NCBI GenBank assembly: GCA_963803145.1
Contig: CAWDLW010000008.1
Span: 96,001-160,000, forward strand
DNA length: 64,000 bases
Source of the DNA: Methanotrichaceae archaeon
GTDB lineage: Archaea; Halobacteriota; Methanosarcinia; Methanotrichales; Methanotrichaceae
Reading direction: 5' to 3'
The notes beneath the pieces are model-generated. The model saw only the letters and a list, made by a program, of their open reading frames with translations. It did no database searches and was not told where the DNA came from. Each line of letters starts with the position of its first letter. The first letter of the stretch is position 1. The position numbers and the translations under genes are program-made. Shown one piece after another: positions 1-64,000 of the stretch.

Positions 1-36
1 AAGTAGAGATGGCGATGTGCAGATACGACTTATCTT

Positions 37-240
37 TTATGGTCCGAATAATCCATGTAACTCACTAGATTTTGTAGATTCTCCGTCACGCCAGTAAAAG
101 CCCAGAGGATAGCCAGTGCCATTCACCTTGATACTGATAGTTCCTATGCCAAGACCTGTGCTTCCTTCGGGCCTGGTATCATTTGCATGTGGGCTCACAG
201 TAGAATCAATGATTGGTATCAACACCTCATCAGTCCGCAC
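37..240 (-). pseudogene. Probable 3' fragment of a hypothetical gene
   Basis: The translation (IIDST..PH..DTR..G.TGLGIGTI...G.P.GFYWR) reads like a protein C-terminus. The frame is closed by TGA about 10 codons upstream and has no good start or SD. Confidence 0.3.
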
Positions 241-671
241 CGAATTTACCGAGAGCCTTTGCCGAACTCAGGTAATGGACAGAATTCATTGCAAGGAGAA
301 ATACAAAAAATAAAGCGATCTTTTTTCGCATCGATTGATACCCGTTGGATATAGCGCAATACTATTTAAAAAGTTTATCATGACTTATGGCCTGCAACCT
401 TCTGACTGGATGAATAGCCAATGGCCAATAGCCAATAGTCAATGGCAGAAGATTTGAGAGCGTAATAATGGATGTGCGTGAAGGATGTCTCGGCTGGACT
501 CAGTTCTGTCGCTTTCATAAGATTATCAATGTGGCTATGACCATTCTTATTCAGGGCCTTACAAACGGTATATGCTTTCATCAATCTAGATTCAACCCTT
601 GATTCAACCATAATAATTGAAATCCACAATTTTGTACCAAAATGCGGCAATGTAAACTCTTTTGATACCAG

Positions 672-1130
672 CTAAAACTGTCGATTGCACCGCTTGATCT
701 TACATATGCACTTACTCGTGGATAGCGGCCCATACCTCTGAATGTCCTTTCCGCTAATCCCCGAATGGTATCGCCACGCTAATCTGGTATCCTCTGTGAT
801 CTTAAATGTATCCGGAGTGCACATTGGCAGTTTCCATCCAGCTTGGTTTTTCTCAAAAATATAGTAAATCCAGAAGTGATTGATATCGACTTTGAACCCA
901 TCGACGGCTGTAACCATAGCCCCATGATGGCCCGTAGCGCTCTCGTCTGGCGTATATTCGATATCTGCTGCTCCTTCTAAGGCATCCAGTGCATTGATCC
1001 CAGGCTCTGCTAATAGTTTCTTATGCCTGACAATATCATTGCCGTAGTTAATGTATACATCAATTTGTATTTTGTTGCGGCTGTGTATCTTGTTGCGGCT
1101 GAACAGCATTGGTCCATATCTTCGCATCAA
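672..1130 (-). CDS. DUF4430-like (transcobalamin C-terminal-like/beta-grasp) protein
   Basis: Pattern NALDAL...IEY...GAMVTAVDG...FWIYY...AWRY is typical of DUF4430. An 18-bp tandem duplication encodes SRNKIH/SRNKIQ. Confidence 0.6.
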   Translation of the reverse strand: MMRRYGPMLFSRNKIHSRNKIQIDVYINYGNDIVRHKKLLAEPGINALDALEGAADIEYTPDESATGHHGAMVTAVDGFKVDINHFWIYYIFEKNQAGWKLPMCTPDTFKITEDTRLAWRYHSGISGKDIQRYGPLSTSKCICKIKRCNRQF

Positions 1131-1498
1131 GGTTCATAAACTTTTCATGCTATCGGCATCAGACACAACACGGAGTACTACAGCAATAATATACGGCATT
1201 CAGGCAGGGGCGGCAGATGGACTACTTTAGGTACGCCGTGCCACGTATCGCCATAGCTAAGGAGATAGCCGAGAACGATTGATTTGATTATGCTTGAAAA
1301 CCTTAAGCTTGCCACGGATCATTGAGCGGCACAATAAGGCCAAAATCAGCAAGCTATTCTGTAGCTGCCACCTACTGCTAATACGGAATGGCAATTAGAA
1401 TAGAACCTTTTTATGCTTCTGTCTAATTTCTGAATCAAAAATGGGAACAATCGTCTATATGGTCTAATAGGACCCTAGTAGTTTTCATGGTGAGGGAG

Positions 1499-1785
1499 AT
1501 GAAGTATCTGGGATTGGCTGTAATAGCAAGCTTAATGAGGCAATCTCTAGGCACTGCCACCTCCTCCTCTAGCGATAGCATCTCAAATCTCAAAAAAAGC
1601 TCACTTCAGCCAACGAAGGCCATCTGATTAATTCCCAGCATCTGGCATTCTTCCTCGCCACTCATAATTACGATGTTACGCCGAAAGATGGGTATGTGGA
1701 GCTTAAGCTTGATGGACAAGCGTATAAGCTCACTCCCAATGGGAATAAGCCCGAACTTTATGAAAAGGTAAAATTAAATTCGTAG
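1499..1785 (+). pseudogene. Small exported protein gene frameshifted at an A7 run
   Basis: SD GAGGGAG + ATG 1499 gives MKYLGLAVIASL.... Coding-like sequence continues in the -1 frame after A7 (1592-1598) as LTSANE...LAFFLATHNYDVTPKDGYVELKLDG... to TAG 1785. Confidence 0.55.
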
Positions 1786-1797
1786 GGGTAATATAAT

Positions 1798-2067
1798 ATG
1801 TCAAATAAGAGAAATCCAAATGCGGTCACAGCTCAAATCTTAGAGTTATGCATGGATGGTGCAAACAAGACAAGAGTCATATATCAGGCGAACCTGAACT
1901 CTGTAGTAGGCAATCGCTATTTAGCGAATCTGAAAGAAAATGGATTCATAGATGCCATACCTGATGGCTCTAGGTTCATATATAAAACAACACCGAAGGG
2001 GCTGGAACTACAAGAGAAACTTGGGCAGTTCCAAAGCCTGATCGATAAGTTATACTCAAGCGTATAA
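1798..2067 (+). CDS. Winged helix-turn-helix transcriptional regulator (archaeal ArnR1/HTH_45-like)
   Basis: ILELC..GANKTRVIYQANLN...YL..L...GFI...YKTTPKG signature. Confidence 0.85.
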   Translation: MSNKRNPNAVTAQILELCMDGANKTRVIYQANLNSVVGNRYLANLKENGFIDAIPDGSRFIYKTTPKGLELQEKLGQFQSLIDKLYSSV

Positions 2068-2661
2068 CCAAGTCATTGCTGCATCACGTTCATAACCAGC
2101 GCCGCAATGAAAATATGGATATGGCGCTATTTTAACCTTTAGATGGAGTGAACCGGTTTAATAAGCGATTAACTACGCCCCAACTCGACTTCGAACGACC
2201 TGAAGCAAGAATAAGAAGGGGCGATTAAGTTATCGGCTTTAGAGGGAGATACGCCCCTTCACCTATCCATTAAAGGTGATCATAGTTTAAATATTTTATG
2301 AATTTCAGATTCATATTTCGCTTTTTGTAGTGCTTCTTTCAGCCTTTTGCCTTATGCTTTCAGCCTTAGACTGCACTGTTGCGTCATGTGGTTAAAAGAT
2401 AGCGGGCTACATTATCACTTTTTGCTTCCTTGTCATAGCTACTATAATACGTAACAGGACATCCTTGGAATTCAGATGAAGCATTGGAGCAGGGATTATA
2501 GAGCATATCTGCCATCCTTCCCCTTTATGGATAGATCCTCTTTTCAATCATTGCACTTTCCCTAAGGGACGATGTTCTAGCTTTCAGTTACAGTTCTCTC
2601 CTAAGATAAAGGGTACTATTTTAAGTTATTTAGGTTACAATACATCTATGAGGGAAGAAGA

Positions 2662-3837
2662 ATGGACCGAAATGTTGCTGATGCGCTTGTTAAAGAAATT
2701 ATGCTGGATTTCGCCCGGATAACAGGACTTGAACCTGTTAATGCCCACGCTAAACGATACTTATGGACGGATGCATTCGCAGTATGCAACTACCTCGAGC
2801 TTTTTCGCCGGACGAAGGATGTCACATATCGGGATCTAGCTTTGCGACTGGTTGATCAGGTACATCACACCCTCGGTCGGCACCGTGATGACGACCCTAG
2901 ACGCGGCTGGATTAGCAGCCTTGATGAGCAGGAGGGCGAGCAGCACCCGACAATAAGGGGCCTCAGGATTGGAAAGCAGCTGAACGAGCGGAAGGTTGAC
3001 GAGCCATTTAATGAGCGTTTGGAATGGGATCAGGATGGGCAGTACTACCATTACCTGACGAAGTGGATGCATGCTCTCAACCGTGTGAGCCAGGTCACAG
3101 GAGATCCAAACTATCTCAAATGGGCGATAGAACTTGCCCAGGCGGCCCACAGCAGATTCACATATGCCTCCAAATCTGGAGGAAGAAGGAGAATGTACTG
3201 GAAAATGAGCATCGATCTGAGTTATCCTCTTGTTCCCTCAATGGGCCAGCATGATCCTCTCGACGGTCTTGTCACATATTGCGAGCTGCAGGCGACGGCA
3301 ACAAGAGATTTCAAAGAATCGTCATTGCCCAGTCTCAAGCATGAGATTGCAGATATGGCCGAAATCTGCAGAGGCATGGGATTGGCTACAGACGATCCTC
3401 TGGGAATCGGCGGACTTCTTTCGGATTCTTCACGAATTGCACAGTTGATGATGCAGTGTAGTTCAAATTACGAGAGCCTGCTTGATGCAGTCGTGAACTC
3501 TGCCCTGCTTGGAATGGAAGCATTTACAAGAAGCGGTTCACTGGAATATCCTGCAGAGTACCGACTTGCCTTCCGCGAGCTTGGGCTGTCTATTGGGCTC
3601 TCGGCGGTCGAAAAATTGCAGAAATGGACTCAGGGAAATCCGAGCCTGTTCCAAAGAGAGGGTCATCTGCATCGTCGGGTTGAAGATCTTATGGGATATG
3701 AGCCGCTTCGGGAAACGATAGAACAGTTTTGGATAGATGGCAGAAACAGAGAGGCTAGTACCTGGACAGAGCATCGTGAAATAAATATGGTCATGCTTGC
3801 GACAAGTGTTTCTCCGGATGAATTCCTGATGATCTGA
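2662..3837 (+). CDS. Conserved hypothetical protein (RYLWTDAF family, probable alpha/alpha-toroid fold)
   Basis: 391-aa ORF with SD GAGGG; motifs RYLWTDAFAVCN, GLRIGK, DGQYYHYLTKWMHAL, RLAFRELGL. Confidence 0.75.
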   Translation: MDRNVADALVKEIMLDFARITGLEPVNAHAKRYLWTDAFAVCNYLELFRRTKDVTYRDLALRLVDQVHHTLGRHRDDDPRRGWISSLDEQEGEQHPTIRGLRIGKQLNERKVDEPFNERLEWDQDGQYYHYLTKWMHALNRVSQVTGDPNYLKWAIELAQAAHSRFTYASKSGGRRRMYWKMSIDLSYPLVPSMGQHDPLDGLVTYCELQATATRDFKESSLPSLKHEIADMAEICRGMGLATDDPLGIGGLLSDSSRIAQLMMQCSSNYESLLDAVVNSALLGMEAFTRSGSLEYPAEYRLAFRELGLSIGLSAVEKLQKWTQGNPSLFQREGHLHRRVEDLMGYEPLRETIEQFWIDGRNREASTWTEHREINMVMLATSVSPDEFLMI

Positions 3838-3939
3838 GTATTTGAGGTCAATATCAGAGAGTTTGATGTTAGTAATTCAAATGCATCGTTCTTTGATTGT
3901 TCTAACTATGTACAAAGAAGATCTAGGAGACGAACCCGC

Positions 3940-4148
3940 CAAGATATCCTGGTTCCAACGGTCGCTGTAGGTCTTGCCGAGATGGGCGATAAGACCCAGT
4001 TCTCTCTGTCATGGCCATTTACCTCGGCAGGTTCATTCCAGGCAAGATATATAGAAAAATGATAACAAAGGTTGCAGGTGTTGTCTTCATATTGATAGGA
4101 TTATCGTTTATAATTTCTGCAGCATCTGCATTTGCCGGTCATATTTAG
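3940..4148 (+). pseudogene. Internally deleted UPF0016 (TMEM165/GDT1) Mn2+/Ca2+ transporter gene
   Basis: One frame reads VAVGLAEMGDKTQFS (the family E-x-G-D-K-T motif). It is joined out of frame to VMAIYLGRFI...TKVAGVVFILIGLSFII (final TM helices). Confidence 0.7.
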
Positions 4149-4241
4149 ATAAGACCACGGCATTTGTAGAGAAACATTCTTGTAGCATAGGACCATAATG
4201 AGATACTCTAATAATAAGAGACCCGCGGAGGATAATAGTAT

Positions 4242-5195
4242 TTGATATCAATCGAGTTCCTGCTTTGGGCGATTTTTGGAGCCTCTATTTTAATTATGCT
4301 CGCCCTCGATCTGGGCATATTTCACAGAAAATCTCATGAGATAAGCATCAAGGAGGCGCTAATTTGGAGCCTCATCTGGATTGTAATTGCTGCAGCCTTC
4401 AATGTCCTCGTCTACCTATGGATGGGAACTGAGGCAGCCATCGAGTTCACAGCGGGCTATTTAGTCGAGAGAATGTTGAGCTTTGATAATTTGTTCGTCT
4501 TCCTGCTTGTATTCTCCTACTTCAAGGTTCCATCCCTTTACCAATATAAGGTGCTCTTCTGGGGAATTTTGGCGGCGCTTGTCATGAGGGGAGCATTTAT
4601 AGTCGCAGGAATCGAACTGATCGATAACTTTCACTGGATAATCTATCTATTCGGAGCATTCCTCCTTGTAACCGGCCTGAAGATGTTTGTACGAAAGGAT
4701 GAGGATGAAATAGATGTTGGAGGTAATCCAGTGCTTAAGTTATGCAGAAGGTTTTTGCCGACCACTGACAACTACAGCGATGGCAACTTCTTCATCCGAA
4801 CTGCAGGAAAGTTCTTTGCAACGCCGTTATTCATAGTACTTCTAGTTGTGGAGACAACAGACATAATCTTCGCCTTCGACTCTGTGCCTGCAATCCTAGG
4901 AATAACACTGAAGCCCTTCGTGGTTTACACATCGAATATATTCGCAATACTTGGCCTGCGTTCACTTTACTTCGCACTGGCCGGATGTATGACGATGTTC
5001 CATTACCTAGGCCACGGCGTGACACTCATACTGATATTCATCGGAACAAAGATGCTGCTCTCAGGGTTCTATGAGATAGATGCTGGGATTGCCCTGGGGG
5101 TTATCGTTCTAATTCTCGCCGGGTCAATTGGGCTATCTATACTCTTGCCGAACGGCAGATCATGCAAGGTTAAGTCCGGATCTAATTCGAAGTGA
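4242..5195 (+). CDS. TerC/Alx family membrane protein (metal/Mn homeostasis)
   Basis: LALDLG, GYLVERMLSFDNLFVF, VETTDIIFAFDSVPAI, TSNIFAILGLRSLYF motifs. Confidence 0.93.
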   Translation: MISIEFLLWAIFGASILIMLALDLGIFHRKSHEISIKEALIWSLIWIVIAAAFNVLVYLWMGTEAAIEFTAGYLVERMLSFDNLFVFLLVFSYFKVPSLYQYKVLFWGILAALVMRGAFIVAGIELIDNFHWIIYLFGAFLLVTGLKMFVRKDEDEIDVGGNPVLKLCRRFLPTTDNYSDGNFFIRTAGKFFATPLFIVLLVVETTDIIFAFDSVPAILGITLKPFVVYTSNIFAILGLRSLYFALAGCMTMFHYLGHGVTLILIFIGTKMLLSGFYEIDAGIALGVIVLILAGSIGLSILLPNGRSCKVKSGSNSK

Positions 5196-5373
5196 TAGCC
5201 CATGATAAAGCTCAAAGAGCACTTCGAGATGATGGAACTTTGTGTCTGTGAAAATGCATAAGCTTTTGACCACAATTGGATGAAAGAGATAAAAAGTAAA
5301 TACCAGGGAAAACGCCAATTACCTAGAGCGTCCCTCTTCAGTACCTTTATTTTAATACTGCCCTCCTATCCGC

Positions 5374-5799
5374 CTATTGTTGACTGAAGGCCGGTAAAAT
5401 GCCGAGCTGAGCCATCAAACCCAGCAGATTTGCCTCGCCCCAAAGCTCTGCGATCTTGCCGTCCTCGATCCTAAAGATCTCGATACCTGTCATAGTTATC
5501 GGCTTACCTGTTGGAGGCAGGTTCATAAAGCTACCCTTATGGACACCACGTGCTATAAATCGGGCAGTCACTTCATCTCCTTCTGCAACCAAATCTTCTA
5601 CTGCGACATTAAGGTGCTCGAAGGCCGCACGACATGTGGAGATGATATCGTTTATGCCCTGTATGCCTGGGGCAGAAGGAAGCGGCGTATGCAGTGAGAA
5701 GTTGGGAGATAAAAGCTCGGTTGCAGCTCCCAAGTTTCCTTTTGAAGGCCCTTCCTCAAAGAACCTTCGAACGATTGCCTTGTTTTCTTCTATAGACAT
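5374..5799 (-). CDS. SnoaL-like ester cyclase family protein
   Basis: ENKAIVRRF, EDLVAEGD.V, G.H.G.FM.LPPTGK, IFRIEDGKIAE.W. Confidence 0.9.
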   Translation of the reverse strand: MSIEENKAIVRRFFEEGPSKGNLGAATELLSPNFSLHTPLPSAPGIQGINDIISTCRAAFEHLNVAVEDLVAEGDEVTARFIARGVHKGSFMNLPPTGKPITMTGIEIFRIEDGKIAELWGEANLLGLMAQLGILPAFSQQ

Positions 5800-5862
5800 T
5801 TATTCCTCCGTAATACATATTTACAAAAATGTGATAAAAAGATAGTTCTCTGAAATCTTTGG

Positions 5863-6201
5863 TTACTGCACCTTTGTAGCCTCTTTTGGTCTGGGTGTCT
5901 TGACCACGAGAATGCGCCCAAGGCTGTTACCTTCGTTGATTAGGCGGTGAGGTATCTTGGCAGGGCTCTCTATAAGAGTATCCGGACCCGCTACTGCCCT
6001 CTCATCGCCGATTTCGACAGTTACTTTGCCCTCCAGAATGTAAAAGAAGACATCCACTGGGGTGATATGCTTCTTTAAAGCCTGCCCGGGCTTCAAGGCT
6101 ATATGAGCTACCTGGGCATTTTTAGTATCGCTGATACTTCGTACATCAACGCCATGTGGATTCGGCTTGCTTTCAACATTTTTTACTTCAACAATCTTCG
6201 T
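5863..6201 (-). CDS. Cupin domain protein (112 aa); start codon is ACG
   Basis: The frame extends upstream of the tracked TTG as (T/M)KIVEVKNVESKPNPHGVDVR..., behind SD GAGGGTG. Cupin motifs H.TPVDVFFYILEG and IESPAKIPH are present. Confidence 0.8.
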   Translation of the reverse strand, partial: TKIVEVKNVESKPNPHGVDVRSISDTKNAQVAHIALKPGQALKKHITPVDVFFYILEGKVTVEIGDERAVAGPDTLIESPAKIPHRLINEGNSLGRILVVKTPRPKEATKVQ

Positions 6202-6311
6202 CTCAACACCCTCACAAGTTCATTTTACTCTCTATGATGGCGCTCGTCCTCATATTATAGTATATTAATGATACCAACCTATATAGAGTAGAATGTTTCT
6301 AGAAGGATACT

Positions 6312-6520
6312 ATGCAGGATGTGCTGTTAACCCGGCGGTCAGATATATTGCAAGGAAATGGACACTGCTGATACTCCTGGAGCTATACTAAGGAAATGAT
6401 CATGCAAAGATACTTTCAGAGCTGAATGTCTGCCTCGAATGTATTAATCAGAAAATGCTTTCTGCATGTACAGCTGAAGGAGCTGGAGAAAAGGAATAAT
6501 AGAGATCGGGTTGAATATAA
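6312..6520 (+). pseudogene. Degraded HxlR-family winged-helix regulator, divergent from the cupin gene
   Basis: Fragments CAVNPAVRYIARKWTLLILLELY*, INQKMLSA and LKELEK, with stops and frameshifts. The 3' end is approximate. Confidence 0.65.
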
Positions 6521-6558
6521 TTGAGAAGGTAGATTCTGCCTCATGTCATTTTTATCTT

Positions 6559-9500
6559 TCAAATTTTATTCTTGGGGGGGGTAATATTGCGCAGTAGCAT
6601 TGCAAGATCGTCAACTTTTACAGGCTTTGCGATGTAGTCGTCCGCGCCGGCTTCCAGGCACTTCTCACGATCGCCATCCATTGCGAAAGCCGTGATAGCT
6701 ACTACCTTCGGCCCATTTTCGGGCCAGAGCTTTCGTATCTCCCTGGTGGCAGTGAGTCCATCCATCTCTGGCATCTGTATATCCATGAATACTAGGTCGT
6801 AAGGCCGGATTTGAAGAGCTTGCAGCACTTCGCGGCCATCTGCAACAGCGTCGGGCCTGTACCCCAACCGTTTCAGCATCTCAACGAGAACCCTCTGGTT
6901 TGAAGGATTGTCTTCGGCCACAAGAATGCTCAGGGGCTTTTGGGCCGAGAGGTTCTCATACTCAACTCTATCCTTCTCATCTAAATCTAATTGCTTTCCT
7001 GGGATAGTCTCTGCCTGGATTGTGAATCTGAAAGTAGAGCCTTTGCCTTCATCGCTTTCTGCCCAGATCTCTCCACCCATAAGTTCAACAAGCTTCTTGC
7101 TTATGGCGAGTCCGAGTCCTGCGCCATCACGCTTGCGGCTTATTACATATTCAAGCTGCGTAAAGGGTAGGAAAAGTCTATCCATCTTATCCTGGGGCAT
7201 ACCTATGCCAGTATCCTTGGCTGCGAAGGTTATCTGGCGCTTATTGCCTTCGAGTGTTTTGGAGGAGACTGATACGGATATATCCCCAACATCAGTAAAC
7301 TTGACAGCATTACTAAGCAAATTGACTAGAACCTGTCGAAGCCTTCCGGGATCACTGATGATAGTATCTGGGGTCCCGTAGCTGACGGTATAAGCGAGGT
7401 TCAAGCCTTTTTTATCGGCCTGCACAGCCACCATATCCATAGACTCTTCGATGCAACGCCTGAGGCTGAGAGGCTGATGCTCCAGCGTTATCTTCTCCTT
7501 CTCTGCCCTGGAAAACTCAAGGATATCGCTGATGATTGATAGGAGAGCTTCACCACCCTTCCTGATTCTCTCAATATCCTCCTTCTGATCCTGTGTGAGA
7601 TTATCAGCCAGGAGAAGGCTAGAGAAACCGATCACTGCATTCAGGGGTGTCCTTAGCTCATGACTCATGTTTGCCAGGAAAGCTGCCTTGGCCTCGACCG
7701 CCGCTTCTGCAGCCTCCTTCGATCTTCTTAGTTCCTCTTCGGCCTTCTTGCGGTATGTGATATCCATAGTTGCGCAGGTTATGCCTTCAATCTCTCCCGT
7801 CGCATTACGCAAAGGCTCTACAGTAAGGTCGCCAAAGACTTCCACTCCATTGACCGTTACTCGGACCTCCGCTCGTTCTCCAATGCCGCGCTCCAATACC
7901 CTGCGCTTGATCTTGGTTAGTTCTGCGGCATCTTCTGGGGGGAAAATGTCTTCATCCGTCTTTCCAAGAATTATATCCGTGCTGAGCCCTGGAGTAGGAT
8001 TATACACCCAAGTATATCGAAGATCTCTATCCTGGTTGAATACCGCTATCGGAGAATTTTTAAGGCCAACCCTGAAGCGATCCTCGCTTTCTATCAGAGC
8101 CAGGTTGGCCTTCACAAGTTCAGCAGTCCTTGCCTGGACTCTCAGATCGAGTTCATCCTTTGCTTTGCGAAGCTCCTCCTCCATCTGCTTGCGCTCTGTG
8201 ATATCATGAGTTATGCCAAGGATCTGATGAACATTACCATTTTCATCGAGCAATGGAATGATGTTAATGATGATTACCTGTCCACCCATGCTTGCATGCC
8301 TAGTACGTTCAAGCATCTGAGGCGTCCTGAACTCTATAGCTTGCTTCAAGGCCGGAAGGTAAGAATCGATCAGCTCAGGCGGGAAGATCTCCTCATCTCT
8401 CCGCCCGACCACCTCCTGCTCAGAGCGGCCGATGATCTGAAGGCCCTTGGAATTGATGTATCGTATCCTTCTTTCTGAATCGTAGATCACAAGTACATTG
8501 GGAAAGCTATCTATGGCATCTTTGAACCTCTGCTCGCTCTTGTGCAATGCCTCCTCAGCCTCTTTTAGCTTCGTTAGGTCATTGCCGATAGCGAGAAGCT
8601 CGACCAGATTGCCCTGATCATCGTAGATGGGTTTGTTAGCCCAGGACATCCATACAAGCCTGCCATCTTTTCGAATATTTTGATGAGAATTCGTTGGATA
8701 ACTATCTGGACGATGCATCAAGTCTTCCGCCATCGCCGCAATGTCGTGACCTTCATCATCTTTTATTGGGATGATCGTACCAAGCGCTCTCTTGCCGATA
8801 ATCTCCTCGGGAGAATAGCCAAAGAATTGCAGCCCATACTGGTTCATAAAAGTGATACGCATATCCTTGTCAGCCAACAGAATGACGCTGCCCGAGCCTT
8901 CAACCAGTTGGCGATATTTCTCCTGGCTTTGTCGCAGCGCATCCTCGGCCCGCTTCCGCTCAGTGATATCCTTCATAGTAGCGACTACGCCCGCTATCTC
9001 GCCTTTGTTATCGTAGATCGGGGCAGCAGAGGCAAGGATTGTGAACTTTTTGTCAGAACCATGATCGGCGTCCATTTCGAGATCCCTGACCAATTCGCCT
9101 TTAATTGCCCTATTAAATGGTAGTTCTTCGCATCTGAAGGGCTCACCATTGGGAGAAACTATCGGCTTTATACGTTCGGCAAATGGACGAGTATAATCCT
9201 CCTCAGTCAACCTACTAATTTTCCTAGCTGCTTCATTCATATAGATGATATTTGCTGATTTATCGTATATCACAACGCCATCAGCTATCGATGAGAATGC
9301 TGCTTCCATTTCTCTGGCCTGGCGTTCGGCATTTTTTGCGATGTCTTCTGCTTTCAATTTTTCCAGCTTTATCTCTTCTTCCATGAGCTTACGTTCGGTT
9401 ATGTCCGTAAGGGTGATCACGCAGCCTATGATCCTGCCATTCGTACTCTTCAGAGGTCCGGCGTTCAGGAGCAAGTGAAACAGCATGCCGTCACTTCGCT

Positions 9501-10245
9501 TAAGACTTGCCTCGACCTGCAGTAGAACATCACCTCCCAGAGCCGACGAGATAGGATATAGCTTCTTGCCGACCGGGATCCGCAGGTCGAATAAGTCCTC
9601 AAAACTCTGGAGCGATGGATCACAGCCCAAGATCCTGAGTACAGCATTGCTGAAACGGATGACCTTTCCTCTCTCATCGCAGACTATGACTGCCTCAGCC
9701 GTCTGCTCGATGATGGAACGAGCCAGCTTCTCTGCAGCAACAATCTCTTCTTTTCGCTTCTGCTCTGTCAGGTCGGTGAAAACAACGCAAAAAGCTTCCT
9801 GGGATTCTGAAAGCTGGATGGAATTAATGGAGATATAAACAGGCATTATGCTTTCATCTTCAGCTTGAAGAGTCAGTTCACCCCTGCCGAGGCCCTCCTG
9901 AAGAACTCTGAATGATGCCTGATCAGACTGTGGGATGAAACGGTAGATGGACGAGCCTATCACTTTTTCCAGAGGCGACTTCGTCATATCTGCAAAATGG
10001 CGGTTGCAGTAGAGAATAGTTCCGTCTGAGGTCATGGTGACTGCGCCATCGTTCATGGCCTCAATGAGAATACGGTAGGCGCGATCTGCCCCTTCGAGAG
10101 TGAAAACCTGCTCACCTTGCGATCCGGAGATGACCAGAGCATCTACCTCACCACCTTTTATGGCTCGCAGAAGCTCCTGAGACTCAGCTAAACCTTTACG
10201 CAGCTCTTCGATCTCGGCTAAGAGTTCCTCATAAGATTCGGCCAT
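6559..10245 (-). CDS. Multi-PAS hybrid sensor histidine kinase/response regulator associated with kaiC/kaiB
   Basis: N-terminal LRAIKGGEVDALVI segment, several PAS/PAC repeats (DITERK), H-box FLANMSHELRTPLN, HATPase boxes, receiver ILVAEDN...FMDIQMP...KP. Confidence 0.95.
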   Translation of the reverse strand: MAESYEELLAEIEELRKGLAESQELLRAIKGGEVDALVISGSQGEQVFTLEGADRAYRILIEAMNDGAVTMTSDGTILYCNRHFADMTKSPLEKVIGSSIYRFIPQSDQASFRVLQEGLGRGELTLQAEDESIMPVYISINSIQLSESQEAFCVVFTDLTEQKRKEEIVAAEKLARSIIEQTAEAVIVCDERGKVIRFSNAVLRILGCDPSLQSFEDLFDLRIPVGKKLYPISSALGGDVLLQVEASLKRSDGMLFHLLLNAGPLKSTNGRIIGCVITLTDITERKLMEEEIKLEKLKAEDIAKNAERQAREMEAAFSSIADGVVIYDKSANIIYMNEAARKISRLTEEDYTRPFAERIKPIVSPNGEPFRCEELPFNRAIKGELVRDLEMDADHGSDKKFTILASAAPIYDNKGEIAGVVATMKDITERKRAEDALRQSQEKYRQLVEGSGSVILLADKDMRITFMNQYGLQFFGYSPEEIIGKRALGTIIPIKDDEGHDIAAMAEDLMHRPDSYPTNSHQNIRKDGRLVWMSWANKPIYDDQGNLVELLAIGNDLTKLKEAEEALHKSEQRFKDAIDSFPNVLVIYDSERRIRYINSKGLQIIGRSEQEVVGRRDEEIFPPELIDSYLPALKQAIEFRTPQMLERTRHASMGGQVIIINIIPLLDENGNVHQILGITHDITERKQMEEELRKAKDELDLRVQARTAELVKANLALIESEDRFRVGLKNSPIAVFNQDRDLRYTWVYNPTPGLSTDIILGKTDEDIFPPEDAAELTKIKRRVLERGIGERAEVRVTVNGVEVFGDLTVEPLRNATGEIEGITCATMDITYRKKAEEELRRSKEAAEAAVEAKAAFLANMSHELRTPLNAVIGFSSLLLADNLTQDQKEDIERIRKGGEALLSIISDILEFSRAEKEKITLEHQPLSLRRCIEESMDMVAVQADKKGLNLAYTVSYGTPDTIISDPGRLRQVLVNLLSNAVKFTDVGDISVSVSSKTLEGNKRQITFAAKDTGIGMPQDKMDRLFLPFTQLEYVISRKRDGAGLGLAISKKLVELMGGEIWAESDEGKGSTFRFTIQAETIPGKQLDLDEKDRVEYENLSAQKPLSILVAEDNPSNQRVLVEMLKRLGYRPDAVADGREVLQALQIRPYDLVFMDIQMPEMDGLTATREIRKLWPENGPKVVAITAFAMDGDREKCLEAGADDYIAKPVKVDDLAMLLRNITPPKNKI

Positions 10246-10299
10246 AACGCTGCTCCATCTTCATGGGTTTGTGGAGTTTCATCTCTTGCCTAGGATTAA

Positions 10300-10698
10300 T
10301 TACTTTTGTTTCCCGATATGCAGGTCCAAGCCTACAAGGGCACGCTTTTTGTCTGACATGCTCCCAACCAATTTTCTCAGAGGCGGAGGAAGCTCTTTGA
10401 TGAGGGTTGGTACTGCAACAATCTGGCCTTCCTTGGCTAAGATAGGTTGCTGGTAGATATCGATTATATCGAGCTGGTACCGCCCAGGCATATTCGCCTC
10501 GCAGATCTTTATGGTGTTCTCAATTGCCAGGATGGATCTCGGACTCATGCCAGCAACGTAGAGATGCAGGACATACTTCTCAGTGCCCATTCTCTCCAGA
10601 GCTTTCTCGAACCGTTCAGACGCATCGGTTGATTTCTCTATCGAATCACTGTTTCCTGCCTTATCGCCATCATCCATTTGATCACCAATTAGTACCAC
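10300..10698 (-). CDS. kaiB: KaiB family protein (third paralogue; start may be the downstream ATG)
   Basis: YVLHLYVAG, LDIIDIYQQP.LA, IVAVPTLIKELPPPLRKLVG. Confidence 0.92.
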   Translation of the reverse strand: MVLIGDQMDDGDKAGNSDSIEKSTDASERFEKALERMGTEKYVLHLYVAGMSPRSILAIENTIKICEANMPGRYQLDIIDIYQQPILAKEGQIVAVPTLIKELPPPLRKLVGSMSDKKRALVGLDLHIGKQK

Positions 10699-10703
10699 GG
10701 CAT

Positions 10704-11057
10704 TCAGTTTGTTTTGGAGCAGATACCCAGGCCAGTCAGCACACGCTCTGTATTGGACATATTTCCTACAAGCCTTCTCAAAGGCAGAGGAGTCTCCTTG
10801 ATGAGGGTTGGTGCCGCTATGATCTGGTTTTCTCTGGCAAGGGCTGGACTCTGGCAGATATCGATTATATCAAGCCGGTAGTGCCCAGAGAGGTTCTTCT
10901 CGCATATATCCTCGATGTTCTCGATGGCCTGAACAGACTTGAAATTCATATTCGCTACGTAGAGATGCAAAACAAATATATCGGTGGTTTTGTTATTCAG
11001 AGTTTTTTCGGACTTGCTTTTATCAAGCCCATCTATAGGTCTATTTAATTCAACCAT
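10704..11057 (-). CDS. kaiB: KaiB family protein (second paralogue)
   Basis: FVLHLYVA, LDIIDI, QIIAAPTLIKETPLPLRRLVG. Confidence 0.9.
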   Translation of the reverse strand: MVELNRPIDGLDKSKSEKTLNNKTTDIFVLHLYVANMNFKSVQAIENIEDICEKNLSGHYRLDIIDICQSPALARENQIIAAPTLIKETPLPLRRLVGNMSNTERVLTGLGICSKTN

Positions 11058-11079
11058 TGCATATCATCTTGAACCACCC

Positions 11080-11418
11080 TTAATCAGCAGGACGCAAATC
11101 GAGACCTATCAGCACCTTCTCGGTATTCGAGAGATCGCCTATGATCTTTTTGATTGGTGGAGGAAGCCTCCGTACAAGCGTAGGAATAGCGAGGATCTGG
11201 TCGCCCTTCGCGAGCTGTGGATGCTCCAGAAGATCGATGACCTCGATTGTGTACTTGCCCTTCAGATGCTCATCACTTATCTTCTTGAGATTTGCGAAGG
11301 CTGCCATGCTCTTCTTAGTCTGGCCTGCCACGTAGAGACGCAGGATGTAAATTTGGTCGTCCTGCAAGTAGCCGGAAGTTTCCATATCTTCTTCAGTACT
11401 TTCATCCATCGTATCCAT
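11080..11418 (-). CDS. kaiB: KaiB family protein (closest to the canonical sequence)
   Basis: [60 protein letters not shown]. Confidence 0.95.
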
Positions 11419-11424
11419 CCGAAT

Positions 11425-13161
11425 TTAAGAGGTGTCGGCCTTTCTGAGCCTGGCTATATCTCTTCTGCCATTCGCCATGGCCTTATTCCGTTGCTCATCC
11501 TCCGATAGGAGCTTACTTAGCTCATCCTCGCCGGTCTCGCAATCCAGGCGAAGCATATCCATCTGGGCCTTCAGAGACTGGAGCTTGCTCTCAAGCTCTC
11601 TCCTCCTGCGCTCGATTTCCTGCTGATTGGTAATAGCGTCTGCATTCTCCTTTGACTCCTGAGTAATGCGCTCAGTACCCATGAGCAGCCCTCCCTGCGG
11701 GCCAAGGTAGACATCCAGAATCTTCACACCATCATCTGTAATCTGGTACTCTCGTGTCTGGTTCGAGTGCTCCATGCCCCTTGATTTGACTATCGTCATT
11801 CCGCGGTTGCGTTCATTTCCATTATCGAACATGCGCAGCCATAGCCATGTATCCATCAGGGATGAGACGCTCTCGGATGTATGCCCTTTTGCCTCATCCT
11901 CTATCAGGCTGGTGCAGAAAGATGTTATACCCATCATCTTGAGGTAATCTATCAGCCTAGTAAGCATGAACCTGACATCGCCCGAAGTTCCCACGCTCAC
12001 CAGGTTCGAGGTTGGATCGATGACCACTGCATTTGGCTTGATCTCTTCGATCAGTTTGTGCATCCCCAGCAGGTGCATCTCAAGGCCATGGGCCATCGGC
12101 CGTCCGGAAAAGATGTGCAGTAGACCTGCATCCATCCACTTAGTGAGATTGATTCCGATCGAACTCATGTTGCGGCATATCTGGCTTGGCGACTCCTCGA
12201 AGGCAAAGTAAATGCATCGCTCGCCGCGGCTGCATGCAGCATCTACAAAATGGGCCGCGAAGCTGCTCTTGCCCGTTCCGGCAGTTCCCGTGAGAAGGAT
12301 GCTGCTTCCGCGGAAGAAGCCCTGGCCGCCCATCATCATATCAAGCCGCTCAATGCCTGAAGATATCCTCTCAGCGGAAGCGATATGGTCCAACCCGACA
12401 GATGTAATGGGCAGGACAGAGATGCCATCATCTTCTATCAGGAAAGGATACTCGTTTGTGCCATGCGAGGAGCCGCGGTACTTGATTATGCGCATCCTTC
12501 GGGTGGCAATCTGGTTCTCCATGCGGTTATCGAGGACTATAACACAGTCTGCGACGTACTCCTCAAGGCCATACCTGGTTAAAGTTTTCTCGCCCTTCTC
12601 ACCAGTAACAATGGCTGTTACTCCCTTGCTCTTCAGCCAGCGGAATAACCTTTGAAGCTCTGAGCGCAGAATAGCAGTGTTATGGAATCCTGAAAAGAGT
12701 ACCTCGATTGTATCTAAGACAACACGTTTTGCTCCAATGGCATCGATAGCGCTTCCTAACCGAATGAACAGCCCTTCTAGATCATAATCGCCCGTCTCCT
12801 CGATCTCACTTGCATCGATGTAGATGTAGTCGATGAGGATCTTGTTCATCTCCTGAAGCCTCTTGAGGTCAAAGCCCAATGAGCTGAAGTTTTTTGTAAG
12901 TTCATCAGGGGTTTCCTCGAAGGCCACGAAAACTCCAGGCTCATCGTACTGTATGGCGCCCTGAGCGAGAAACTGCATTGAGAGTAGTGTCTTTCCAGAT
13001 CCCGCGCTGCCGCAAACAAGTGTTGGGCGACCTTTTGGAAGACCGCCATCTGTGATCTCATCCAGGCCCTTTATGCCAGTTGGCGACTTTTCTAACCAAT
13101 TTGCATTAGAACTAATATCATTAACAGCTACGTCTGTTTCTGTCATGGACTTTACTTCCAT
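11425..13161 (-). CDS. kaiC: Double-domain KaiC ATPase/autokinase with C-terminal coiled coil
   Basis: Two RecA domains (Walker A GSAGSGKT and GTAGTGKS; FEET/FEES), SS at the phosphosite position (SVSSLMDT), KSRGM.HSN, coiled-coil tail. Confidence 0.96.
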   Translation of the reverse strand: MEVKSMTETDVAVNDISSNANWLEKSPTGIKGLDEITDGGLPKGRPTLVCGSAGSGKTLLSMQFLAQGAIQYDEPGVFVAFEETPDELTKNFSSLGFDLKRLQEMNKILIDYIYIDASEIEETGDYDLEGLFIRLGSAIDAIGAKRVVLDTIEVLFSGFHNTAILRSELQRLFRWLKSKGVTAIVTGEKGEKTLTRYGLEEYVADCVIVLDNRMENQIATRRMRIIKYRGSSHGTNEYPFLIEDDGISVLPITSVGLDHIASAERISSGIERLDMMMGGQGFFRGSSILLTGTAGTGKSSFAAHFVDAACSRGERCIYFAFEESPSQICRNMSSIGINLTKWMDAGLLHIFSGRPMAHGLEMHLLGMHKLIEEIKPNAVVIDPTSNLVSVGTSGDVRFMLTRLIDYLKMMGITSFCTSLIEDEAKGHTSESVSSLMDTWLWLRMFDNGNERNRGMTIVKSRGMEHSNQTREYQITDDGVKILDVYLGPQGGLLMGTERITQESKENADAITNQQEIERRRRELESKLQSLKAQMDMLRLDCETGEDELSKLLSEDEQRNKAMANGRRDIARLRKADTS

Positions 13162-13440
13162 ATAAAGCAGCAGATGCTTAGGGCGTTTTTCACAATTAGC
13201 AACCTAAGCCCTGCATCTAACTTTCGCAATTGCGTAGACGGCGTTCGTGCTTATAAATCCGATCGTATTTATATAATATTTATCCATGAGAATTATAATG
13301 CAATCTCTCAACCACGCAGAGGATATCATCAGAAGCCAGAATGATCTGAATTTTGCATCACACTACATGGCCCGTGAAATCTAAGCATTCAAATTCCTGC
13401 CTATTTCAAAGGTGTGAAAATATTCTTCAAAACATTTTTC

Positions 13441-13535
13441 TGGACCCTCAATCCTCACAGGCTTGGCGATGTAATCATTCAGCCTGCCTCAAGACACTTT
13501 TCCTGGTCACCATCAAGGGGATAGGCTGTGATAGA
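13441..13535 (-). pseudogene. Relic 3' end of another hybrid-kinase receiver domain
   Basis: Minus strand reads ITAYPLDGDQEKCLEAG / NDYIAKPVRIE with a frame disruption. It matches the receiver C-termini of the neighbouring kinases. Confidence 0.7.
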
Positions 13536-16521
13536 TTTTGCTAATAGTAGATACCGCCAAATACCATTTTTATTTCCTAAATTTTATTCTTGGGGGGGTA
13601 CTTGCTAAGAGTATCTGCCAGCTCATTTATCTTCACCGGTTTGCTGATATAATCATCCATACCAGCAGCAAGGCACTTTTCCCGATCACTATCAAGGGCA
13701 TAGGTCGTGATGGCTATAACTTTTGGTCCATTATTCGGCCAGAGCTGACGGATCTGTCTGGTGGCCTCGAAGCCATTCATCTCAGGCATTTTGATATCCA
13801 TCAACACGACATCGTATGGCTGGCGTTCCAGAGCTTGAATTACCTCTACTCCGGTGGCTGCCAGGTCTGCCCTATAGCCTAGCTTCCCAAGCATCCTCAG
13901 GGTCACCTTCTGGCTTGATACGTTATCCTCTGCCAGAAGGATTCGAAGAGGGCTAATGCTCGTCGGATTCGATGCTGAAGCCTGGTATTTGGCCTGGATG
14001 GGTCGTCCATCCAATACACTCGTGAGGGTATCGTATAGCTGTGCAGGCTTGATCGGCTTCTCCAGGCTGGCAGCAGAGAGATCCGGAGGAATATGCTGTC
14101 CTACGGATGTGAGCATAATTATGGGCAAATCCCTTTGGTTTCTGTGAATCGTCTCTGCCAGGGTTATACCATCCATATCAGGCATACCCACGTCCAGAAT
14201 GGCAACGTCTGGAATGATTCCCTTTTGAACCCGGTCTAGGACCTCGTAGCCGGATGAAGCGATGATAGGAATCATGCCCCAGGATTGAGTCTGACGGGCC
14301 AGGATTCTTCTGATGGTCTTGTTATCATCCACAATGAGAACGCTTCTTTTAGCTAGCTCGGGCTGAGGTCCAGCAGGAACTTTCCCATTTCCTGATTCGG
14401 AGTCAGCCATAGCCTTGATCGTGAAATGGAATGTCGAGCCCTTGCCCTCCTCGCTCTCAACCCAGATTCTGCCGCCCATAAGTTCAACAAGTTTTTTACT
14501 GATAGCAAGACCAAGCCCTGTGCCCTCGTTAAGCCTTGAGGTCGAGGTGTTGACCTGGCTGAATGGCTGGAAGAGCTTTCTCATCTGGTTTTGGGGTATG
14601 CCTATGCCGGTATCTTGAACAGCGAAATGGATCTCATGGCCTTCCTCATCGGGCTTCGAAGAGACAGAAATAACAACATCACCTTTATCAGTATATTTAA
14701 CAGCGTTACTGAGCAGATTAGCCAGTACCTGACGGAGCCTCCCTGAATCGGTGATGATTGTTTCAGGGACGTTGCTATCGATCGTATAGGCCAGATCGAG
14801 CCCCTTCTCAGCCGCCTTTGTAGACACCAGATCTAGGGACTCCTCAATGCGCTGACGAAGGTCGTTGGGATGAATCTCAAGCTCTATCTTCTCCTTCTCC
14901 ATCTTCGAGAAGTCAAGAATATCGTTGATCAGGGCCAGGAGTGCCTCGCCGTTCATCCTCATGGTATCAAGCCAGTCCTTGTACTCAGGCGACAAAGGCT
15001 CCTCAAGCAGAATGCTTGTGAAACCGATTATCGAGTTCATGGGCGTCCTAAGCTCATGGGACATGTTGGCCAGGAATGCTGCCTTTGCCCTGATTGCCTC
15101 TTCGGCGGCATCTTTCGCTGCCATAAGCTCCTCATTGGCTTTTAGTAGATCGGCAGTCCTTTCATCGACCCGAAGCTCTAACTCATCATGCGCTTTTTGC
15201 AGCGCCTCCTCGGCCTGCTTGCGCTCGGTGATGTCGCGGTTAACAGCAACGAAGCCGACTACCTTTCCCCCGGTATCACGTATAAGCATCGTCTTCGATT
15301 CAAAAGTGACGCGTTTTCCCGACCTGGTCGTATGCTCAATCTCAGCCGTGACCGATTCCGTTTCTTCCAGAGTCTTGGCCAATCGGGACCTCATTTCAGG
15401 ATCGAACTTCGAGCCGGTCACTTCGACGATGTTTCTTCCCAGGACTTCCTCCTCCTTCCACCCGTACACCCTTTCCGCCTCATGGTTCCAGGATGTAAGC
15501 CGCAATTGCTCGTCAGTAGAATAGATTACCTCCGTGATATTCGTGAGCAGATTGGCCTGGTACGTCAGGCGTTCTTCCGCTCGCTTGCGCTCTGTAATGT
15601 CAACGATCGAATTGAAGAGCACTTTCTCGCCATGTACAGTGCTGAGTTGTGAGGATAATATGCCAATCCACTCTTCACCATTCTTTCTCACAAAGGTGTA
15701 CTCTCGATTGTAGATCAAACCGTTTCGCTCAAGCTCAAGCGCCCCTTGAGTGCGTTCTTCTACATGCTTCCAGAGGTTGATTTCAAGTGTAGTTTTTCCG
15801 ATTGCTTCTTCACGGGAGAAACCCATCAACTCGCACCATCGATCGTTAACTTCCAGAATCAATCCGTCATAAAGACGTGTGATAGACATCGCTGCGGTGT
15901 TCCCATAGAATGCTTTCGAGAACTTTTCTTCCGAAAGGCGCAGCGCCTCCTCGGCCCGCTTTCGAACAGTCATTTCTTTCTCAAGATCCGCTTTGGAAGC
16001 GGTGACTGTTTTCAAATTGGCCGTCATCTGGTTGAAGGCCTTAGCTAGCTCACCGATCTCATCGCCCTTTCTTTCGACGATTGAATAATCGAGGTTGCCG
16101 GAGCCGATAACTCCTGCTCCTGCCTGAAGATTCGATATTGATGTTAGCGTGCGCCGATAAATCAGGAGGTAATCGGTAAGGAGAAATGCTATGAAGGCTC
16201 CAATAAGTGCAAAGATGAAAAGGTTATTTTGCTGCTTAGTCTGATCTGCCTGCTCGCCCAGCATCTGGGATAGCCGTGAAGCATCAAAGACCATTCCCTG
16301 GGTTTGGACTCCAATTCTGCTGCCCGAAACCTGAACAAATGTCATGTCAGCCGTATTGCTCTGAGCATTCGGCGTGCTCTCAGTTCTCGATACTATATCG
16401 CCAAATACTTCCTTCAATCGCTGCTGGCTGTTCTTGATATTATTGACAAGCACCTGCTGCTCAGGCTGATCAACAGTCAGATTCGAGATATCGGCTGAGA
16501 TCGAAGAATATAGTTAATCTC

Positions 16522-17049
16522 CTAGCTTTTTGCACTAAGAAATCGCTCCACCCAGGACTTTGAATATCCATCCTTTTTGGAATAAAATATTTCTAAAGCG
16601 CAATCTTGGCTAGCTATAATAGCTTCATCGAAATCAGTGTATTTGGCGATCTCTCTTTTGAAATCCTTCCAACCGAATTCTATAGGATTCAAATCTGGTG
16701 AATAGGGGATATTATAAATTAAGTGAATATCGATTTCCTCAGCTAGTTTTCTAAATTTCTTGGCCAAATGAATTCTAGCATTATCTAAAAGTATACAAAT
16801 TGGCCTCATAATATTATTATTTCTTATATTTTGAGCAAATGCCATCAACGCTTCCTTCTTAGAGGAGTTGGAAACCATAACCTCATCATTGCCATTTAAT
16901 GCTATAAATCCAAAAATAGTTCTTGATCTAACCTTTCCAGGTTTATAATTTATTAAATGAGTGTTTAAGACTCTACGTGTATTAGGGCGCTGTTGTAAAG
17001 AGCTTTCATCAAGAAATCCTATAACAGGATCAGTAACAGTGGTCAGCAC
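16522..17049 (-). CDS. IS630 transposase DDE part (orfB, +1 frame relative to orfA)
   Basis: FLDES, ILLDNARIH, PYSPDLNPIE motifs. Confidence 0.92.
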   Translation of the reverse strand: MLTTVTDPVIGFLDESSLQQRPNTRRVLNTHLINYKPGKVRSRTIFGFIALNGNDEVMVSNSSKKEALMAFAQNIRNNNIMRPICILLDNARIHLAKKFRKLAEEIDIHLIYNIPYSPDLNPIEFGWKDFKREIAKYTDFDEAIIASQDCALEIFYSKKDGYSKSWVERFLSAKS

Positions 17050-17527
17050 TGATTTTATCCTTTTTTAAAAAACTTTCTGCATCTGCAGGCCTCTTTTCAT
17101 TTCTGATGTATGGTTTCCCATACTTAACTTTTTTCACTACTCTTAAAATTCGCCAGCCATATTTATATGAAAAATCTATACCTCTTGTATCCCTTACATA
17201 TTTTAATACGTCTTTTATCGTCATTCCTTTGTCTTCAATTTCTTTAATAACTCTATCCCATTCATCAAGAGACATCTTTGGCTTTTTGCCATTTCTATTC
17301 TTTGGTGTCAATCCATTATAGCCTTGATTATTCCATCTGCTTAACCAATATTTTATTGTCCTCTCGCCCCTTTTTAAAATATCAGCTACCTCATATACGT
17401 TTTTCCCTTCATATAAATGTATTATTGCCAATAACCGTTCCTTAATCCTTAGATCAGTCTCTTTTTTATATAATTTATCAAGGTCTATCTTTGATATATG
17501 CCTAATTATTATAGGTTTTCTACCCAT
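17030..17527 (-). CDS. IS630 transposase N-terminal HTH part (orfA)
   Basis: RLLAIIHLYEG...VADIL...TIKYWLSRWN..GY.GL helix-turn-helix pattern. Confidence 0.88.
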   Translation of the reverse strand: MGRKPIIIRHISKIDLDKLYKKETDLRIKERLLAIIHLYEGKNVYEVADILKRGERTIKYWLSRWNNQGYNGLTPKNRNGKKPKMSLDEWDRVIKEIEDKGMTIKDVLKYVRDTRGIDFSYKYGWRILRVVKKVKYGKPYIRNEKRPADAESFLKKDKISADHCY

Positions 17528-17827
17528 GCCTATGTATTTTCACGCATTAATTATTAAATGTATCTATAGGGCAATAAGCTCAATGATTAACTATATTTGG
17601 ACTCCCACCGATCGGTCTGCTGGCTTTCATGGTACAGAAGATAATTATTCGATAGATAGTTGAGCTCACCGACTTCTAGTTCGATATTTCTGGCGAGCTC
17701 TTCCTGCTTATTCAGCCGTTCTACCTGTTGATTTGTGGTAATTACCGAGGCTGAGATAATCGCCAGGGCTACGCCGAAGAAAACCATGCTGATGATCAAC
17801 TGAGTCCTGATTTTCATGATCCTCAAT

Positions 17828-18838
17828 TCACCAAATATTCACCGCATCTGGCTTAACTTCCTCAAGGCCATTTGTGTAGATGTAATCCCTGAAATCGGGC
17901 ACATTCTTCCCTGTGGTGAGGTTGTTACTGATCATCCATCGAGCCTCGTCTTCCATTGCAGCGATAAGCGACTGGTCGAGCGTGAGTGAATATTGATGTT
18001 CAGGCCAGATAGCCGCCATATATGCATCAGTATAATTAAACTTTTTTTGTATGATCGCCTTTGCTTGCGCCGGATGATTGATAGTATAATCTTGTGCCAG
18101 AGCAAGCGATTTCAGGAGCCTGTTGATCTGCTCAGGATGATTGGCTGACCAGTCTCCCCTGCAAGTTATGACCCAATTACTGGGCTGCCTACTTTGAACG
18201 GGCCATGATACAAGATTACTACCTAAACGCTTCTGAATCTGATCGATATATAACGTGCTAACGAGCGCATCTACGCTGCCATTTGCAATTGCGTCCACGT
18301 ATTGTGGGGGAGTCAAACCCACAAGGATTACATCGTGTATGCTCATGCCGTGCAGATCGAGGAACCGACCAAGGAAGAACTCTAACATTACACCACGTGT
18401 AACGCCTATTTTTTTACCCTTAAGGTCCGAAACGTTTTCAATTCCCCTATCCTTCCGGCATAAAATTAATGCTGTATCAAACTTATCTATGCTCGCAATC
18501 ATGCTAATATTTTCTTTTTTAAGCGCTTCTCCAACCAAATTGAATTCCGTCGATTCTGAAATATCCGTTTCACCATTTTCCAAACCATGTATTGCTGTAA
18601 TCCCCGAAATATAATCACGAAGGGTCACATTTAGACCGTTCCTGGAAAAATAGCCCAGATCTTCTGCAATATATATAAGTGCGGGATTCTCATTGGGCGT
18701 GTTACCAATTGTGATTAACTCAGGAATCTCTTCACCGCTTTTCTGGGAATTCTGGAGGAACCATATGCTAGCTCCTATCAGCGCTACCATAGCGATGACT
18801 GCCATCACAGCTATATTCTTTTTCATGGTCCTACTCAT
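17828..18838 (-). CDS. NMT1/SsuA/THI5-like substrate-binding protein
   Basis: N-terminal TM anchor; LIYIAEDLGYF..NGLNVT and SDLKGKKIGV motifs. Confidence 0.9.
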   Translation of the reverse strand: MSRTMKKNIAVMAVIAMVALIGASIWFLQNSQKSGEEIPELITIGNTPNENPALIYIAEDLGYFSRNGLNVTLRDYISGITAIHGLENGETDISESTEFNLVGEALKKENISMIASIDKFDTALILCRKDRGIENVSDLKGKKIGVTRGVMLEFFLGRFLDLHGMSIHDVILVGLTPPQYVDAIANGSVDALVSTLYIDQIQKRLGSNLVSWPVQSRQPSNWVITCRGDWSANHPEQINRLLKSLALAQDYTINHPAQAKAIIQKKFNYTDAYMAAIWPEHQYSLTLDQSLIAAMEDEARWMISNNLTTGKNVPDFRDYIYTNGLEEVKPDAVNIW

Positions 18839-18867
18839 TCTCCATCATGATCTCCGTGACTCCCAAT

Positions 18868-19869
18868 TCACCAAATATTCACAGCGTCCGGCTTTACTTC
18901 CTCAAGGCCTTTTGTGTTGATGTAATCTGTAAAATCGGGCACAGTCCTCTCGGTGGTGAGGTTGTTACTGATCATCCATCGCGCCTCGTCCTCCATGGCA
19001 GTAATGAGCGATTGATCCAAAGAAAGCGAAAATCGGTTCTCTGGCCAGATTGCAGCAATATATGTGTCACTAAGGTTGAGCTGTCTTTGCACGATGGCTT
19101 TTGCTTCGGTTGGATGTTGTACAGCATACTCTTCCGCCCGGGCGAGAGATTCCAGGAAACGGTTGACCGTCTCCGGATGCCCTGCTATCCAATCGTCTTG
19201 ACCGACGATAACCTCATACATCGCTTGGCTGCTTTGGACTGGCCAGATAACCGCATTATCGCCCAATCGATTCTCAACTATGTTTACATAAGGCCGTCTG
19301 GTTATTGCAGCATCGATGCTCCCGTTAATGATGGCATCATCGAGTGAATCTCCAGTGATGTTGACGAGGGAAACCTGCTGAATGCTCATGCCGTGCAGAT
19401 CAAAGAATCTTCCTAGATAGAATTCTGTTATTGTCCCCCGAGTGATGCCTATCTTTTTCCCTTTTAAATCTGAAATATTCCTTATGCCCCTGTCTTTGCG
19501 GCCTATGATAGAATGCATAAACGCATTCTTGTCAATGTTTGCGATAGTCTGAATCTTGCTTTTCTCAAATGCCTTTCCGACAACTGGATACTCAGTTGCT
19601 GCTGCCATGTCCACTTCACCGTTGAGCATCCCAGTGATAGCAGCAATGCCGCTATCGTAATCTCGTATGGTTACGTTAAGGCCGTTCTCCGAAAAGAAGT
19701 TTTGCTCTTGGGCGATATAGATTAGCGCAGACGATTCAGTAGGAACGTTGCCAAAAATGATTGATTCATCTTTCACTGGATGGCTGCTTGTTGGCCCAAG
19801 GAAATACCATGCGCCAAATCCCATCAACATTATTGCAGCGACCATGGCTACAGCAGTTCTTTGCATCAT
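18868..19869 (-). CDS. NMT1/SsuA/THI5-like substrate-binding protein (paralogue; likely start ATG 19869)
   Basis: Same motifs; C-terminus nearly identical to 17828..18838 (AMEDEARWMISNNLT...GLEEVKPDAVNIW). Confidence 0.9.
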   Translation of the reverse strand: MMQRTAVAMVAAIMLMGFGAWYFLGPTSSHPVKDESIIFGNVPTESSALIYIAQEQNFFSENGLNVTIRDYDSGIAAITGMLNGEVDMAAATEYPVVGKAFEKSKIQTIANIDKNAFMHSIIGRKDRGIRNISDLKGKKIGITRGTITEFYLGRFFDLHGMSIQQVSLVNITGDSLDDAIINGSIDAAITRRPYVNIVENRLGDNAVIWPVQSSQAMYEVIVGQDDWIAGHPETVNRFLESLARAEEYAVQHPTEAKAIVQRQLNLSDTYIAAIWPENRFSLSLDQSLITAMEDEARWMISNNLTTERTVPDFTDYINTKGLEEVKPDAVNIW

Positions 19870-20440
19870 TCTACTCCTGGGGTATTTGTAGTTCATAAGG
19901 GCTGACCTGCAAATCGTTGCAGAATTTTGTCTGCTGCTTTGATCGCCTGGAAGCATCCGAAAGACATACACTCAACGAAAACGTTCTGCGCTGCTTCTGT
20001 CGTGCCCCCCCTCCCCCAAGGTAGTTAGCCCTTCCAGACAGATCTATCATAGTCCGAATCTCTCCAGAAGTACCTCTGCGCTATTATCGGGACGGCCCAG
20101 GCCTTTTGCATGAAGAATTTCTTTACAAATCGAAATTCCAGGGATTCTTTGAGATGGATTATTGCGAGGCATGCGTTATTACTCCTGTCGCAGTTCCGAG
20201 CATATTATTCGTAATAGTTCAAGAACTTATTGCAGGTTAGAATATTTTTACATGATCACATGCCACTTCCTAATATCAAGGACTGGTGGCTAGCACTTGC
20301 TCACACTATCTATAGGTAATCTCTCAGTTACGGCTATTTGGCCAGTGCCAAATTAGGAATAGAATTTAGGTGACTCTACAAACGTATTCATACGTTGAAA
20401 TCCTAAAAAAAGTCATACAAAAAACTAAGAATAATTTGCG

Positions 20441-21235
20441 CTAAATACCGTCCAGAAGCGGAGCAATCTCTTTTGGATCTATCCTTGATGTCGAGTCCAA
20501 TGTTAGCGGAGTAATGGATATCTTCTTTTCCTGATAGACCGCCTGCACATCGGTCCCCTCGGCATCTGAGTATATCAGCTCGCCATCTATCCAATAGTAT
20601 GGCCTGCCTCTTGGATCAAACCTCTCCTGAACAGATGTCTTGAAGATCTTGCGGGCAAGCCTTGTGATTACAATGTCTGTGTCCTCTGTTGCACCATCAG
20701 GCACGTTTAGGTTCAGCACATCCACGCCTTTAGGCAGGCCGTGCTCCAGCACTTTAGAGGCTAATCTTCTGACTAAATTTATCGCAACATCGAAATTGTA
20801 TTTTGTTCCATGGTGAGTATCGAACTTGTCACCCTGATCAACCACCTGGATGGATGCAGCTATCGCAGGAATGCCGTAGCTTGCAGCCTCGAGTGCAGCA
20901 CCGATTGTCCCGCTGGTAGTTACAGTATCGGTGCTGATGTTCTCTCCAACGTTGATGCCAGATACCACAAGATCCGGCAGGCACTTCATTATGGCGAAGA
21001 TGCCCATGATGACAGAATCAGTCGGAGTTCCCGTGACCGCATAGGCCCTTTGGCTATCCAGGTTCACAGAAGCAAAGCGCAAAGGCTCGAAGACGGATAC
21101 GGATCTTCCAACACCACTCTTCTGCCCTGTTGGTGCTACAACGGTTACTTCGCCCAGCCCCTCAACGCTTCTAGCCACAGCCCTGAGGCCTGAAGCATAA
21201 ATGCCGTCATCATTTGTGACAAGTATCCTGTACAT
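20441..21235 (-). CDS. surE: 5'/3'-nucleotidase SurE
   Basis: ILVTNDDG, GTPTD, SGINVGEN, SGTIGAALEA. Confidence 0.96.
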   Translation of the reverse strand: MYRILVTNDDGIYASGLRAVARSVEGLGEVTVVAPTGQKSGVGRSVSVFEPLRFASVNLDSQRAYAVTGTPTDSVIMGIFAIMKCLPDLVVSGINVGENISTDTVTTSGTIGAALEAASYGIPAIAASIQVVDQGDKFDTHHGTKYNFDVAINLVRRLASKVLEHGLPKGVDVLNLNVPDGATEDTDIVITRLARKIFKTSVQERFDPRGRPYYWIDGELIYSDAEGTDVQAVYQEKKISITPLTLDSTSRIDPKEIAPLLDGI

Positions 21236-21418
21236 CTGAAGGATCTACTTAGGTCCAAGATATAAAAATCGATCTCATGAAGATGACGGCTTTTTCCAAG
21301 TATTAGCATTCGTATTAGTATTATAGTGTTTTACCCAAAGAATTACACTTAACAAACCACAAGAGCATGCTATGCATGTCGATAATAAGTTTTAGATTTT
21401 CAGTAAAACACTATAATA

Positions 21419-21440
21419 GCGGCCTTCCGGCCGCCATTTT
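21419..21440. terminator. GC hairpin immediately after the 21441..22646 stop codon
   Basis: GCGGCC-TTCC-GGCCGC perfect stem. Confidence 0.45.
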
Positions 21441-22646
21441 TCAAACGTTCTCAAGCCCAAGCAATAGATACTGAGGCCCATTCCATCTGCGATCTAATCC
21501 CGAGTCACGCCAGAAGAATGCCAGCTGGTTATCAATCTGTGCCACAAGCTCAAGGTTGCCCTTCTCCCCGAAATCACTCTGAATGAGGCTGACCGCATCA
21601 ATCTTGCCCGTATTCATGGCGAACATGAATGGCCCATACCAATGCAGATGAGGATCCTCGTTATCGCGCCAGTAATATCCAAGGCCGCCAGATCTTAAGG
21701 GTGTCACAAGCTCGAAGTTGCCAATGCCTTCACTGCTGCTCTGTATCATCGAGGGCGTCCCGGTTACGCCGGTTGCAATCAGTTCTGTGTCGTGCCATTC
21801 TGATTCAGTATCAGACCCGCGCCAGAAGAAGAACAGCTCGTCGCTTGAGCGTGCCACCATTTCCAGGTGATCCTCAAAGTTGCTCTGAATCATTGTTGCT
21901 GCATTGAATATCCCTGCATCTGTGGCAAAATCAATAGGCCCGTGCCAAGTCAGCTCAGCATCATCGTTGTCACGCCAGTAATAAGAGAAGCCGCCCTCTA
22001 CTTTCGGCACAACAACCTCGAAGTTGCCTCTTTGCCCAGATCTGCTCTGGATCAGGGCGGGGTTGCCTGAAAACAGAGGAACAAGAGAGTCCTTTGAGAT
22101 TTTATTAGGTCCATGCCAGTCAAAGCTCGGGCCCGAGTCGCGCCAGAAGTGCATAAGATTTTTGCCGCCGACATCAACTGCCACAAGCTCAAGGTTGCCC
22201 TGCTCACCGAAGTTGCTCTGTATTATAGAGACTCCTTGAATCATCCCTGCCTCACGGCCGAAAACCTCAGGCCCATTCCAAGGAAGCGTCTCATTATCAT
22301 TATCACGCCAGTAACGAGCCATGCCGCCATTAGCCAGAGGCACGACCAGCTCAAAGTTGCCTCTGTTTCCATAGGTGCTCCAGATCATGGAAGGAACTCC
22401 TGCGAAAGGTCCTTGAGCAACCATCTCTTTTGCAACACCCTTTCTTTTCGGAAGCTCTTTTGTCCTGTCTTCAACTGCTTTTTCAGGCCCTATTTTAACT
22501 ATGGTCTCTTCTTCTTTTATTGCTATTATCTCCTTAGGCCCGATATCTTCAGCCTTCATCGCCTTTTCCTTCCTAGATCTCACGCTTCTCTTTGATGTTT
22601 TGGGTTTTTTTGGTTCGTCCGTTTCTTTTCGAGTATTCCTAGCCAT
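21441..22646 (-). CDS. Repeat protein, probable 6-bladed beta-propeller with a Lys/Glu-rich N-terminal tail
   Basis: Six ~50-aa repeats of IQS...GN(F/L)E(L/V)V...(Y/F)WRD...W.GP; no signal peptide. Confidence 0.7.
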   Translation of the reverse strand: MARNTRKETDEPKKPKTSKRSVRSRKEKAMKAEDIGPKEIIAIKEEETIVKIGPEKAVEDRTKELPKRKGVAKEMVAQGPFAGVPSMIWSTYGNRGNFELVVPLANGGMARYWRDNDNETLPWNGPEVFGREAGMIQGVSIIQSNFGEQGNLELVAVDVGGKNLMHFWRDSGPSFDWHGPNKISKDSLVPLFSGNPALIQSRSGQRGNFEVVVPKVEGGFSYYWRDNDDAELTWHGPIDFATDAGIFNAATMIQSNFEDHLEMVARSSDELFFFWRGSDTESEWHDTELIATGVTGTPSMIQSSSEGIGNFELVTPLRSGGLGYYWRDNEDPHLHWYGPFMFAMNTGKIDAVSLIQSDFGEKGNLELVAQIDNQLAFFWRDSGLDRRWNGPQYLLLGLENV

Positions 22647-22825
22647 TATCTTTCAGCTCCTAAGCCCGAGACCGAAAAATGGGAGTCAAGATATAACATT
22701 CCATTTAAACAGAGAATGCCCCTGAATTAATGCTAAGCGGCACAGAGCCAAGGGGCATAGTAATTTCCAACTTCGCCCATGTTAGCAGCAGGTCTTCCTC
22801 CGGATGCTTTCAATCTCTTAACCAA

Positions 22826-22869
22826 TATTAGTAATGTTTCTTACTACTATTAGTAATGTTTCTTGCTAC
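22826..22869. repeat. 22-bp tandem repeat x2
   Basis: TATTAGTAATGTTTCTT(A/G)CTAC twice, one mismatch, intergenic. Confidence 0.85.
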
Positions 22870-23108
22870 TTTAAAATTCTGTCGTAAATTTGAGCCTTAA
22901 CACTAAGCAAGATTAAATATAATTTGCATTATGTTCCGTGTTTGGCTAAGACGATGGTTATTTAGCATCATAAGCACAGTTGTTTCAAGAGCGTCCGCGG
23001 TGACTATAGCCTAATTGGGGTTCACTCCATCATCTATCTAACATTTTGGCCGCAATCTCTTAACATCATTTTGACTGCGATTGAAGAGTTCAGTCTCTGC
23101 TAATGAAA

Positions 23109-23759
23109 TCAGTATCCGTTAAAGACATTTGACATAATCCGTGCTTCAGCCTTTCTCAGGTGCTCTATTGTTGCAGCCTTGCTAATTCCTATTTTCCCAG
23201 CCAATTGCTCACCGTTTATTCTGCGTGGATACTCGTAATATCCACTCCTTTTCGCCTCTAAGATAACTTCCCTTTGCCTATCGGTAAGGCAAGATAAAAC
23301 ATTATAATTCATGAAGGCTGTTTGTGAATATGATATGCTCTCGATCTTCCCGACAGTCCTGATGACATCGAGGAACCTTTTCAAGCTGTCTCTATCTCCG
23401 ATTACGCTTATGACCAATTTGTCATGAGTAATTATAGTGGGAGTATCCCATATCAGATCTAGATCAAGACTTTTCATGAATGCTACATGCTCTTTAGGAA
23501 CTTTTACTTTGATAAAGCAGGTATACTTGTTTGCCTCGGCTTTTATTACATCAAGTATTTCCACTCTGTCTGAATTCTTCAACTCCTCCAACGAAAATCC
23601 ATCTTCCAAAGTGCATATGCCAATTCCGAGTCTCACACCTTTATCAAAATCCGTCTTTAAGATCTGTAGAGCTTCTATCGATTTAATTTTATTAAATATA
23701 TCATCCTTCATCTGGGTAGTTTCAGAATTAGGAATCAATATGATTGTGACTTTTCTCAT
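23109..23759 (-). CDS. HTH-10 (Bat-type) transcriptional regulator
   Basis: LTDRQREV...A...GYYEYPRRI...LA..IGISK....EHLRKAE. Confidence 0.92.
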   Translation of the reverse strand: MRKVTIILIPNSETTQMKDDIFNKIKSIEALQILKTDFDKGVRLGIGICTLEDGFSLEELKNSDRVEILDVIKAEANKYTCFIKVKVPKEHVAFMKSLDLDLIWDTPTIITHDKLVISVIGDRDSLKRFLDVIRTVGKIESISYSQTAFMNYNVLSCLTDRQREVILEAKRSGYYEYPRRINGEQLAGKIGISKAATIEHLRKAEARIMSNVFNGY

Positions 23760-23941
23760 ACTACTCTCAGATTCAGCTCCCGCAATATAAATGCCTTACA
23801 TGGCAGGCACAATCTAATTAATTATGGAGTTGGCAGTATTGATGGCTTAAGTGTCTCGGGCAGGGATAATATGAAGGATGATATAGTTCAAAATATGCCA
23901 TATGATAGAGATGATTTGAAAAATAACCCTTTAAGGACCCA

Positions 23942-25120
23942 ATGCAGGAGCTGATAGAGTTGTTATACCGTGAGAACCATCGCATGTATGCCGATTTTAA
24001 GCATTCATTTGCGTTTATAATCCTTCTGGCTGTAGTGACTATTGCCTTAGCTTTCCCTGTCTCATGCCAGACCCTTCCAGTCCAGACAACTCAAGGGCCA
24101 ACGACACCGCCTGCATATATGCAAGGACCCCCAACCATACCAGCCGATTTTTCAGGCAATTGGTACTCTGTCGAGGGCGGACCGAATCTGCAGATTACGC
24201 TAGCGCGCTCTAGCATATACCGAAATCAGAATACTTCTCTTTATCTGACAGTGACGAACAATGGCCGCGTCACATCCTTCAAAGTAGTAACACAGCCTAA
24301 TCCCACCCGTCCTGATGAGGTCTTCGCTGCCCAACAAGAGCTGCAGCTTGAAGCTCTCAGATCTACGGCCCAGGATATATCGGTCAAGCTCGTTACAGTG
24401 AACAGCAGTGCCATGGACCTGAAGCGTGAGGTGGCATATGCAGGATCACTGCGGGAAGGCCAGGTATCACAGCCGCTTGTGTATCCAATCGAAGTTTACG
24501 AAAATACAGTGCCTGGAGACTATACGCTTTATGCTATAGCCAATTACACTTACCAGCAGGATGTGGCGGTAAAGCCTCACAGTGATAGCCCACAGAATCC
24601 TGATGTCTATTACTGGTATAACACCGCCAGCCAAACCATTCCTATAACCTTGAATGTGCAGAAGCTGAGCCTCGTTGATCTAAAGGCTCTGAGCATATCC
24701 CCTGGAGCCCTCGACATCGGCTCGAAGAATAATGTAGTGAAGGTAGTAATCCAGAACCAAGGAACTGATATCGCAAAGGATGTTGTTGCTAGGCTCAGGC
24801 CCGAGACAGGCGTCTACGTAGATATGGATGAGTCGCCAATTCCGCTTCTCCGGCCGGGCGAAAAGGCCGAGCTTATTTACAAAGTGGATATATCAAAAGA
24901 TGCAATCGCCGGCAAGTCGTACAGGTTCACGCTGCTCTTTGATTACTCGGACACATATAGAAAGAACCTTGAAGATACCGATTATGTTTACATGTCAATT
25001 CAGCCCAGCCTCTCCGGCCTTATCCTTCAATATTGGTGGGCTGCGATAATCGTCTTGGCCATCATAGCTGTAGCAGCAGTCTCTATAATCAGGCGCAGGA
25101 GGAGTGCACCTGGCCAATAA
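23942..25120 (+). CDS. COG1361-like S-layer/Ig-fold exported protein with C-terminal TM anchor
   Basis: Signal peptide, Ig-like repeats, C-terminal TM followed by RRRR; first gene of an ABC exporter cluster. Confidence 0.75.
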   Translation: MQELIELLYRENHRMYADFKHSFAFIILLAVVTIALAFPVSCQTLPVQTTQGPTTPPAYMQGPPTIPADFSGNWYSVEGGPNLQITLARSSIYRNQNTSLYLTVTNNGRVTSFKVVTQPNPTRPDEVFAAQQELQLEALRSTAQDISVKLVTVNSSAMDLKREVAYAGSLREGQVSQPLVYPIEVYENTVPGDYTLYAIANYTYQQDVAVKPHSDSPQNPDVYYWYNTASQTIPITLNVQKLSLVDLKALSISPGALDIGSKNNVVKVVIQNQGTDIAKDVVARLRPETGVYVDMDESPIPLLRPGEKAELIYKVDISKDAIAGKSYRFTLLFDYSDTYRKNLEDTDYVYMSIQPSLSGLILQYWWAAIIVLAIIAVAAVSIIRRRRSAPGQ

Positions 25121-25162
25121 GCATTCGAATTATGCCACTGCAGCCATAGCTACGGAGGATCG

Positions 25163-26086
25163 ATGAATGCCGAGCTTATGCAGGCGCGAGATTTGGATAA
25201 GTTCGCAGTGATTGGGCAGGGAGTCACCAAGAGCTTTGATAGCCTGCGCGTTTTGCAGAATATGTCGGTCAATATCCCCCGTGGAGTTACCTATTGTCTC
25301 TTGGGCCCAAACGGATCCGGGAAGACTACTTTGATGAGAGCGATTATGGGCCTTGTAAAGCTGGACTCAGGGGATATCTATGTGCTGGATGAGCCTTTGG
25401 ATCAGATAAGCAAGGTATATCCAAGGCTAGGATATATGCCTCAGCAGAGGCCGCTATATCCCGATATCACAGTTAAGGAAAATCTTGAGTTCTTCGCCGG
25501 GCTCTATGGAATTCAGGGCCGGGAGCGGGATATGAGGATCGATGATGTTCTGAAGATCGTGGATCTATCCGAGACCAAAAACAGGATAACAGGCACGCTA
25601 AGCGGAGGAATGTATCAAAGGATTTCGCTCGCCTGCACCCTGATCCATAGCCCGGATCTGCTGCTGCTGGATGAGCCCACTGTCGGAATTGATCCTGTGA
25701 CCAAGCAAACCTTCTGGGGATATTTCAGGGATCTTGCCAAAGAGGGCAAGACAATCGTCATCACCACCCATATTATGGAAGAGGCAGAAAAATGTGATTT
25801 GGTGGGGTTCATGCGAGATGGGCGGATGCTGGCAGAGAGCAGCCCTGATGAGCTAAAAAAGTTTGCAGGTCTGAAGAAACAACTCCGGATGAGGGTAGAA
25901 AACCCTGAGCAAGAGATGGCAAGGCTGGTTGGAGAAGGCGTGGAAGTACATAGGGATGGAGATATGCTTGTTGCTGACATTGCTGATACCTCTAAGATGA
26001 GGGATATACTCGACCAGGTGAAGCCTATTGACTTCAATGTCATCGAACCCACCCTGGAGGATGCTTTCCTCAAGCTTGCAGTCTGA
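25163..26086 (+). CDS. ABC-2 type transporter ATP-binding protein
   Basis: GPNGSGKT, LSGG, LLLLDEPT, TTH. Confidence 0.95.
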   Translation: MNAELMQARDLDKFAVIGQGVTKSFDSLRVLQNMSVNIPRGVTYCLLGPNGSGKTTLMRAIMGLVKLDSGDIYVLDEPLDQISKVYPRLGYMPQQRPLYPDITVKENLEFFAGLYGIQGRERDMRIDDVLKIVDLSETKNRITGTLSGGMYQRISLACTLIHSPDLLLLDEPTVGIDPVTKQTFWGYFRDLAKEGKTIVITTHIMEEAEKCDLVGFMRDGRMLAESSPDELKKFAGLKKQLRMRVENPEQEMARLVGEGVEVHRDGDMLVADIADTSKMRDILDQVKPIDFNVIEPTLEDAFLKLAV

Positions 26087-26100
26087 TCTCATAAGGAGCT

Positions 26101-27210
26101 ATGGATATGGAACACATCAAGGGTGGTACACAAAGTCTGCACAGGATATGGGCCGTAGGGCTAAGAGTGATCCGTCAGATTAAGCGAGATCGGCGCACAA
26201 TAGTTACCATGATCGTTAACCCTATAATACTGATGATTATCCTGGGTTATTCGCTCTCTGCAACCTTGACTGGGATAAACCTTGGCGTCGTGGATCAACA
26301 AAATGGACCTATTCAGGGAGGTGTTCTAGCCCATCTCCAGGCATCGGATGCATTTTCGATCACCTACCTTGCCTCTGAGTCCGAGGCTCGAAGGCTGATC
26401 ACTGAAGGAAGGATTAATGGCGCAGTAGTCCTGAGTGGGAATGAAATAAGAATGCTACTTGATGGAACCAGCCCTCAAGTGGCGGGCACTATTACAGGAA
26501 ATGTAGCAGCAGGAATGCAAGTGGGGGCCGTGCAGATTCTAAGCAGCCTGCCAATCCCAAGTCAGCTCCCAGCAGTCACTACTTATTATGTCTATGGCTA
26601 TGATCTTGAGGCAAAGGATGCGCTTGGTGCATCTCTACTTGGCATCTCCATATTCTTCTTCGCATTCCTCAATACAGCAATCGCATTTCTCCGGGAGAGG
26701 ACTCAGGGCACACTGGAGAAGGTTCTGGTATCACCTCTGGATAGGATTGAGCTCGTCTCCGGCTATATCCTGGGATTCAGCTTTGTGGCTATCGCCCAGG
26801 CTGCAATCACCTTCACTCTTCTAGTGGTGGTATTCAGGGTACCCATCCAGGGCAGCTGGCTGGCGGTTCTCGTCATAGTCATACTTCTCAGTGCCGGATC
26901 GCTCAGCTTCGGGGCGTTTCTGTCCAACTTCGTCACCTCTGAGTATCAGGTAATGCAGCTAAATCCAGTAGTATCATTTCCCCAAATATTACTTTCTGGT
27001 GCTTGGTTCCCCCTTAATTCGGTGCCGGATTGGCTGAGGCCTCTGGCGTACATCTTCCCCATCACTTACTCTACAGATGCCTTGAAAATGGTGCTGCTGA
27101 AAGGAGCAACTTTGGGCGATATCCTTTATCCCGATGTATTTGCGCTATTGCTGTTCTTCTTGCTGACCTTCTTTATGGCTACATTTATGCTAAGGAAGGA
27201 GATCGCCTGA
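26101..27210 (+). CDS. ABC-2 type transporter permease
   Basis: RDRRT, RERTQGTLE, LSGAWFP...PDWL, multiple TM helices. Confidence 0.93.
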   Translation: MDMEHIKGGTQSLHRIWAVGLRVIRQIKRDRRTIVTMIVNPIILMIILGYSLSATLTGINLGVVDQQNGPIQGGVLAHLQASDAFSITYLASESEARRLITEGRINGAVVLSGNEIRMLLDGTSPQVAGTITGNVAAGMQVGAVQILSSLPIPSQLPAVTTYYVYGYDLEAKDALGASLLGISIFFFAFLNTAIAFLRERTQGTLEKVLVSPLDRIELVSGYILGFSFVAIAQAAITFTLLVVVFRVPIQGSWLAVLVIVILLSAGSLSFGAFLSNFVTSEYQVMQLNPVVSFPQILLSGAWFPLNSVPDWLRPLAYIFPITYSTDALKMVLLKGATLGDILYPDVFALLLFFLLTFFMATFMLRKEIA

Positions 27211-27237
27211 GCGAGAAGCTTCTTTAATCCTTTCTAT

Positions 27238-27460
27238 TGGGGCTAACACTAACATCTATAATAGCGCACTGTAGTCGCCGTGCAGGCTTATTGATCGATA
27301 ATTCTTGAAATAGCGTTCTTCAAGAGATTACGATTCAAGAGCGTACATTCAAGAACAACTTTAGCTTTGCGTTTGGGGCTGCTACCAATTTAAGAGACTA
27401 TACCTTCTTCTGGGGCTAATACTAACTACACTCTAGCGCGCTCAGTCGCCGCGCGGGCTT
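27238..27460. repeat. Two imperfect ~50-bp direct repeats at the left edge of the accessory island
   Basis: TGGGGCTAA(C/T)ACTAAC...TAGCGC(A/G)CT..AGTCGCCG(T/C)GC(A/G)GGCTT at 27238 and 27411. Confidence 0.75.
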
Positions 27461-27620
27461 CCCCTGACCCCTCTCCGGGGGAAGGTTTTGGAAATATATG
27501 TTGTAAGGTTGAATAAAATAGAATCAGCTAGCTCTACTATCATAAATTTTGAATCGATATCTCATCATCATTATTGTACAGCTGCTTGCGACACTCCTGC
27601 TGGCAGCCCTGCAGCCACCC

Positions 27621-28184
27621 TTATTGTAGAGCCTCCAGTGCCTTAGTTAAAGCCGCTAGATCGCCTTCAAGCTTCTCTTTGAGGATAACCATTGATGATG
27701 CCTCACCAATAACCTTTATCAAGCCCTTTGAAATTGCCGCGAAACCGAATGCAATTATAGCTGCCTCAGATGTAAGCACATCCTCATCCGTATTCTCCCA
27801 TCCCAGGTGCAGACTTTCCGACCATTCGCCATAGCGATGTGTCCTTGCCAGGAGGCCGTTCTCATAGAGAATCAGCCTGTACTCGCTGAAAAAGCCTAAA
27901 CTCCCCTCAAGCTGTACCCTTTCTTCTCTTGTCAGAATGACGATCTCACGGCGGTAAAGCTGCTCACAGTCTTCACTCAGCAGAGGCACCAGAGGTGTGG
28001 CCTTCTCCAGGATTGCTTTCAGGACTACTGCTTCTCTCTCCAGGGTTTCCTTTTTCAGATCTGCAATCTTGAAGGCCAGCGGCTGAAGCTCATCCAGTGC
28101 TGTACTCAGCCCTGATAACATGTCTGTGGTTATTGAATCGGTAGATGCCAGAACAGCGTTTTCAGAATGGTTTGGGGCGGCCAT
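27621..28184 (-). CDS. Hypothetical protein
   Basis: 187-aa ATG ORF starting immediately after the upstream stop codon. Confidence 0.7.
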   Translation of the reverse strand: MAAPNHSENAVLASTDSITTDMLSGLSTALDELQPLAFKIADLKKETLEREAVVLKAILEKATPLVPLLSEDCEQLYRREIVILTREERVQLEGSLGFFSEYRLILYENGLLARTHRYGEWSESLHLGWENTDEDVLTSEAAIIAFGFAAISKGLIKVIGEASSMVILKEKLEGDLAALTKALEALQ

Positions 28185-28400
28185 TTAGACCGCCTCTGCT
28201 TCAGTGATCTCCTGAGAGGAGCTTCGGATGGAGCCTTTGCAGCCATCGATGCTTATTGTGGCGAATTCGAAAGGGAGTTCCAAGTTAAAGATGTGCATGG
28301 CCTCAGAGAAATCGCCAACATCTGGGCCCATATTCTCCAACTCCTCAGCCGCTTCCTGGATGCTCAGGACTTTTCCACCGATATGACCTATGCCGCTCAT
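28185..28400 (-). CDS. Small hypothetical protein (71 aa from ATG 28400)
   Basis: SD GAGGTG before ATG 28400; abuts the downstream ORF. Confidence 0.6.
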   Translation of the reverse strand: MSGIGHIGGKVLSIQEAAEELENMGPDVGDFSEAMHIFNLELPFEFATISIDGCKGSIRSSSQEITEAEAV

Positions 28401-28543
28401 ACGCCACACCTCTATACCACGTGTTGGTGGTAAACATATATATACTTTGTCCCACTTTAAGACATAATGCATAAATACGATTGGGATTAATATGGGCGAT
28501 TATGGATAAGCTATTAATAAATCAAACCCCGATAATATCGAAT

Positions 28544-28684
28544 ATGGGAGAGACGTTCATTGCGGAATTAGATGAGAAAGGCAGAATACGTTTTACTCGC
28601 CCAATGCTTAAGGCATTGGGTCTCAAGCCAGGTGAACTAGTTAGAATAACTGCGGAGAAAGTAAAGCCCAATGAGGCTTCCTGA
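28544..28684 (+). CDS. AbrB/MazE/SpoVT-type DNA-binding protein
   Basis: LDEKGRIRF...LKALGLKPGELVRI swapped-hairpin signature; divergent from the 28400 gene. Confidence 0.85.
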   Translation: MGETFIAELDEKGRIRFTRPMLKALGLKPGELVRITAEKVKPNEAS

Positions 28685-28747
28685 AATCCCTAAACTCAAC
28701 CAAAAGCTTTTTCGCCTGAGACCTTGGCCCTATCTTAGGGATTGATC

Positions 28748-29353
28748 ATGAAGATATGGCCGATTTTGCTTTTGCTCCTATTGATAGGATTTACTTATGG
28801 AGAGACTTATCAGCTTGGAAACTACGAAATAAGTTTTAATTTGAGTGCTCCAGCTAACTTTGTTCTAGAAACTCCTATTCATCAGATTACTACAGTAGAT
28901 GCTTGGATGTACGGCCTCAATATCACCCCTTCAAGTGGCGGCTGGATAAAAATAAGCACCGAGGAAAGTTCGCAGCCAATACGACAAGAAGGATTACAAA
29001 ATATGGCAGCAATGCGCCGCGTAGAATTGATGAATTTAGGCATTGAATGATATCAGGATCGATTAATAGATTATAAGGGGCATGCAGCTGTCAGTAGTTA
29101 CTTACCAACTCAACGCCTCATGGCCAATGGCAAGATTCTAGGACAAATGCCAGAGATTTATACTCTGACATATTCACAGGATAATTATACCCTAGTAATT
29201 GTAGAAGCACATGATGTAAATGAGACGATATATTCGGACCTTCTAGATTCAATGAATTTGATTAAATCAAGCTCTCAGAATCAATGGCATAAGGAGCCCT
29301 ACATAGGCCCCAAGGATCAGGCTGGTCCCAATTATCTCGATACAGCCAAGTAG
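28748..29353 (+). pseudogene. Secreted protein paralogue 1 with an in-frame TGA at 29048-29050
   Basis: The frame continues past the TGA (YQDRLIDYKGHAA...MANG...) and aligns with the paralogues over their full length. Confidence 0.8.
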
Positions 29354-29457
29354 CAACCGAGAAAGTCAGGACTCGAAGGAATATTGCAGGATTGGCTGAA
29401 TTGCCCCAATCTAAGACCAAAAGCTTTTTCGCCTGATGACATACTTAAGCATCGATC

Positions 29458-29988
29458 ATGAAGATATGGCTTGTATTAGTTTTGCTATTACTGATAGGAC
29501 CTGTTCATGGGGCCACTTATCAGCTCGGGTCGCATAATGTAAGCATAAACTTAGATATCCCTGCAAACTATACCCAGGAATTACCAACTTACCTAAAGGA
29601 TATTGGAACATGGGGGTATATGTTAAACGTGACCCCCAAATCAGGTGGATATATATTAATTTACTTGTCAGATAATGCCGTACCTGTTTATGGAAGCAAA
29701 ATAATTGACGAGGCTGGAAATGCTCTTGTAAATAATTCTATTCAGGCTGGCATAGGTGGGCTCAAATACGGAACTCGTACTTACCAAGGACACGATGCAT
29801 TCGAAATATCGGCACCCGCGCAGAGGATAGCAGCTAACGGAGGGTATTGGAATTGGCCAGAGTTTTTTTCGCTGATTTATCTACAAGACGAAATGACATT
29901 TGTAAGGATAACTGCGATAAATACTGGCGAATCAATTTTCAGGAAAGTCCTCAACTCTACAACTATCACAAAAATCTCCCAGAGGTGA
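29458..29988 (+). CDS. Secreted hypothetical protein, paralogue 2
   Basis: Signal peptide MKIWLVLVLLLLIG; TYQLGSH, LNVTPKSGG, TYQGHDAFEIS. Confidence 0.85.
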   Translation: MKIWLVLVLLLLIGPVHGATYQLGSHNVSINLDIPANYTQELPTYLKDIGTWGYMLNVTPKSGGYILIYLSDNAVPVYGSKIIDEAGNALVNNSIQAGIGGLKYGTRTYQGHDAFEISAPAQRIAANGGYWNWPEFFSLIYLQDEMTFVRITAINTGESIFRKVLNSTTITKISQR

Positions 29989-29993
29989 TTAAA

Positions 29994-30566
29994 ATGAAGA
30001 TTAGCCTATTTATCTTGCTTCTCCTCATCGGAGTTGTGTCCGCCAATACCAGTGTTTTAGGATCGCATGATGTAAGTGTTAACCTAAGTGTTCCAGCTGT
30101 TTATGCCGTAGAGACTCCAATATATGATTCAACCTCCGATATGTGGACATACATATTAAACATAACTCCAAATACCGGCGGCTCTGCGTATATAACTTTA
30201 AATGAGCTAAACAGCCCTGTGTATAACTCTGCAATGGTGAAGAACTTTGCGGATTATGCGGTCAAGAGCACCAGCGGATTCGGGAACGTAAAATATGGGA
30301 TGATAACTTACCAAGGGCATGACGCTTTTGAAATATCATATCCGGCGCAAGTAGTAGCGCAAAGCGATGGATCAAGTGAAACCCTTGCTGAGTTTCATGG
30401 ACTAGTATTCATGCCAGACCCAGTGTCTAGAGTCTTATTAGACACGTTAAATACTGGCGATGCAGTGTATAAGGAAATTTTTAACTCGCTTAAAATATCC
30501 AAGAATATGACGAAATCCACCAACGCCAAAGAATCTTTGAATCCTCTGCCCATAAATCCGCCTTGA
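29994..30566 (+). CDS. Secreted hypothetical protein, paralogue 3 (start ATG 29994)
   Basis: SD GAGGTGA; signal peptide MKISLFILLLLIG; LGSH, LNITPNTGG, TYQGHDAFEIS. Confidence 0.85.
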   Translation: MKISLFILLLLIGVVSANTSVLGSHDVSVNLSVPAVYAVETPIYDSTSDMWTYILNITPNTGGSAYITLNELNSPVYNSAMVKNFADYAVKSTSGFGNVKYGMITYQGHDAFEISYPAQVVAQSDGSSETLAEFHGLVFMPDPVSRVLLDTLNTGDAVYKEIFNSLKISKNMTKSTNAKESLNPLPINPP

Positions 30567-30663
30567 AGGCCAAAACCTTTTTCGTTTGATCCGTTATTCC
30601 TCCTAATCCGAGGGATTGATCGTGAGGAAGGGCTGGTGATGATTCTGGAAGCAGGCGAGTATT

Positions 30664-31134
30664 GTGGTTGGTAGCATTAGCCCTGTTGCTAGCTCATTAA
30701 TTCAACTCGGCGGAGCCACAATTACATTGTCGCCCCAAGATCCGTGGGCATCGCTTCCAGTTACTATACTGGGAGTATTCATTGGCGGTCTAATTACTTT
30801 GATAGTAAGTTATGTTCTTCAAAATCGCCTCTTTAATGAACAGCGCAAAGCTGGAGAGATGGATCGACGCTTAGGTGCTTATAAGGATTTATTGCATGAA
30901 ATATGGGAATACGAGGGACCAAGGCGTATAGGCCAGGATCTAAAATTTAGTATGGCCCAGGTTATTCATTATGGCAGTGATGAAGTAAAGAACATAATAG
31001 AACCTAGCTATGACAAGCTGGTGGGTAGTAGTTCTGATGGTTTGGACGAGGCACTAAAAAAGGCAAAGGAAACAATGAATAATGAAATTGCGGATAGGCC
31101 GCGGTATAATAGGCCTCGGTGGCAATTCTGGTGA
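30664..31134 (+). CDS. Hypothetical single-TM protein
   Basis: TM segment ILGVFIGGLITLIVSYVL followed by a helical soluble region; ends RWQFW. Confidence 0.65.
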   Translation: MVGSISPVASSLIQLGGATITLSPQDPWASLPVTILGVFIGGLITLIVSYVLQNRLFNEQRKAGEMDRRLGAYKDLLHEIWEYEGPRRIGQDLKFSMAQVIHYGSDEVKNIIEPSYDKLVGSSSDGLDEALKKAKETMNNEIADRPRYNRPRWQFW

Positions 31135-31317
31135 ATCTAGGCCTTAGGATGGCCACATATTACCTTTTTCCCTGCATAAGCTAGCAGGCTATGTGCCATG
31201 TGGGAGATATCATCCGCTTTAAGTACAACTATCCTCGAAATGGGTTAGAACTAATTAAGAATCCAATACTTCAAACCACCCAAACATTTTTCGTTAGAAC
31301 TTATAATAGCCGCCTTT

Positions 31318-32700
31318 ATGGAAAGCCCTGAGGATGAGAATGAAACGGAGAAAAGACAAGAATTGGCAGAATTAGCATTGAATTTCCTCAAAGCCGTAGC
31401 AAATATGGCAAAGGCCGAACTAGGTGACAATTTAATGCAGAGACAACGTAGCTCATGGATTGTACGTACTGAACCTGGTTTCTGGGGTAGTAAAGATTTT
31501 GAACGTGGAATCTTAAATAGCACAATCGTCTCCCAAATGTATGTGAGGGTATGGCAGCGCAATAGTTTTCGTGAGCAGCAGCGGTTAGAAGAAGCCCTAA
31601 GCAAAGCTAATATCCCAGCCACCAGTCATTTAGCTGGATTCTGTCTTCCTCTGTTAAATAATTGGCTCCGCATGCCTGAATCCCTTGCGTTCGAGAAATC
31701 AGTTATTTCAAGTTTGCTGGATGAGTTCGCGGATGCTGTATTGAAACGCCTAGGGATTTTAAGATCGCGTTTCGTAATTGATAATTTCGATCCAGAGATT
31801 TTGCCCATTTCCCTTGAAAAGGGCGTAATCATTCGTCAGATCACTAATGATGAGTTATGGGAGTTTGGAGATATTGAAAGATCGATGCGCTATATAGCTA
31901 AGAATCCATTTTATTACCCTAATGAATCATGGAAGATATTAGATATTAAGCTGCAATATAGAATCCCTTTTGAAATTAGGGAGTTATTGGATTTTGGACT
32001 CAAATCAAAAATACTTCCTATGGCAGTGTTGGCGCTCTTTCGACTTGGTGCTTCTGGTTCAACAAGGATCATTAATTTAGGTTCTGAAAAAAATTACGGA
32101 AACGCAGGATCTGAAGCATGGCCATTTAGTGCGTTTAATAATGTACAAGAGATAGGAGCGTACGAAGAAACTTATTCTCTCAATGCAGAGGAAATTCGGC
32201 ATCTTCAGAATTCCTGGCAAAATATGCGCAAAATCATGGAATCAGACAACCATTATCTGAGGCTACCAGCACAACGATTACTAGAAGGAGGGCTTAGAGA
32301 GCGACCAGAGGACGCAATACTAGACTACGCAATAGGCCTTGAGAGACTATTGACGGAAGGAGATAAAAAGGAACTTGGCTATAGATTTGCTCTTAGAGGA
32401 GCAACGGTTCTTAGTTGGAACGGTGGAAATAAGAAAATTTTCTTTGATAGGTTAAAGAAATTTTATGATGTCAGGAGTTCTATAGTTCATGGAAGCCGAG
32501 TAAAAGAGAATGAACTCAGTGATTCTTGTGTAGAGGGAGAAAATTATCTCCGAAAGATATGGTGGTGGTACTTCGAACACGGCTTTATTCAAGAGAAGGG
32601 CTTAAAAAAAGGAACTGATGAAATCGAAAAAAGAATTTTGAGTAATTCTATAGGTAATGTATCATGCCGAGGGAGCAGGTATGAGGAAAAATCACTTTGA
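31318..32700 (+). CDS. HEPN-domain protein (Apea-like HEPN), putative defence RNase
   Basis: C-terminal DAILDYAIGLERLL...ELGYRFALRGA...FYDVRSSIVHG containing RxxxxH. Confidence 0.82.
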   Translation: MESPEDENETEKRQELAELALNFLKAVANMAKAELGDNLMQRQRSSWIVRTEPGFWGSKDFERGILNSTIVSQMYVRVWQRNSFREQQRLEEALSKANIPATSHLAGFCLPLLNNWLRMPESLAFEKSVISSLLDEFADAVLKRLGILRSRFVIDNFDPEILPISLEKGVIIRQITNDELWEFGDIERSMRYIAKNPFYYPNESWKILDIKLQYRIPFEIRELLDFGLKSKILPMAVLALFRLGASGSTRIINLGSEKNYGNAGSEAWPFSAFNNVQEIGAYEETYSLNAEEIRHLQNSWQNMRKIMESDNHYLRLPAQRLLEGGLRERPEDAILDYAIGLERLLTEGDKKELGYRFALRGATVLSWNGGNKKIFFDRLKKFYDVRSSIVHGSRVKENELSDSCVEGENYLRKIWWWYFEHGFIQEKGLKKGTDEIEKRILSNSIGNVSCRGSRYEEKSL

Positions 32701-32732
32701 TACTGGAACTAGAATTTCGGCTCCATCTTAAC

Positions 32733-32832
32733 CCTCCACCCCAAAAGATGGCATCAGCTCCTCCAAGGTCTTGAGATGTCCCAGGGCCTCAAGCCCTTTT
32801 GGAGTAAGTTCTATAATATACATACCGAAAAG
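32733..32832 (-). pseudogene. 3' fragment of a winged-helix regulator gene (copy A)
   Basis: Encodes TPKGLEALGHLKTLEELMP, the same wing/C-helix pattern as 1798..2067; no 5' half. Confidence 0.6.
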
Positions 32833-32844
32833 GTCGCATCCAAA

Positions 32845-33015
32845 ATGCTCTGCCCCCGCTGCCATCTCCATGAGCTCTCCGATGATGAGGATATCTGCCT
32901 GGACTGCTACCTCTCGGATGCAAGGGCCGAACCATCGGAGATTTCTAGACATATATTTTCGTCGCTTCAATATGGTTCTATGATATTTTTCAGAATGCTT
33001 ATGCCTATGATATGA
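32845..33015 (+). CDS. Putative zinc-finger microprotein (56 aa)
   Basis: MLCPRCHLHELSDDEDICLDCY (two CxxC); TATA-like TATAATATA about 25 nt upstream. Confidence 0.5.
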   Translation: MLCPRCHLHELSDDEDICLDCYLSDARAEPSEISRHIFSSLQYGSMIFFRMLMPMI

Positions 33016-33056
33016 TGCGAAAGTTTTATAGGATAGTAGCCAGATGGATTATAAGG

Positions 33057-33115
33057 AAAAACCTGCGGGAAGGCGAACCAAAAGGTCTCTGGCGCTTACG
33101 CGCTCGCATTCCCGC
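33057..33115 (-). terminator. Long hairpin downstream of the NYN gene
   Basis: Minus strand GCGGGAATGCGA...TCGCCTTCCCGC followed by GTTTTT. Confidence 0.5.
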
Positions 33116-33124
33116 CATAAATAC

Positions 33125-33667
33125 TCAAGGCCCAATTTTATCAGGATATTTTGTAAGAGAGATATAACCTAAAGAAGTATCCCTAAGCTTATCTGCGCAG
33201 TGGCTATCAAAACTGGCGACATAGATCTCTTTTCCCATCTCCTTAACACCCTCTACAGCGCGGAAGAAATCAGCATCGCCTGCGCAGATTATAGCTACAT
33301 CAAAAGCATCCCTTGACGCCAGCAATAAAAGATCTGTTACGAGGGCTACATCAACCCCTTTTTCGTATTTATCCTTCACTTTGCCAGACTCATCATATAC
33401 AACTTTCAGATCAAAGGTCTTGACATCAAACTTGATGAAGCTATTGAACGTAGCATATAATCTTTCTTGATCTCTTGCCCTTTCTTCGGGTTGCGATCGA
33501 TCCACGGCGCAATATATAATAGCTCTTGTGAAATCATATTTCTCCAGGCGCTCAATACCTGTATCAGCGAGGAAATCCACCAATTTTTGATAGTCGAATC
33601 TAATGCTCTCGTGTCGTGATCCTCGGAAGATATTGGAGTTATCGATGAAGATCATCAGGCGTTTCAA
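33125..33667 (-). CDS. NYN domain (LabA/DUF88, PIN-like) putative ribonuclease
   Basis: IFIDNSN, EKGVDVALVTD, AGDADF. Confidence 0.92.
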   Translation of the reverse strand: MKRLMIFIDNSNIFRGSRHESIRFDYQKLVDFLADTGIERLEKYDFTRAIIYCAVDRSQPEERARDQERLYATFNSFIKFDVKTFDLKVVYDESGKVKDKYEKGVDVALVTDLLLLASRDAFDVAIICAGDADFFRAVEGVKEMGKEIYVASFDSHCADKLRDTSLGYISLTKYPDKIGP

Positions 33668-33730
33668 TGAACCACCTTGAGGGCAAATTCTTTCTTGAGG
33701 TTAAGTAGCTAACTATTGATGTCTAAGTCT

Positions 33731-33824
33731 CCTCCAATCCAAAAGAGGGCATCCTTCAGTGCATTGAGGTGCCCCAGTGCCTCAAGCCCTTTTGGAGTAG
33801 TTCTATAATATATATACCGAAAAG
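33731..33824 (-). pseudogene. 3' fragment of a winged-helix regulator gene (copy B; direct repeat of 32733-32832)
   Basis: Encodes YYRTTPKGLEALGHLNAL; high nucleotide similarity to copy A. Confidence 0.6.
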
Positions 33825-33941
33825 TATCAATCCCGTCAAATTATCCCTGGGACGAAGGCACCCTTCAGCTCCTCAAGACAATCCATGTCGAGAATGTGAC
33901 CTAAAACACTTAAATCCCATTGAGCTGTATAGAGTCTCGAT

Positions 33942-34202
33942 ATGTTTGCTGAGTATATTGAGGCTGCTTTAGAAAGGGCGGTCTATAAAACTCTCGAAGA
34001 CGAGGAGGAGCCTATCTTTGTCTCTGTTCCCGAGCTTCCTGGCGCCTGGGCGACAGGCAAGACCATTGAAGAGGCTCGGAAGGAGCTTATCTCAGTTATT
34101 GAAGGCTGGATTGCTTTGAGGCTAAGGATGGGCCGATCGATACCACCTATAGGCGGACACGTGATAACTGCGTCTACTGAACCGGTGAGTATCGCTGAAT
34201 AG
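33942..34202 (+). CDS. hicB: HicB family antitoxin
   Basis: YIEAALERAVY...VPELPGAWATGKTIEEARKEL..VIEGWI...IPPI. Confidence 0.9.
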   Translation: MFAEYIEAALERAVYKTLEDEEEPIFVSVPELPGAWATGKTIEEARKELISVIEGWIALRLRMGRSIPPIGGHVITASTEPVSIAE

Positions 34203-34263
34203 ACTTACACCGATCTCACGGCCTGAGCTTATCAAGCGTGATGAATGGCTCTCGGTAGCTTAA
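34195..34263 (+). pseudogene. hicA: Internally deleted hicA toxin
   Basis: Overlaps the hicB stop. Reads NRLTPISRPELIKR (HicA N-terminus) fused directly to DEWLSVA* (HicA C-terminus). Confidence 0.65.
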
Positions 34264-34308
34264 TCAAACGCTTTTTCGTCCGATGATCGCACTCTGACTG
34301 AAGGATTT

Positions 34309-34590
34309 TTACAATCGATCAATCAATTCTTCTCTTGTAATCCCCGCTTGCTTCATGGATTCAAGCAATAGACCTTTCCTCATCTCTCTCTTGTCTTCTT
34401 CCACGGGAATCTCTAACCCTCTGGCGGCCAGGCTCTCTATGTAGCCCTCAATAGCTTCTTTTGCCATTCCAATAGCCTCCTCTACAGTTTCGCCAGATGT
34501 CAGACAGCCTGGTAGAGCAGGGACGATAACTGTATACGAGCCGTCATCCTCTTTTATTAGTTGAATTTTGTAACGCAGAGTCCTCATCAT
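34309..34590 (-). CDS. hicB: HicB family antitoxin fused to a HicA C-terminal remnant
   Basis: EDDGSYTVIVPALPGCLTSGETVEEA..MAKEAIEGY (HicB) followed by KGLL...MKQAGITREELI (HicA-like tail). Confidence 0.85.
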   Translation of the reverse strand: MMRTLRYKIQLIKEDDGSYTVIVPALPGCLTSGETVEEAIGMAKEAIEGYIESLAARGLEIPVEEDKREMRKGLLLESMKQAGITREELIDRL

Positions 34591-34830
34591 CCGTTATACA
34601 AGTCTTTTGATGTATTTATGCTGTGCCATGACATAGAATTGTGAGCGTGAGTCGACCAACCAAAAGCGTTTTCGCCTGATCCTTAATAAAGAGAAGATCT
34701 TGAAAAGCTTGATTAAAGTGATGCTGATGCAGGGATTCGCTTAGTGACTAATAGAGCTAGGCTAATAGATATGGTTGCTCTCCAAATTCCGTCTTTAGCA
34801 TGTAGCGAATTAAGTCCGATGGCTTTGATC

Positions 34831-35634
34831 TCATAACTTCACAAGATCAAAGGCCCATCGGCTCACGCGTGGTGCAACGTTGCCCGATCTGCGGTAAAAC
34901 TGAACTTCAAAATTCATGCTTCTATATTTCTCAATGAGTCCTTCTATCTGATGACGCTTCTTAAATGTGTAGAAGTGTATCAACCCTCCTTTTTTTACAA
35001 CAGGGCTTACGATCTCCAGGATATCATCTCTCCCATAAGGCGTTGGGATAATTGCCCTGTCGAACCTCAGCTTAATCATTCTTGGAATAAGAAAAGCATC
35101 GCCATTTATTATCGTAATGTTATCTTCAACGCCATTGAGTTTAGTATTCTCTGCCATCCATCTGCATGCCTCGCTATTGCTCTCTACAGCAACAGTTTTT
35201 GCGCCTCTGGCTGCAACAGGTATCGCAAAAGGGCCGACACCGCAGAATGGAACCAGCAAATGCTCTCCCGGCTTAGTCATCAGGGCTATCCTTCTCCTCT
35301 CATAGCTAAGGCTGCTGTTGAAGAAAACTTTGGTCACATCTAAGTGATATAAGTATCCAAGCTCTTTATGTACTGTAACTGTATCCTTGCCTGCCAGAAC
35401 CTCAAAGCTGGCAACTCTTCTATCTCCATCAAGTTTGGATACTTTATTGAGCACGGTCTTGATATCTCTTCTATTGGCAATCAATGACTCTGATATTGCC
35501 CGCTTATAATCGCTCAACTCAGGAGGAATGGAAACGATGGCGATATCTCCAATGGTGCGAAAATGGTTTGAGATTTTATTTATCACTGTTTCGGGAAGGC
35601 TTTCTTGTAGATGGTCCCTCAAGTTCATTAGCAA
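34831..35634 (-). CDS. Trm5/Taw2 (Met-10+-like) SAM-dependent tRNA-modifying transferase
   Basis: IGDIAIV, TVHKELG..YHLDVTKVFF, ERRRI, PFCGVGPFAIP. Confidence 0.85.
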   Translation of the reverse strand: MLMNLRDHLQESLPETVINKISNHFRTIGDIAIVSIPPELSDYKRAISESLIANRRDIKTVLNKVSKLDGDRRVASFEVLAGKDTVTVHKELGYLYHLDVTKVFFNSSLSYERRRIALMTKPGEHLLVPFCGVGPFAIPVAARGAKTVAVESNSEACRWMAENTKLNGVEDNITIINGDAFLIPRMIKLRFDRAIIPTPYGRDDILEIVSPVVKKGGLIHFYTFKKRHQIEGLIEKYRSMNFEVQFYRRSGNVAPRVSRWAFDLVKL

Positions 35635-35639
35635 ATTAA

Positions 35640-36800
35640 AGCCTGAACAAATATATCAAGAGATCTGAGGCTGAACTTTAACTTTCGTCTTTGCGATGAT
35701 TTGATATTTAATTTAAAATTGTTTATTCATTAGATACTATTATTTCTCTCTAATCCTTGAACTCTCACTTTCGGTCAAGAGGCCTAATAATTAACGGTTA
35801 TTTTAGTGATATCAAATATAAATATAATTTAGATATTATTTTTTCCATATTTCTATTATGATTCTTGTTAAATTTTTAGTTATTTTCTTATGATCATAAA
35901 TTAGTATATATCATCAAGTGATATGTTAATTATATTTAACAATATATGTATAATCTTAAAACCAAAAACTATACATATCTTTATATTTATAACTTTAATA
36001 TAGATATACGTTTAAACTGCTGAATATAAATTATCTAAACAGTTTTATAGAATACTTTTGACCATAAAAAGTCAATACTTTGTATACAGGAATAGTATTT
36101 ATAAAATTACTCCAATTCTTCTTAGCACCTATATATCATTCTTATAGTAATTGGGAATCAATTCGTTCTTTAAACCATTATATCGTTTGAGGAGTATTTT
36201 GACCTAGTTAAGGGAGGGTATGCGCGCCAAGGACCCCATATTCATATAGTATTTGGAATAACTGAGCTAACAAAATCGTAGTTTAGTTTGACAGCATTAA
36301 CTCTGTTACCATAGTGTATAAGAATAGATTAATACCAGGCTATTATACCGGGAAGAAACCTTGAGGAGTGACTTAGAAGTTACTCTTCTGAATAGCGGCT
36401 GAAATTCTCTAAGGCGAGTTAACTAAATTGAATGTCGGATCTAGAACATTTTAAGAATTACTTTTCAATAAATACTATAATAACTAATAAAGACTAATTA
36501 TTTAATATTTTTCAATGATCTAATTGTTAAATTATTATGTTACATTTTCTTAGTACACAAAATAAAATTAAATAATTATAACAATTAAAATCTTAAATAA
36601 TCAATTCATTATCAAATAATCTATTAATATTATCATTTTAGTCCTATATTTATTGTTTTCCCGGTTTAAAGAACGAAAAGTGAGGATTAAGATATCAATA
36701 ACATAATATAAAAGTTAAAAGATTTCGTAATTCGAAATAAAATATGTTGATGCCTAAAACTATCAGAGATTCTCGATTTAGGAATTAGGCCGTATTAACC
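35640..36800. other. ~1.2-kb very AT-rich non-coding region
   Basis: No ORF of 60 aa or more on either strand; composition sharply more AT-rich than the flanks by eye. Confidence 0.8.
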
Positions 36801-36830
36801 CAAAGCTATGGCTTCTCCAAAGTGAGAGCC

Positions 36831-37595
36831 TCATTCGAACCCTTTGATGAAGCTCTTAATATTGTACTGCAGGTCAGGATGGTATCCTCCCTCAAGCACA
36901 GCAAATCGCTTTCCATGACACTTCATAGAGCCTTCACGGATTACACGGCCTATTCTTTCATAATCCTCAGTCCGGAGAAGCCCGCCCCAATCTTCAATGT
37001 ATGTATCGAAGCCCGCAGATACGCCTACGATATCGTATTCAAAATCGCGGAAGGCATCCTCTACTTGCCGAATGTAGCTGCTGCTATCCAGGCTTAAATA
37101 GTTAAAGTCCAGATCTACTGACCCAGGGTTAACGATCTTTACGTTCTCATCCCCGCGGAATATACTCACAGTTCCATCGCCAAAGTGGAGATCGATATCG
37201 ATTATCAGGACACGTTTTGCCTGATGCCTAATCTTTTGCACAGCTATTGCCATATTGTTGAAGAAACACATTCCCCATGCTCTATTGGCTGAAGCATGGT
37301 GCCCAGGTGGCCTGATCAGTGCAAAGGCAGGTTCTCCCTTTAGGGCAAGTTCAGCAGCGCAAACGGCTCCGCCTGCTGCTAAGCTGGCGGCCTCATAAAG
37401 GCTTCTATGCCGCACTGCATCAATATGATCGGTCCCATGAACTAGGCGTATATCCTCGAGGTTGGCGGACTTCGGCTGAATAAAATCATAACCTTCTTTT
37501 TGCAACTCTAACGCCGGCAGTATAACTCGATCAGCATCCTCTACTGGATTTGTCGGATATCTATCTCCGAATTTAGCGCTATAAACTACCTTCAT
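36831..37595 (-). CDS. Histone deacetylase family (Zn-dependent) protein
   Basis: RPPGHHA, GMCFFNN, DIDLHFGDGT, SAGFD, LEGGY. Confidence 0.95.
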   Translation of the reverse strand: MKVVYSAKFGDRYPTNPVEDADRVILPALELQKEGYDFIQPKSANLEDIRLVHGTDHIDAVRHRSLYEAASLAAGGAVCAAELALKGEPAFALIRPPGHHASANRAWGMCFFNNMAIAVQKIRHQAKRVLIIDIDLHFGDGTVSIFRGDENVKIVNPGSVDLDFNYLSLDSSSYIRQVEDAFRDFEYDIVGVSAGFDTYIEDWGGLLRTEDYERIGRVIREGSMKCHGKRFAVLEGGYHPDLQYNIKSFIKGFE

Positions 37596-37720
37596 TATTA
37601 GACCGATAGAGCATGTATTATTACTGTATGAGATTTAACTTATTCTTCTGAAATTCCAGTGTTCCTTTCTGGGACTCGGCTGAAAAGCTAGATATTCTAC
37701 ATCTTCTAAGCAAATATTGC

Positions 37721-38065
37721 ATGCCTAATTTCAAAGTCCTGCTTGAGGGTGCCTGGCTGGTCAGAGATGTCAAAACCGCTGATGATGCGATCGGCGTTGC
37801 TATTTCTGAGGCGGGCAAGCGGTTGAACCAGAACAAGATGGATTTCGTTGATGTAGAGGTCGGTCAGCTGGATTGCCCTGGCTGCGGCGAGGCATTGGAT
37901 GCCATCATCCTCGTTGCAGGCACAGCTCTAGTGGGCTTGCTCTTTGAAATAAAAATATTCAATGCAGAAAGCGAGGAGCATGCTGGAAGGATAGCTAAAT
38001 CAATGATAGGTAAGGCGCTAGGATCTATTCCCCTGAGGGTTGTTGAGGCGACAGAATTGGATTAA
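37721..38065 (+). CDS. DUF555/UPF0212 family protein
   Basis: LEGAWLVRDV...DDAIGVAISEAGKRLN, CPGCGE, FNAESEEHA.RIAK. Confidence 0.88.
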   Translation: MPNFKVLLEGAWLVRDVKTADDAIGVAISEAGKRLNQNKMDFVDVEVGQLDCPGCGEALDAIILVAGTALVGLLFEIKIFNAESEEHAGRIAKSMIGKALGSIPLRVVEATELD

Positions 38066-38119
38066 TGCAAGATTAATGCTTATATCTTATATAATCCAAC
38101 TCAGGGCTTATCCTCGCGC

Positions 38120-40429
38120 TCAATGATTCCTATTGCCAGAACCCTTCAACTGCTTAGTCACTGTGCGCTCTACACCTAGCTTTTGTGCCAGAATCCTAAG
38201 ATCTTCTCTCACGCTTTTAGAGCGCTTAGTTCTTTTTTCGGGGTCCTTCTTTGCCACTTCGGCATTTTCAATATGTACTGCAGGTGCAACGGCACCCCAA
38301 TCCTTTATTTTATTCTCTATGATCTTTCGGCCTGGGGCTGCACTTACTACTGTCAACTCGTCTCGAACCCATACAGGCAGGAACTGATTCACACTGCCAA
38401 GTCCATCGCCTCCGAATCTTCGATCACAGAATAGGAGAACTCCGCGCTCCGACTCCGCACGTATCACTCGGCCTGCGGCCTGGAGTGCTCTGTTTATCGC
38501 TGGAAGAGTATAAGCAATAAGCATGCCATTTGTCTTTCCATACTTTCTGATATAATAGGCGTTGACCTCTTTTTGGATATCATCGTAAACAGCCAAAGGC
38601 AGGCCAATAACAGCAACGCCGTTCAGAGCCTCCCCCTTGTAATCAATGCCTTCTGCAAGCTTTCCTCCGCAGACGCCCATGAGCACACCACCGCCCTCGC
38701 TCCCAAGACGGAAAAACATCTCCAGAAGTTCTGTTACTCCCTCAGAGCCTCTGGGCTCGATACAGAGCTTTTTTCCGGCCTTCTTCGCGGATGTAAGGCA
38801 GATGCTTCTATAGTTATTCATCATCGGATAGGATGTGAAGAAAACAGCCACATTTCCCGGCACACATTCTATCAGCGATTGTATATGCTCCGATATCTCG
38901 CGTTTGTTATCGGCATCCTCTCTGGATTCAAGTTGAGTCGTTGCCTTTTCCGAGGCTATTAGAAGCCTGTTCTCTCTGGGAAATGGATTGGGGAGGCTAA
39001 GCTTCATTGCTCTGTTCTCCTCACCTAGACAGTAGAGCTCATAGGCATCCTGCGGCGAAAAGGTACCGCTCAGCATAATGGTTGCATTTATGTTATCGAC
39101 TATGCGTCTGATCGTGGATGCCGGATCTATTTTGTTTACCTCGAGCCTAGCCCATTTCCTGCTTCCACTGACAGTTACAACAATCTTTCTCTGGTAGGAT
39201 TCATCTGTTTCAGCCTGCTCTATATCTCTCAGAAACAGAAGTACAAGCGCTAGACTTGGCTGGATATCTCCCTGCAAATTCTCGCGATCGCCTTCAGATA
39301 GGTTTAGCTCGGCAACTGCCACTGCCACATCTGAAAAATAGGACAAAGCCTCGTCGATATCCTTTATTCCATCATACAGAAAGGTCCTGAAAAGGTCTGC
39401 GTCCATTAGCGCCTCTCCTTCCTGCATTCTGGCCTGTCGGCTCAAAAGGAACTTCTTCAGCCTCGGCAGAAGGATTCGTATAACTTTTATGCCCTCACGC
39501 CTCCAGGATGATTCAGTCTTTGTCTCCTCAAGCCTGGCCTGGCCAAGTGTCCCCTCAAACTTGTCAACCTCGCGCTCTGCCAGATCGATCATGTGAGTCG
39601 TCAGGGTTCGAGCACTCATTGCCCTGATCATATCGCCTAAGTTATGCGCCTCGTCTACGATCAGCGTAACATTATCGCGTTCAATCTCCAGCCACTGGAA
39701 GATTATATCCTGGAAGTCGGGGCTGAAGATATGGGAGTAGTTTACAATTACGATATCGCTGTTCTTAGCGTAAAGGCTCATGACCTCATATGGGCAGACT
39801 CCCTGGCAGGCATCAGCAAGCTCTGAAGGCGGAGTAACCTTGTCCTTCATTTTATCAATGATTTCCAACGCCAGTCCCGAGCGGCGAAAATGTACCTTTC
39901 CATTAAGCTCGAAGGCCTCGCGGCTTTTTAGATAATAGGGACAAAATGTTCTGTATCCTGGCTCTTCCTCAGGTATGCTGTCCTTAGAAGGATCATAAAC
40001 TCTCGCCTCGGATTTATTTATTCTCGAGGATACAAAATTCTTCGTCCATTCCCTTAGCCGGGAGCATCCGGAATATACGCTCTCGTCGTGGAACTCCCCC
40101 TCGATAGGACACATCTTCTGCTTGCCGACCATGTAGGAAATCTCAGGATGGTGACGTGTTCTGGACCAGATTTTATTGATTTCATTAATGTAAATGCCAA
40201 TCTGCGATACAGTTCTGACGGCTACCATAATCTTCCCAGGGCTCGCGGCGAGTGCAGCACTGATACAGCTTGTCTTGCCCGTTCCCGTCGGCGCATCTAT
40301 CATTAGAACGCCGTGATCTCCCTTGCTGACGCACTCGTATACGGCATCAAGCATCCTATCCTGGTGCGGTCTCAGAGATTCATAGGGAAAATAATCCAGG
40401 TACACGTGCGATAATCTGCTCCCGGACAA
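38120..40429 (-). CDS. ATP-dependent DNA helicase, XPD/Rad3/DinG family (Fe-S)
   Basis: APTGTGKT, Cys cluster, VDEAHN, SGT, EGIDY, QAAGRVIR. Confidence 0.93.
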   Translation of the reverse strand: MSGSRLSHVYLDYFPYESLRPHQDRMLDAVYECVSKGDHGVLMIDAPTGTGKTSCISAALAASPGKIMVAVRTVSQIGIYINEINKIWSRTRHHPEISYMVGKQKMCPIEGEFHDESVYSGCSRLREWTKNFVSSRINKSEARVYDPSKDSIPEEEPGYRTFCPYYLKSREAFELNGKVHFRRSGLALEIIDKMKDKVTPPSELADACQGVCPYEVMSLYAKNSDIVIVNYSHIFSPDFQDIIFQWLEIERDNVTLIVDEAHNLGDMIRAMSARTLTTHMIDLAEREVDKFEGTLGQARLEETKTESSWRREGIKVIRILLPRLKKFLLSRQARMQEGEALMDADLFRTFLYDGIKDIDEALSYFSDVAVAVAELNLSEGDRENLQGDIQPSLALVLLFLRDIEQAETDESYQRKIVVTVSGSRKWARLEVNKIDPASTIRRIVDNINATIMLSGTFSPQDAYELYCLGEENRAMKLSLPNPFPRENRLLIASEKATTQLESREDADNKREISEHIQSLIECVPGNVAVFFTSYPMMNNYRSICLTSAKKAGKKLCIEPRGSEGVTELLEMFFRLGSEGGGVLMGVCGGKLAEGIDYKGEALNGVAVIGLPLAVYDDIQKEVNAYYIRKYGKTNGMLIAYTLPAINRALQAAGRVIRAESERGVLLFCDRRFGGDGLGSVNQFLPVWVRDELTVVSAAPGRKIIENKIKDWGAVAPAVHIENAEVAKKDPEKRTKRSKSVREDLRILAQKLGVERTVTKQLKGSGNRNH

Positions 40430-40526
40430 GATAAAGTCTATCCATGGGCCGAAACTGAGCTGGTAGAAAACTTAAAATTGTATTGATATATAGAAGATAC
40501 TTCAGCAATGAATGAGGGGGAACTAA

Positions 40527-41054
40527 ATGAAACTAGTTGTTACAGCTCTGTTCATGCTTATGACAGCAGCTGTTGTAATACAGGTGGTATCCTCAACCGC
40601 CTTTGACTTCAACGGTCATTTGCAGGCAGCTGACCCTGATGCGAAAAGTATGGAGATGAAAATAGCAGAGACTCTCCATAATATTGCTTCAGCTTCTCCA
40701 TCCGGCCAACCCAATGGGGGAACGACGAACCAAAGGGCGAATGAACCTTCAGTCAATTCATCCGCATTTAACCTATCAATCAATGCTACGTCACATAATT
40801 CATCTATGATAAACAGCTCAGCAAAGCTGAGTAGCCCGGGCAGTTCAGCAATTACAGGCGGTTCGGCGATTACAGATGGCACTACAGTCTCCTCTCAGGA
40901 GATGGGTTCCAGCAGCAAGGGTGTATCCAATGGATTTTGGGGAATTCAAGCAAGCAAGCACGTCATGGGCCAAAGCGATATCAAATCCCAGATGTTCCTT
41001 AGCGGCACCTTTGATGTCGATAAGACTGTGAAGTTCTCAGACCGAGGATCATAG
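40527..41054 (+). CDS. Secreted Ser/Asn-rich hypothetical protein
   Basis: Signal peptide, low-complexity linker, C-terminal LSGTFDVDKTVKFSD. Confidence 0.75.
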   Translation: MKLVVTALFMLMTAAVVIQVVSSTAFDFNGHLQAADPDAKSMEMKIAETLHNIASASPSGQPNGGTTNQRANEPSVNSSAFNLSINATSHNSSMINSSAKLSSPGSSAITGGSAITDGTTVSSQEMGSSSKGVSNGFWGIQASKHVMGQSDIKSQMFLSGTFDVDKTVKFSDRGS

Positions 41055-41055
41055 G

Positions 41056-42633
41056 ATGGAGCGAAATCTGCCGAAGCTATCCTGTTATCTGGCTATTCTC
41101 TTCATTCTTTTTATTACCCTCGCATCAGGAGTTCAGTATAACTGGAACAGAACCTTTGGAGGGATTCACGGAGACGGAGCCTGGTCGCTTCAGGAGACCA
41201 ATGATGGCGGCTATATAATCGCAGGCTATACCTGCAGCTTAGGAGAGCGCGGCGACCTTTGGCTGATTAAGACCGATTCGAACGGAAGAGAGGAGTGGAA
41301 CAGGACATTTGGCGGATCTGATGAGGATGTAGGATATTCGGTCAAGCAAACCAGAGATGGAGGCTATATTGTCACAGGCAGCACCAGATCCTACGGAATA
41401 GGTGAGGAACGCTTATGGCTGCTCAAGACCGATTCTAGCGGTAACAAGGAGTGGGATAGGACCTTCGGAGGCTTCGTATCCTCATCTGGTGATGGTGGCT
41501 GGTCCGTTGATGAAACTGATGATGGCTATATCGTTACAGGCTATACAAGATCCTATGGCATGGGTGGGAAGGATCTCTGGCTGATAAAAACCGATTCTCA
41601 TGGAGTAGAGCAGTGGCAGAAGACCTTCGGCGGATCTAAGGATGATGTAGGCATGTCGGTCGCACGTGCGCAAGATGGAGGATATATCGTCGCAGGAAGA
41701 GCGGCATCCTTCAGCCAGGGGGATGATGATATCTGGCTGCTGAAGGTTGATTCGAGCGGTAGAGAGCAGTGGAACAGGACTTATGGCGGACAAAAGGATG
41801 ATGTATGCTTCCAGGTGGTCTGTCTTGAGGATGGATATGCGCTTACTGGAAGAACAGAGGTTACTGGCGGCAAGAAGGCATTCCTCCTAAAGACAGATCT
41901 TCAGGGAAAAATGAAATGGGAGAGAACTTATGGTAAGGACAGCACAGGCATTTCTTTGCAGAGAACGGATGACGGAGGATTCATCATTGCCGGCAGCACG
42001 GATACTGCAGATAACGGAAAAGATGCCCTGCTGATAAAGACAGATTCAACTGGAAAAGAACAGTGGATGCTGCCTTTTGGCGGTCTGAGGGATGATATCG
42101 GCACAGCTATTGTAGAGAGTAGTGATGGCGGATATGTCCTCGCCGGAATAACAAACTCTTTTGGAGCAGGGGCAGAGGATGTGTGGCTGGTCAAGCTAAC
42201 GTCTGATAATAATGCTGGAATTCTCTCACCCGAGAATGCTATATTAGGAAGCGCGACATCGGAAAACGCCACACATGGAAACATCACATCAGAAAGTGCC
42301 ATACCAGTAAGTGCTGCATTAGGGAATGCCGCATTAGGAAATGTCACACTAGGGAATGCCACATTAGAGAATATCACAATGGGGAATGCCACATTAGAGA
42401 ATATCACAATGGGGAATGCCACATTAGAGAATATCACAATGGGGAATGCCACATTAGGAAATTCAACGATATCAAGGAATGCAACAGATATAGTAATCCC
42501 AGAAAATACATCCAAAGATATTCCCGATACCAGGATAATAGCCAATACCGTGAGCTGGAACATTCCCAAATTGGCAGTCGATAGATTATCTTCCATTCCT
42601 CTTGCATTCCGATCGGCGAAGGTGAGGACATGA
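41056..42633 (+). CDS. Secreted beta-propeller protein with a sequon-rich repeat stalk
   Basis: Signal peptide; ~7 repeats of W.RTFGG..DD.G.SV..T.DGGYI..G.T...DLWL.KTD; C-terminal GNATLENITM repeats. Confidence 0.85.
   Translation: MERNLPKLSCYLAILFILFITLASGVQYNWNRTFGGIHGDGAWSLQETNDGGYIIAGYTCSLGERGDLWLIKTDSNGREEWNRTFGGSDEDVGYSVKQTRDGGYIVTGSTRSYGIGEERLWLLKTDSSGNKEWDRTFGGFVSSSGDGGWSVDETDDGYIVTGYTRSYGMGGKDLWLIKTDSHGVEQWQKTFGGSKDDVGMSVARAQDGGYIVAGRAASFSQGDDDIWLLKVDSSGREQWNRTYGGQKDDVCFQVVCLEDGYALTGRTEVTGGKKAFLLKTDLQGKMKWERTYGKDSTGISLQRTDDGGFIIAGSTDTADNGKDALLIKTDSTGKEQWMLPFGGLRDDIGTAIVESSDGGYVLAGITNSFGAGAEDVWLVKLTSDNNAGILSPENAILGSATSENATHGNITSESAIPVSAALGNAALGNVTLGNATLENITMGNATLENITMGNATLENITMGNATLGNSTISRNATDIVIPENTSKDIPDTRIIANTVSWNIPKLAVDRLSSIPLAFRSAKVRT
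42352..42457 (+). repeat. 30-bp coding tandem repeat x3.5
   Basis: GGGAATGCCACATTAGAGAATATCACAATG in three exact copies plus a partial copy. Confidence 0.95.
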
Positions 42634-42691
42634 TCGTCTTAACTTTGCACATCTCAAAATATTCTTAAACGGAGACAGCGATAACCTCTTA

Positions 42692-43411
42692 ATGCCTCCT
42701 TTGGTCAGGATCTCGGACATCGGCCTCTACCTCCGCTGCCCGAGGCTGATTTATTTCGATGTTCTTGGAACGCTTCCAAGAAAGATCAATCCAGAACAGA
42801 TTCTTCTGCGCAGTCTGATGCTCTCACTTTCACAATGTGAAACCGATGTCGAAAGCCAACTTAATTCCATACTTGCAAAGCTGGAGATGGAATTGCCGCT
42901 GATCTATGAGATTGAGCCCAAAAAGCTTGAAACAGCATCGGGAAATATAAGAGCAATTATACCTGAGATCGCAACTGGACTGTCCTCTCATCTAGGCAAG
43001 CTTTTTCCAAGCGATGTTGAAGTGGATCTGCGTTCAGATAGGCTTGGCCTTTCTGGCAGGCTGGATAGGCTCATTTCTTATCGTATTCCATCCATAATAA
43101 GAACAGGCAGTGCGCCCGAAGAAGGTATCTGGAAGCGTGATAGGCTTATGCTGGCAGGCTATGCCATTTTGCTTGGAGAAAAATGCGGTACTATACTAGG
43201 TCGAGGAAGGATAGAGTACCCGCGAATGGGAGAAGTTCGCGAGATTCAGATTCACGGGGTTGACAGAGGCAAAGTCCTCAGGATCCGGGACCGGGTCCAG
43301 CAGATAAAAGACGGCCAGCTGCCCGATAAACCAGAAGGTGCCAATTGCAGCACGTGTGAAGTCCGTGAACGATGTGAAACTCGACACTCGTTTGTCTCAA
43401 AATTCTTTTGA
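42692..43411 (+). CDS. Stand-alone Cas4-like (Dna2/Cas4) Fe-S protein
   Basis: ISDI..YLRCPRL.YF; LSGRLD; C-terminal CxxC-x5-C; no cas genes or array nearby. Confidence 0.8.
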   Translation: MPPLVRISDIGLYLRCPRLIYFDVLGTLPRKINPEQILLRSLMLSLSQCETDVESQLNSILAKLEMELPLIYEIEPKKLETASGNIRAIIPEIATGLSSHLGKLFPSDVEVDLRSDRLGLSGRLDRLISYRIPSIIRTGSAPEEGIWKRDRLMLAGYAILLGEKCGTILGRGRIEYPRMGEVREIQIHGVDRGKVLRIRDRVQQIKDGQLPDKPEGANCSTCEVRERCETRHSFVSKFF

Positions 43412-43546
43412 ATTTTCAGGAAAAATAGATTAATCAATCAATTGTGGCGAAGATACCTGTAGGGGAATAGTGGAGTTGCGTTTGGCTCTACATCTGAGAT
43501 CACAACTATCAGAATCATTAAATCCTATCCGGCTGTTGGGCTACTC

Positions 43547-44458
43547 ATGTTCACTCAGAGGCATGTGCTCTCCATGCGGGACTTCTCCAGGGATGAAATC
43601 GATTCAGTACTCGATCTTGCCGCATCACTTGAGCCATATGCCCGCGGGAAAAAAAGCGATATGCTCTCAGGAAAGATACTTGCTCTACTATTTTTCGAGC
43701 CATCTACGCGCACTCGGATGTCCTTTGAGACTGCTATGAAGAGGCTTGGCGGCTCAACGATAAACTTAGGCTCATCTGAGGCAAGCTCAATTGCCAAAGG
43801 CGAATCTCTGGCAGATACTGTGCGCGTTATCGGCGGCTATGCGGATGCTATCGTGATCAGACATCCTAAGGAGGGCTCTGCACGCCTCGCATCTGAGTTC
43901 TCACCTGTGCCCGTTCTGAACGCTGGCGATGGCGCAGGCCACCATCCGACTCAAACTCTTCTCGATCTTTATACAATTAAAAAGGAAAGCCACCTGGAAA
44001 ATCTGAGCATCGCACTCGTGGGCGATCTCAAATACGGCAGGACCGTTCACTCATTAGCTTATGCTCTTTCCCTATACGGAGCGGATATTAACCTTGTATC
44101 ACCGTCCACTCTAAGAATGCCGGAGCAGATCAGAGATGATCTCTCAAGCAAGGGAACAAAGGTTCGCGAGACATGTGATCTTGGAGAGGTCGTGAACAAT
44201 GTAGATGTACTCTATATGACGCGCATTCAACGCGAGCGCTTCCCCGATCCAGTGGAGTACAAGAAGGTAGCACGAAGTTACAGGATAACTCCCGAGTTCT
44301 TGGCCAATGCTAAAGGTAACCTCATAATCATGCATCCCTTGCCGCGTGTAGATGAGATTGCGCCCTCAGTAGATTCGACACCCCATGCTCGCTACTTCCA
44401 GCAATCCTTCTATGGCGTGCCGGTAAGGATGGCGCTACTGAAGATGCTGGTAGGTTGA
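43547..44458 (+). CDS. pyrB: Aspartate carbamoyltransferase catalytic subunit
   Basis: [14 protein letters not shown]...[22 protein letters not shown]. Confidence 0.98.
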
Positions 44459-44498
44459 TAGATGGCTAGGTGAATAGATGGCTAGGTTGATAGATGGA
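44451..44498 (+). repeat. 16-bp tandem repeat x3 spanning the pyrB stop and the pyrB-pyrI spacer
   Basis: TAGGTTGATAGATGGC / TAGGTGAATAGATGGC / TAGGTTGATAGATGGA. Confidence 0.9.
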
Positions 44499-44518
44499 TA
44501 ATGCCGACGGTGATCAAG

Positions 44519-44983
44519 ATGGCAGAAGTTGAGCTGAAGGTCAGACCCATAACGAACGGCACTGTGATAGATCATATCGCGGCAGGTCAGGCATTGAATG
44601 TCCTGAAGATCTTGGGCATATCGGGAACTGCAGATGCAACGCTATCCGTTGTCATGAATGTCGGAAGTGAAAAGCACGGCAAGAAAGATATTGTCAAAGT
44701 CGAGGATAGGGAGCTGATGGAGGAGGAGGTGGACAGGATTGCACTGATTGCACCTGCAGCTACTATCAATATTATCCGCGATTACAAAGTGGTTGAAAAA
44801 TACCTCGTAGATCTGCCGGATGAGATAGTAGGCGTTGTTCGCTGTCAGAATCCAAGCTGCATCTCCAATACATCAGAGCCTATCAAATCAAGAATGCTCG
44901 TTAACGCAAAGAACCCCGTGCTTCTGAGATGCGTTTACTGTGAGCAGCCTATCACAGAGAGAATAGCAGATTACTTAATCTAG
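44519..44983 (+). CDS. pyrI: Aspartate carbamoyltransferase regulatory subunit
   Basis: [30 protein letters not shown]; SD GGTGATC before ATG 44519. Confidence 0.97.
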
Positions 44984-45056
44984 AAGGTAATCGAATTGTT
45001 CTACCAAAGGTTAAAAGAGATGATCTATTGAACCCAATAACAGGACGGAGTTCAAG

Positions 45057-45842
45057 ATGGCTGTAAAAAATGGCGATTTCATTAAGATCGATTACACCGA
45101 GAGCGTTGACGGACAGGTAATAGCAACAACAGATGAGGCCCAGGCAAAAGAGAAGGGCATTTATGATCAGGAAACCCAATACGGTCCGCACCTCGTAGTA
45201 GTTGGAGCAGGTCAGCTTGTTAAGGGCTTTGAAGACGACCTCATAGAGAAGGATGTAGGCTACTCGGGCAGGGTCGAGATACCTCCAGAGAAGGCATTTG
45301 GCACGCACGATCCAGAAAAGATGGAGACCGTCCCAATTACCAGATTCAAAGAGGAAAAGCCTCTTGTAGGAATGCGTGTAGGAGTCGAGGGCAAGTACGG
45401 CATCGTTACAAGAATAATTGGGCGGAGAGTAACGATCGATTTCAATCATCCTCTGGCGGATAAGACTTTAGTATACGATTATAAGATCGTAGAAGCGGTC
45501 GATGACCTGCAGGAGAAGCTAAAGAGCCTGATAAAGACCTTCGCTCGCATGGATCTCGAATCCAAAATCGAGGACAATAAAGCGATAATTACCGTTCCAT
45601 GGGAGATGAGCTACTATAAGGAGTGGTTCATGATCAGGCGAGGGTTAGCAGATATGATCCTCAAGCATCTTGGTCTAACCGAAGTGGACTATGTTGAGAC
45701 GCATACAGGCGAAAAGGTAAAGGCTGAGTTGATATCTCCGCCAGAGAAAGAAGGCGAGACCGAATCTGGGTCTGCTGCTGAGGCCGAGCAGCCTACAGAG
45801 CAGCCTGCTGAACAGGGATCTCAAGAATCTACATCTGCCTAA
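45057..45842 (+). CDS. FKBP-type peptidyl-prolyl isomerase (long archaeal SlyD-like)
   Basis: GDFIKIDYT, IPPEKAFG, IDFNHPLA. Confidence 0.93.
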   Translation: MAVKNGDFIKIDYTESVDGQVIATTDEAQAKEKGIYDQETQYGPHLVVVGAGQLVKGFEDDLIEKDVGYSGRVEIPPEKAFGTHDPEKMETVPITRFKEEKPLVGMRVGVEGKYGIVTRIIGRRVTIDFNHPLADKTLVYDYKIVEAVDDLQEKLKSLIKTFARMDLESKIEDNKAIITVPWEMSYYKEWFMIRRGLADMILKHLGLTEVDYVETHTGEKVKAELISPPEKEGETESGSAAEAEQPTEQPAEQGSQESTSA

Positions 45843-45862
45843 ACGGCAGATGATCTTTTCTT
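45832..45862 (+). terminator. Hairpin plus T-tract terminator after the PPIase gene
   Basis: CATCTGCC-TAAAC-GGCAGATG followed by ATCTTTTCTT. Confidence 0.55.
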
Positions 45863-45931
45863 AATTTCAAACTCCAGAGCAGGCTTGAGGAAAAAGCTGG
45901 GCTGTAGAGCATATGGCGGCCATAGCCACAC

Positions 45932-47854
45932 CTATATTTGCGATTTAGATGGAGACACCTTCAGGCCGAATTCGCTCAGAGATCCCTCAATTTCTTCATA
46001 AGATAGGTACAGCTCGTCCTTCTGGCGTTCTACTTGGCTTAAGCGTGGATCAGCAGAGAGCCATATCTGTAGAAGATCTCCACGGACCATCTTGATGCAG
46101 GCCATCATATCAGCCTGAGAGAGTCGGTAGACTATATGGCTTCCAGTGGGAGTGTACCATCTGGAATATGCCCCTTTGAGCCGCTCTACATAATCATCCC
46201 ACTTAAACTCTCTAGAAAGAGGCGAGCCCTCTGCCCTCACGGGCCGGAGATCTATGGAGAGGTTCAGATGGGCTCTATCGCCGGAGATCTTCTGATCTAT
46301 ACTCCCAACCACATGGCGATATAGGGTGCTATCCTTATTCACTTGGAGGCTCTGGCCTCTGAAGACCTCTTTTGCCACTTCGGGGAAAAAGGGTGCCAGC
46401 CTAATCTTTTCTGTAGGCGATGTGGCCAGGGATACTCCTATGAAGAATATGGCACTGAGAGATAGCCCCACAAGGACACCATGCTCTGTTAAAACTGGCG
46501 AGATAGTATCTAACGATTGATGTAGCCAGAAGATCTCATAGGAGATGAGAAAGATCTGGGTGCCTCCTCCGACGATAAGAGCAGCGAGCGCACCCCATTT
46601 GGTGGCACGTCTCCAATAGAGGCCGCCAATTATGGGGAAGAAGTATGATGTAGTGCCTATGACTGTGGATATGATCACGGCATCCATTATGCTATCCATC
46701 TTCAGGGCTATGAAAGCGGAGGTGGCGATCATAGCTATGACAAGAACTCTACTTATGATCATCATCTCTTTCATGGTGGCGCCGGGCTTGATATGCCTCT
46801 GTATCAGATCTCTGGAGATGCAAGAGGCGCCCGAGGTGGCAAAGGTAGAGGTGCATGACATGCATGCTGCAAGGAATCCTATGGCCAGGAAGGCCAGGAG
46901 CATGGGGGAGACGTTATCGCTGATGAACTTTGGGAGAAGCATCTCCGCCTCCACTTCGCTTGTTGGCATGTGATATAGAGCACTAAGACCGAGGGCCGTC
47001 AGGAAGCAGCATAAATATATTAATGCCATAAGGGCGGCTCCTAATATCAGGCCCCTGTGGGCGGATTTTTCATCGCGGGCGGCCCATATCTTCTGCCAGG
47101 GATCCTGCTCGGCAATCCAGCCGGGCAGAAGGGCCATTTGAAACACCAGCGCGCCCATGAGTCCGCCCATGGCAAAGAGATTCCACCAATCAGGACCCAG
47201 AGCCATGGCTGTTGCTGTGAGGGATATGCCCTCTCGGATGGGAAGCAATAAGGCCATGACGGCGACGGATACTGCAAGCCCCGCCAGCAATGCAAACTTC
47301 GGCAGATCTGTCCAGACTACAGCCTTAAAGCCTCCGATGCTGACAATGAAGGCTACTGAGACGGCCATGATAAGGACAGCATAGAAAGGCTGGATGCCGA
47401 AGAAGGTGCCCAGGACCAGTTTGAATCCTATAAAATCGGTCACCGAGAAGAGGATCATCATGATTGTAATGGCCACAGCGATAGGCGCCCTGATCAAAGG
47501 ATCATATCTTATTTCCATAAGCTCTGGCTGAGTCAGGGCGGGGATATTTTTGATTCTTCCTGAGATGGCCGCTATTATGATAAGGGCGGCAATGTTCGGA
47601 AAGACCCAAACCCATATGGAGCCAACGCCGATAAGAATGAATAAGCCGGTTGCCAGCAGCAGTGCGCTTGCATCGATCCAAGATGCTGCTGTAGATAAGC
47701 CTATAATTCCCGGGCCCAACACCCTTCCGGCAAGCCAGAAGTCAGTAACAGACTTCTGCCTGCGAGATGTGAACAGGCTGATACCTACGAGCATCGCTAT
47801 ATACAGCACAAGGAAGACCAGGAATAGATGATACGCGTCCAACTGACTCACCAC
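45932..47854 (-). CDS. Sodium:solute symporter family protein with a C-terminal soluble domain
   Basis: DFWLAGR, IGGFKAVVWTD, multiple TM helices, LYWRRATKWGA. Confidence 0.92.
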   Translation of the reverse strand: MVSQLDAYHLFLVFLVLYIAMLVGISLFTSRRQKSVTDFWLAGRVLGPGIIGLSTAASWIDASALLLATGLFILIGVGSIWVWVFPNIAALIIIAAISGRIKNIPALTQPELMEIRYDPLIRAPIAVAITIMMILFSVTDFIGFKLVLGTFFGIQPFYAVLIMAVSVAFIVSIGGFKAVVWTDLPKFALLAGLAVSVAVMALLLPIREGISLTATAMALGPDWWNLFAMGGLMGALVFQMALLPGWIAEQDPWQKIWAARDEKSAHRGLILGAALMALIYLCCFLTALGLSALYHMPTSEVEAEMLLPKFISDNVSPMLLAFLAIGFLAACMSCTSTFATSGASCISRDLIQRHIKPGATMKEMMIISRVLVIAMIATSAFIALKMDSIMDAVIISTVIGTTSYFFPIIGGLYWRRATKWGALAALIVGGGTQIFLISYEIFWLHQSLDTISPVLTEHGVLVGLSLSAIFFIGVSLATSPTEKIRLAPFFPEVAKEVFRGQSLQVNKDSTLYRHVVGSIDQKISGDRAHLNLSIDLRPVRAEGSPLSREFKWDDYVERLKGAYSRWYTPTGSHIVYRLSQADMMACIKMVRGDLLQIWLSADPRLSQVERQKDELYLSYEEIEGSLSEFGLKVSPSKSQI

Positions 47855-47976
47855 GTTCCTAGAATGAGATATATTATTTAAGGTTGCTTAAAAAATTAGG
47901 TTTACCAAAAGGTAAGCTGACTTGATTTGCAACATTCTGCCTGCGCAAGTTAGCCACGAGAAGGAGCTTTGAGAGC

Positions 47977-48180
47977 GTGAGGATGGCCGTTAAGGATGTA
48001 CCGGCAAGGTGGCTAAAGGCATCAAGGTCGCTCAATAAGGAAGGTCAGGTTTACGGGCAAATGATTGCTGAAATGGCTAAGAAGCACTCAAGCAAGGCAT
48101 TCTATGCGCTGGATGATCCTCTGGAGGCGGCGGTTTTTTCGGTGTTGGTGGAGATTACAAAGCTAGTACTAGCTGAATAA
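47977..48180 (+). CDS. Small hypothetical protein
   Basis: SD AAGGAG; coding-like MAKKHSSKAFYALDDPLEAAVFSVLVEI. Confidence 0.55.
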   Translation: MRMAVKDVPARWLKASRSLNKEGQVYGQMIAEMAKKHSSKAFYALDDPLEAAVFSVLVEITKLVLAE

Positions 48181-48247
48181 ACTTAGCTGAAGGGTAACTT
48201 ATAGATAATAAAACATAATAAATCATCCGGTTAGTGCCGGTGTAGAA

Positions 48248-51200
48248 ATGGCGATTGATAACCTTTCTCAAAGGATCTCTGAGCTTTCACAGCGATTAGA
48301 GGAGCTCCAGGCAAGGTGCGTGAACAATCCGGAATATGCGCCCGAAGTCCTATCCGATGCCCTGGATAGCCTCCAGGCCAGCCTTGAGGAGCTATCGGCT
48401 GCGGATGAGGAGCTTATACAGCAGAATGAGGAACTCAAGCACGCTCAATCGACGCTGCAGAAGAGTGAGGAAAAGTTCCGACTGGTTGCCGATTTCACCT
48501 ATGATTGGGAAACTTGGATAGACCCTAAGGGGAACTATGTTTATGTTTCGCCTTCCTGCGAGCGAATAACCGGATATTATGCCGAAGAATTCATAGAGAA
48601 TCCCTCTCTTTCCATAGACATAATACATCCAGATGACAAGGAAGCTTTTAAACAGCATCAAAATGTCCATTTCGATGAACAGACTGATAGCGCGCAAATC
48701 GATTATCGTATTATAACAACGAAAGGAGAGATCCGTTGGATCAGTCATATCTGCCAACCGGTATTCGAAAGGAATGGGGAATGGCTTGGGCGTAGGGCAA
48801 GTAATAGGGACATCACAGAGCGAAAGCGGGCCGAGGAGGCTTTGCGCAAGAGTGAAGCGAAACTCCGCGCCGTCTTTAGATCCCTCTCAGAAGGCATCGT
48901 CTTCCTCAACACTAAAGGCGATGTGGAAGAGGTTAACGAAGCTGTACAACGCATACATGGCCATACTCTGGAGGAGTTAGCTGACCCCAAACTCGATCCA
49001 CGTTGGCAAATAATCCGACCAGATGGCACACTTTTCCCGGTTGATGAACAACCAGCGATAGTAGCGCTTCGTACTGGGCAGGCTGTGCAGGATGTTGAAA
49101 TGGGTGTCCCAATGTCTGATGGGAAGTTAAGATGGCGACTTGTGAACGCACAGCCGGTATATGATGATAGCGAAAACCTGCTTGGGGCAGTGGCGTCGTT
49201 CTTCGATATCACCGAGCGCAAGCAGGCTGAGGAGTTGCTTCGCCAATCGGAGCAGCATTTCCGACTGCTGTTCGAGACCATGCTTCAAGGGGTGGTCTAC
49301 CATGATGCGGATGGCACAATTCTCTCAATGAATCCCGCAGCCGAGAAGATACTCGGCAAGACCCGAGAGGAGTTTCTGGGCAGCTCTTCCGTAGGTCAAG
49401 AGCACTTTACCATAAAAGAGGACGGTTCTCCCTTCCCTGGTCTAGAGCATCCTGCCATGGTTTCTCTTCGCACAGGGCAGGAAGTGCATAACGTTATGAT
49501 GGGGGTTTACAATCCTCGAAGGGGCTGTTACCGCTGGATAAGCATCGATGCGGTGCCCATCCTCCGGCCTGGGGAAGATAGGCCATATCAGGTTTACACA
49601 ATCTTCGATGACATTACCGAGAGGAAGAAGGCCGAGGAGGCGTTGAGGGAAAGCGAAAAGAAATATCGGCATATTGTGGATTATGCGCCCACAGGCATCT
49701 ATGAAATTGACTACGCCGGTCCTCGATTCAAGCGCGTTAACGATGCCATGTGTCAAATCCTTGGCTATACTCAAGAGGAGTTAATGGCGACGAACCCCTT
49801 AGACCTTTTGGATGAAGAAAGCCAACAGCGATTCCAGGAACGAATTCAGAAGGTGTTAGCTGGGGAGCCTATTGATGAGTCCGTCGCATTCCGTGTATTC
49901 GGCAAGGATGGCCGAGAGATGTGGGCTGCCCTCAATGTCAAACCAATGTATACCGATGGTAAACTGGATGGCGCCTTGGTCGTTGCGCATGACATTACTG
50001 ATCGGAAACGGATGGAAGAGGCGCTACGCAAATCGAAGGATGAGCTTGAGCAACGTGTCCAGGAGAGGACATCCGAGCTATCCAATGCAAAAGAGAACCT
50101 TGAAGCGATCAACGAAGAGCTTCAGGTGGAGATCTTAGAGCACGAGAAGACAGAGAAAGAGCTTTTGAAAGCTAAAGAGGCTGCAGAGGCCGCAGTCGAG
50201 GCCAAGGCTGCGTTCCTGGCAAACATGAGTCATGAGCTCAGGACACCTCTGAATGCTGTTATAGGTTTCTCAAGCCTACTCTTGGAGGATAACCTTACAC
50301 AGGATCAGAAGGAGAGCATCGAAAGAATCAGGAACGGCGGCGAAGCTCTCCTCTCCCTAATCAGCGATATCCTTGAGTTCTCGAGGGCAGAAAAGGAGAA
50401 GATAACGCTGGAGCATCAGCCGTTAAGCCTCAAGCGTTGTATCGAGGAGTCTATGGATATGGTGGCGGTGCAGGCCAACGATAAGGGCCTGAACCTTGCT
50501 TATACTATCAGCTACGGCACACCAGATACAATCATCAGTGATCCCGGAAGGCTTAGACAAGTTCTAGTCAATTTGCTTAGTAATGCTGTTAAATTCACTG
50601 ATGAAGGAGATATATCGGTATCTGTTTCCTCAATAATTATTGAGGGCAATAAGCGCAAAATAACTTTTGCGGTCAAGGATACTGGCATTGGCATGCCTCA
50701 AGATAAGATGGATAGACTCTTTAAGCCCTTTACACAGCTTGAATACGTAATAAGCCGCAAGCGTGATGGCGCAGGACTTGGACTCGCCATAAGCAAGAGG
50801 CTTGTCGAACTCATGGGCGGAGAGATATGGGCTGAAAGCGAGGAGGGCATAGGCTCGACCTTCAGATTCACTATTCCCGTAGAGACAATCCCTGGAAAGC
50901 AACTGGACTTAGGCGAGAAGGATAGAGTTGAGTATGAGAACCTCTCTGCTCAAAAGCCCCTGAGCATTCTTGTGGCCGAAGACAATCCTTCAAACCAGAG
51001 GGTTCTCGTTGAGATGCTGAAGCGATTGGGCTACAGGGTGGATTCTGTGGCTGATGGTGTCGAGGTTCTGCAGGCCCTCCAAATCCGTCCTTACGACCTG
51101 ATATTCATGGATATCAAAATGCCAGAGATGGACGGCCTCACGGCCACCAGGGAGATACGAAAGCTATGGCCTGAAAACGGACCGAAGATTATAGCTATCA

Positions 51201-51316
51201 CAGCCTTCGCAATGGATGGCGATCGTGAGAAGTGCCTGGAAGCTGGCATGGATGACTACATCGCAAAGCCTGTGAAAGTGGATGATCTTGCGACGCTACT
51301 ACACAATTTGGCATAG
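48248..51316 (+). CDS. Multi-PAS hybrid sensor histidine kinase/response regulator
   Basis: Coiled-coil N-terminus, four PAS/PAC, H-box FLANMSHELRTPLN, HATPase, receiver. Confidence 0.95.
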   Translation: MAIDNLSQRISELSQRLEELQARCVNNPEYAPEVLSDALDSLQASLEELSAADEELIQQNEELKHAQSTLQKSEEKFRLVADFTYDWETWIDPKGNYVYVSPSCERITGYYAEEFIENPSLSIDIIHPDDKEAFKQHQNVHFDEQTDSAQIDYRIITTKGEIRWISHICQPVFERNGEWLGRRASNRDITERKRAEEALRKSEAKLRAVFRSLSEGIVFLNTKGDVEEVNEAVQRIHGHTLEELADPKLDPRWQIIRPDGTLFPVDEQPAIVALRTGQAVQDVEMGVPMSDGKLRWRLVNAQPVYDDSENLLGAVASFFDITERKQAEELLRQSEQHFRLLFETMLQGVVYHDADGTILSMNPAAEKILGKTREEFLGSSSVGQEHFTIKEDGSPFPGLEHPAMVSLRTGQEVHNVMMGVYNPRRGCYRWISIDAVPILRPGEDRPYQVYTIFDDITERKKAEEALRESEKKYRHIVDYAPTGIYEIDYAGPRFKRVNDAMCQILGYTQEELMATNPLDLLDEESQQRFQERIQKVLAGEPIDESVAFRVFGKDGREMWAALNVKPMYTDGKLDGALVVAHDITDRKRMEEALRKSKDELEQRVQERTSELSNAKENLEAINEELQVEILEHEKTEKELLKAKEAAEAAVEAKAAFLANMSHELRTPLNAVIGFSSLLLEDNLTQDQKESIERIRNGGEALLSLISDILEFSRAEKEKITLEHQPLSLKRCIEESMDMVAVQANDKGLNLAYTISYGTPDTIISDPGRLRQVLVNLLSNAVKFTDEGDISVSVSSIIIEGNKRKITFAVKDTGIGMPQDKMDRLFKPFTQLEYVISRKRDGAGLGLAISKRLVELMGGEIWAESEEGIGSTFRFTIPVETIPGKQLDLGEKDRVEYENLSAQKPLSILVAEDNPSNQRVLVEMLKRLGYRVDSVADGVEVLQALQIRPYDLIFMDIKMPEMDGLTATREIRKLWPENGPKIIAITAFAMDGDREKCLEAGMDDYIAKPVKVDDLATLLHNLA

Positions 51317-51410
51317 AACTGTGTGATTTCAACACAAACCTCGAAATAAGTAGCTCTCTGTCCAGCCATCCACCTCTCGCCAGTCAAAGCTATGCAAAAG
51401 CCTGGCAAGG

Positions 51411-51420
51411 GTTTTTTATA
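51411..51420 (+). promoter_or_regulatory. Putative TATA box of the uORF-leuA-tatD unit
   Basis: GTTTTTTATA ends 23 nt before ATG 51444, the spacing expected for a leaderless archaeal transcript. Confidence 0.6.
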
Positions 51421-51443
51421 GAACTTAAGCTCAACCTCTAATC

Positions 51444-51482
51444 ATGACACAGAATTCTTCTGTGAGGGATTGCCTTCTATGA
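51444..51482 (+). promoter_or_regulatory. 12-codon uORF/leader peptide MTQNSSVRDCLL
   Basis: ATG at the predicted TSS; ends GTGAGGGAT-TGC-CTT-CTA-TGA; the leuA frame is +1 and open across the Leu codons. Confidence 0.6.
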
Positions 51483-51483
51483 T

Positions 51484-53007
51484 ATGAGGGCGCTTAGTGG
51501 TGCCGAAGTAAGAATCTTCGATACGACTCTTCGTGACGGCGAACAAACACCGGGCGTCTCTCTGATGCCTGATGAAAAGCTCATTATCGCGAGACAGCTT
51601 GATAAACTCGGTGTAAACATCATCGAGGCGGGTTTTCCGATATCCTCTAAAGGCGAGTTTGAAAGCGTTAAGGCAATCGCCCATGAGGGACTCTCTGCGC
51701 AGATCTGCGGCCTCTCAAGGGTCATCATCAAGGACATCGATGCCAGTCTTGATGCAGACGTCGACCTCGTGCATGTTTTCGTTTCTACCTCAGATATACA
51801 GATAGCCCATACCATCAAGAAGAGCTATGATGAGATCGTTGCAGATTCGGTGAAGGCTGTTGAGCATGTCAAAGATCACGGCAGGATCTGTCTCTTCTCT
51901 GCAATGGATGCCACAAGGACATCGCCTGAGTTTCTTAGAAGAATCTTTGGGGCTGTAGAGGAGGCTGGAGCAGACATAATCAATATTCCGGATACTGTAG
52001 GCGTATGCGTGCCTTCTGCTTTTTACCGCCTCGTCAAGGAAATCTGCGATAACACCCAAAGGATGACTGTAGATGTCCATTGTCATAACGACTTTGGCCT
52101 TGCAGTTGCCAACAGCCTTGCAGCCTTCGAGGCTGGCGCTAGGGAGATCCAGGTCTGCGTCAATGGCCTTGGCGAGAGGGCAGGGAATGCAAATCTTGCC
52201 GAGACTGTGATGAGCCTTCACTCAATCTATGGTGCAAAGACGAGCATAAAAACTGAGTATCTCGTTGAAACTGCAAGGCTTGTTGAGCGGCTCTCCGAGG
52301 TCAGGATTCCAATCACAGCTCCGATCGTAGGCGAGAATGCGTTTTCGCATGAGAGCGGCATTCACAGCCATGGGGTGATAGAGAATAGCAAAACATTTGA
52401 GCCTGGGATCATGACGCCTGAGATGGTCGGCCATAAGAGGCGCATAGTTCTCGGAAAGCATACAGGCCGCCATGCTGTCCGGCAGGTCCTTGGAGAGGCA
52501 GGCTATCACCCCACAGAAGACCAGCTTCAGGATATTCTCAACAGGATCAAGGAGCTTGGAGATAAAGGCAAGCAGATTACGGATGCAGATCTTCAGACGA
52601 TAGCAGACGTGATTATCGGAGAGGTCGCAAAGGGACGCCAGGCTGTAACCCTGAAGGAGGTCTCTGTCATGACAGGGAACATCATTACTCCTACGGCGAC
52701 AGTCAAGGCTCTTGTTCGCGGCAAGGAACGCGTCCTCGCAAATACCGGTGTAGGCCCAGTGGATGCTGCAGTAAAGGCAGTCCAGGGCCTCCTTGACAGC
52801 GATACATCTATACATCTCTGCGACTTCAGGATCGATGCAATATCAGGCGGATCTGATGCCCTGGCAGAGGTAATAATCGGCGTCGAGGATGACCGCGGCA
52901 GGAAGGTCAGCGCACGATCGGCCCGCGAGGATATCGTCATGGCGTCTGTCGAGGCGCTTGTCAGTGCCATCAATCGATTAATGCTTTTGGAGGAAGAGAA
53001 AAGTTGA
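51484..53007 (+). CDS. leuA: 2-isopropylmalate synthase (LeuA; CimA not excluded)
   Basis: [42 protein letters not shown]-terminal regulatory domain GVGPVDA. Confidence 0.85.
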
Positions 53008-53768
53008 TACGTTGGGAAATAATCGACTCCCATTGCCACCTCGATTTCAAGCAGTTCAATAAAGATAGAGAGGCTGTGATAGAGCGGGCCCGGGACTGCG
53101 GCATCGTGCTGATGATCAACTCTGGGATTGATCTTGCGAGCAACATAAGATCGCTCAAGATGGCAGAAGAGAACGAATTCATATATCCCACATTGGGGCT
53201 GAACCCCAACTCTTTGGGAAGCCTGAGCGATGATGACCTGAATGCCACGTTAAATCATATGAAGGAGAACGCCGATAAAACCCTAGGGATAGGTGAGGCA
53301 GGGCTGGACTATTACAGATGCTCAGATCAAGCGAGCCGAAGCCGTCAGGCCGATGTCTTTGGACGGGTAATTGAGGTCGCCAGGTCCCTCGACCTTCCTT
53401 TAATCATCCATTCCCGTGACGCCGAGCAGCAGGCTCTTGAGATGGTCAAGGATCTTAACAAGGTCATATTCCACTGCTACGGCGGAACCCTCGGCACAAT
53501 GAAGGAAGCTGTTGACCGCGGTTTTTACATCTCCATAGCGACTGTTATCTGTCATTCGCCTCATCATCAGATCCTGGCAAGAAATGTTCCTCTTGACAGG
53601 CTGCTGGTAGAGACCGATAGCCCATTTTTATCGCCTAGAAAGGGCAGAAATGAGCCGTCTTATGTCCTTGATTCAGTTAGGCTTATAGCGAAGATAAGGG
53701 GCATGCAGCCGTCGGAGATAGCCCGGATAACTAGCGAAAACACAAGGAAGATCTTCGATATTCGCTGA
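53004..53768 (+). CDS. tatD: TatD family deoxyribonuclease
   Basis: DSHCHLD, IGEAGLDY, IIHSRDA, FHCY, ETDSPFL. Confidence 0.95.
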   Translation: MIRWEIIDSHCHLDFKQFNKDREAVIERARDCGIVLMINSGIDLASNIRSLKMAEENEFIYPTLGLNPNSLGSLSDDDLNATLNHMKENADKTLGIGEAGLDYYRCSDQASRSRQADVFGRVIEVARSLDLPLIIHSRDAEQQALEMVKDLNKVIFHCYGGTLGTMKEAVDRGFYISIATVICHSPHHQILARNVPLDRLLVETDSPFLSPRKGRNEPSYVLDSVRLIAKIRGMQPSEIARITSENTRKIFDIR

Positions 53769-53832
53769 TTGTATTAATAGATGGAAAATTATAAGAGATA
53801 GTCGGGCAATACCATAATGGATCAGTGATCTG

Positions 53833-54321
53833 ATGGCAATACACTTCGAACACATCATGAGATATCTGGGCTCCAAAAAGGAAAAAGGGAGAAAGAAGAT
53901 AGGTCTTCTCGTGGACGGCCCCAACATGCTTAGAAAGGAGTTCCAGATGGATCTTGAAGAGATCAGGGACATGCTAAAGGATTACGGCGATATCAAGATG
54001 GGAAAGGTCTTCCTGAATCAGTATGCATCCGATAAGCTTGTCGAGGCTGTGGAAAATCAGGGATTTGAGCCCGTCATCTGTACAAGCGATGTGGATGTGC
54101 GCATGGCAGTTGAGGGCGTGGACATGATCTATAATCCTGTCATAGATACTATTGCCCTCGTCACAAGAGATGCAGATCTCAAGCCAGTGCTCATGAAGGC
54201 AATGGAGCACGGCAAAGAGACGATAATCTTTGGAGCTGAGCCCGGGTTCTCCGTAGCCCTAAAGAATTCGGCGGATTATGTCATAGTTTTACGCGACGGT
54301 CAGTATGTGACGGACGCGTGA
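53833..54321 (+). CDS. NYN domain protein (archaeal TIGR00288-like)
   Basis: LLVDGPNMLRKE, SDVDV, TRDAD. Confidence 0.9.
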   Translation: MAIHFEHIMRYLGSKKEKGRKKIGLLVDGPNMLRKEFQMDLEEIRDMLKDYGDIKMGKVFLNQYASDKLVEAVENQGFEPVICTSDVDVRMAVEGVDMIYNPVIDTIALVTRDADLKPVLMKAMEHGKETIIFGAEPGFSVALKNSADYVIVLRDGQYVTDA

Positions 54322-54390
54322 TTAATGGACGCATGATCGTTCAGACGAACGCTTTTTAATGATATCGAGTAGATTTATTTAGGAGCTAAA

Positions 54391-55161
54391 TTGAGTCACA
54401 CTATAAATCAGGGAAATCACGCCCAAGGCATAATAAATGGTTCCTATAGCTTTGACTGGCGCTTGCGTCTCTCAGGCTTCTTCCCCTCTTTAGCTCCTAT
54501 CGGACAGAGAGTTGACTACCGACACAAGAACGGGGATAACTCCAGGCCCTGGGAGAGCTCGAGCTGGCGGGATAGGATACCATCGGTACCTGGTCTGCCT
54601 GTGTCTTATACAGGCGTGATCTTACTATTATGCGTAATAGTATTCTTCATAAGCCTAATAGCCCCAGGCTTTGTTTACACTAATCTTGCACTGAACCCTG
54701 CCGATCTAATGCAGAAGCCCTGGACGATTATAACACACATGTTCGTCCACGCAAACTTTGATCACCTTTTCTGGAATATGCTCTTCTTATTTTTCTTCGG
54801 AACTGAACTTGAGCGGCGTATCGGAGAAGGTAAATTCTTAGGAATATATCTATTATCAGGGATAGTGGCAGCTACTGGTCAAATACTTCTTGTGCCCACA
54901 GGAACGCTTGTAGGTGCGAGCGGTGCATTATATGGCGTTCTCGGATGCCTGGCTATAATTGCGCCTGAAATTCGTGTATTCCTTTTCTTTATCATACCTA
55001 TGACCATAAGGTGGGCAGTTGTGCTCTTTGCAGTTATTGATTTCCTGATGTCCGGGACATCGGATAACATAGCTCATGCAGCCCACCTGTCGGGGCTGGC
55101 TTTAGGATTGATAATCGGTTACATGATGAAGAAAGGGCAGCCTAGTTATTATCATGTCTAA
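54391..55161 (+). CDS. Rhomboid family intramembrane serine protease
   Basis: HMFVHA..HLFWNM, GASG, AHAAHLSG; start uncertain. Confidence 0.92.
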   Translation: MSHTINQGNHAQGIINGSYSFDWRLRLSGFFPSLAPIGQRVDYRHKNGDNSRPWESSSWRDRIPSVPGLPVSYTGVILLLCVIVFFISLIAPGFVYTNLALNPADLMQKPWTIITHMFVHANFDHLFWNMLFLFFFGTELERRIGEGKFLGIYLLSGIVAATGQILLVPTGTLVGASGALYGVLGCLAIIAPEIRVFLFFIIPMTIRWAVVLFAVIDFLMSGTSDNIAHAAHLSGLALGLIIGYMMKKGQPSYYHV

Positions 55162-55188
55162 GCATTGATCCCAAACAAAGATCGAGAA

Positions 55189-55341
55189 ATGAGAAAACCT
55201 ATGATACCTGTAAATGGGATGAAGACGCAGGAGGAGAATTTAATCACTGGAATCACTAAGGGTTTAGAGGACTTCATCGAGGGCCGATGCATGTATTTTA
55301 AGAACGATGAGGAACTGGAAGCCTACCTAATAAGCTTTTAA
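55189..55341 (+). CDS. Small (50 aa) hypothetical, antitoxin-like protein below the ORF-track cut-off
   Basis: MRKPMIPVNGMKTQEENLITGITKGLEDFIEGRCMYFKNDEELEAYLISL. Confidence 0.45.
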   Translation: MRKPMIPVNGMKTQEENLITGITKGLEDFIEGRCMYFKNDEELEAYLISF

Positions 55342-55416
55342 ATTCATAATTCTAGATCTATTATTAACTAATAATTTAAGCAGACCACTAAAAGCTCATC
55401 GAAAAGGTCTATGTAA

Positions 55417-57225
55417 TCAGCGCCCCCAGAAGGGCTCTTTCTTGCGTTTGATCTCCAGGAACTTCTCCAGCACCTCACGCTCGTCCTCATTGAGCTTTGG
55501 CTTCAGCTCCTGTTCAACGATTCGTGCGTGCTTCTCGGGAATATTGATGTAAAGTATATCTCCCTCATGGATCTGACGGCCGACGGTCGGGCCGTCAATG
55601 GATATCGCAATCTCCTGTCCGACGGTCGCAGATCCTACATTCTCATTGTGCGCCTGAATTCCCTTGATGGCTCCAACGTTTGCGCCATCTTCTCTCATGA
55701 GGTTTGTCTGTGTCCTGATCACTCCGCCGATGACCTGAACGCCAACGATTGCAGGCTTTGACTGCCTGAAGACGCAGTCGGGCAGAAGGCGTACAGCTCC
55801 AGGTCGTATGACAGCCTCGAGCCGTTCCTGTTCAATCTTCATCTTCTGCGCATCAACCCAGGCGCTATAATCATCGATCAGAGAGTAGATGATGTTGCTT
55901 GTGAAAACAGGAACATCGGTCTTCTGAATCTCAGATATCGCATCAGGCAGAATCTCAACATTGAATGCAAGGATAGCTTTCAGAAGCAGATCTTTGATGG
56001 AGTTTGCCCTTATAACATCTCTGCGGGTTATCGGGCCGACATCTGCCATATGAATAGGAATCTCTTTGTCCCTCAGCTCGCCAACGATGGCTTCAAGTGT
56101 GCCGATGGTATCTGTCTTCAGGATCACGCCTTCTATCCCGGTGTCGATCCTGACAGATTCAAGCTCTGACTTCATCTCTTTGGATATCGCCTCGACATCA
56201 TCCGATGGGCCGACTACCCTGATCGTCGATCCTGCAAGAGCGCCCTCCAGCTTTGGGGCTGAGATCTTGATTCCGCTTGCTGCAACGACATGTCTCACAG
56301 GCATGAACTTCTCCTCGTTCCTGATCTCTGAGAGAGGCTTTGGCTTGAGAAGTGCACGCACTTTAGTAACCATCGGATCACGGGCAGTCCCGACGATTAC
56401 AGTATCGCCTGATCTGATCTCGCCGTCGTATAGTATGACATCCAGGGTAGTTCCAAGGCCGCGCTCCTCCTTGACTTCGAGTATTGTCCCAACGCCTGGA
56501 CCTGATGCGGTGACTCGCAGGCTATCTTTCAAAAATCTCTGGGCAAGGCCTACCAAAACCATAAGCAGGTCGGGCACGCCTTCACCTGTGACTGCGCTGA
56601 TAGGGACGATGCCTACTGTCTTTGTAAAATCGCGGATTCTGTCATATCTGTCGGCATCAAATCCATACTTGTAAAGCTCTCCGACCAATTCATATATTCT
56701 TCCATCGAGCTCTTCGACGACCCTCTCACTCTGGTTCTTCATGCTCTTTGCAAACGGTGCATTTTCAATAGGTCGCCAGCCGCTTATTCGATCTATCTTG
56801 TTGGCCGCGACAACAAAGGGCGTCTTATATCTTTTGAGGATATTCAGGGATTCTATTGTCTGGGGCTGGAAGCCCTCGTTCACGTCGACTATGAGAACAG
56901 CCAGATCAGCAAGCGATCCCCCGCGACTCCGCAGTGACGTGAATGCCCTGTGGCCTGGCGTGTCTATGAAGAGAAGTCCTGGAACCTGTAGTTCGGCTCC
57001 AAAGTGTGCACCGCAGAAATCCTGTATCAGATCCAAGGGAACCTCTGTTGCCCCGATATGCTGGGTGATCAGGCCTGCCTCAAACTTAGCCACAGTAGTT
57101 CCGCGGATTTTATCGAGCAGCGTAGTCTTTCCGTGGTCTACATGTCCCATTACTACTACTATTGGGGTTCTCAGGTTGGTTTCCTGCATGCCCTTTGATT
57201 TGCTGCCCTTCTTTGACTTCTGCAT
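55417..57225 (-). CDS. infB: Translation initiation factor aIF5B/IF-2
   Basis: MGHVDHGKTTLLD, ITQHIGA, DTPGH, NKID. Confidence 0.98.
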   Translation of the reverse strand: MQKSKKGSKSKGMQETNLRTPIVVVMGHVDHGKTTLLDKIRGTTVAKFEAGLITQHIGATEVPLDLIQDFCGAHFGAELQVPGLLFIDTPGHRAFTSLRSRGGSLADLAVLIVDVNEGFQPQTIESLNILKRYKTPFVVAANKIDRISGWRPIENAPFAKSMKNQSERVVEELDGRIYELVGELYKYGFDADRYDRIRDFTKTVGIVPISAVTGEGVPDLLMVLVGLAQRFLKDSLRVTASGPGVGTILEVKEERGLGTTLDVILYDGEIRSGDTVIVGTARDPMVTKVRALLKPKPLSEIRNEEKFMPVRHVVAASGIKISAPKLEGALAGSTIRVVGPSDDVEAISKEMKSELESVRIDTGIEGVILKTDTIGTLEAIVGELRDKEIPIHMADVGPITRRDVIRANSIKDLLLKAILAFNVEILPDAISEIQKTDVPVFTSNIIYSLIDDYSAWVDAQKMKIEQERLEAVIRPGAVRLLPDCVFRQSKPAIVGVQVIGGVIRTQTNLMREDGANVGAIKGIQAHNENVGSATVGQEIAISIDGPTVGRQIHEGDILYINIPEKHARIVEQELKPKLNEDEREVLEKFLEIKRKKEPFWGR

Positions 57226-57417
57226 ACTTGTTCTCTTATGCTTTTTACATTCTTTACGTTCTTATTCTTTGGTACTCTTATGCCTTTTTCTTTGATACCT
57301 TTGAGCCTTAGGATATTTCTTGGATATTTTTTCTCTAAAAATAGGTTTTATTTCTGGAATTTAAAGTCTCTGTAAGAGACGGCAAGTCCGATCTGCCTTC
57401 CCTTACATTACTTGTGC

Positions 57418-57867
57418 TTACTCGTAGAGCCAGGCTTCGTCTATCCGCTTGTAATCGATTATCTCTGATTTATCAAAATGAAGCGCAATTTCGCGAGCTG
57501 CGGATGTGAGGGAGTCTGAGCCGTGAACTACATTTCGTCCTGTCTCAATTCCAAAGTCGCCTCTGATTGTGCCAGGAGCAGCCTCAGCAGGATTTGTCGA
57601 GCCGTTCATCTTCCTCATCGCAGCTACTACACCCCTGCCTTCGACAACCATTGAGACAGAGGGGCCCGAGGTTATGAAGCCCACAAGATCGCCGAAGAAC
57701 TTCTTGCCTTTATGCTCGGCATAATGCTCCTCGGCCTTCTCCCTGGACATTGTGGCGAGCTTCATGGCCACAATCTTAAAGCCCTTTCTCTCAATCCTCT
57801 GGATTATGTTGCCGACCAGCCCGCGCTGAACTCCGTCTGGCTTGACCATCACAAAGGTCCTTTCCAT
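57418..57867 (-). CDS. ndk: Nucleoside diphosphate kinase
   Basis: [32 protein letters not shown]. Confidence 0.98.
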
Positions 57868-57906
57868 TTCTGCAGCCAGGTTCTATGCCCCCTTAAACTT
57901 AAGCAC

Positions 57907-58089
57907 CTATGTGTTCTTAGCTGTACCCTTTCTGGCCCATTTGATGCGTCGGGTCACGCGGCCAAGTCGCACATTGTTCTCGCATTTGGATGAGCAGAAA
58001 TAATAAACAGTACCGTCCTTCTTGGCATAGAGCTTGCCTGTTCCCGGCTCGATTACTCTGCTGCAGAAGGAGCACTTTCTTTCTTCCAT
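57907..58089 (-). CDS. rpl24e: 50S ribosomal protein L24e
   Basis: CSFC...IEPGTG...DG...FCSSKC. Confidence 0.97.
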
Positions 58090-58096
58090 CTCTTCT

Positions 58097-58309
58097 TCAC
58101 CTGCTGGTCAGCTTCTTGGCCTCTCTGGCGGTCTCCAGCAGCATTAGAACATCTCCCATACGGATGGGTCCCATACAGTTCCTTGTTATGATCCGTCCTT
58201 TATTGCTGCCCTCGAGAATCCTGCATTTGATCTGGGTCGCCTCGCCATGCATGCCGGTAACACCAATGATCTCGATAATCTCTGCAGGAACGCCTCCTTC
58301 ATCTTCCAC
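58097..58309 (-). CDS. rps28e: 30S ribosomal protein S28e
   Basis: [18 protein letters not shown]...[10 protein letters not shown]. Confidence 0.97.
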
Positions 58310-58319
58310 TGTTAATCAC

Positions 58320-58688
58320 CTACTTCAGAGCCTGTACCTTTTGGATGATCTCTTCGACCAGCTCTTTTCCCTTTCCGGGCTCGACGATGGCGGCGGCTGC
58401 GCTCTTAACGCCGAGGCCTGCAGCGGAGCCTATCTCGCTCTGTTTTTTGATGTAGATATAAGGCGTTTTCTTCTCTTCGCAGAGTGCAGGAATATGAGCT
58501 ACAATTTCGGGGGGCTGAACATCCTCGCCAATTACGACCAATCGGGCAACGCCGCGCTCGATGGCCTTGGTGGCCTCATTGGTCCCCTTCTTTATTCTGC
58601 CTGTATCACGAGCCAGCTCAAGTGCCTCGATGGACTTTGCAGCGAGCTCAGCTGGAACATCGAATCTTACGTATATCGGTCTAGCCAT
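58320..58688 (-). CDS. rpl7ae: 50S ribosomal protein L7Ae
   Basis: [25 protein letters not shown]. Confidence 0.98.
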
Positions 58689-58695
58689 AACTAAT

Positions 58696-58728
58696 TCTCC
58701 TTCAGGGCGCGAATAGGCCCATCATCAT
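58696..58728 (-). promoter_or_regulatory. Putative K-turn/box C/D-like element in the rpl7ae 5' UTR
   Basis: Minus strand ATGATGA-T-GGGC-CTATTCGC-GCCCTGA-AGGAG: box C, GGGC/GCCC stem, and box D CTGA abutting the SD. Confidence 0.6.
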
Positions 58729-58823
58729 TCATCGTTAGTCTAAAATCGTCTTAAAGACTAAATGAGGCTGATCTTTCTCCTGTAAAAAGGTTGCGCTACA
58801 GCCTCATGAGCAGCCTCGTAAGC

Positions 58824-59693
58824 TCACGGTTTCATGAAAGCCTGGAGCGCATTCTTTAAGCTGCCGTCCGGAACTGTACCCGAGACCTCTGTCAGGGAGC
58901 CCTTATTCGAGAGGAACAGGCCATACTGCCCTGCAATTCCCTTGATTTTATCCAAAGCAGCCGTGTCCGGGCTCAAGTATTTGGCATCGAGGCTGTATCC
59001 GCTATCGATCTTGCTCACTCCCAGGTAGAACTCCTTATATCCGCCGCCAAGCGTCACGTTCATACCTCCAGTGCTTTTGCCGAGAGCAGCAAACTGCAGA
59101 TCTGCGATCTCGCCCTGAGGAAGTGTGAACTTATCTGAGGATAGGTTACTTCCTGAAATAACGTTAATTACGTTCTCAAGGCCCTTATTAGGCCCGAAGA
59201 TTGTCGGCCTTCCCATTACTGCGGAATAATCTGCGGTGCTGGGGATCAGCATGTAGCCCTGGTAGGGCAATACTATGCCGTCATAGCCCACATGGAACGG
59301 CCTGATCCAGTGGAACTCAGCGAATGTGTTGTTAAAGTAGGCGACTGCAAATCTTTCGATACTGACTGGATAAAGCTGCGACCCATAGCTCAATGCGAGC
59401 GATGGTGGGAGGGCTGCCTGGGCAGCGCCCGTCAGATTTTGACTGGCGCTTGTGTTCAGCCAATATGCCATTGTCGTGTTCTCAGGACACATCGCAAGTG
59501 TATCTTCCAAGCTATTGAAGCTCGAATCTACAAGACTGCCTTGTACTCCAAAGGTGTCAAGGGACACCGGTCCTGCTGTAGCTACAGCGTTCACGCCTTG
59601 ATCGTTGCCTCGAAGAATGAAGCCCGCGAAGGCCGAGAGGACCATTATTCCCCCAACGAAGATCGCAAATACCTTCTGATTCATCTTGCACAT
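58824..59693 (-). CDS. Membrane-anchored/secreted hypothetical protein
   Basis: N-terminal TM (VFAIFVGGIMVLSAFAGF); 289-aa ORF. Confidence 0.75.
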   Translation of the reverse strand: MCKMNQKVFAIFVGGIMVLSAFAGFILRGNDQGVNAVATAGPVSLDTFGVQGSLVDSSFNSLEDTLAMCPENTTMAYWLNTSASQNLTGAAQAALPPSLALSYGSQLYPVSIERFAVAYFNNTFAEFHWIRPFHVGYDGIVLPYQGYMLIPSTADYSAVMGRPTIFGPNKGLENVINVISGSNLSSDKFTLPQGEIADLQFAALGKSTGGMNVTLGGGYKEFYLGVSKIDSGYSLDAKYLSPDTAALDKIKGIAGQYGLFLSNKGSLTEVSGTVPDGSLKNALQAFMKP

Positions 59694-59711
59694 TCGTGGG
59701 GTCCTTATTAT

Positions 59712-61160
59712 TTATCTCTTTTCTGGCAGAATTGGCTCATCCTGGACGAACCCTCTTCCTAAGGCTAAAGCAATCTCAGCCTTCTCGAGCTCTCGGCCAA
59801 GGTAGCCTGCATGATCCAGCCGCGAAATTAGCTTTCGGTCTATAATATTATTCAAAATGTCTCTCGAATTTGTGCCTACAATCCTTACCCTCGCATGCTC
59901 TGCTACAATCAATCCCTCCGCGATGAATATCCTGAAGCTGCCCATGGGATCGGGCTCATACTTATGTGAGCCTGATGCCTCTACGAAATCATCCGGAATC
60001 GCCTCTTCGAATCTGCGCCTTTTCTCTTTTAAGATAAGAAGATCTATACCAAGATCTTTGGGAGGAGCTTTACGCCAGCTCGCAAGCTGCATCATGTCAG
60101 CTGCAGTCTTAAGCTCGCTAACACTTCCCTTGGCCTTCTGGCTATACTCAGGCGTGAAGAGAATACTTGCCCCCATCTCTGCGCCGAGAGCTGTCAGGAG
60201 CGCGTTTACTCCTTGAGAGTCTGCGTCCATTAGCTCTGTAACGTTTCCAGCTCCAAAGAAAAGCGGTACATCAGGATGATCCCTTTTGAATTTGATGTAG
60301 CTTTGTAGAGATGCCGCGAGTCCTTGAAGCGGCGGGCTCAGCACAGGATCCGCTATGGTCTTTATGCCCAGGGCTTGTGCAGCCAATAAGTTTTCTTCCA
60401 GGCTGATTTGGCCAGGGCCCGGTATTACAACTGCTATTGTACCTGCTTTTGCAATGGCGTCTCCCACACGCGGCAGGTTCTCGCCGTTCAGACTTAAAAT
60501 GAGATCTGCGCCAGCGAGAGCGCCTGCGAGGATTAAATCAGGCCTGACGGCATCCACACTTATCGGCAGATCCGTTGCGCCTCTAGCGGTTTTGATAGCT
60601 TCAGCGACCCCATTAGGCTCCGCATCCAGAGGCAGGCCGAGGTCTATCATATCTGCCCCTTGATCCTCGTAGTAGCATATTTTCCTCACAAGATCATCGT
60701 GATCAAGCCTTGTCGCATCGACTATCTCTGCCAGAACTTTCATCCTTGAACTGCCGCCGATTTTGACGTTTTTTATCATAAGATTTTGAGTTGCCTCAGA
60801 CTCAAGCTGCTGAAGCGCAGACTTTGCTTCCCTTTTCAGTCTCTCCTCAAAGAGGACGCAGGCAGGCACAGTGTGCGAAAGCTCAATCTCGTCCAGGTGT
60901 GCGAGAACAAAGCCCAGGTCGGCAGCATGTTTAGGGCCCAGCCTGATCTTTGTATCAAGAGCTTTCTCGGCCTTTGTGAAGTCGGCGGTAATGGCTCCCG
61001 GAACAAGGATGAGATCATAACCCTTTGGGGCAGAGGAAACAAGTATCTCAGGAGTTATGAATGCAGCTATATCCAGGTCGAGCACGAGTACATCTGTCCC
61101 ACGTGCTGAATCCATTACGAGATCTTGGGCGAGCCTTCCCGTGACGACGAGAATCTTCAT
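59712..61160 (-). CDS. Dihydropteroate synthase-like protein with C-terminal DUF4346 domain
   Basis: MKILVVTGRLA, LAEIVDA, GADMIDLG, FFGAGNVTEL.DADS.GVNA, HAGYLGREL.KAE. Confidence 0.9.
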   Translation of the reverse strand: MKILVVTGRLAQDLVMDSARGTDVLVLDLDIAAFITPEILVSSAPKGYDLILVPGAITADFTKAEKALDTKIRLGPKHAADLGFVLAHLDEIELSHTVPACVLFEERLKREAKSALQQLESEATQNLMIKNVKIGGSSRMKVLAEIVDATRLDHDDLVRKICYYEDQGADMIDLGLPLDAEPNGVAEAIKTARGATDLPISVDAVRPDLILAGALAGADLILSLNGENLPRVGDAIAKAGTIAVVIPGPGQISLEENLLAAQALGIKTIADPVLSPPLQGLAASLQSYIKFKRDHPDVPLFFGAGNVTELMDADSQGVNALLTALGAEMGASILFTPEYSQKAKGSVSELKTAADMMQLASWRKAPPKDLGIDLLILKEKRRRFEEAIPDDFVEASGSHKYEPDPMGSFRIFIAEGLIVAEHARVRIVGTNSRDILNNIIDRKLISRLDHAGYLGRELEKAEIALALGRGFVQDEPILPEKR

Positions 61161-61382
61161 GCGCTTGGGATATACCTCAAGGCTAAAAACCCTATCCGAA
61201 AACGAAAGAGGCAGATGAATTTGGCCTATTTTGTTATAGAAATTTAGTCATGACGATACCAGAAGAGAGATAATACTAAATAGTTGGATACTTAATTAAT
61301 GAAAAATTAAAGAAGCTATTGCTTTTCGGCTGACATAACAGAGCTGTGAGGAAGCCCAGGAATACAGCTGGCTCTCCTTGCT

Positions 61383-64000
61383 ATGGAGAACGCCGCGGAT
61401 CACAAAGAGCTGTCTTCGTTCGCAGGGAGGGCAATGAAGGATAAAACCAAATCGGACCCTGACAACAACTTGTGCCAGCAGCCAGAGGATTATTTAATGA
61501 ATGGCAGAAATAATCCAGTCGGCTCTGAGGAGGAGGCGGCTAGCAAAGATGCCCTTGCGCTTGTTCACAAGCTGGAGGCACACCAGATTGAGCTTGAGAT
61601 GCAAAATGAGGAGCTGAGGCTGTCAAAGCTTGAGATGGAAAATGCGCTGGCAAAGTACTCAGATCTCTATGACTTCGCGCCTATCGGATTGTTCACCCTT
61701 GATGAGAATAGGCAAATCCTTGAGGTCAACATTGCTGGGGCGGAACTCCTAGGAATGAAAAGGGGCAGCCTATTGAACGGGCGTTTTGAATTATTTGTTG
61801 CACGGGAGGATCGTCAATCCTTTGTCGCTTTCTGTGAATCGGCGTTTGAGACCTCTGCCAGGCAAACCTGTGAGCTGAGTCTTCTCAGGGATGAAGTACC
61901 TGCAGTCTATGCCTGTATCGAAGGCATGGCCGCTGGATATAGCATGCCGGACGGAAGACAACTCAGGATCGCAGTTATGGATATCACTGAGCGCAAGCAA
62001 GCGGAAGATAGTTTGCGCCATGAGCGAGGAAAAGTTCCGGCTGGCATTTGAAAATGCACTTGTAGGAATAGCGCAGACAGATGCTGATAAACGGATATTG
62101 CAGATCAATCAGGAGTTCTGCCGGATGCTGGGCTATACGAAAGAAGAGCTTCTAGGCCGACGCATATTTGATTTTGTCCACCCTGACGATCTAGGTGCCT
62201 GTATCGTCGAGTCAAACCGTGTAAAAAACGGGGCGATCCCAAAGGTATCATTTCAAAAAAGGTATCTTCGCGGGGATGGAGCCCAGATTTGGGCCGATGT
62301 CGCAATTTCAGTGATCTTTCAAGACAAAAGCAAATCGCAGCTCAGTTTAGTTGTCGCCCGGGACATAACACAGCAGAAGATGGCCGAGGAGGCTCTTCAT
62401 GAGAGCGAAAAGAGGTTCCGGGATGCAATTGATAATTTTCCCAATGTCTTCGTAATCTACGATGAGGATAGAAGGGTTCGGTTTGTCAACTCCAAGGGCC
62501 TTCAGATATTAGGGCTCTCAGAGAAGGATGTAGCAGGACTGAAGGATGAGGAGATCTTCCCTCCGGAGATGATCGACTCATACCTTCCGGCACTTCTCCG
62601 CGCTGTTGAGACAAAGACGCCTCTGACTTTGGAGCGCACCAGGCCTAAAAGCATGGGCGGTCAGGTAATTATGATAAACATCATACCTTTGCTTGATGAG
62701 CACGGGATGGTTCGCAGAATCCTCGGCATAACCCACGATATCACCGAGCGCAAACTGGCGGAGGATGCGTTGAGACGAGCGAGGGACGAGCTGGAGCTGA
62801 GGGTTGACGAAAGGACAGCTGAGCTCATTAAGATCAACGAAGATCTGATAAAAGCGAAGGAAGCTGCAGAAGCTGCAGATGTAGCCAAATCTCAGTTCCT
62901 TGCTACAATGAGCCATGAGCTAAGGACACCCCTGAACGCTGTCATAGGCATGACATCCCTCCTTTTGAATGAGCGTCTGCCGCCTGAACAGATGGACTCC
63001 ATTGAGATAATCAGGACCAGTGGAGAAGCCCTCCTCGCCCTTATCAATAAAATTCTAGATTTCTCGAAGATGGAAAAGGGCAAAATGGATCTGGAGAGAC
63101 AGCCCTTTGAGCTGCGAAGGTGTATCGAGGAATCCGTCCAACTCCTTACGGGAGAGGCATCCAATAAAAATCTGAAGCTGGCTTACCTGATAGATGGAGA
63201 TGTTCCAAATATAGTCATAAGCGATCAAATGAGGCTACGCCAGGTGCTTGGAAACCTGCTCTCCAATGCTGTCAGGTTTACGGATAAAGGAGAGGTTACA
63301 ATTTCGGTCTCAAGCAGACAGAAGATGTGGGATCTTTATGAGTTTCACTTCTCAGTCCGTGATACGGGCATAGGCATCCCACATGATAAGGTGCATAAGC
63401 TCTTCAAGCCCTTCAGCCAGGTAGATGCATCTAACACACGCAAGTATGGCGGCACCGGCCTTGGTCTTGCTATCTGCAAGAACCTCGTCGAGATGATGGG
63501 CGGAAGGATCTGGGCGGAGAGCGAGACCGGGAAGGGATCGATCTTCCATTTTACGATTTTTGCTCAAGCCTTTCCAAACGGGAATTTTGTTACTCAAGGA
63601 TCTGAAATGCAAAATCTTGATTTGCAAAAGCCTGCACTACAGGAGGACGATCTCAAAAAAGATCTGGATAGGAATCTGCGCATACTGCTGGCAGAGGATA
63701 ATCTGCTGAACCAGAAGGTGACAATGAGAATGCTTAGTAAACTCGGCTATCCTGCAGATGCTGTGGCGGATGGACGGGAAGTTCTTTCGGCACTGGAGCG
63801 CCAGCCCTACGATGTTGTGTTCATGGATATGCAAATGCCTGAGATGGACGGCTTGGAGGCGACCAGAATCATCCGCCGGAAGTTGGGGATAGTGAAGCAG
63901 CCGAGGATAATAGCACTAACTGCACATGTCCTGGAGGGAGACAGGGAGCGGTGTATTGAATCCGGGATGGACGATTATATCGCCAAGCCCGTAAATATTG
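61383..64000 (+). pseudogene. PAS hybrid histidine kinase split by a 1-nt frameshift near 62019; runs off the window end
   Basis: 5' part (HQIELEMQNEEL, PAS) ends at DITERKQAEDSLR. The +1 frame from ATG 62020 reads SEEKFRLAFENA... through PAS, H-box (FLATMSHELRTPLN), HATPase and receiver to 64000. Confidence 0.82.

Follow-up and report, generated by a model that had tools for sequence, protein, structure and literature searches.

The window, a 64,000-nt stretch of DNA from a Methanotrichaceae archaeon, contains a long open reading frame that scores 705.4 bits against the NCBIfam model NF002085. This is above the curated cut-off of 517 and places the product in the LeuA family, in agreement with its DTTLRDGEQ motif and its LeuA_dimer C-terminal domain; PF00682 and PF08502 are the Pfam domains recorded for its cluster. 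In the source annotation the relatives are named 2-isopropylmalate synthase, and a 50%-identical paralogue is named citramalate synthase. We take the window protein to be 2-isopropylmalate synthase (LeuA), its substrate specificity being predicted. The gene finder begins its leuA model at ATG 51484. Public models of the gene are inconsistent, as the catalytic motif is absent in 77 of the top 120, and some of them start at non-canonical codons, e.g. with a first residue coded by CTG.

The features upstream of the gene are collected in Table 1. The original prediction described a TATA-like box 23 nt before ATG 51444, a 12-codon ORF ending in CTT-CTA-TGA whose only Leu codons are the last two, an SD-like sequence a few nucleotides 5' of the CTT, and a leuA frame that is +1 to the short ORF and open from 51466. 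Each of these elements is found in the sequence at the position given, and a TGA directly upstream of GGG 51466 closes the leuA frame on its 5' side; from that GGG the frame is open through ATG 51484 to 53007. Taken alone, a short ORF of 12 codons is unremarkable, short ORFs before genes being common.

Table 1. Promoter, short ORF, proposed slip site and gene at the leuA locus (window coordinates)
Feature	Position	Strand	Remark
BRE-like GGCAAGGG and TATA-like TTTTTTATA promoter	51404..51420	+	sequence; block kept in family-f1 loci
TATA-like TTTTTTATA	51412..51420	+	23-nt gap (51421-51443) to ATG 51444
0-frame ORF, ATG and 11 further sense codons, then TGA	51444..51482	+	ATG 51444 is the proposed true leuA translation start
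Local hairpin, 7 bp with 3-nt loop	51448..51464	+	part of the MFE fold
GTGAGGGAT	51462..51470	+	
TGA closing the leuA (+1) frame	51463..51465	+	directly 5' of GGG 51466
SD-like element AGGGATT	51465..51471	+	2 nt between its end and the slip codon
CTT, proposed P-site slip codon	51474..51476	+	CUU to UUC
CTA, Leu codon of the 0-frame A site	51477..51479	+	proposed sensor codon
TGA, stop of the 0-frame ORF	51480..51482	+	
leuA (2-isopropylmalate synthase, predicted) ORF, counted from the in-frame ATG	51484..53007	+	frame open from 51466

The hairpin listed in Table 1 is probably incidental. The 97-nt stretch that contains it has a z-score of -1.46, with 18 of 200 shuffled sequences folding as well, and the hairpin shows no conservation across families. 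A conserved RNA structure at the site was considered and rejected, because the consensus fold of 20 diverse loci amounts to -0.41 kcal/mol with 5 weak pairs. No terminator-like site was detected in 51000-51800, in a scan whose promoter model is that of sigma-70 and thus not relevant to archaea, and no Rfam match was obtained at the site; two sub-threshold snoRNA-like hits lie inside the gene. The one metatranscriptome run that was found (0.05 of sampled words) yields contigs that are 85-95% alike and cover 51567-52241 only, not the 5' end; this coverage represents gene bodies of relatives.

Conservation of the layout among leuA orthologues

The 12-codon ORF is more than a chance arrangement, because the same layout is kept in 93 of 111 orthologous leuA loci (29/30, 41/41 and 23/40 by locus set) and in 18 of the 24 families of the phylum, the genome searches having covered this phylum and one capped pattern scan. 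This layout, referred to here as the cassette, is composed of a promoter-proximal ATG, 4-24 variable codons, the SD-like GGGATY, a 2-nt spacer, an NTT codon and a Leu codon. It is also present in 5/5 haloarchaeon-like genomes, at a shorter LeuA homologue. Such features are partly criteria, since the site detector accepted only sites where NTT precedes a Leu or Ile codon and the 0 frame holds an ATG or GTG. Two sites in family-f11 leuA (L084 and L085) were false positives within the promoter and were removed before counting. Weak or variant members of the cassette occur in families f6, f8, f15 and f20. The short ORF and its A-site Leu codon, on whose recurrence in relatives the original prediction depended, are retained in the 93 loci.

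Throughout the cassette loci the enzyme frame is +1 relative to the short ORF. A 0-frame ATG is present in 93/93 of them, the detector having required ATG or GTG in that frame. The distance from this ATG to the site ranges from 4 to 24 codons, yet the ATG and the site always share one frame, as exemplified by L046 and L047, where 9 nt have been inserted without altering it. The 48 nt upstream of the sites contain 130 ATGs in the 0 frame, 32 in the enzyme frame and 11 in the third frame, and of the stops within the last 30 nt in the relatives, 112 belong to the enzyme frame, 14 to the 0 frame and 27 to the third. At 48/93 leuA loci the enzyme frame, from its upstream stop as far as DTTLRDGEQ, is devoid of ATG, GTG and TTG, so that no ordinary route other than a +1 shift leads to the protein at these loci. 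Orthologues without an in-frame start, which the original prediction had pointed to as a diagnostic, thus do exist, for instance in Methanococcoides, Methanohalophilus and Methanothrix; any in-frame ATG is missing in 70/93.

Nucleotide conservation forms an island that extends only from -10 to +6 around the CTT codon. In the relatives the 0-frame stop lies 0-10 codons past the Leu codon, and follows it immediately in 17/93 loci. Where the 0-frame stop abuts the Leu codon in this manner and a +1-frame stop abuts the GGG, the shift is confined to five codons.

The start signals were compared among the loci of family f1. The BRE and TATA elements end 22-25 nt 5' of the conserved ATG in 34/44 loci, and the GGCAARRGTTTTATA block of the promoter is conserved among them. 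A TATA spacing of this size would place the transcription start of an archaeal gene at the ATG. The arrangement fits a leaderless mRNA, and the expectation that the transcript probably begins at ATG 51444 gains comparative support from these spacings.

Proposed slip codon, A-site codon and the cimA paralogue

The SD-like element is the most conserved block of the cassette, and is complementary to the 3' tail of the 16S rRNA of this genome, GGATCACCTCCT. When drawn by hand, AGGGATT is predicted to pair with this tail as 3+4 bp with one bulged A. The variant AGTGATT of families f6, f26 and f27 would pair contiguously with it, and GGGATY or AGTGATT ends 2 nt 5' of NTT. The SD-like element is absent from the leuA of family f6.

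The proposed slip codon is NTT in all 93 leuA and 38 cimA sites, as the detector demanded, and in leuA it is split into CTT (47), TTT (44) and GTT (2). A context suited to re-pairing, i.e. CTT or TTT with C or T as the next base, is found at 91/93 leuA sites (CTT-C in the window), and tRNA-Leu(GAG) is present in this genome. The ATT-ATT and GTT-CTT variants allow only poor re-pairing; in CTTCTTC and GTTCTTC the slip could be displaced by one codon in the 3' direction, the A site then holding His or Pro. A slip at the xGG-G codon was also considered, given that GGG can change to GGA, and ATC to ATT, silently in the +1 frame. This candidate was set aside, since NTT occurs at every site and x-G-G is replaced by AGT or ACA in several cimA families. 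Transcriptional slippage was rejected on the grounds that CGTCTTCTAC, the sequence at the site in the most species-rich genus, contains no homopolymer.

The A-site codon of leuA is Leu in 93/93 sites (CTA 47, TTA 35, CTT 8, CTG 1, CTC 1 and TTG 1), Leu or Ile being a criterion of the detector. It varies over six synonyms, and the overlapping +1 residue varies over Y, F, S, C and W. The same cassette is found in 38/50 loci of cimA, the first gene of the isoleucine branch and a paralogue of leuA. There the A-site codon is Ile (ATT or ATC) in 38/38 sites, as opposed to Leu in leuA. One of these 38, L128 of family f19, looks like a conventional ATG start; a further locus, L135, has the motif and no 0-frame ATG or GTG, and was left out of the count. 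L141, a cimA with a conventional start, has CTTTTG at that position instead. The enzyme frame is devoid of an in-frame ATG, GTG or TTG in 18/38 cimA loci, and in 24/38 an SD is located 4-10 nt 5' of the 0-frame ATG. The slip context is TTT-A or ATT-A, for which re-pairing is weaker than in leuA. End-product codons also occur in tandem, as Leu in leuA (CTT, CTA) and as Ile in family-f3 cimA.

The contrast between Leu in leuA and Ile in cimA supports the view that the charged tRNA of the end product may be what is sensed, and the leucine-sensing idea of the original prediction thereby finds a comparative counterpart at the same position of the paralogue. The contrast may also stem from one ancient difference between the paralogues that was kept for other reasons, and the locus counts overstate its weight.

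A candidate leucine-sensing frameshift and its rivals

We propose that leuA is translated by way of a programmed +1 ribosomal frameshift cassette, which together with its promoter occupies 51404-51490. Transcription would start at or next to ATG 51444 to give a leaderless mRNA, and the 0 frame would be read for ten codons, until CUU occupies the P site and CUA, a rare Leu codon, the A site. AGGGAUU, the SD-like element just 5' of CUU, would pair with the 16S 3' end, and the peptidyl-tRNA-Leu(GAG) would slip from CUU to UUC, reading being resumed in the leuA frame at UAU. If CUA is decoded in time, the ribosome would instead stop at TGA 51480. Because the arrival of Leu-tRNA is the competing event, a lower level of charged tRNA-Leu would yield more LeuA, which would constitute a feedback loop. 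The layout and its conservation are direct observations. We infer initiation at 51444, the identity of the slip codon and the pairing with 16S, and we deduce the leucine response only from the codon contrast between leuA and cimA.

These parts deserve different degrees of confidence. It seems highly likely that the cassette is a working programmed +1 frameshift site in this lineage, and it is probably a main route to LeuA in this genome. That it senses Leu has, judging from the comparisons above, about an even chance. As a whole, a leucine-sensing +1 frameshift cassette for leuA appears to be the best explanation, and we would give it somewhat better than an even chance of being correct.

A fixed +1 frameshift is conceivable and, in our estimate, unlikely. 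It would set a constant low ratio of LeuA to initiation or respond to a non-leucine signal, with the Leu and Ile codons acting not as sensors but as slow or slippery contexts passed on by descent. All of the evidence for a frameshift fits such a device equally. In addition, the leuA A-site codons are the rarest Leu codons of gene bodies (CTA makes up 1% of the Leu codons in 44 f1 leuA bodies, and TTA 1% in f3), so that a plain rare-codon pause would suffice, and the Leu/Ile split of the paralogues could be one historical event. Rarity, however, fails to explain cimA, as the A-site codon of cimA in this genome, ATC, is its commonest Ile codon. The same codon also counts against the main proposal, slowness at the cimA A site being not evident. 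Two further constraints also speak for the identity of the amino acid rather than for a mere pause. A leuA A-site codon that ends in T or C always begins with C (9/9 loci) and is thus never Phe; and cimA retains in 38/38 sites an A after TTT, a base that makes re-pairing poor but is required for the Ile codon.

In this genus, LeuA might be made from ATG 51484, either via reinitiation after TGA 51480-82 or via independent initiation, with the cassette being a relic or a minor route. TGA-T-ATG has the classic coupling distance, ATG 51484 is the start chosen by the gene finder and occurs throughout the genus (three genomes, L001-L003), and a comparable in-frame ATG stands 9 codons before DTT in 9/19 f3 loci. 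The cimA of this genome also has an in-frame ATG; neither gene, therefore, strictly needs a shift in this genome. Nevertheless, 51484 has no SD (16 nt separate it from the end of the GAGG), that ATG is absent from the remaining 41 f1 loci, and 24/44 f1 loci lack any start codon in the enzyme frame. Moreover, the cassette is wholly intact in this genus, which would be unexpected for a relic. Coupling at TGA-T-ATG, named in the original prediction as an alternative, may thus be possible in this genus but does not extend to most relatives, which are without that ATG. We regard this reading of the locus as improbable.

It is very improbable that no frameshift takes place and that LeuA starts at a non-canonical codon of its own frame (the ATY after GGG, or CTG), with GGGAT as the ribosome-binding site. 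In favour of such a start, the ATY is conserved in the +1 frame, the codons aligned to it are ATG or GTG in f15 leuA, and some public models begin at such codons. Against it, GGG adjoins the ATY and leaves no room for SD spacing. The TATA and SD elements are at start-like distances from the 0-frame ATG, not from the enzyme frame, and an ATG is in the frame of the site at every observed spacer length. To our knowledge, leaderless initiation requires a 5'-terminal AUG, which also counts against a start of this type. An origin by chance or misassembly, or a pseudogene, has a negligible probability despite the commonness of short ORFs before genes, as the layout recurs at the 93 leuA and 38 cimA loci in separate genomes, many of them complete, the conserved block is sharply bounded, and the motif scan of this genome gave 18 raw hits among which a closed upstream enzyme frame occurs only at leuA and cimA and no further gene of the cassette kind was found.

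Known recoding systems and biological meaning

The proposed frameshift cassette would work like bacterial prfB but is not a member of the prfB family. As in prfB, a short 5' 0-frame ORF overlaps a long +1 ORF, which has no start of its own in the 48 leuA and 18 cimA loci counted above (the window, with ATG 51484, is an exception), the CUU P-site codon can re-pair in +1, an SD-like element (about 3 nt upstream of the slip codon in prfB) is predicted to pair with the 16S 3' end, and the A site would be slowly filled, with the product of the own pathway setting the rate of the competing 0-frame event. The A-site codon of prfB, by contrast, is UGA, a stop read by the gene's own product, whereas leuA and cimA have a sense codon (Leu or Ile) and do not encode release factors. 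The sensed entity would accordingly differ, being an aminoacyl-tRNA here and a release factor in prfB. A 0-frame stop immediately after the Leu codon is found in just 17 of the 93 leuA loci, the site lies 4-24 codons past the start, the gene family is unrelated, and the host is archaeal. In yeast Ty1, ABP140 and EST3, with heptamers of the CUU-AGG-C type, peptidyl-tRNA-Leu slips from CUU at a slow A-site sense codon, as is proposed here; these sites are eukaryotic, have no SD-like stimulator, and their hungry codon has no known link to gene function.

Leader attenuation of the bacterial leu, ilv, his, trp and thr operons resembles the cassette in its very short ORF, whose critical codons are those of the end product, and the bacterial leu leader also uses rare CUA codons. 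The output there is a choice between terminator and antiterminator, and would here be a change of frame; the short ORF, separate there, would here be fused to the enzyme. The locus has a short ORF rich in end-product codons, and no terminator or antiterminator hairpin was detected by the 51000-51800 scan, the 20-locus fold or Rfam. We know of no described counterpart of bacterial leader-peptide attenuation in Archaea.

Antizyme (OAZ) is a eukaryotic parallel in which one +1 frameshift both senses and executes metabolic feedback; its signal is polyamines, and its A site holds a stop codon (PMC8211752). Recoding of a cellular archaeal gene by frameshift is exemplified by fucA1 of Saccharolobus solfataricus, the only reported case according to a 2021 review; it differs in shifting by -1, on A-AAA-AAT followed by a stem-loop, in being strain-limited and in having no known regulatory logic (PMC8211752). 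No earlier description of a leuA or cimA frameshift was found in the literature searched, which took in few subscription journals, or in the accessible portions of the recoding reviews PMC8211752 and PMC5009743, and a term search of the accessible portions of PMC11456600 and PMC7002104 gave none. Within this scope, the original statement that leucine-sensing translational control of this kind is undescribed in archaea still stands.

The carriers of the cassette among the relatives include Methanosarcina and haloarchaeon-like genomes. Genetic tools exist for both Methanosarcina and the haloarchaea, and Ribo-seq and dRNA-seq data exist for Haloferax. A Ribo-seq study of M. mazei is also in print (PMC11456600), whose sORF lists may already include the 0-frame ORFs.

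More broadly, and only tentatively, the comparisons point to a phylum-wide set of 'frameshift attenuators' in methanogens, methane oxidisers and haloarchaea, a generalisation to which we give slightly less than an even chance. These would be 5'-terminal +1 cassettes whose A-site codon specifies the end product of the pathway, under-charged tRNA-Leu turning LeuA on and under-charged tRNA-Ile turning CimA on. If true, Archaea would have their first conserved cellular +1 frameshift in this cassette, which would also be without natural precedent as an amino-acid-sensing frameshift, and it would imply that SD/anti-SD pairing acts on elongating archaeal ribosomes. It would also be old enough to be common to two paralogous enzymes, and many gene models, such as those public leuA models without the catalytic motif, would have to be corrected. 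Finally, it would represent a new way to match amino-acid synthesis to supply, in which no repressor, riboswitch or terminator takes the leuA decision and the ribosome itself would decide by reading frame.

The leuA 5' end in the window

Our best reading of the sequence is that leuA starts with a conserved prfB-like +1 frameshift cassette, which is mirrored in its paralogue cimA (citramalate synthase). The cassette would comprise a promoter-proximal ATG, a short 0-frame ORF, an SD-like element, an NTT codon and a Leu (leuA) or Ile (cimA) codon, with the enzyme in the +1 frame. The original prediction had described a Leu-sensing arrangement of this kind at 51411-51490, and its coordinates and layout are borne out base for base. 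The +1 ORF encodes a synthase of the LeuA family, scoring 705.4 bits against NF002085 (cut-off 517). As had also been proposed, a one-base step at CTTC yields a predicted protein (P0241) that is continuous into the catalytic motif DTTLRDGEQ (DTT).

Positions of features at and around the leuA 5' end
Feature	Position	Strand	Remark
Upstream gene	48248-51316	+	1022-aa hybrid sensor histidine kinase, PAS repeats, C-terminal receiver domain; ends 128 nt before leuA start
TATA-like TTTTTTATA	51412-51420	+	GGCAAGGG just upstream
0-frame ATG	51444	+	23 nt past TATA
0-frame ORF, 12 sense codons	from 51444 to TGA 51480-82	+	last codons CTT 51474-76, CTA 51477-79
Stretch ATGACACAGAATTCTTCTGTGAGGGATTGCCTTCTATGATATG	51444-51486	+
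Hairpin, perfect 7 bp, 3-nt loop	51448-51464		inside 0-frame ORF, ending just before SD-like element
leuA (+1) frame	closed by TGA 51463-65; open from GGG 51466 to 53007	+	ATG 51484 inside
TatD-family hydrolase	53004-53768	+	TTG start overlaps leuA stop by 4 nt
TIGR00288 NYN-domain protein	53833-54321	+
Rhomboid-like protease	54391-55161	+

The in-frame ATG 51484, one base past the 0-frame stop, occurs within the family only in the window's genus (three loci, L001-L003). Since leuA and cimA of this organism both have an in-frame ATG, termination-reinitiation or direct initiation could supply both enzymes here. ATG 51484 has no SD upstream, and the full cassette is intact in the window. Frameshifting seems to us a fairly probable main route to LeuA in this genome.

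The hairpin inside the 0-frame ORF is not significant against shuffles, and is not conserved beyond close relatives. None of the three genes listed downstream of leuA belongs to the leucine pathway.

Distribution of the cassette in leuA and cimA

Protein searches identified a leuA orthologue in 41/41 related genomes, 147 of 151 genomes of the class (E <= 1e-150) and 158 of 201 genomes of the phylum (E <= 1e-160); the window genome's family corresponds to public records named Methanothrix or Methanotrichaceae. The cassette layout is present at 93 of the 111 orthologous leuA 5' ends and in 18 of the 24 sampled families (by set 29/30, 41/41 and 23/40), counts that cover the window's phylum and are not independent samples because the loci come from related genomes. 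By consensus, 4-24 codons of low conservation separate the start codon from GGGATYGN, which is followed by NTT and a Leu codon, and the enzyme lies in the +1 frame. An ordinary in-frame ATG start without the cassette is found in six families (f7, f11, f14, f17, f21, f28). The sole leuA locus of the class without the cassette (L024; family f2, genus g17) has an in-frame GTG 8 codons before DTT; it has an SD-like AAAGGAGGAG and an out-of-frame ATG that stands in a different frame relation.

A shorter homologue of LeuA (51-53% identity, ~375 residues after DTT) occurs in five haloarchaeon-like genomes (L283-L287; f12, f23, f24) that scored below the first protein-search cut-off. Its 5' ends have a TATA-proximal ATG and a 0-frame ORF of 21-26 codons. 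The site is CGAGTTCTTCCA, the enzyme lies in the +1 frame, and four of the five loci lack any in-frame start. A pattern scan of named species genomes returned at least 80 loci. Among the matches listed, 44 are true leuA 5' ends, from Methanothrix, Methanosaeta, Methanosarcina, Methanohalophilus, Methanococcoides, Methanolobus, Methanomethylovorans, Candidatus Methanoperedens and Methanocellales records, and 36 are chance matches, mostly bacterial.

Outside the window, contig C12 of the same genome encodes a paralogue (L112) 50% identical to the window's leuA. In their sources, its relatives are called (R)- or D-citramalate synthase and those of the window gene 2-isopropylmalate synthase. The 5' end of L112 runs from an SD through ATG and the same element to TTT and ATC, with a stop two codons on; the enzyme is in the +1 frame, where it has an ATG of its own 4 nt past the 0-frame ATG. 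The cassette occurs in 38 of 50 cimA loci, across 15 families, and 18 of these 38 are without an in-frame start. The typical cimA 0-frame ORF reads M-R-D-R-F-I plus 0-2 codons, and a TGA overlapping the ATG immediately precedes the opening of the +1 frame. In one f27 genome (G242, contig C1, 1966725-1969954) leuA (L102) and cimA are divergent neighbours with ~300 nt between them; the AGTGATTAC form of the cassette in this leuA is found also in cimA of another f27 genome (L163). Conservation in leuA and its mirroring in cimA support the +1 frameshift interpretation of the original prediction.

Public leuA gene models are inconsistent, which is the usual mark of unrecognised recoding. Among the best 120 protein clusters, 77 are truncated at the N-terminus and lack DTTLRDGEQ, since their models begin at an ATG or GTG further downstream. 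In others, odd codons within the +1 frame serve as the start, and none carries the 0-frame residues. One of the models (P0142, 519 aa) instead continues in the 0 frame for about 30 residues.

Full-text literature searches returned nothing on frameshifting in archaeal leuA or cimA. In excerpts of a 2021 review of archaeal recoding, fucA1 (-1) is the one proven cellular case listed, next to a +1 shift in a halovirus and a suggested one for Mg-chelatase (PMC8211752). Excerpts of a 2016 review do not mention isopropylmalate, leuA, citramalate or methanogens (PMC5009743), and main-text excerpts of an M. mazei Ribo-seq paper contain no leuA, isopropylmalate or frameshift (PMC11456600). In those of a Halobacterium genome comparison, leuA is mentioned only as present or absent (PMC7002104).

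Translation start and putative slip site

In 34 of 44 leuA loci of the window's family, the TATA element ends 22-25 nt before the 0-frame ATG. In archaeal promoters such spacing makes the TSS coincide with the ATG, so the leuA mRNA of this family is predicted to be leaderless and to begin at the 0-frame ATG. RNA contigs from one metatranscriptome run, 85-95% alike, matched 51567-52241 within the leuA body. In the Methanosarcina-like family the distance is 28-31 nt (14/19 loci), and a short leader is likely, judged from this spacing. An SD of the GGTG type lies 4-10 nt ahead of the 0-frame start in 24 of 38 cimA loci.

The distance from ATG to site varies (4, 5, 6, 7, 8, 9, 10, 11, 13, 16 or 24 codons), with the ATG kept in the frame of the site; a 9-nt insertion in L046 and L047 exemplifies a spacer change that preserves the frame. 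Counts over the 48 nt upstream give 130 ATG triplets for the 0 frame against 32 for the enzyme frame and 11 for the third; for stops in the final 30 nt, the corresponding counts are 14, 112 and 27. Both comparisons are partly circular, as the detector required a 0-frame start. From the upstream stop to DTTLRDGEQ, 48 of the 93 leuA loci have no enzyme-frame ATG, GTG or TTG, and 70 have no ATG.

Because a +1-frame TGA directly precedes GGG in many leuA loci and a 0-frame stop directly follows the Leu codon in 17/93, any shift must be confined to a run of five: xGG, GAT, YGN, NTT and the Leu codon. Among these, only NTT (CTT 47, TTT 44, GTT 2; n=93) is predicted to allow re-pairing in all lineages: at CUU or UUU before C or U, the tRNA would re-pair as UUC or UUU. 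For the variants CTTCTTC and GTTCTTC, a slip at the next codon could also occur, which is a caveat on sensing. Nucleotide conservation forms an island from -10 to +6 around NTT, with 0.0-0.7 bits beyond, and no conserved RNA structure, Rfam family or terminator was found around the site.

GGGATY ends 2 nt before NTT, and the 16S rRNA 3' end of the window's genome is GGATCACCTCCT. We infer that the SD-like element pairs with this end: AGGGAUU would form 3+4 bp around one bulged A, the AGTGATT variant (f6, f26, f27) would form six contiguous pairs, and the Y of GGGATY would fit a C-G or U-G pair. Two 16S rRNA 3' ends with identical flanks occur in this assembly (contigs C8 and C20), which is rated 6.77% contaminated. 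In arrangement the leuA cassette matches prfB, where a short spacer separates an SD-like element from CUU and the A site is slow.

Leu and Ile codons and candidate sensing

The codon after NTT is Leu in 93/93 leuA sites (CTA 47, TTA 35, CTT 8, CTG 1, CTC 1, TTG 1) and Ile in 38/38 cimA sites (ATT 33, ATC 5). The detector accepted Leu or Ile for either gene, and the split by gene is therefore a result. This contrast may represent one ancient difference between the two paralogues; against slow-codon sensing in cimA, ATC is the commonest Ile codon in the window's genome. The 0-frame codon of leuA remains Leu while the +1 residue that overlaps it changes among Y, F, S, C and W; where the third base of this Leu codon is T or C, the first base is C in 9/9 loci, so that Phe does not occur. 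After TTT, cimA always has A, which is worse for re-pairing of tRNA-Phe, yet needed for the Ile codon. At that place CTTTTG is found in L141, a cimA whose start is a conventional GTG.

Among Leu codons in gene bodies, those at the putative sensor position of leuA are the rarest (CTA 1% in 44 genes of the window's family; TTA 1% in f3), and CTA and TTA have one tRNA gene each in the window's genome. These codon patterns are consistent with a hungry-codon switch: when charged tRNA-Leu (or tRNA-Ile) is low, the slip would be favoured and so the enzyme would be made. In our best reading, the supply of cognate aminoacyl-tRNA probably tunes the cassette.
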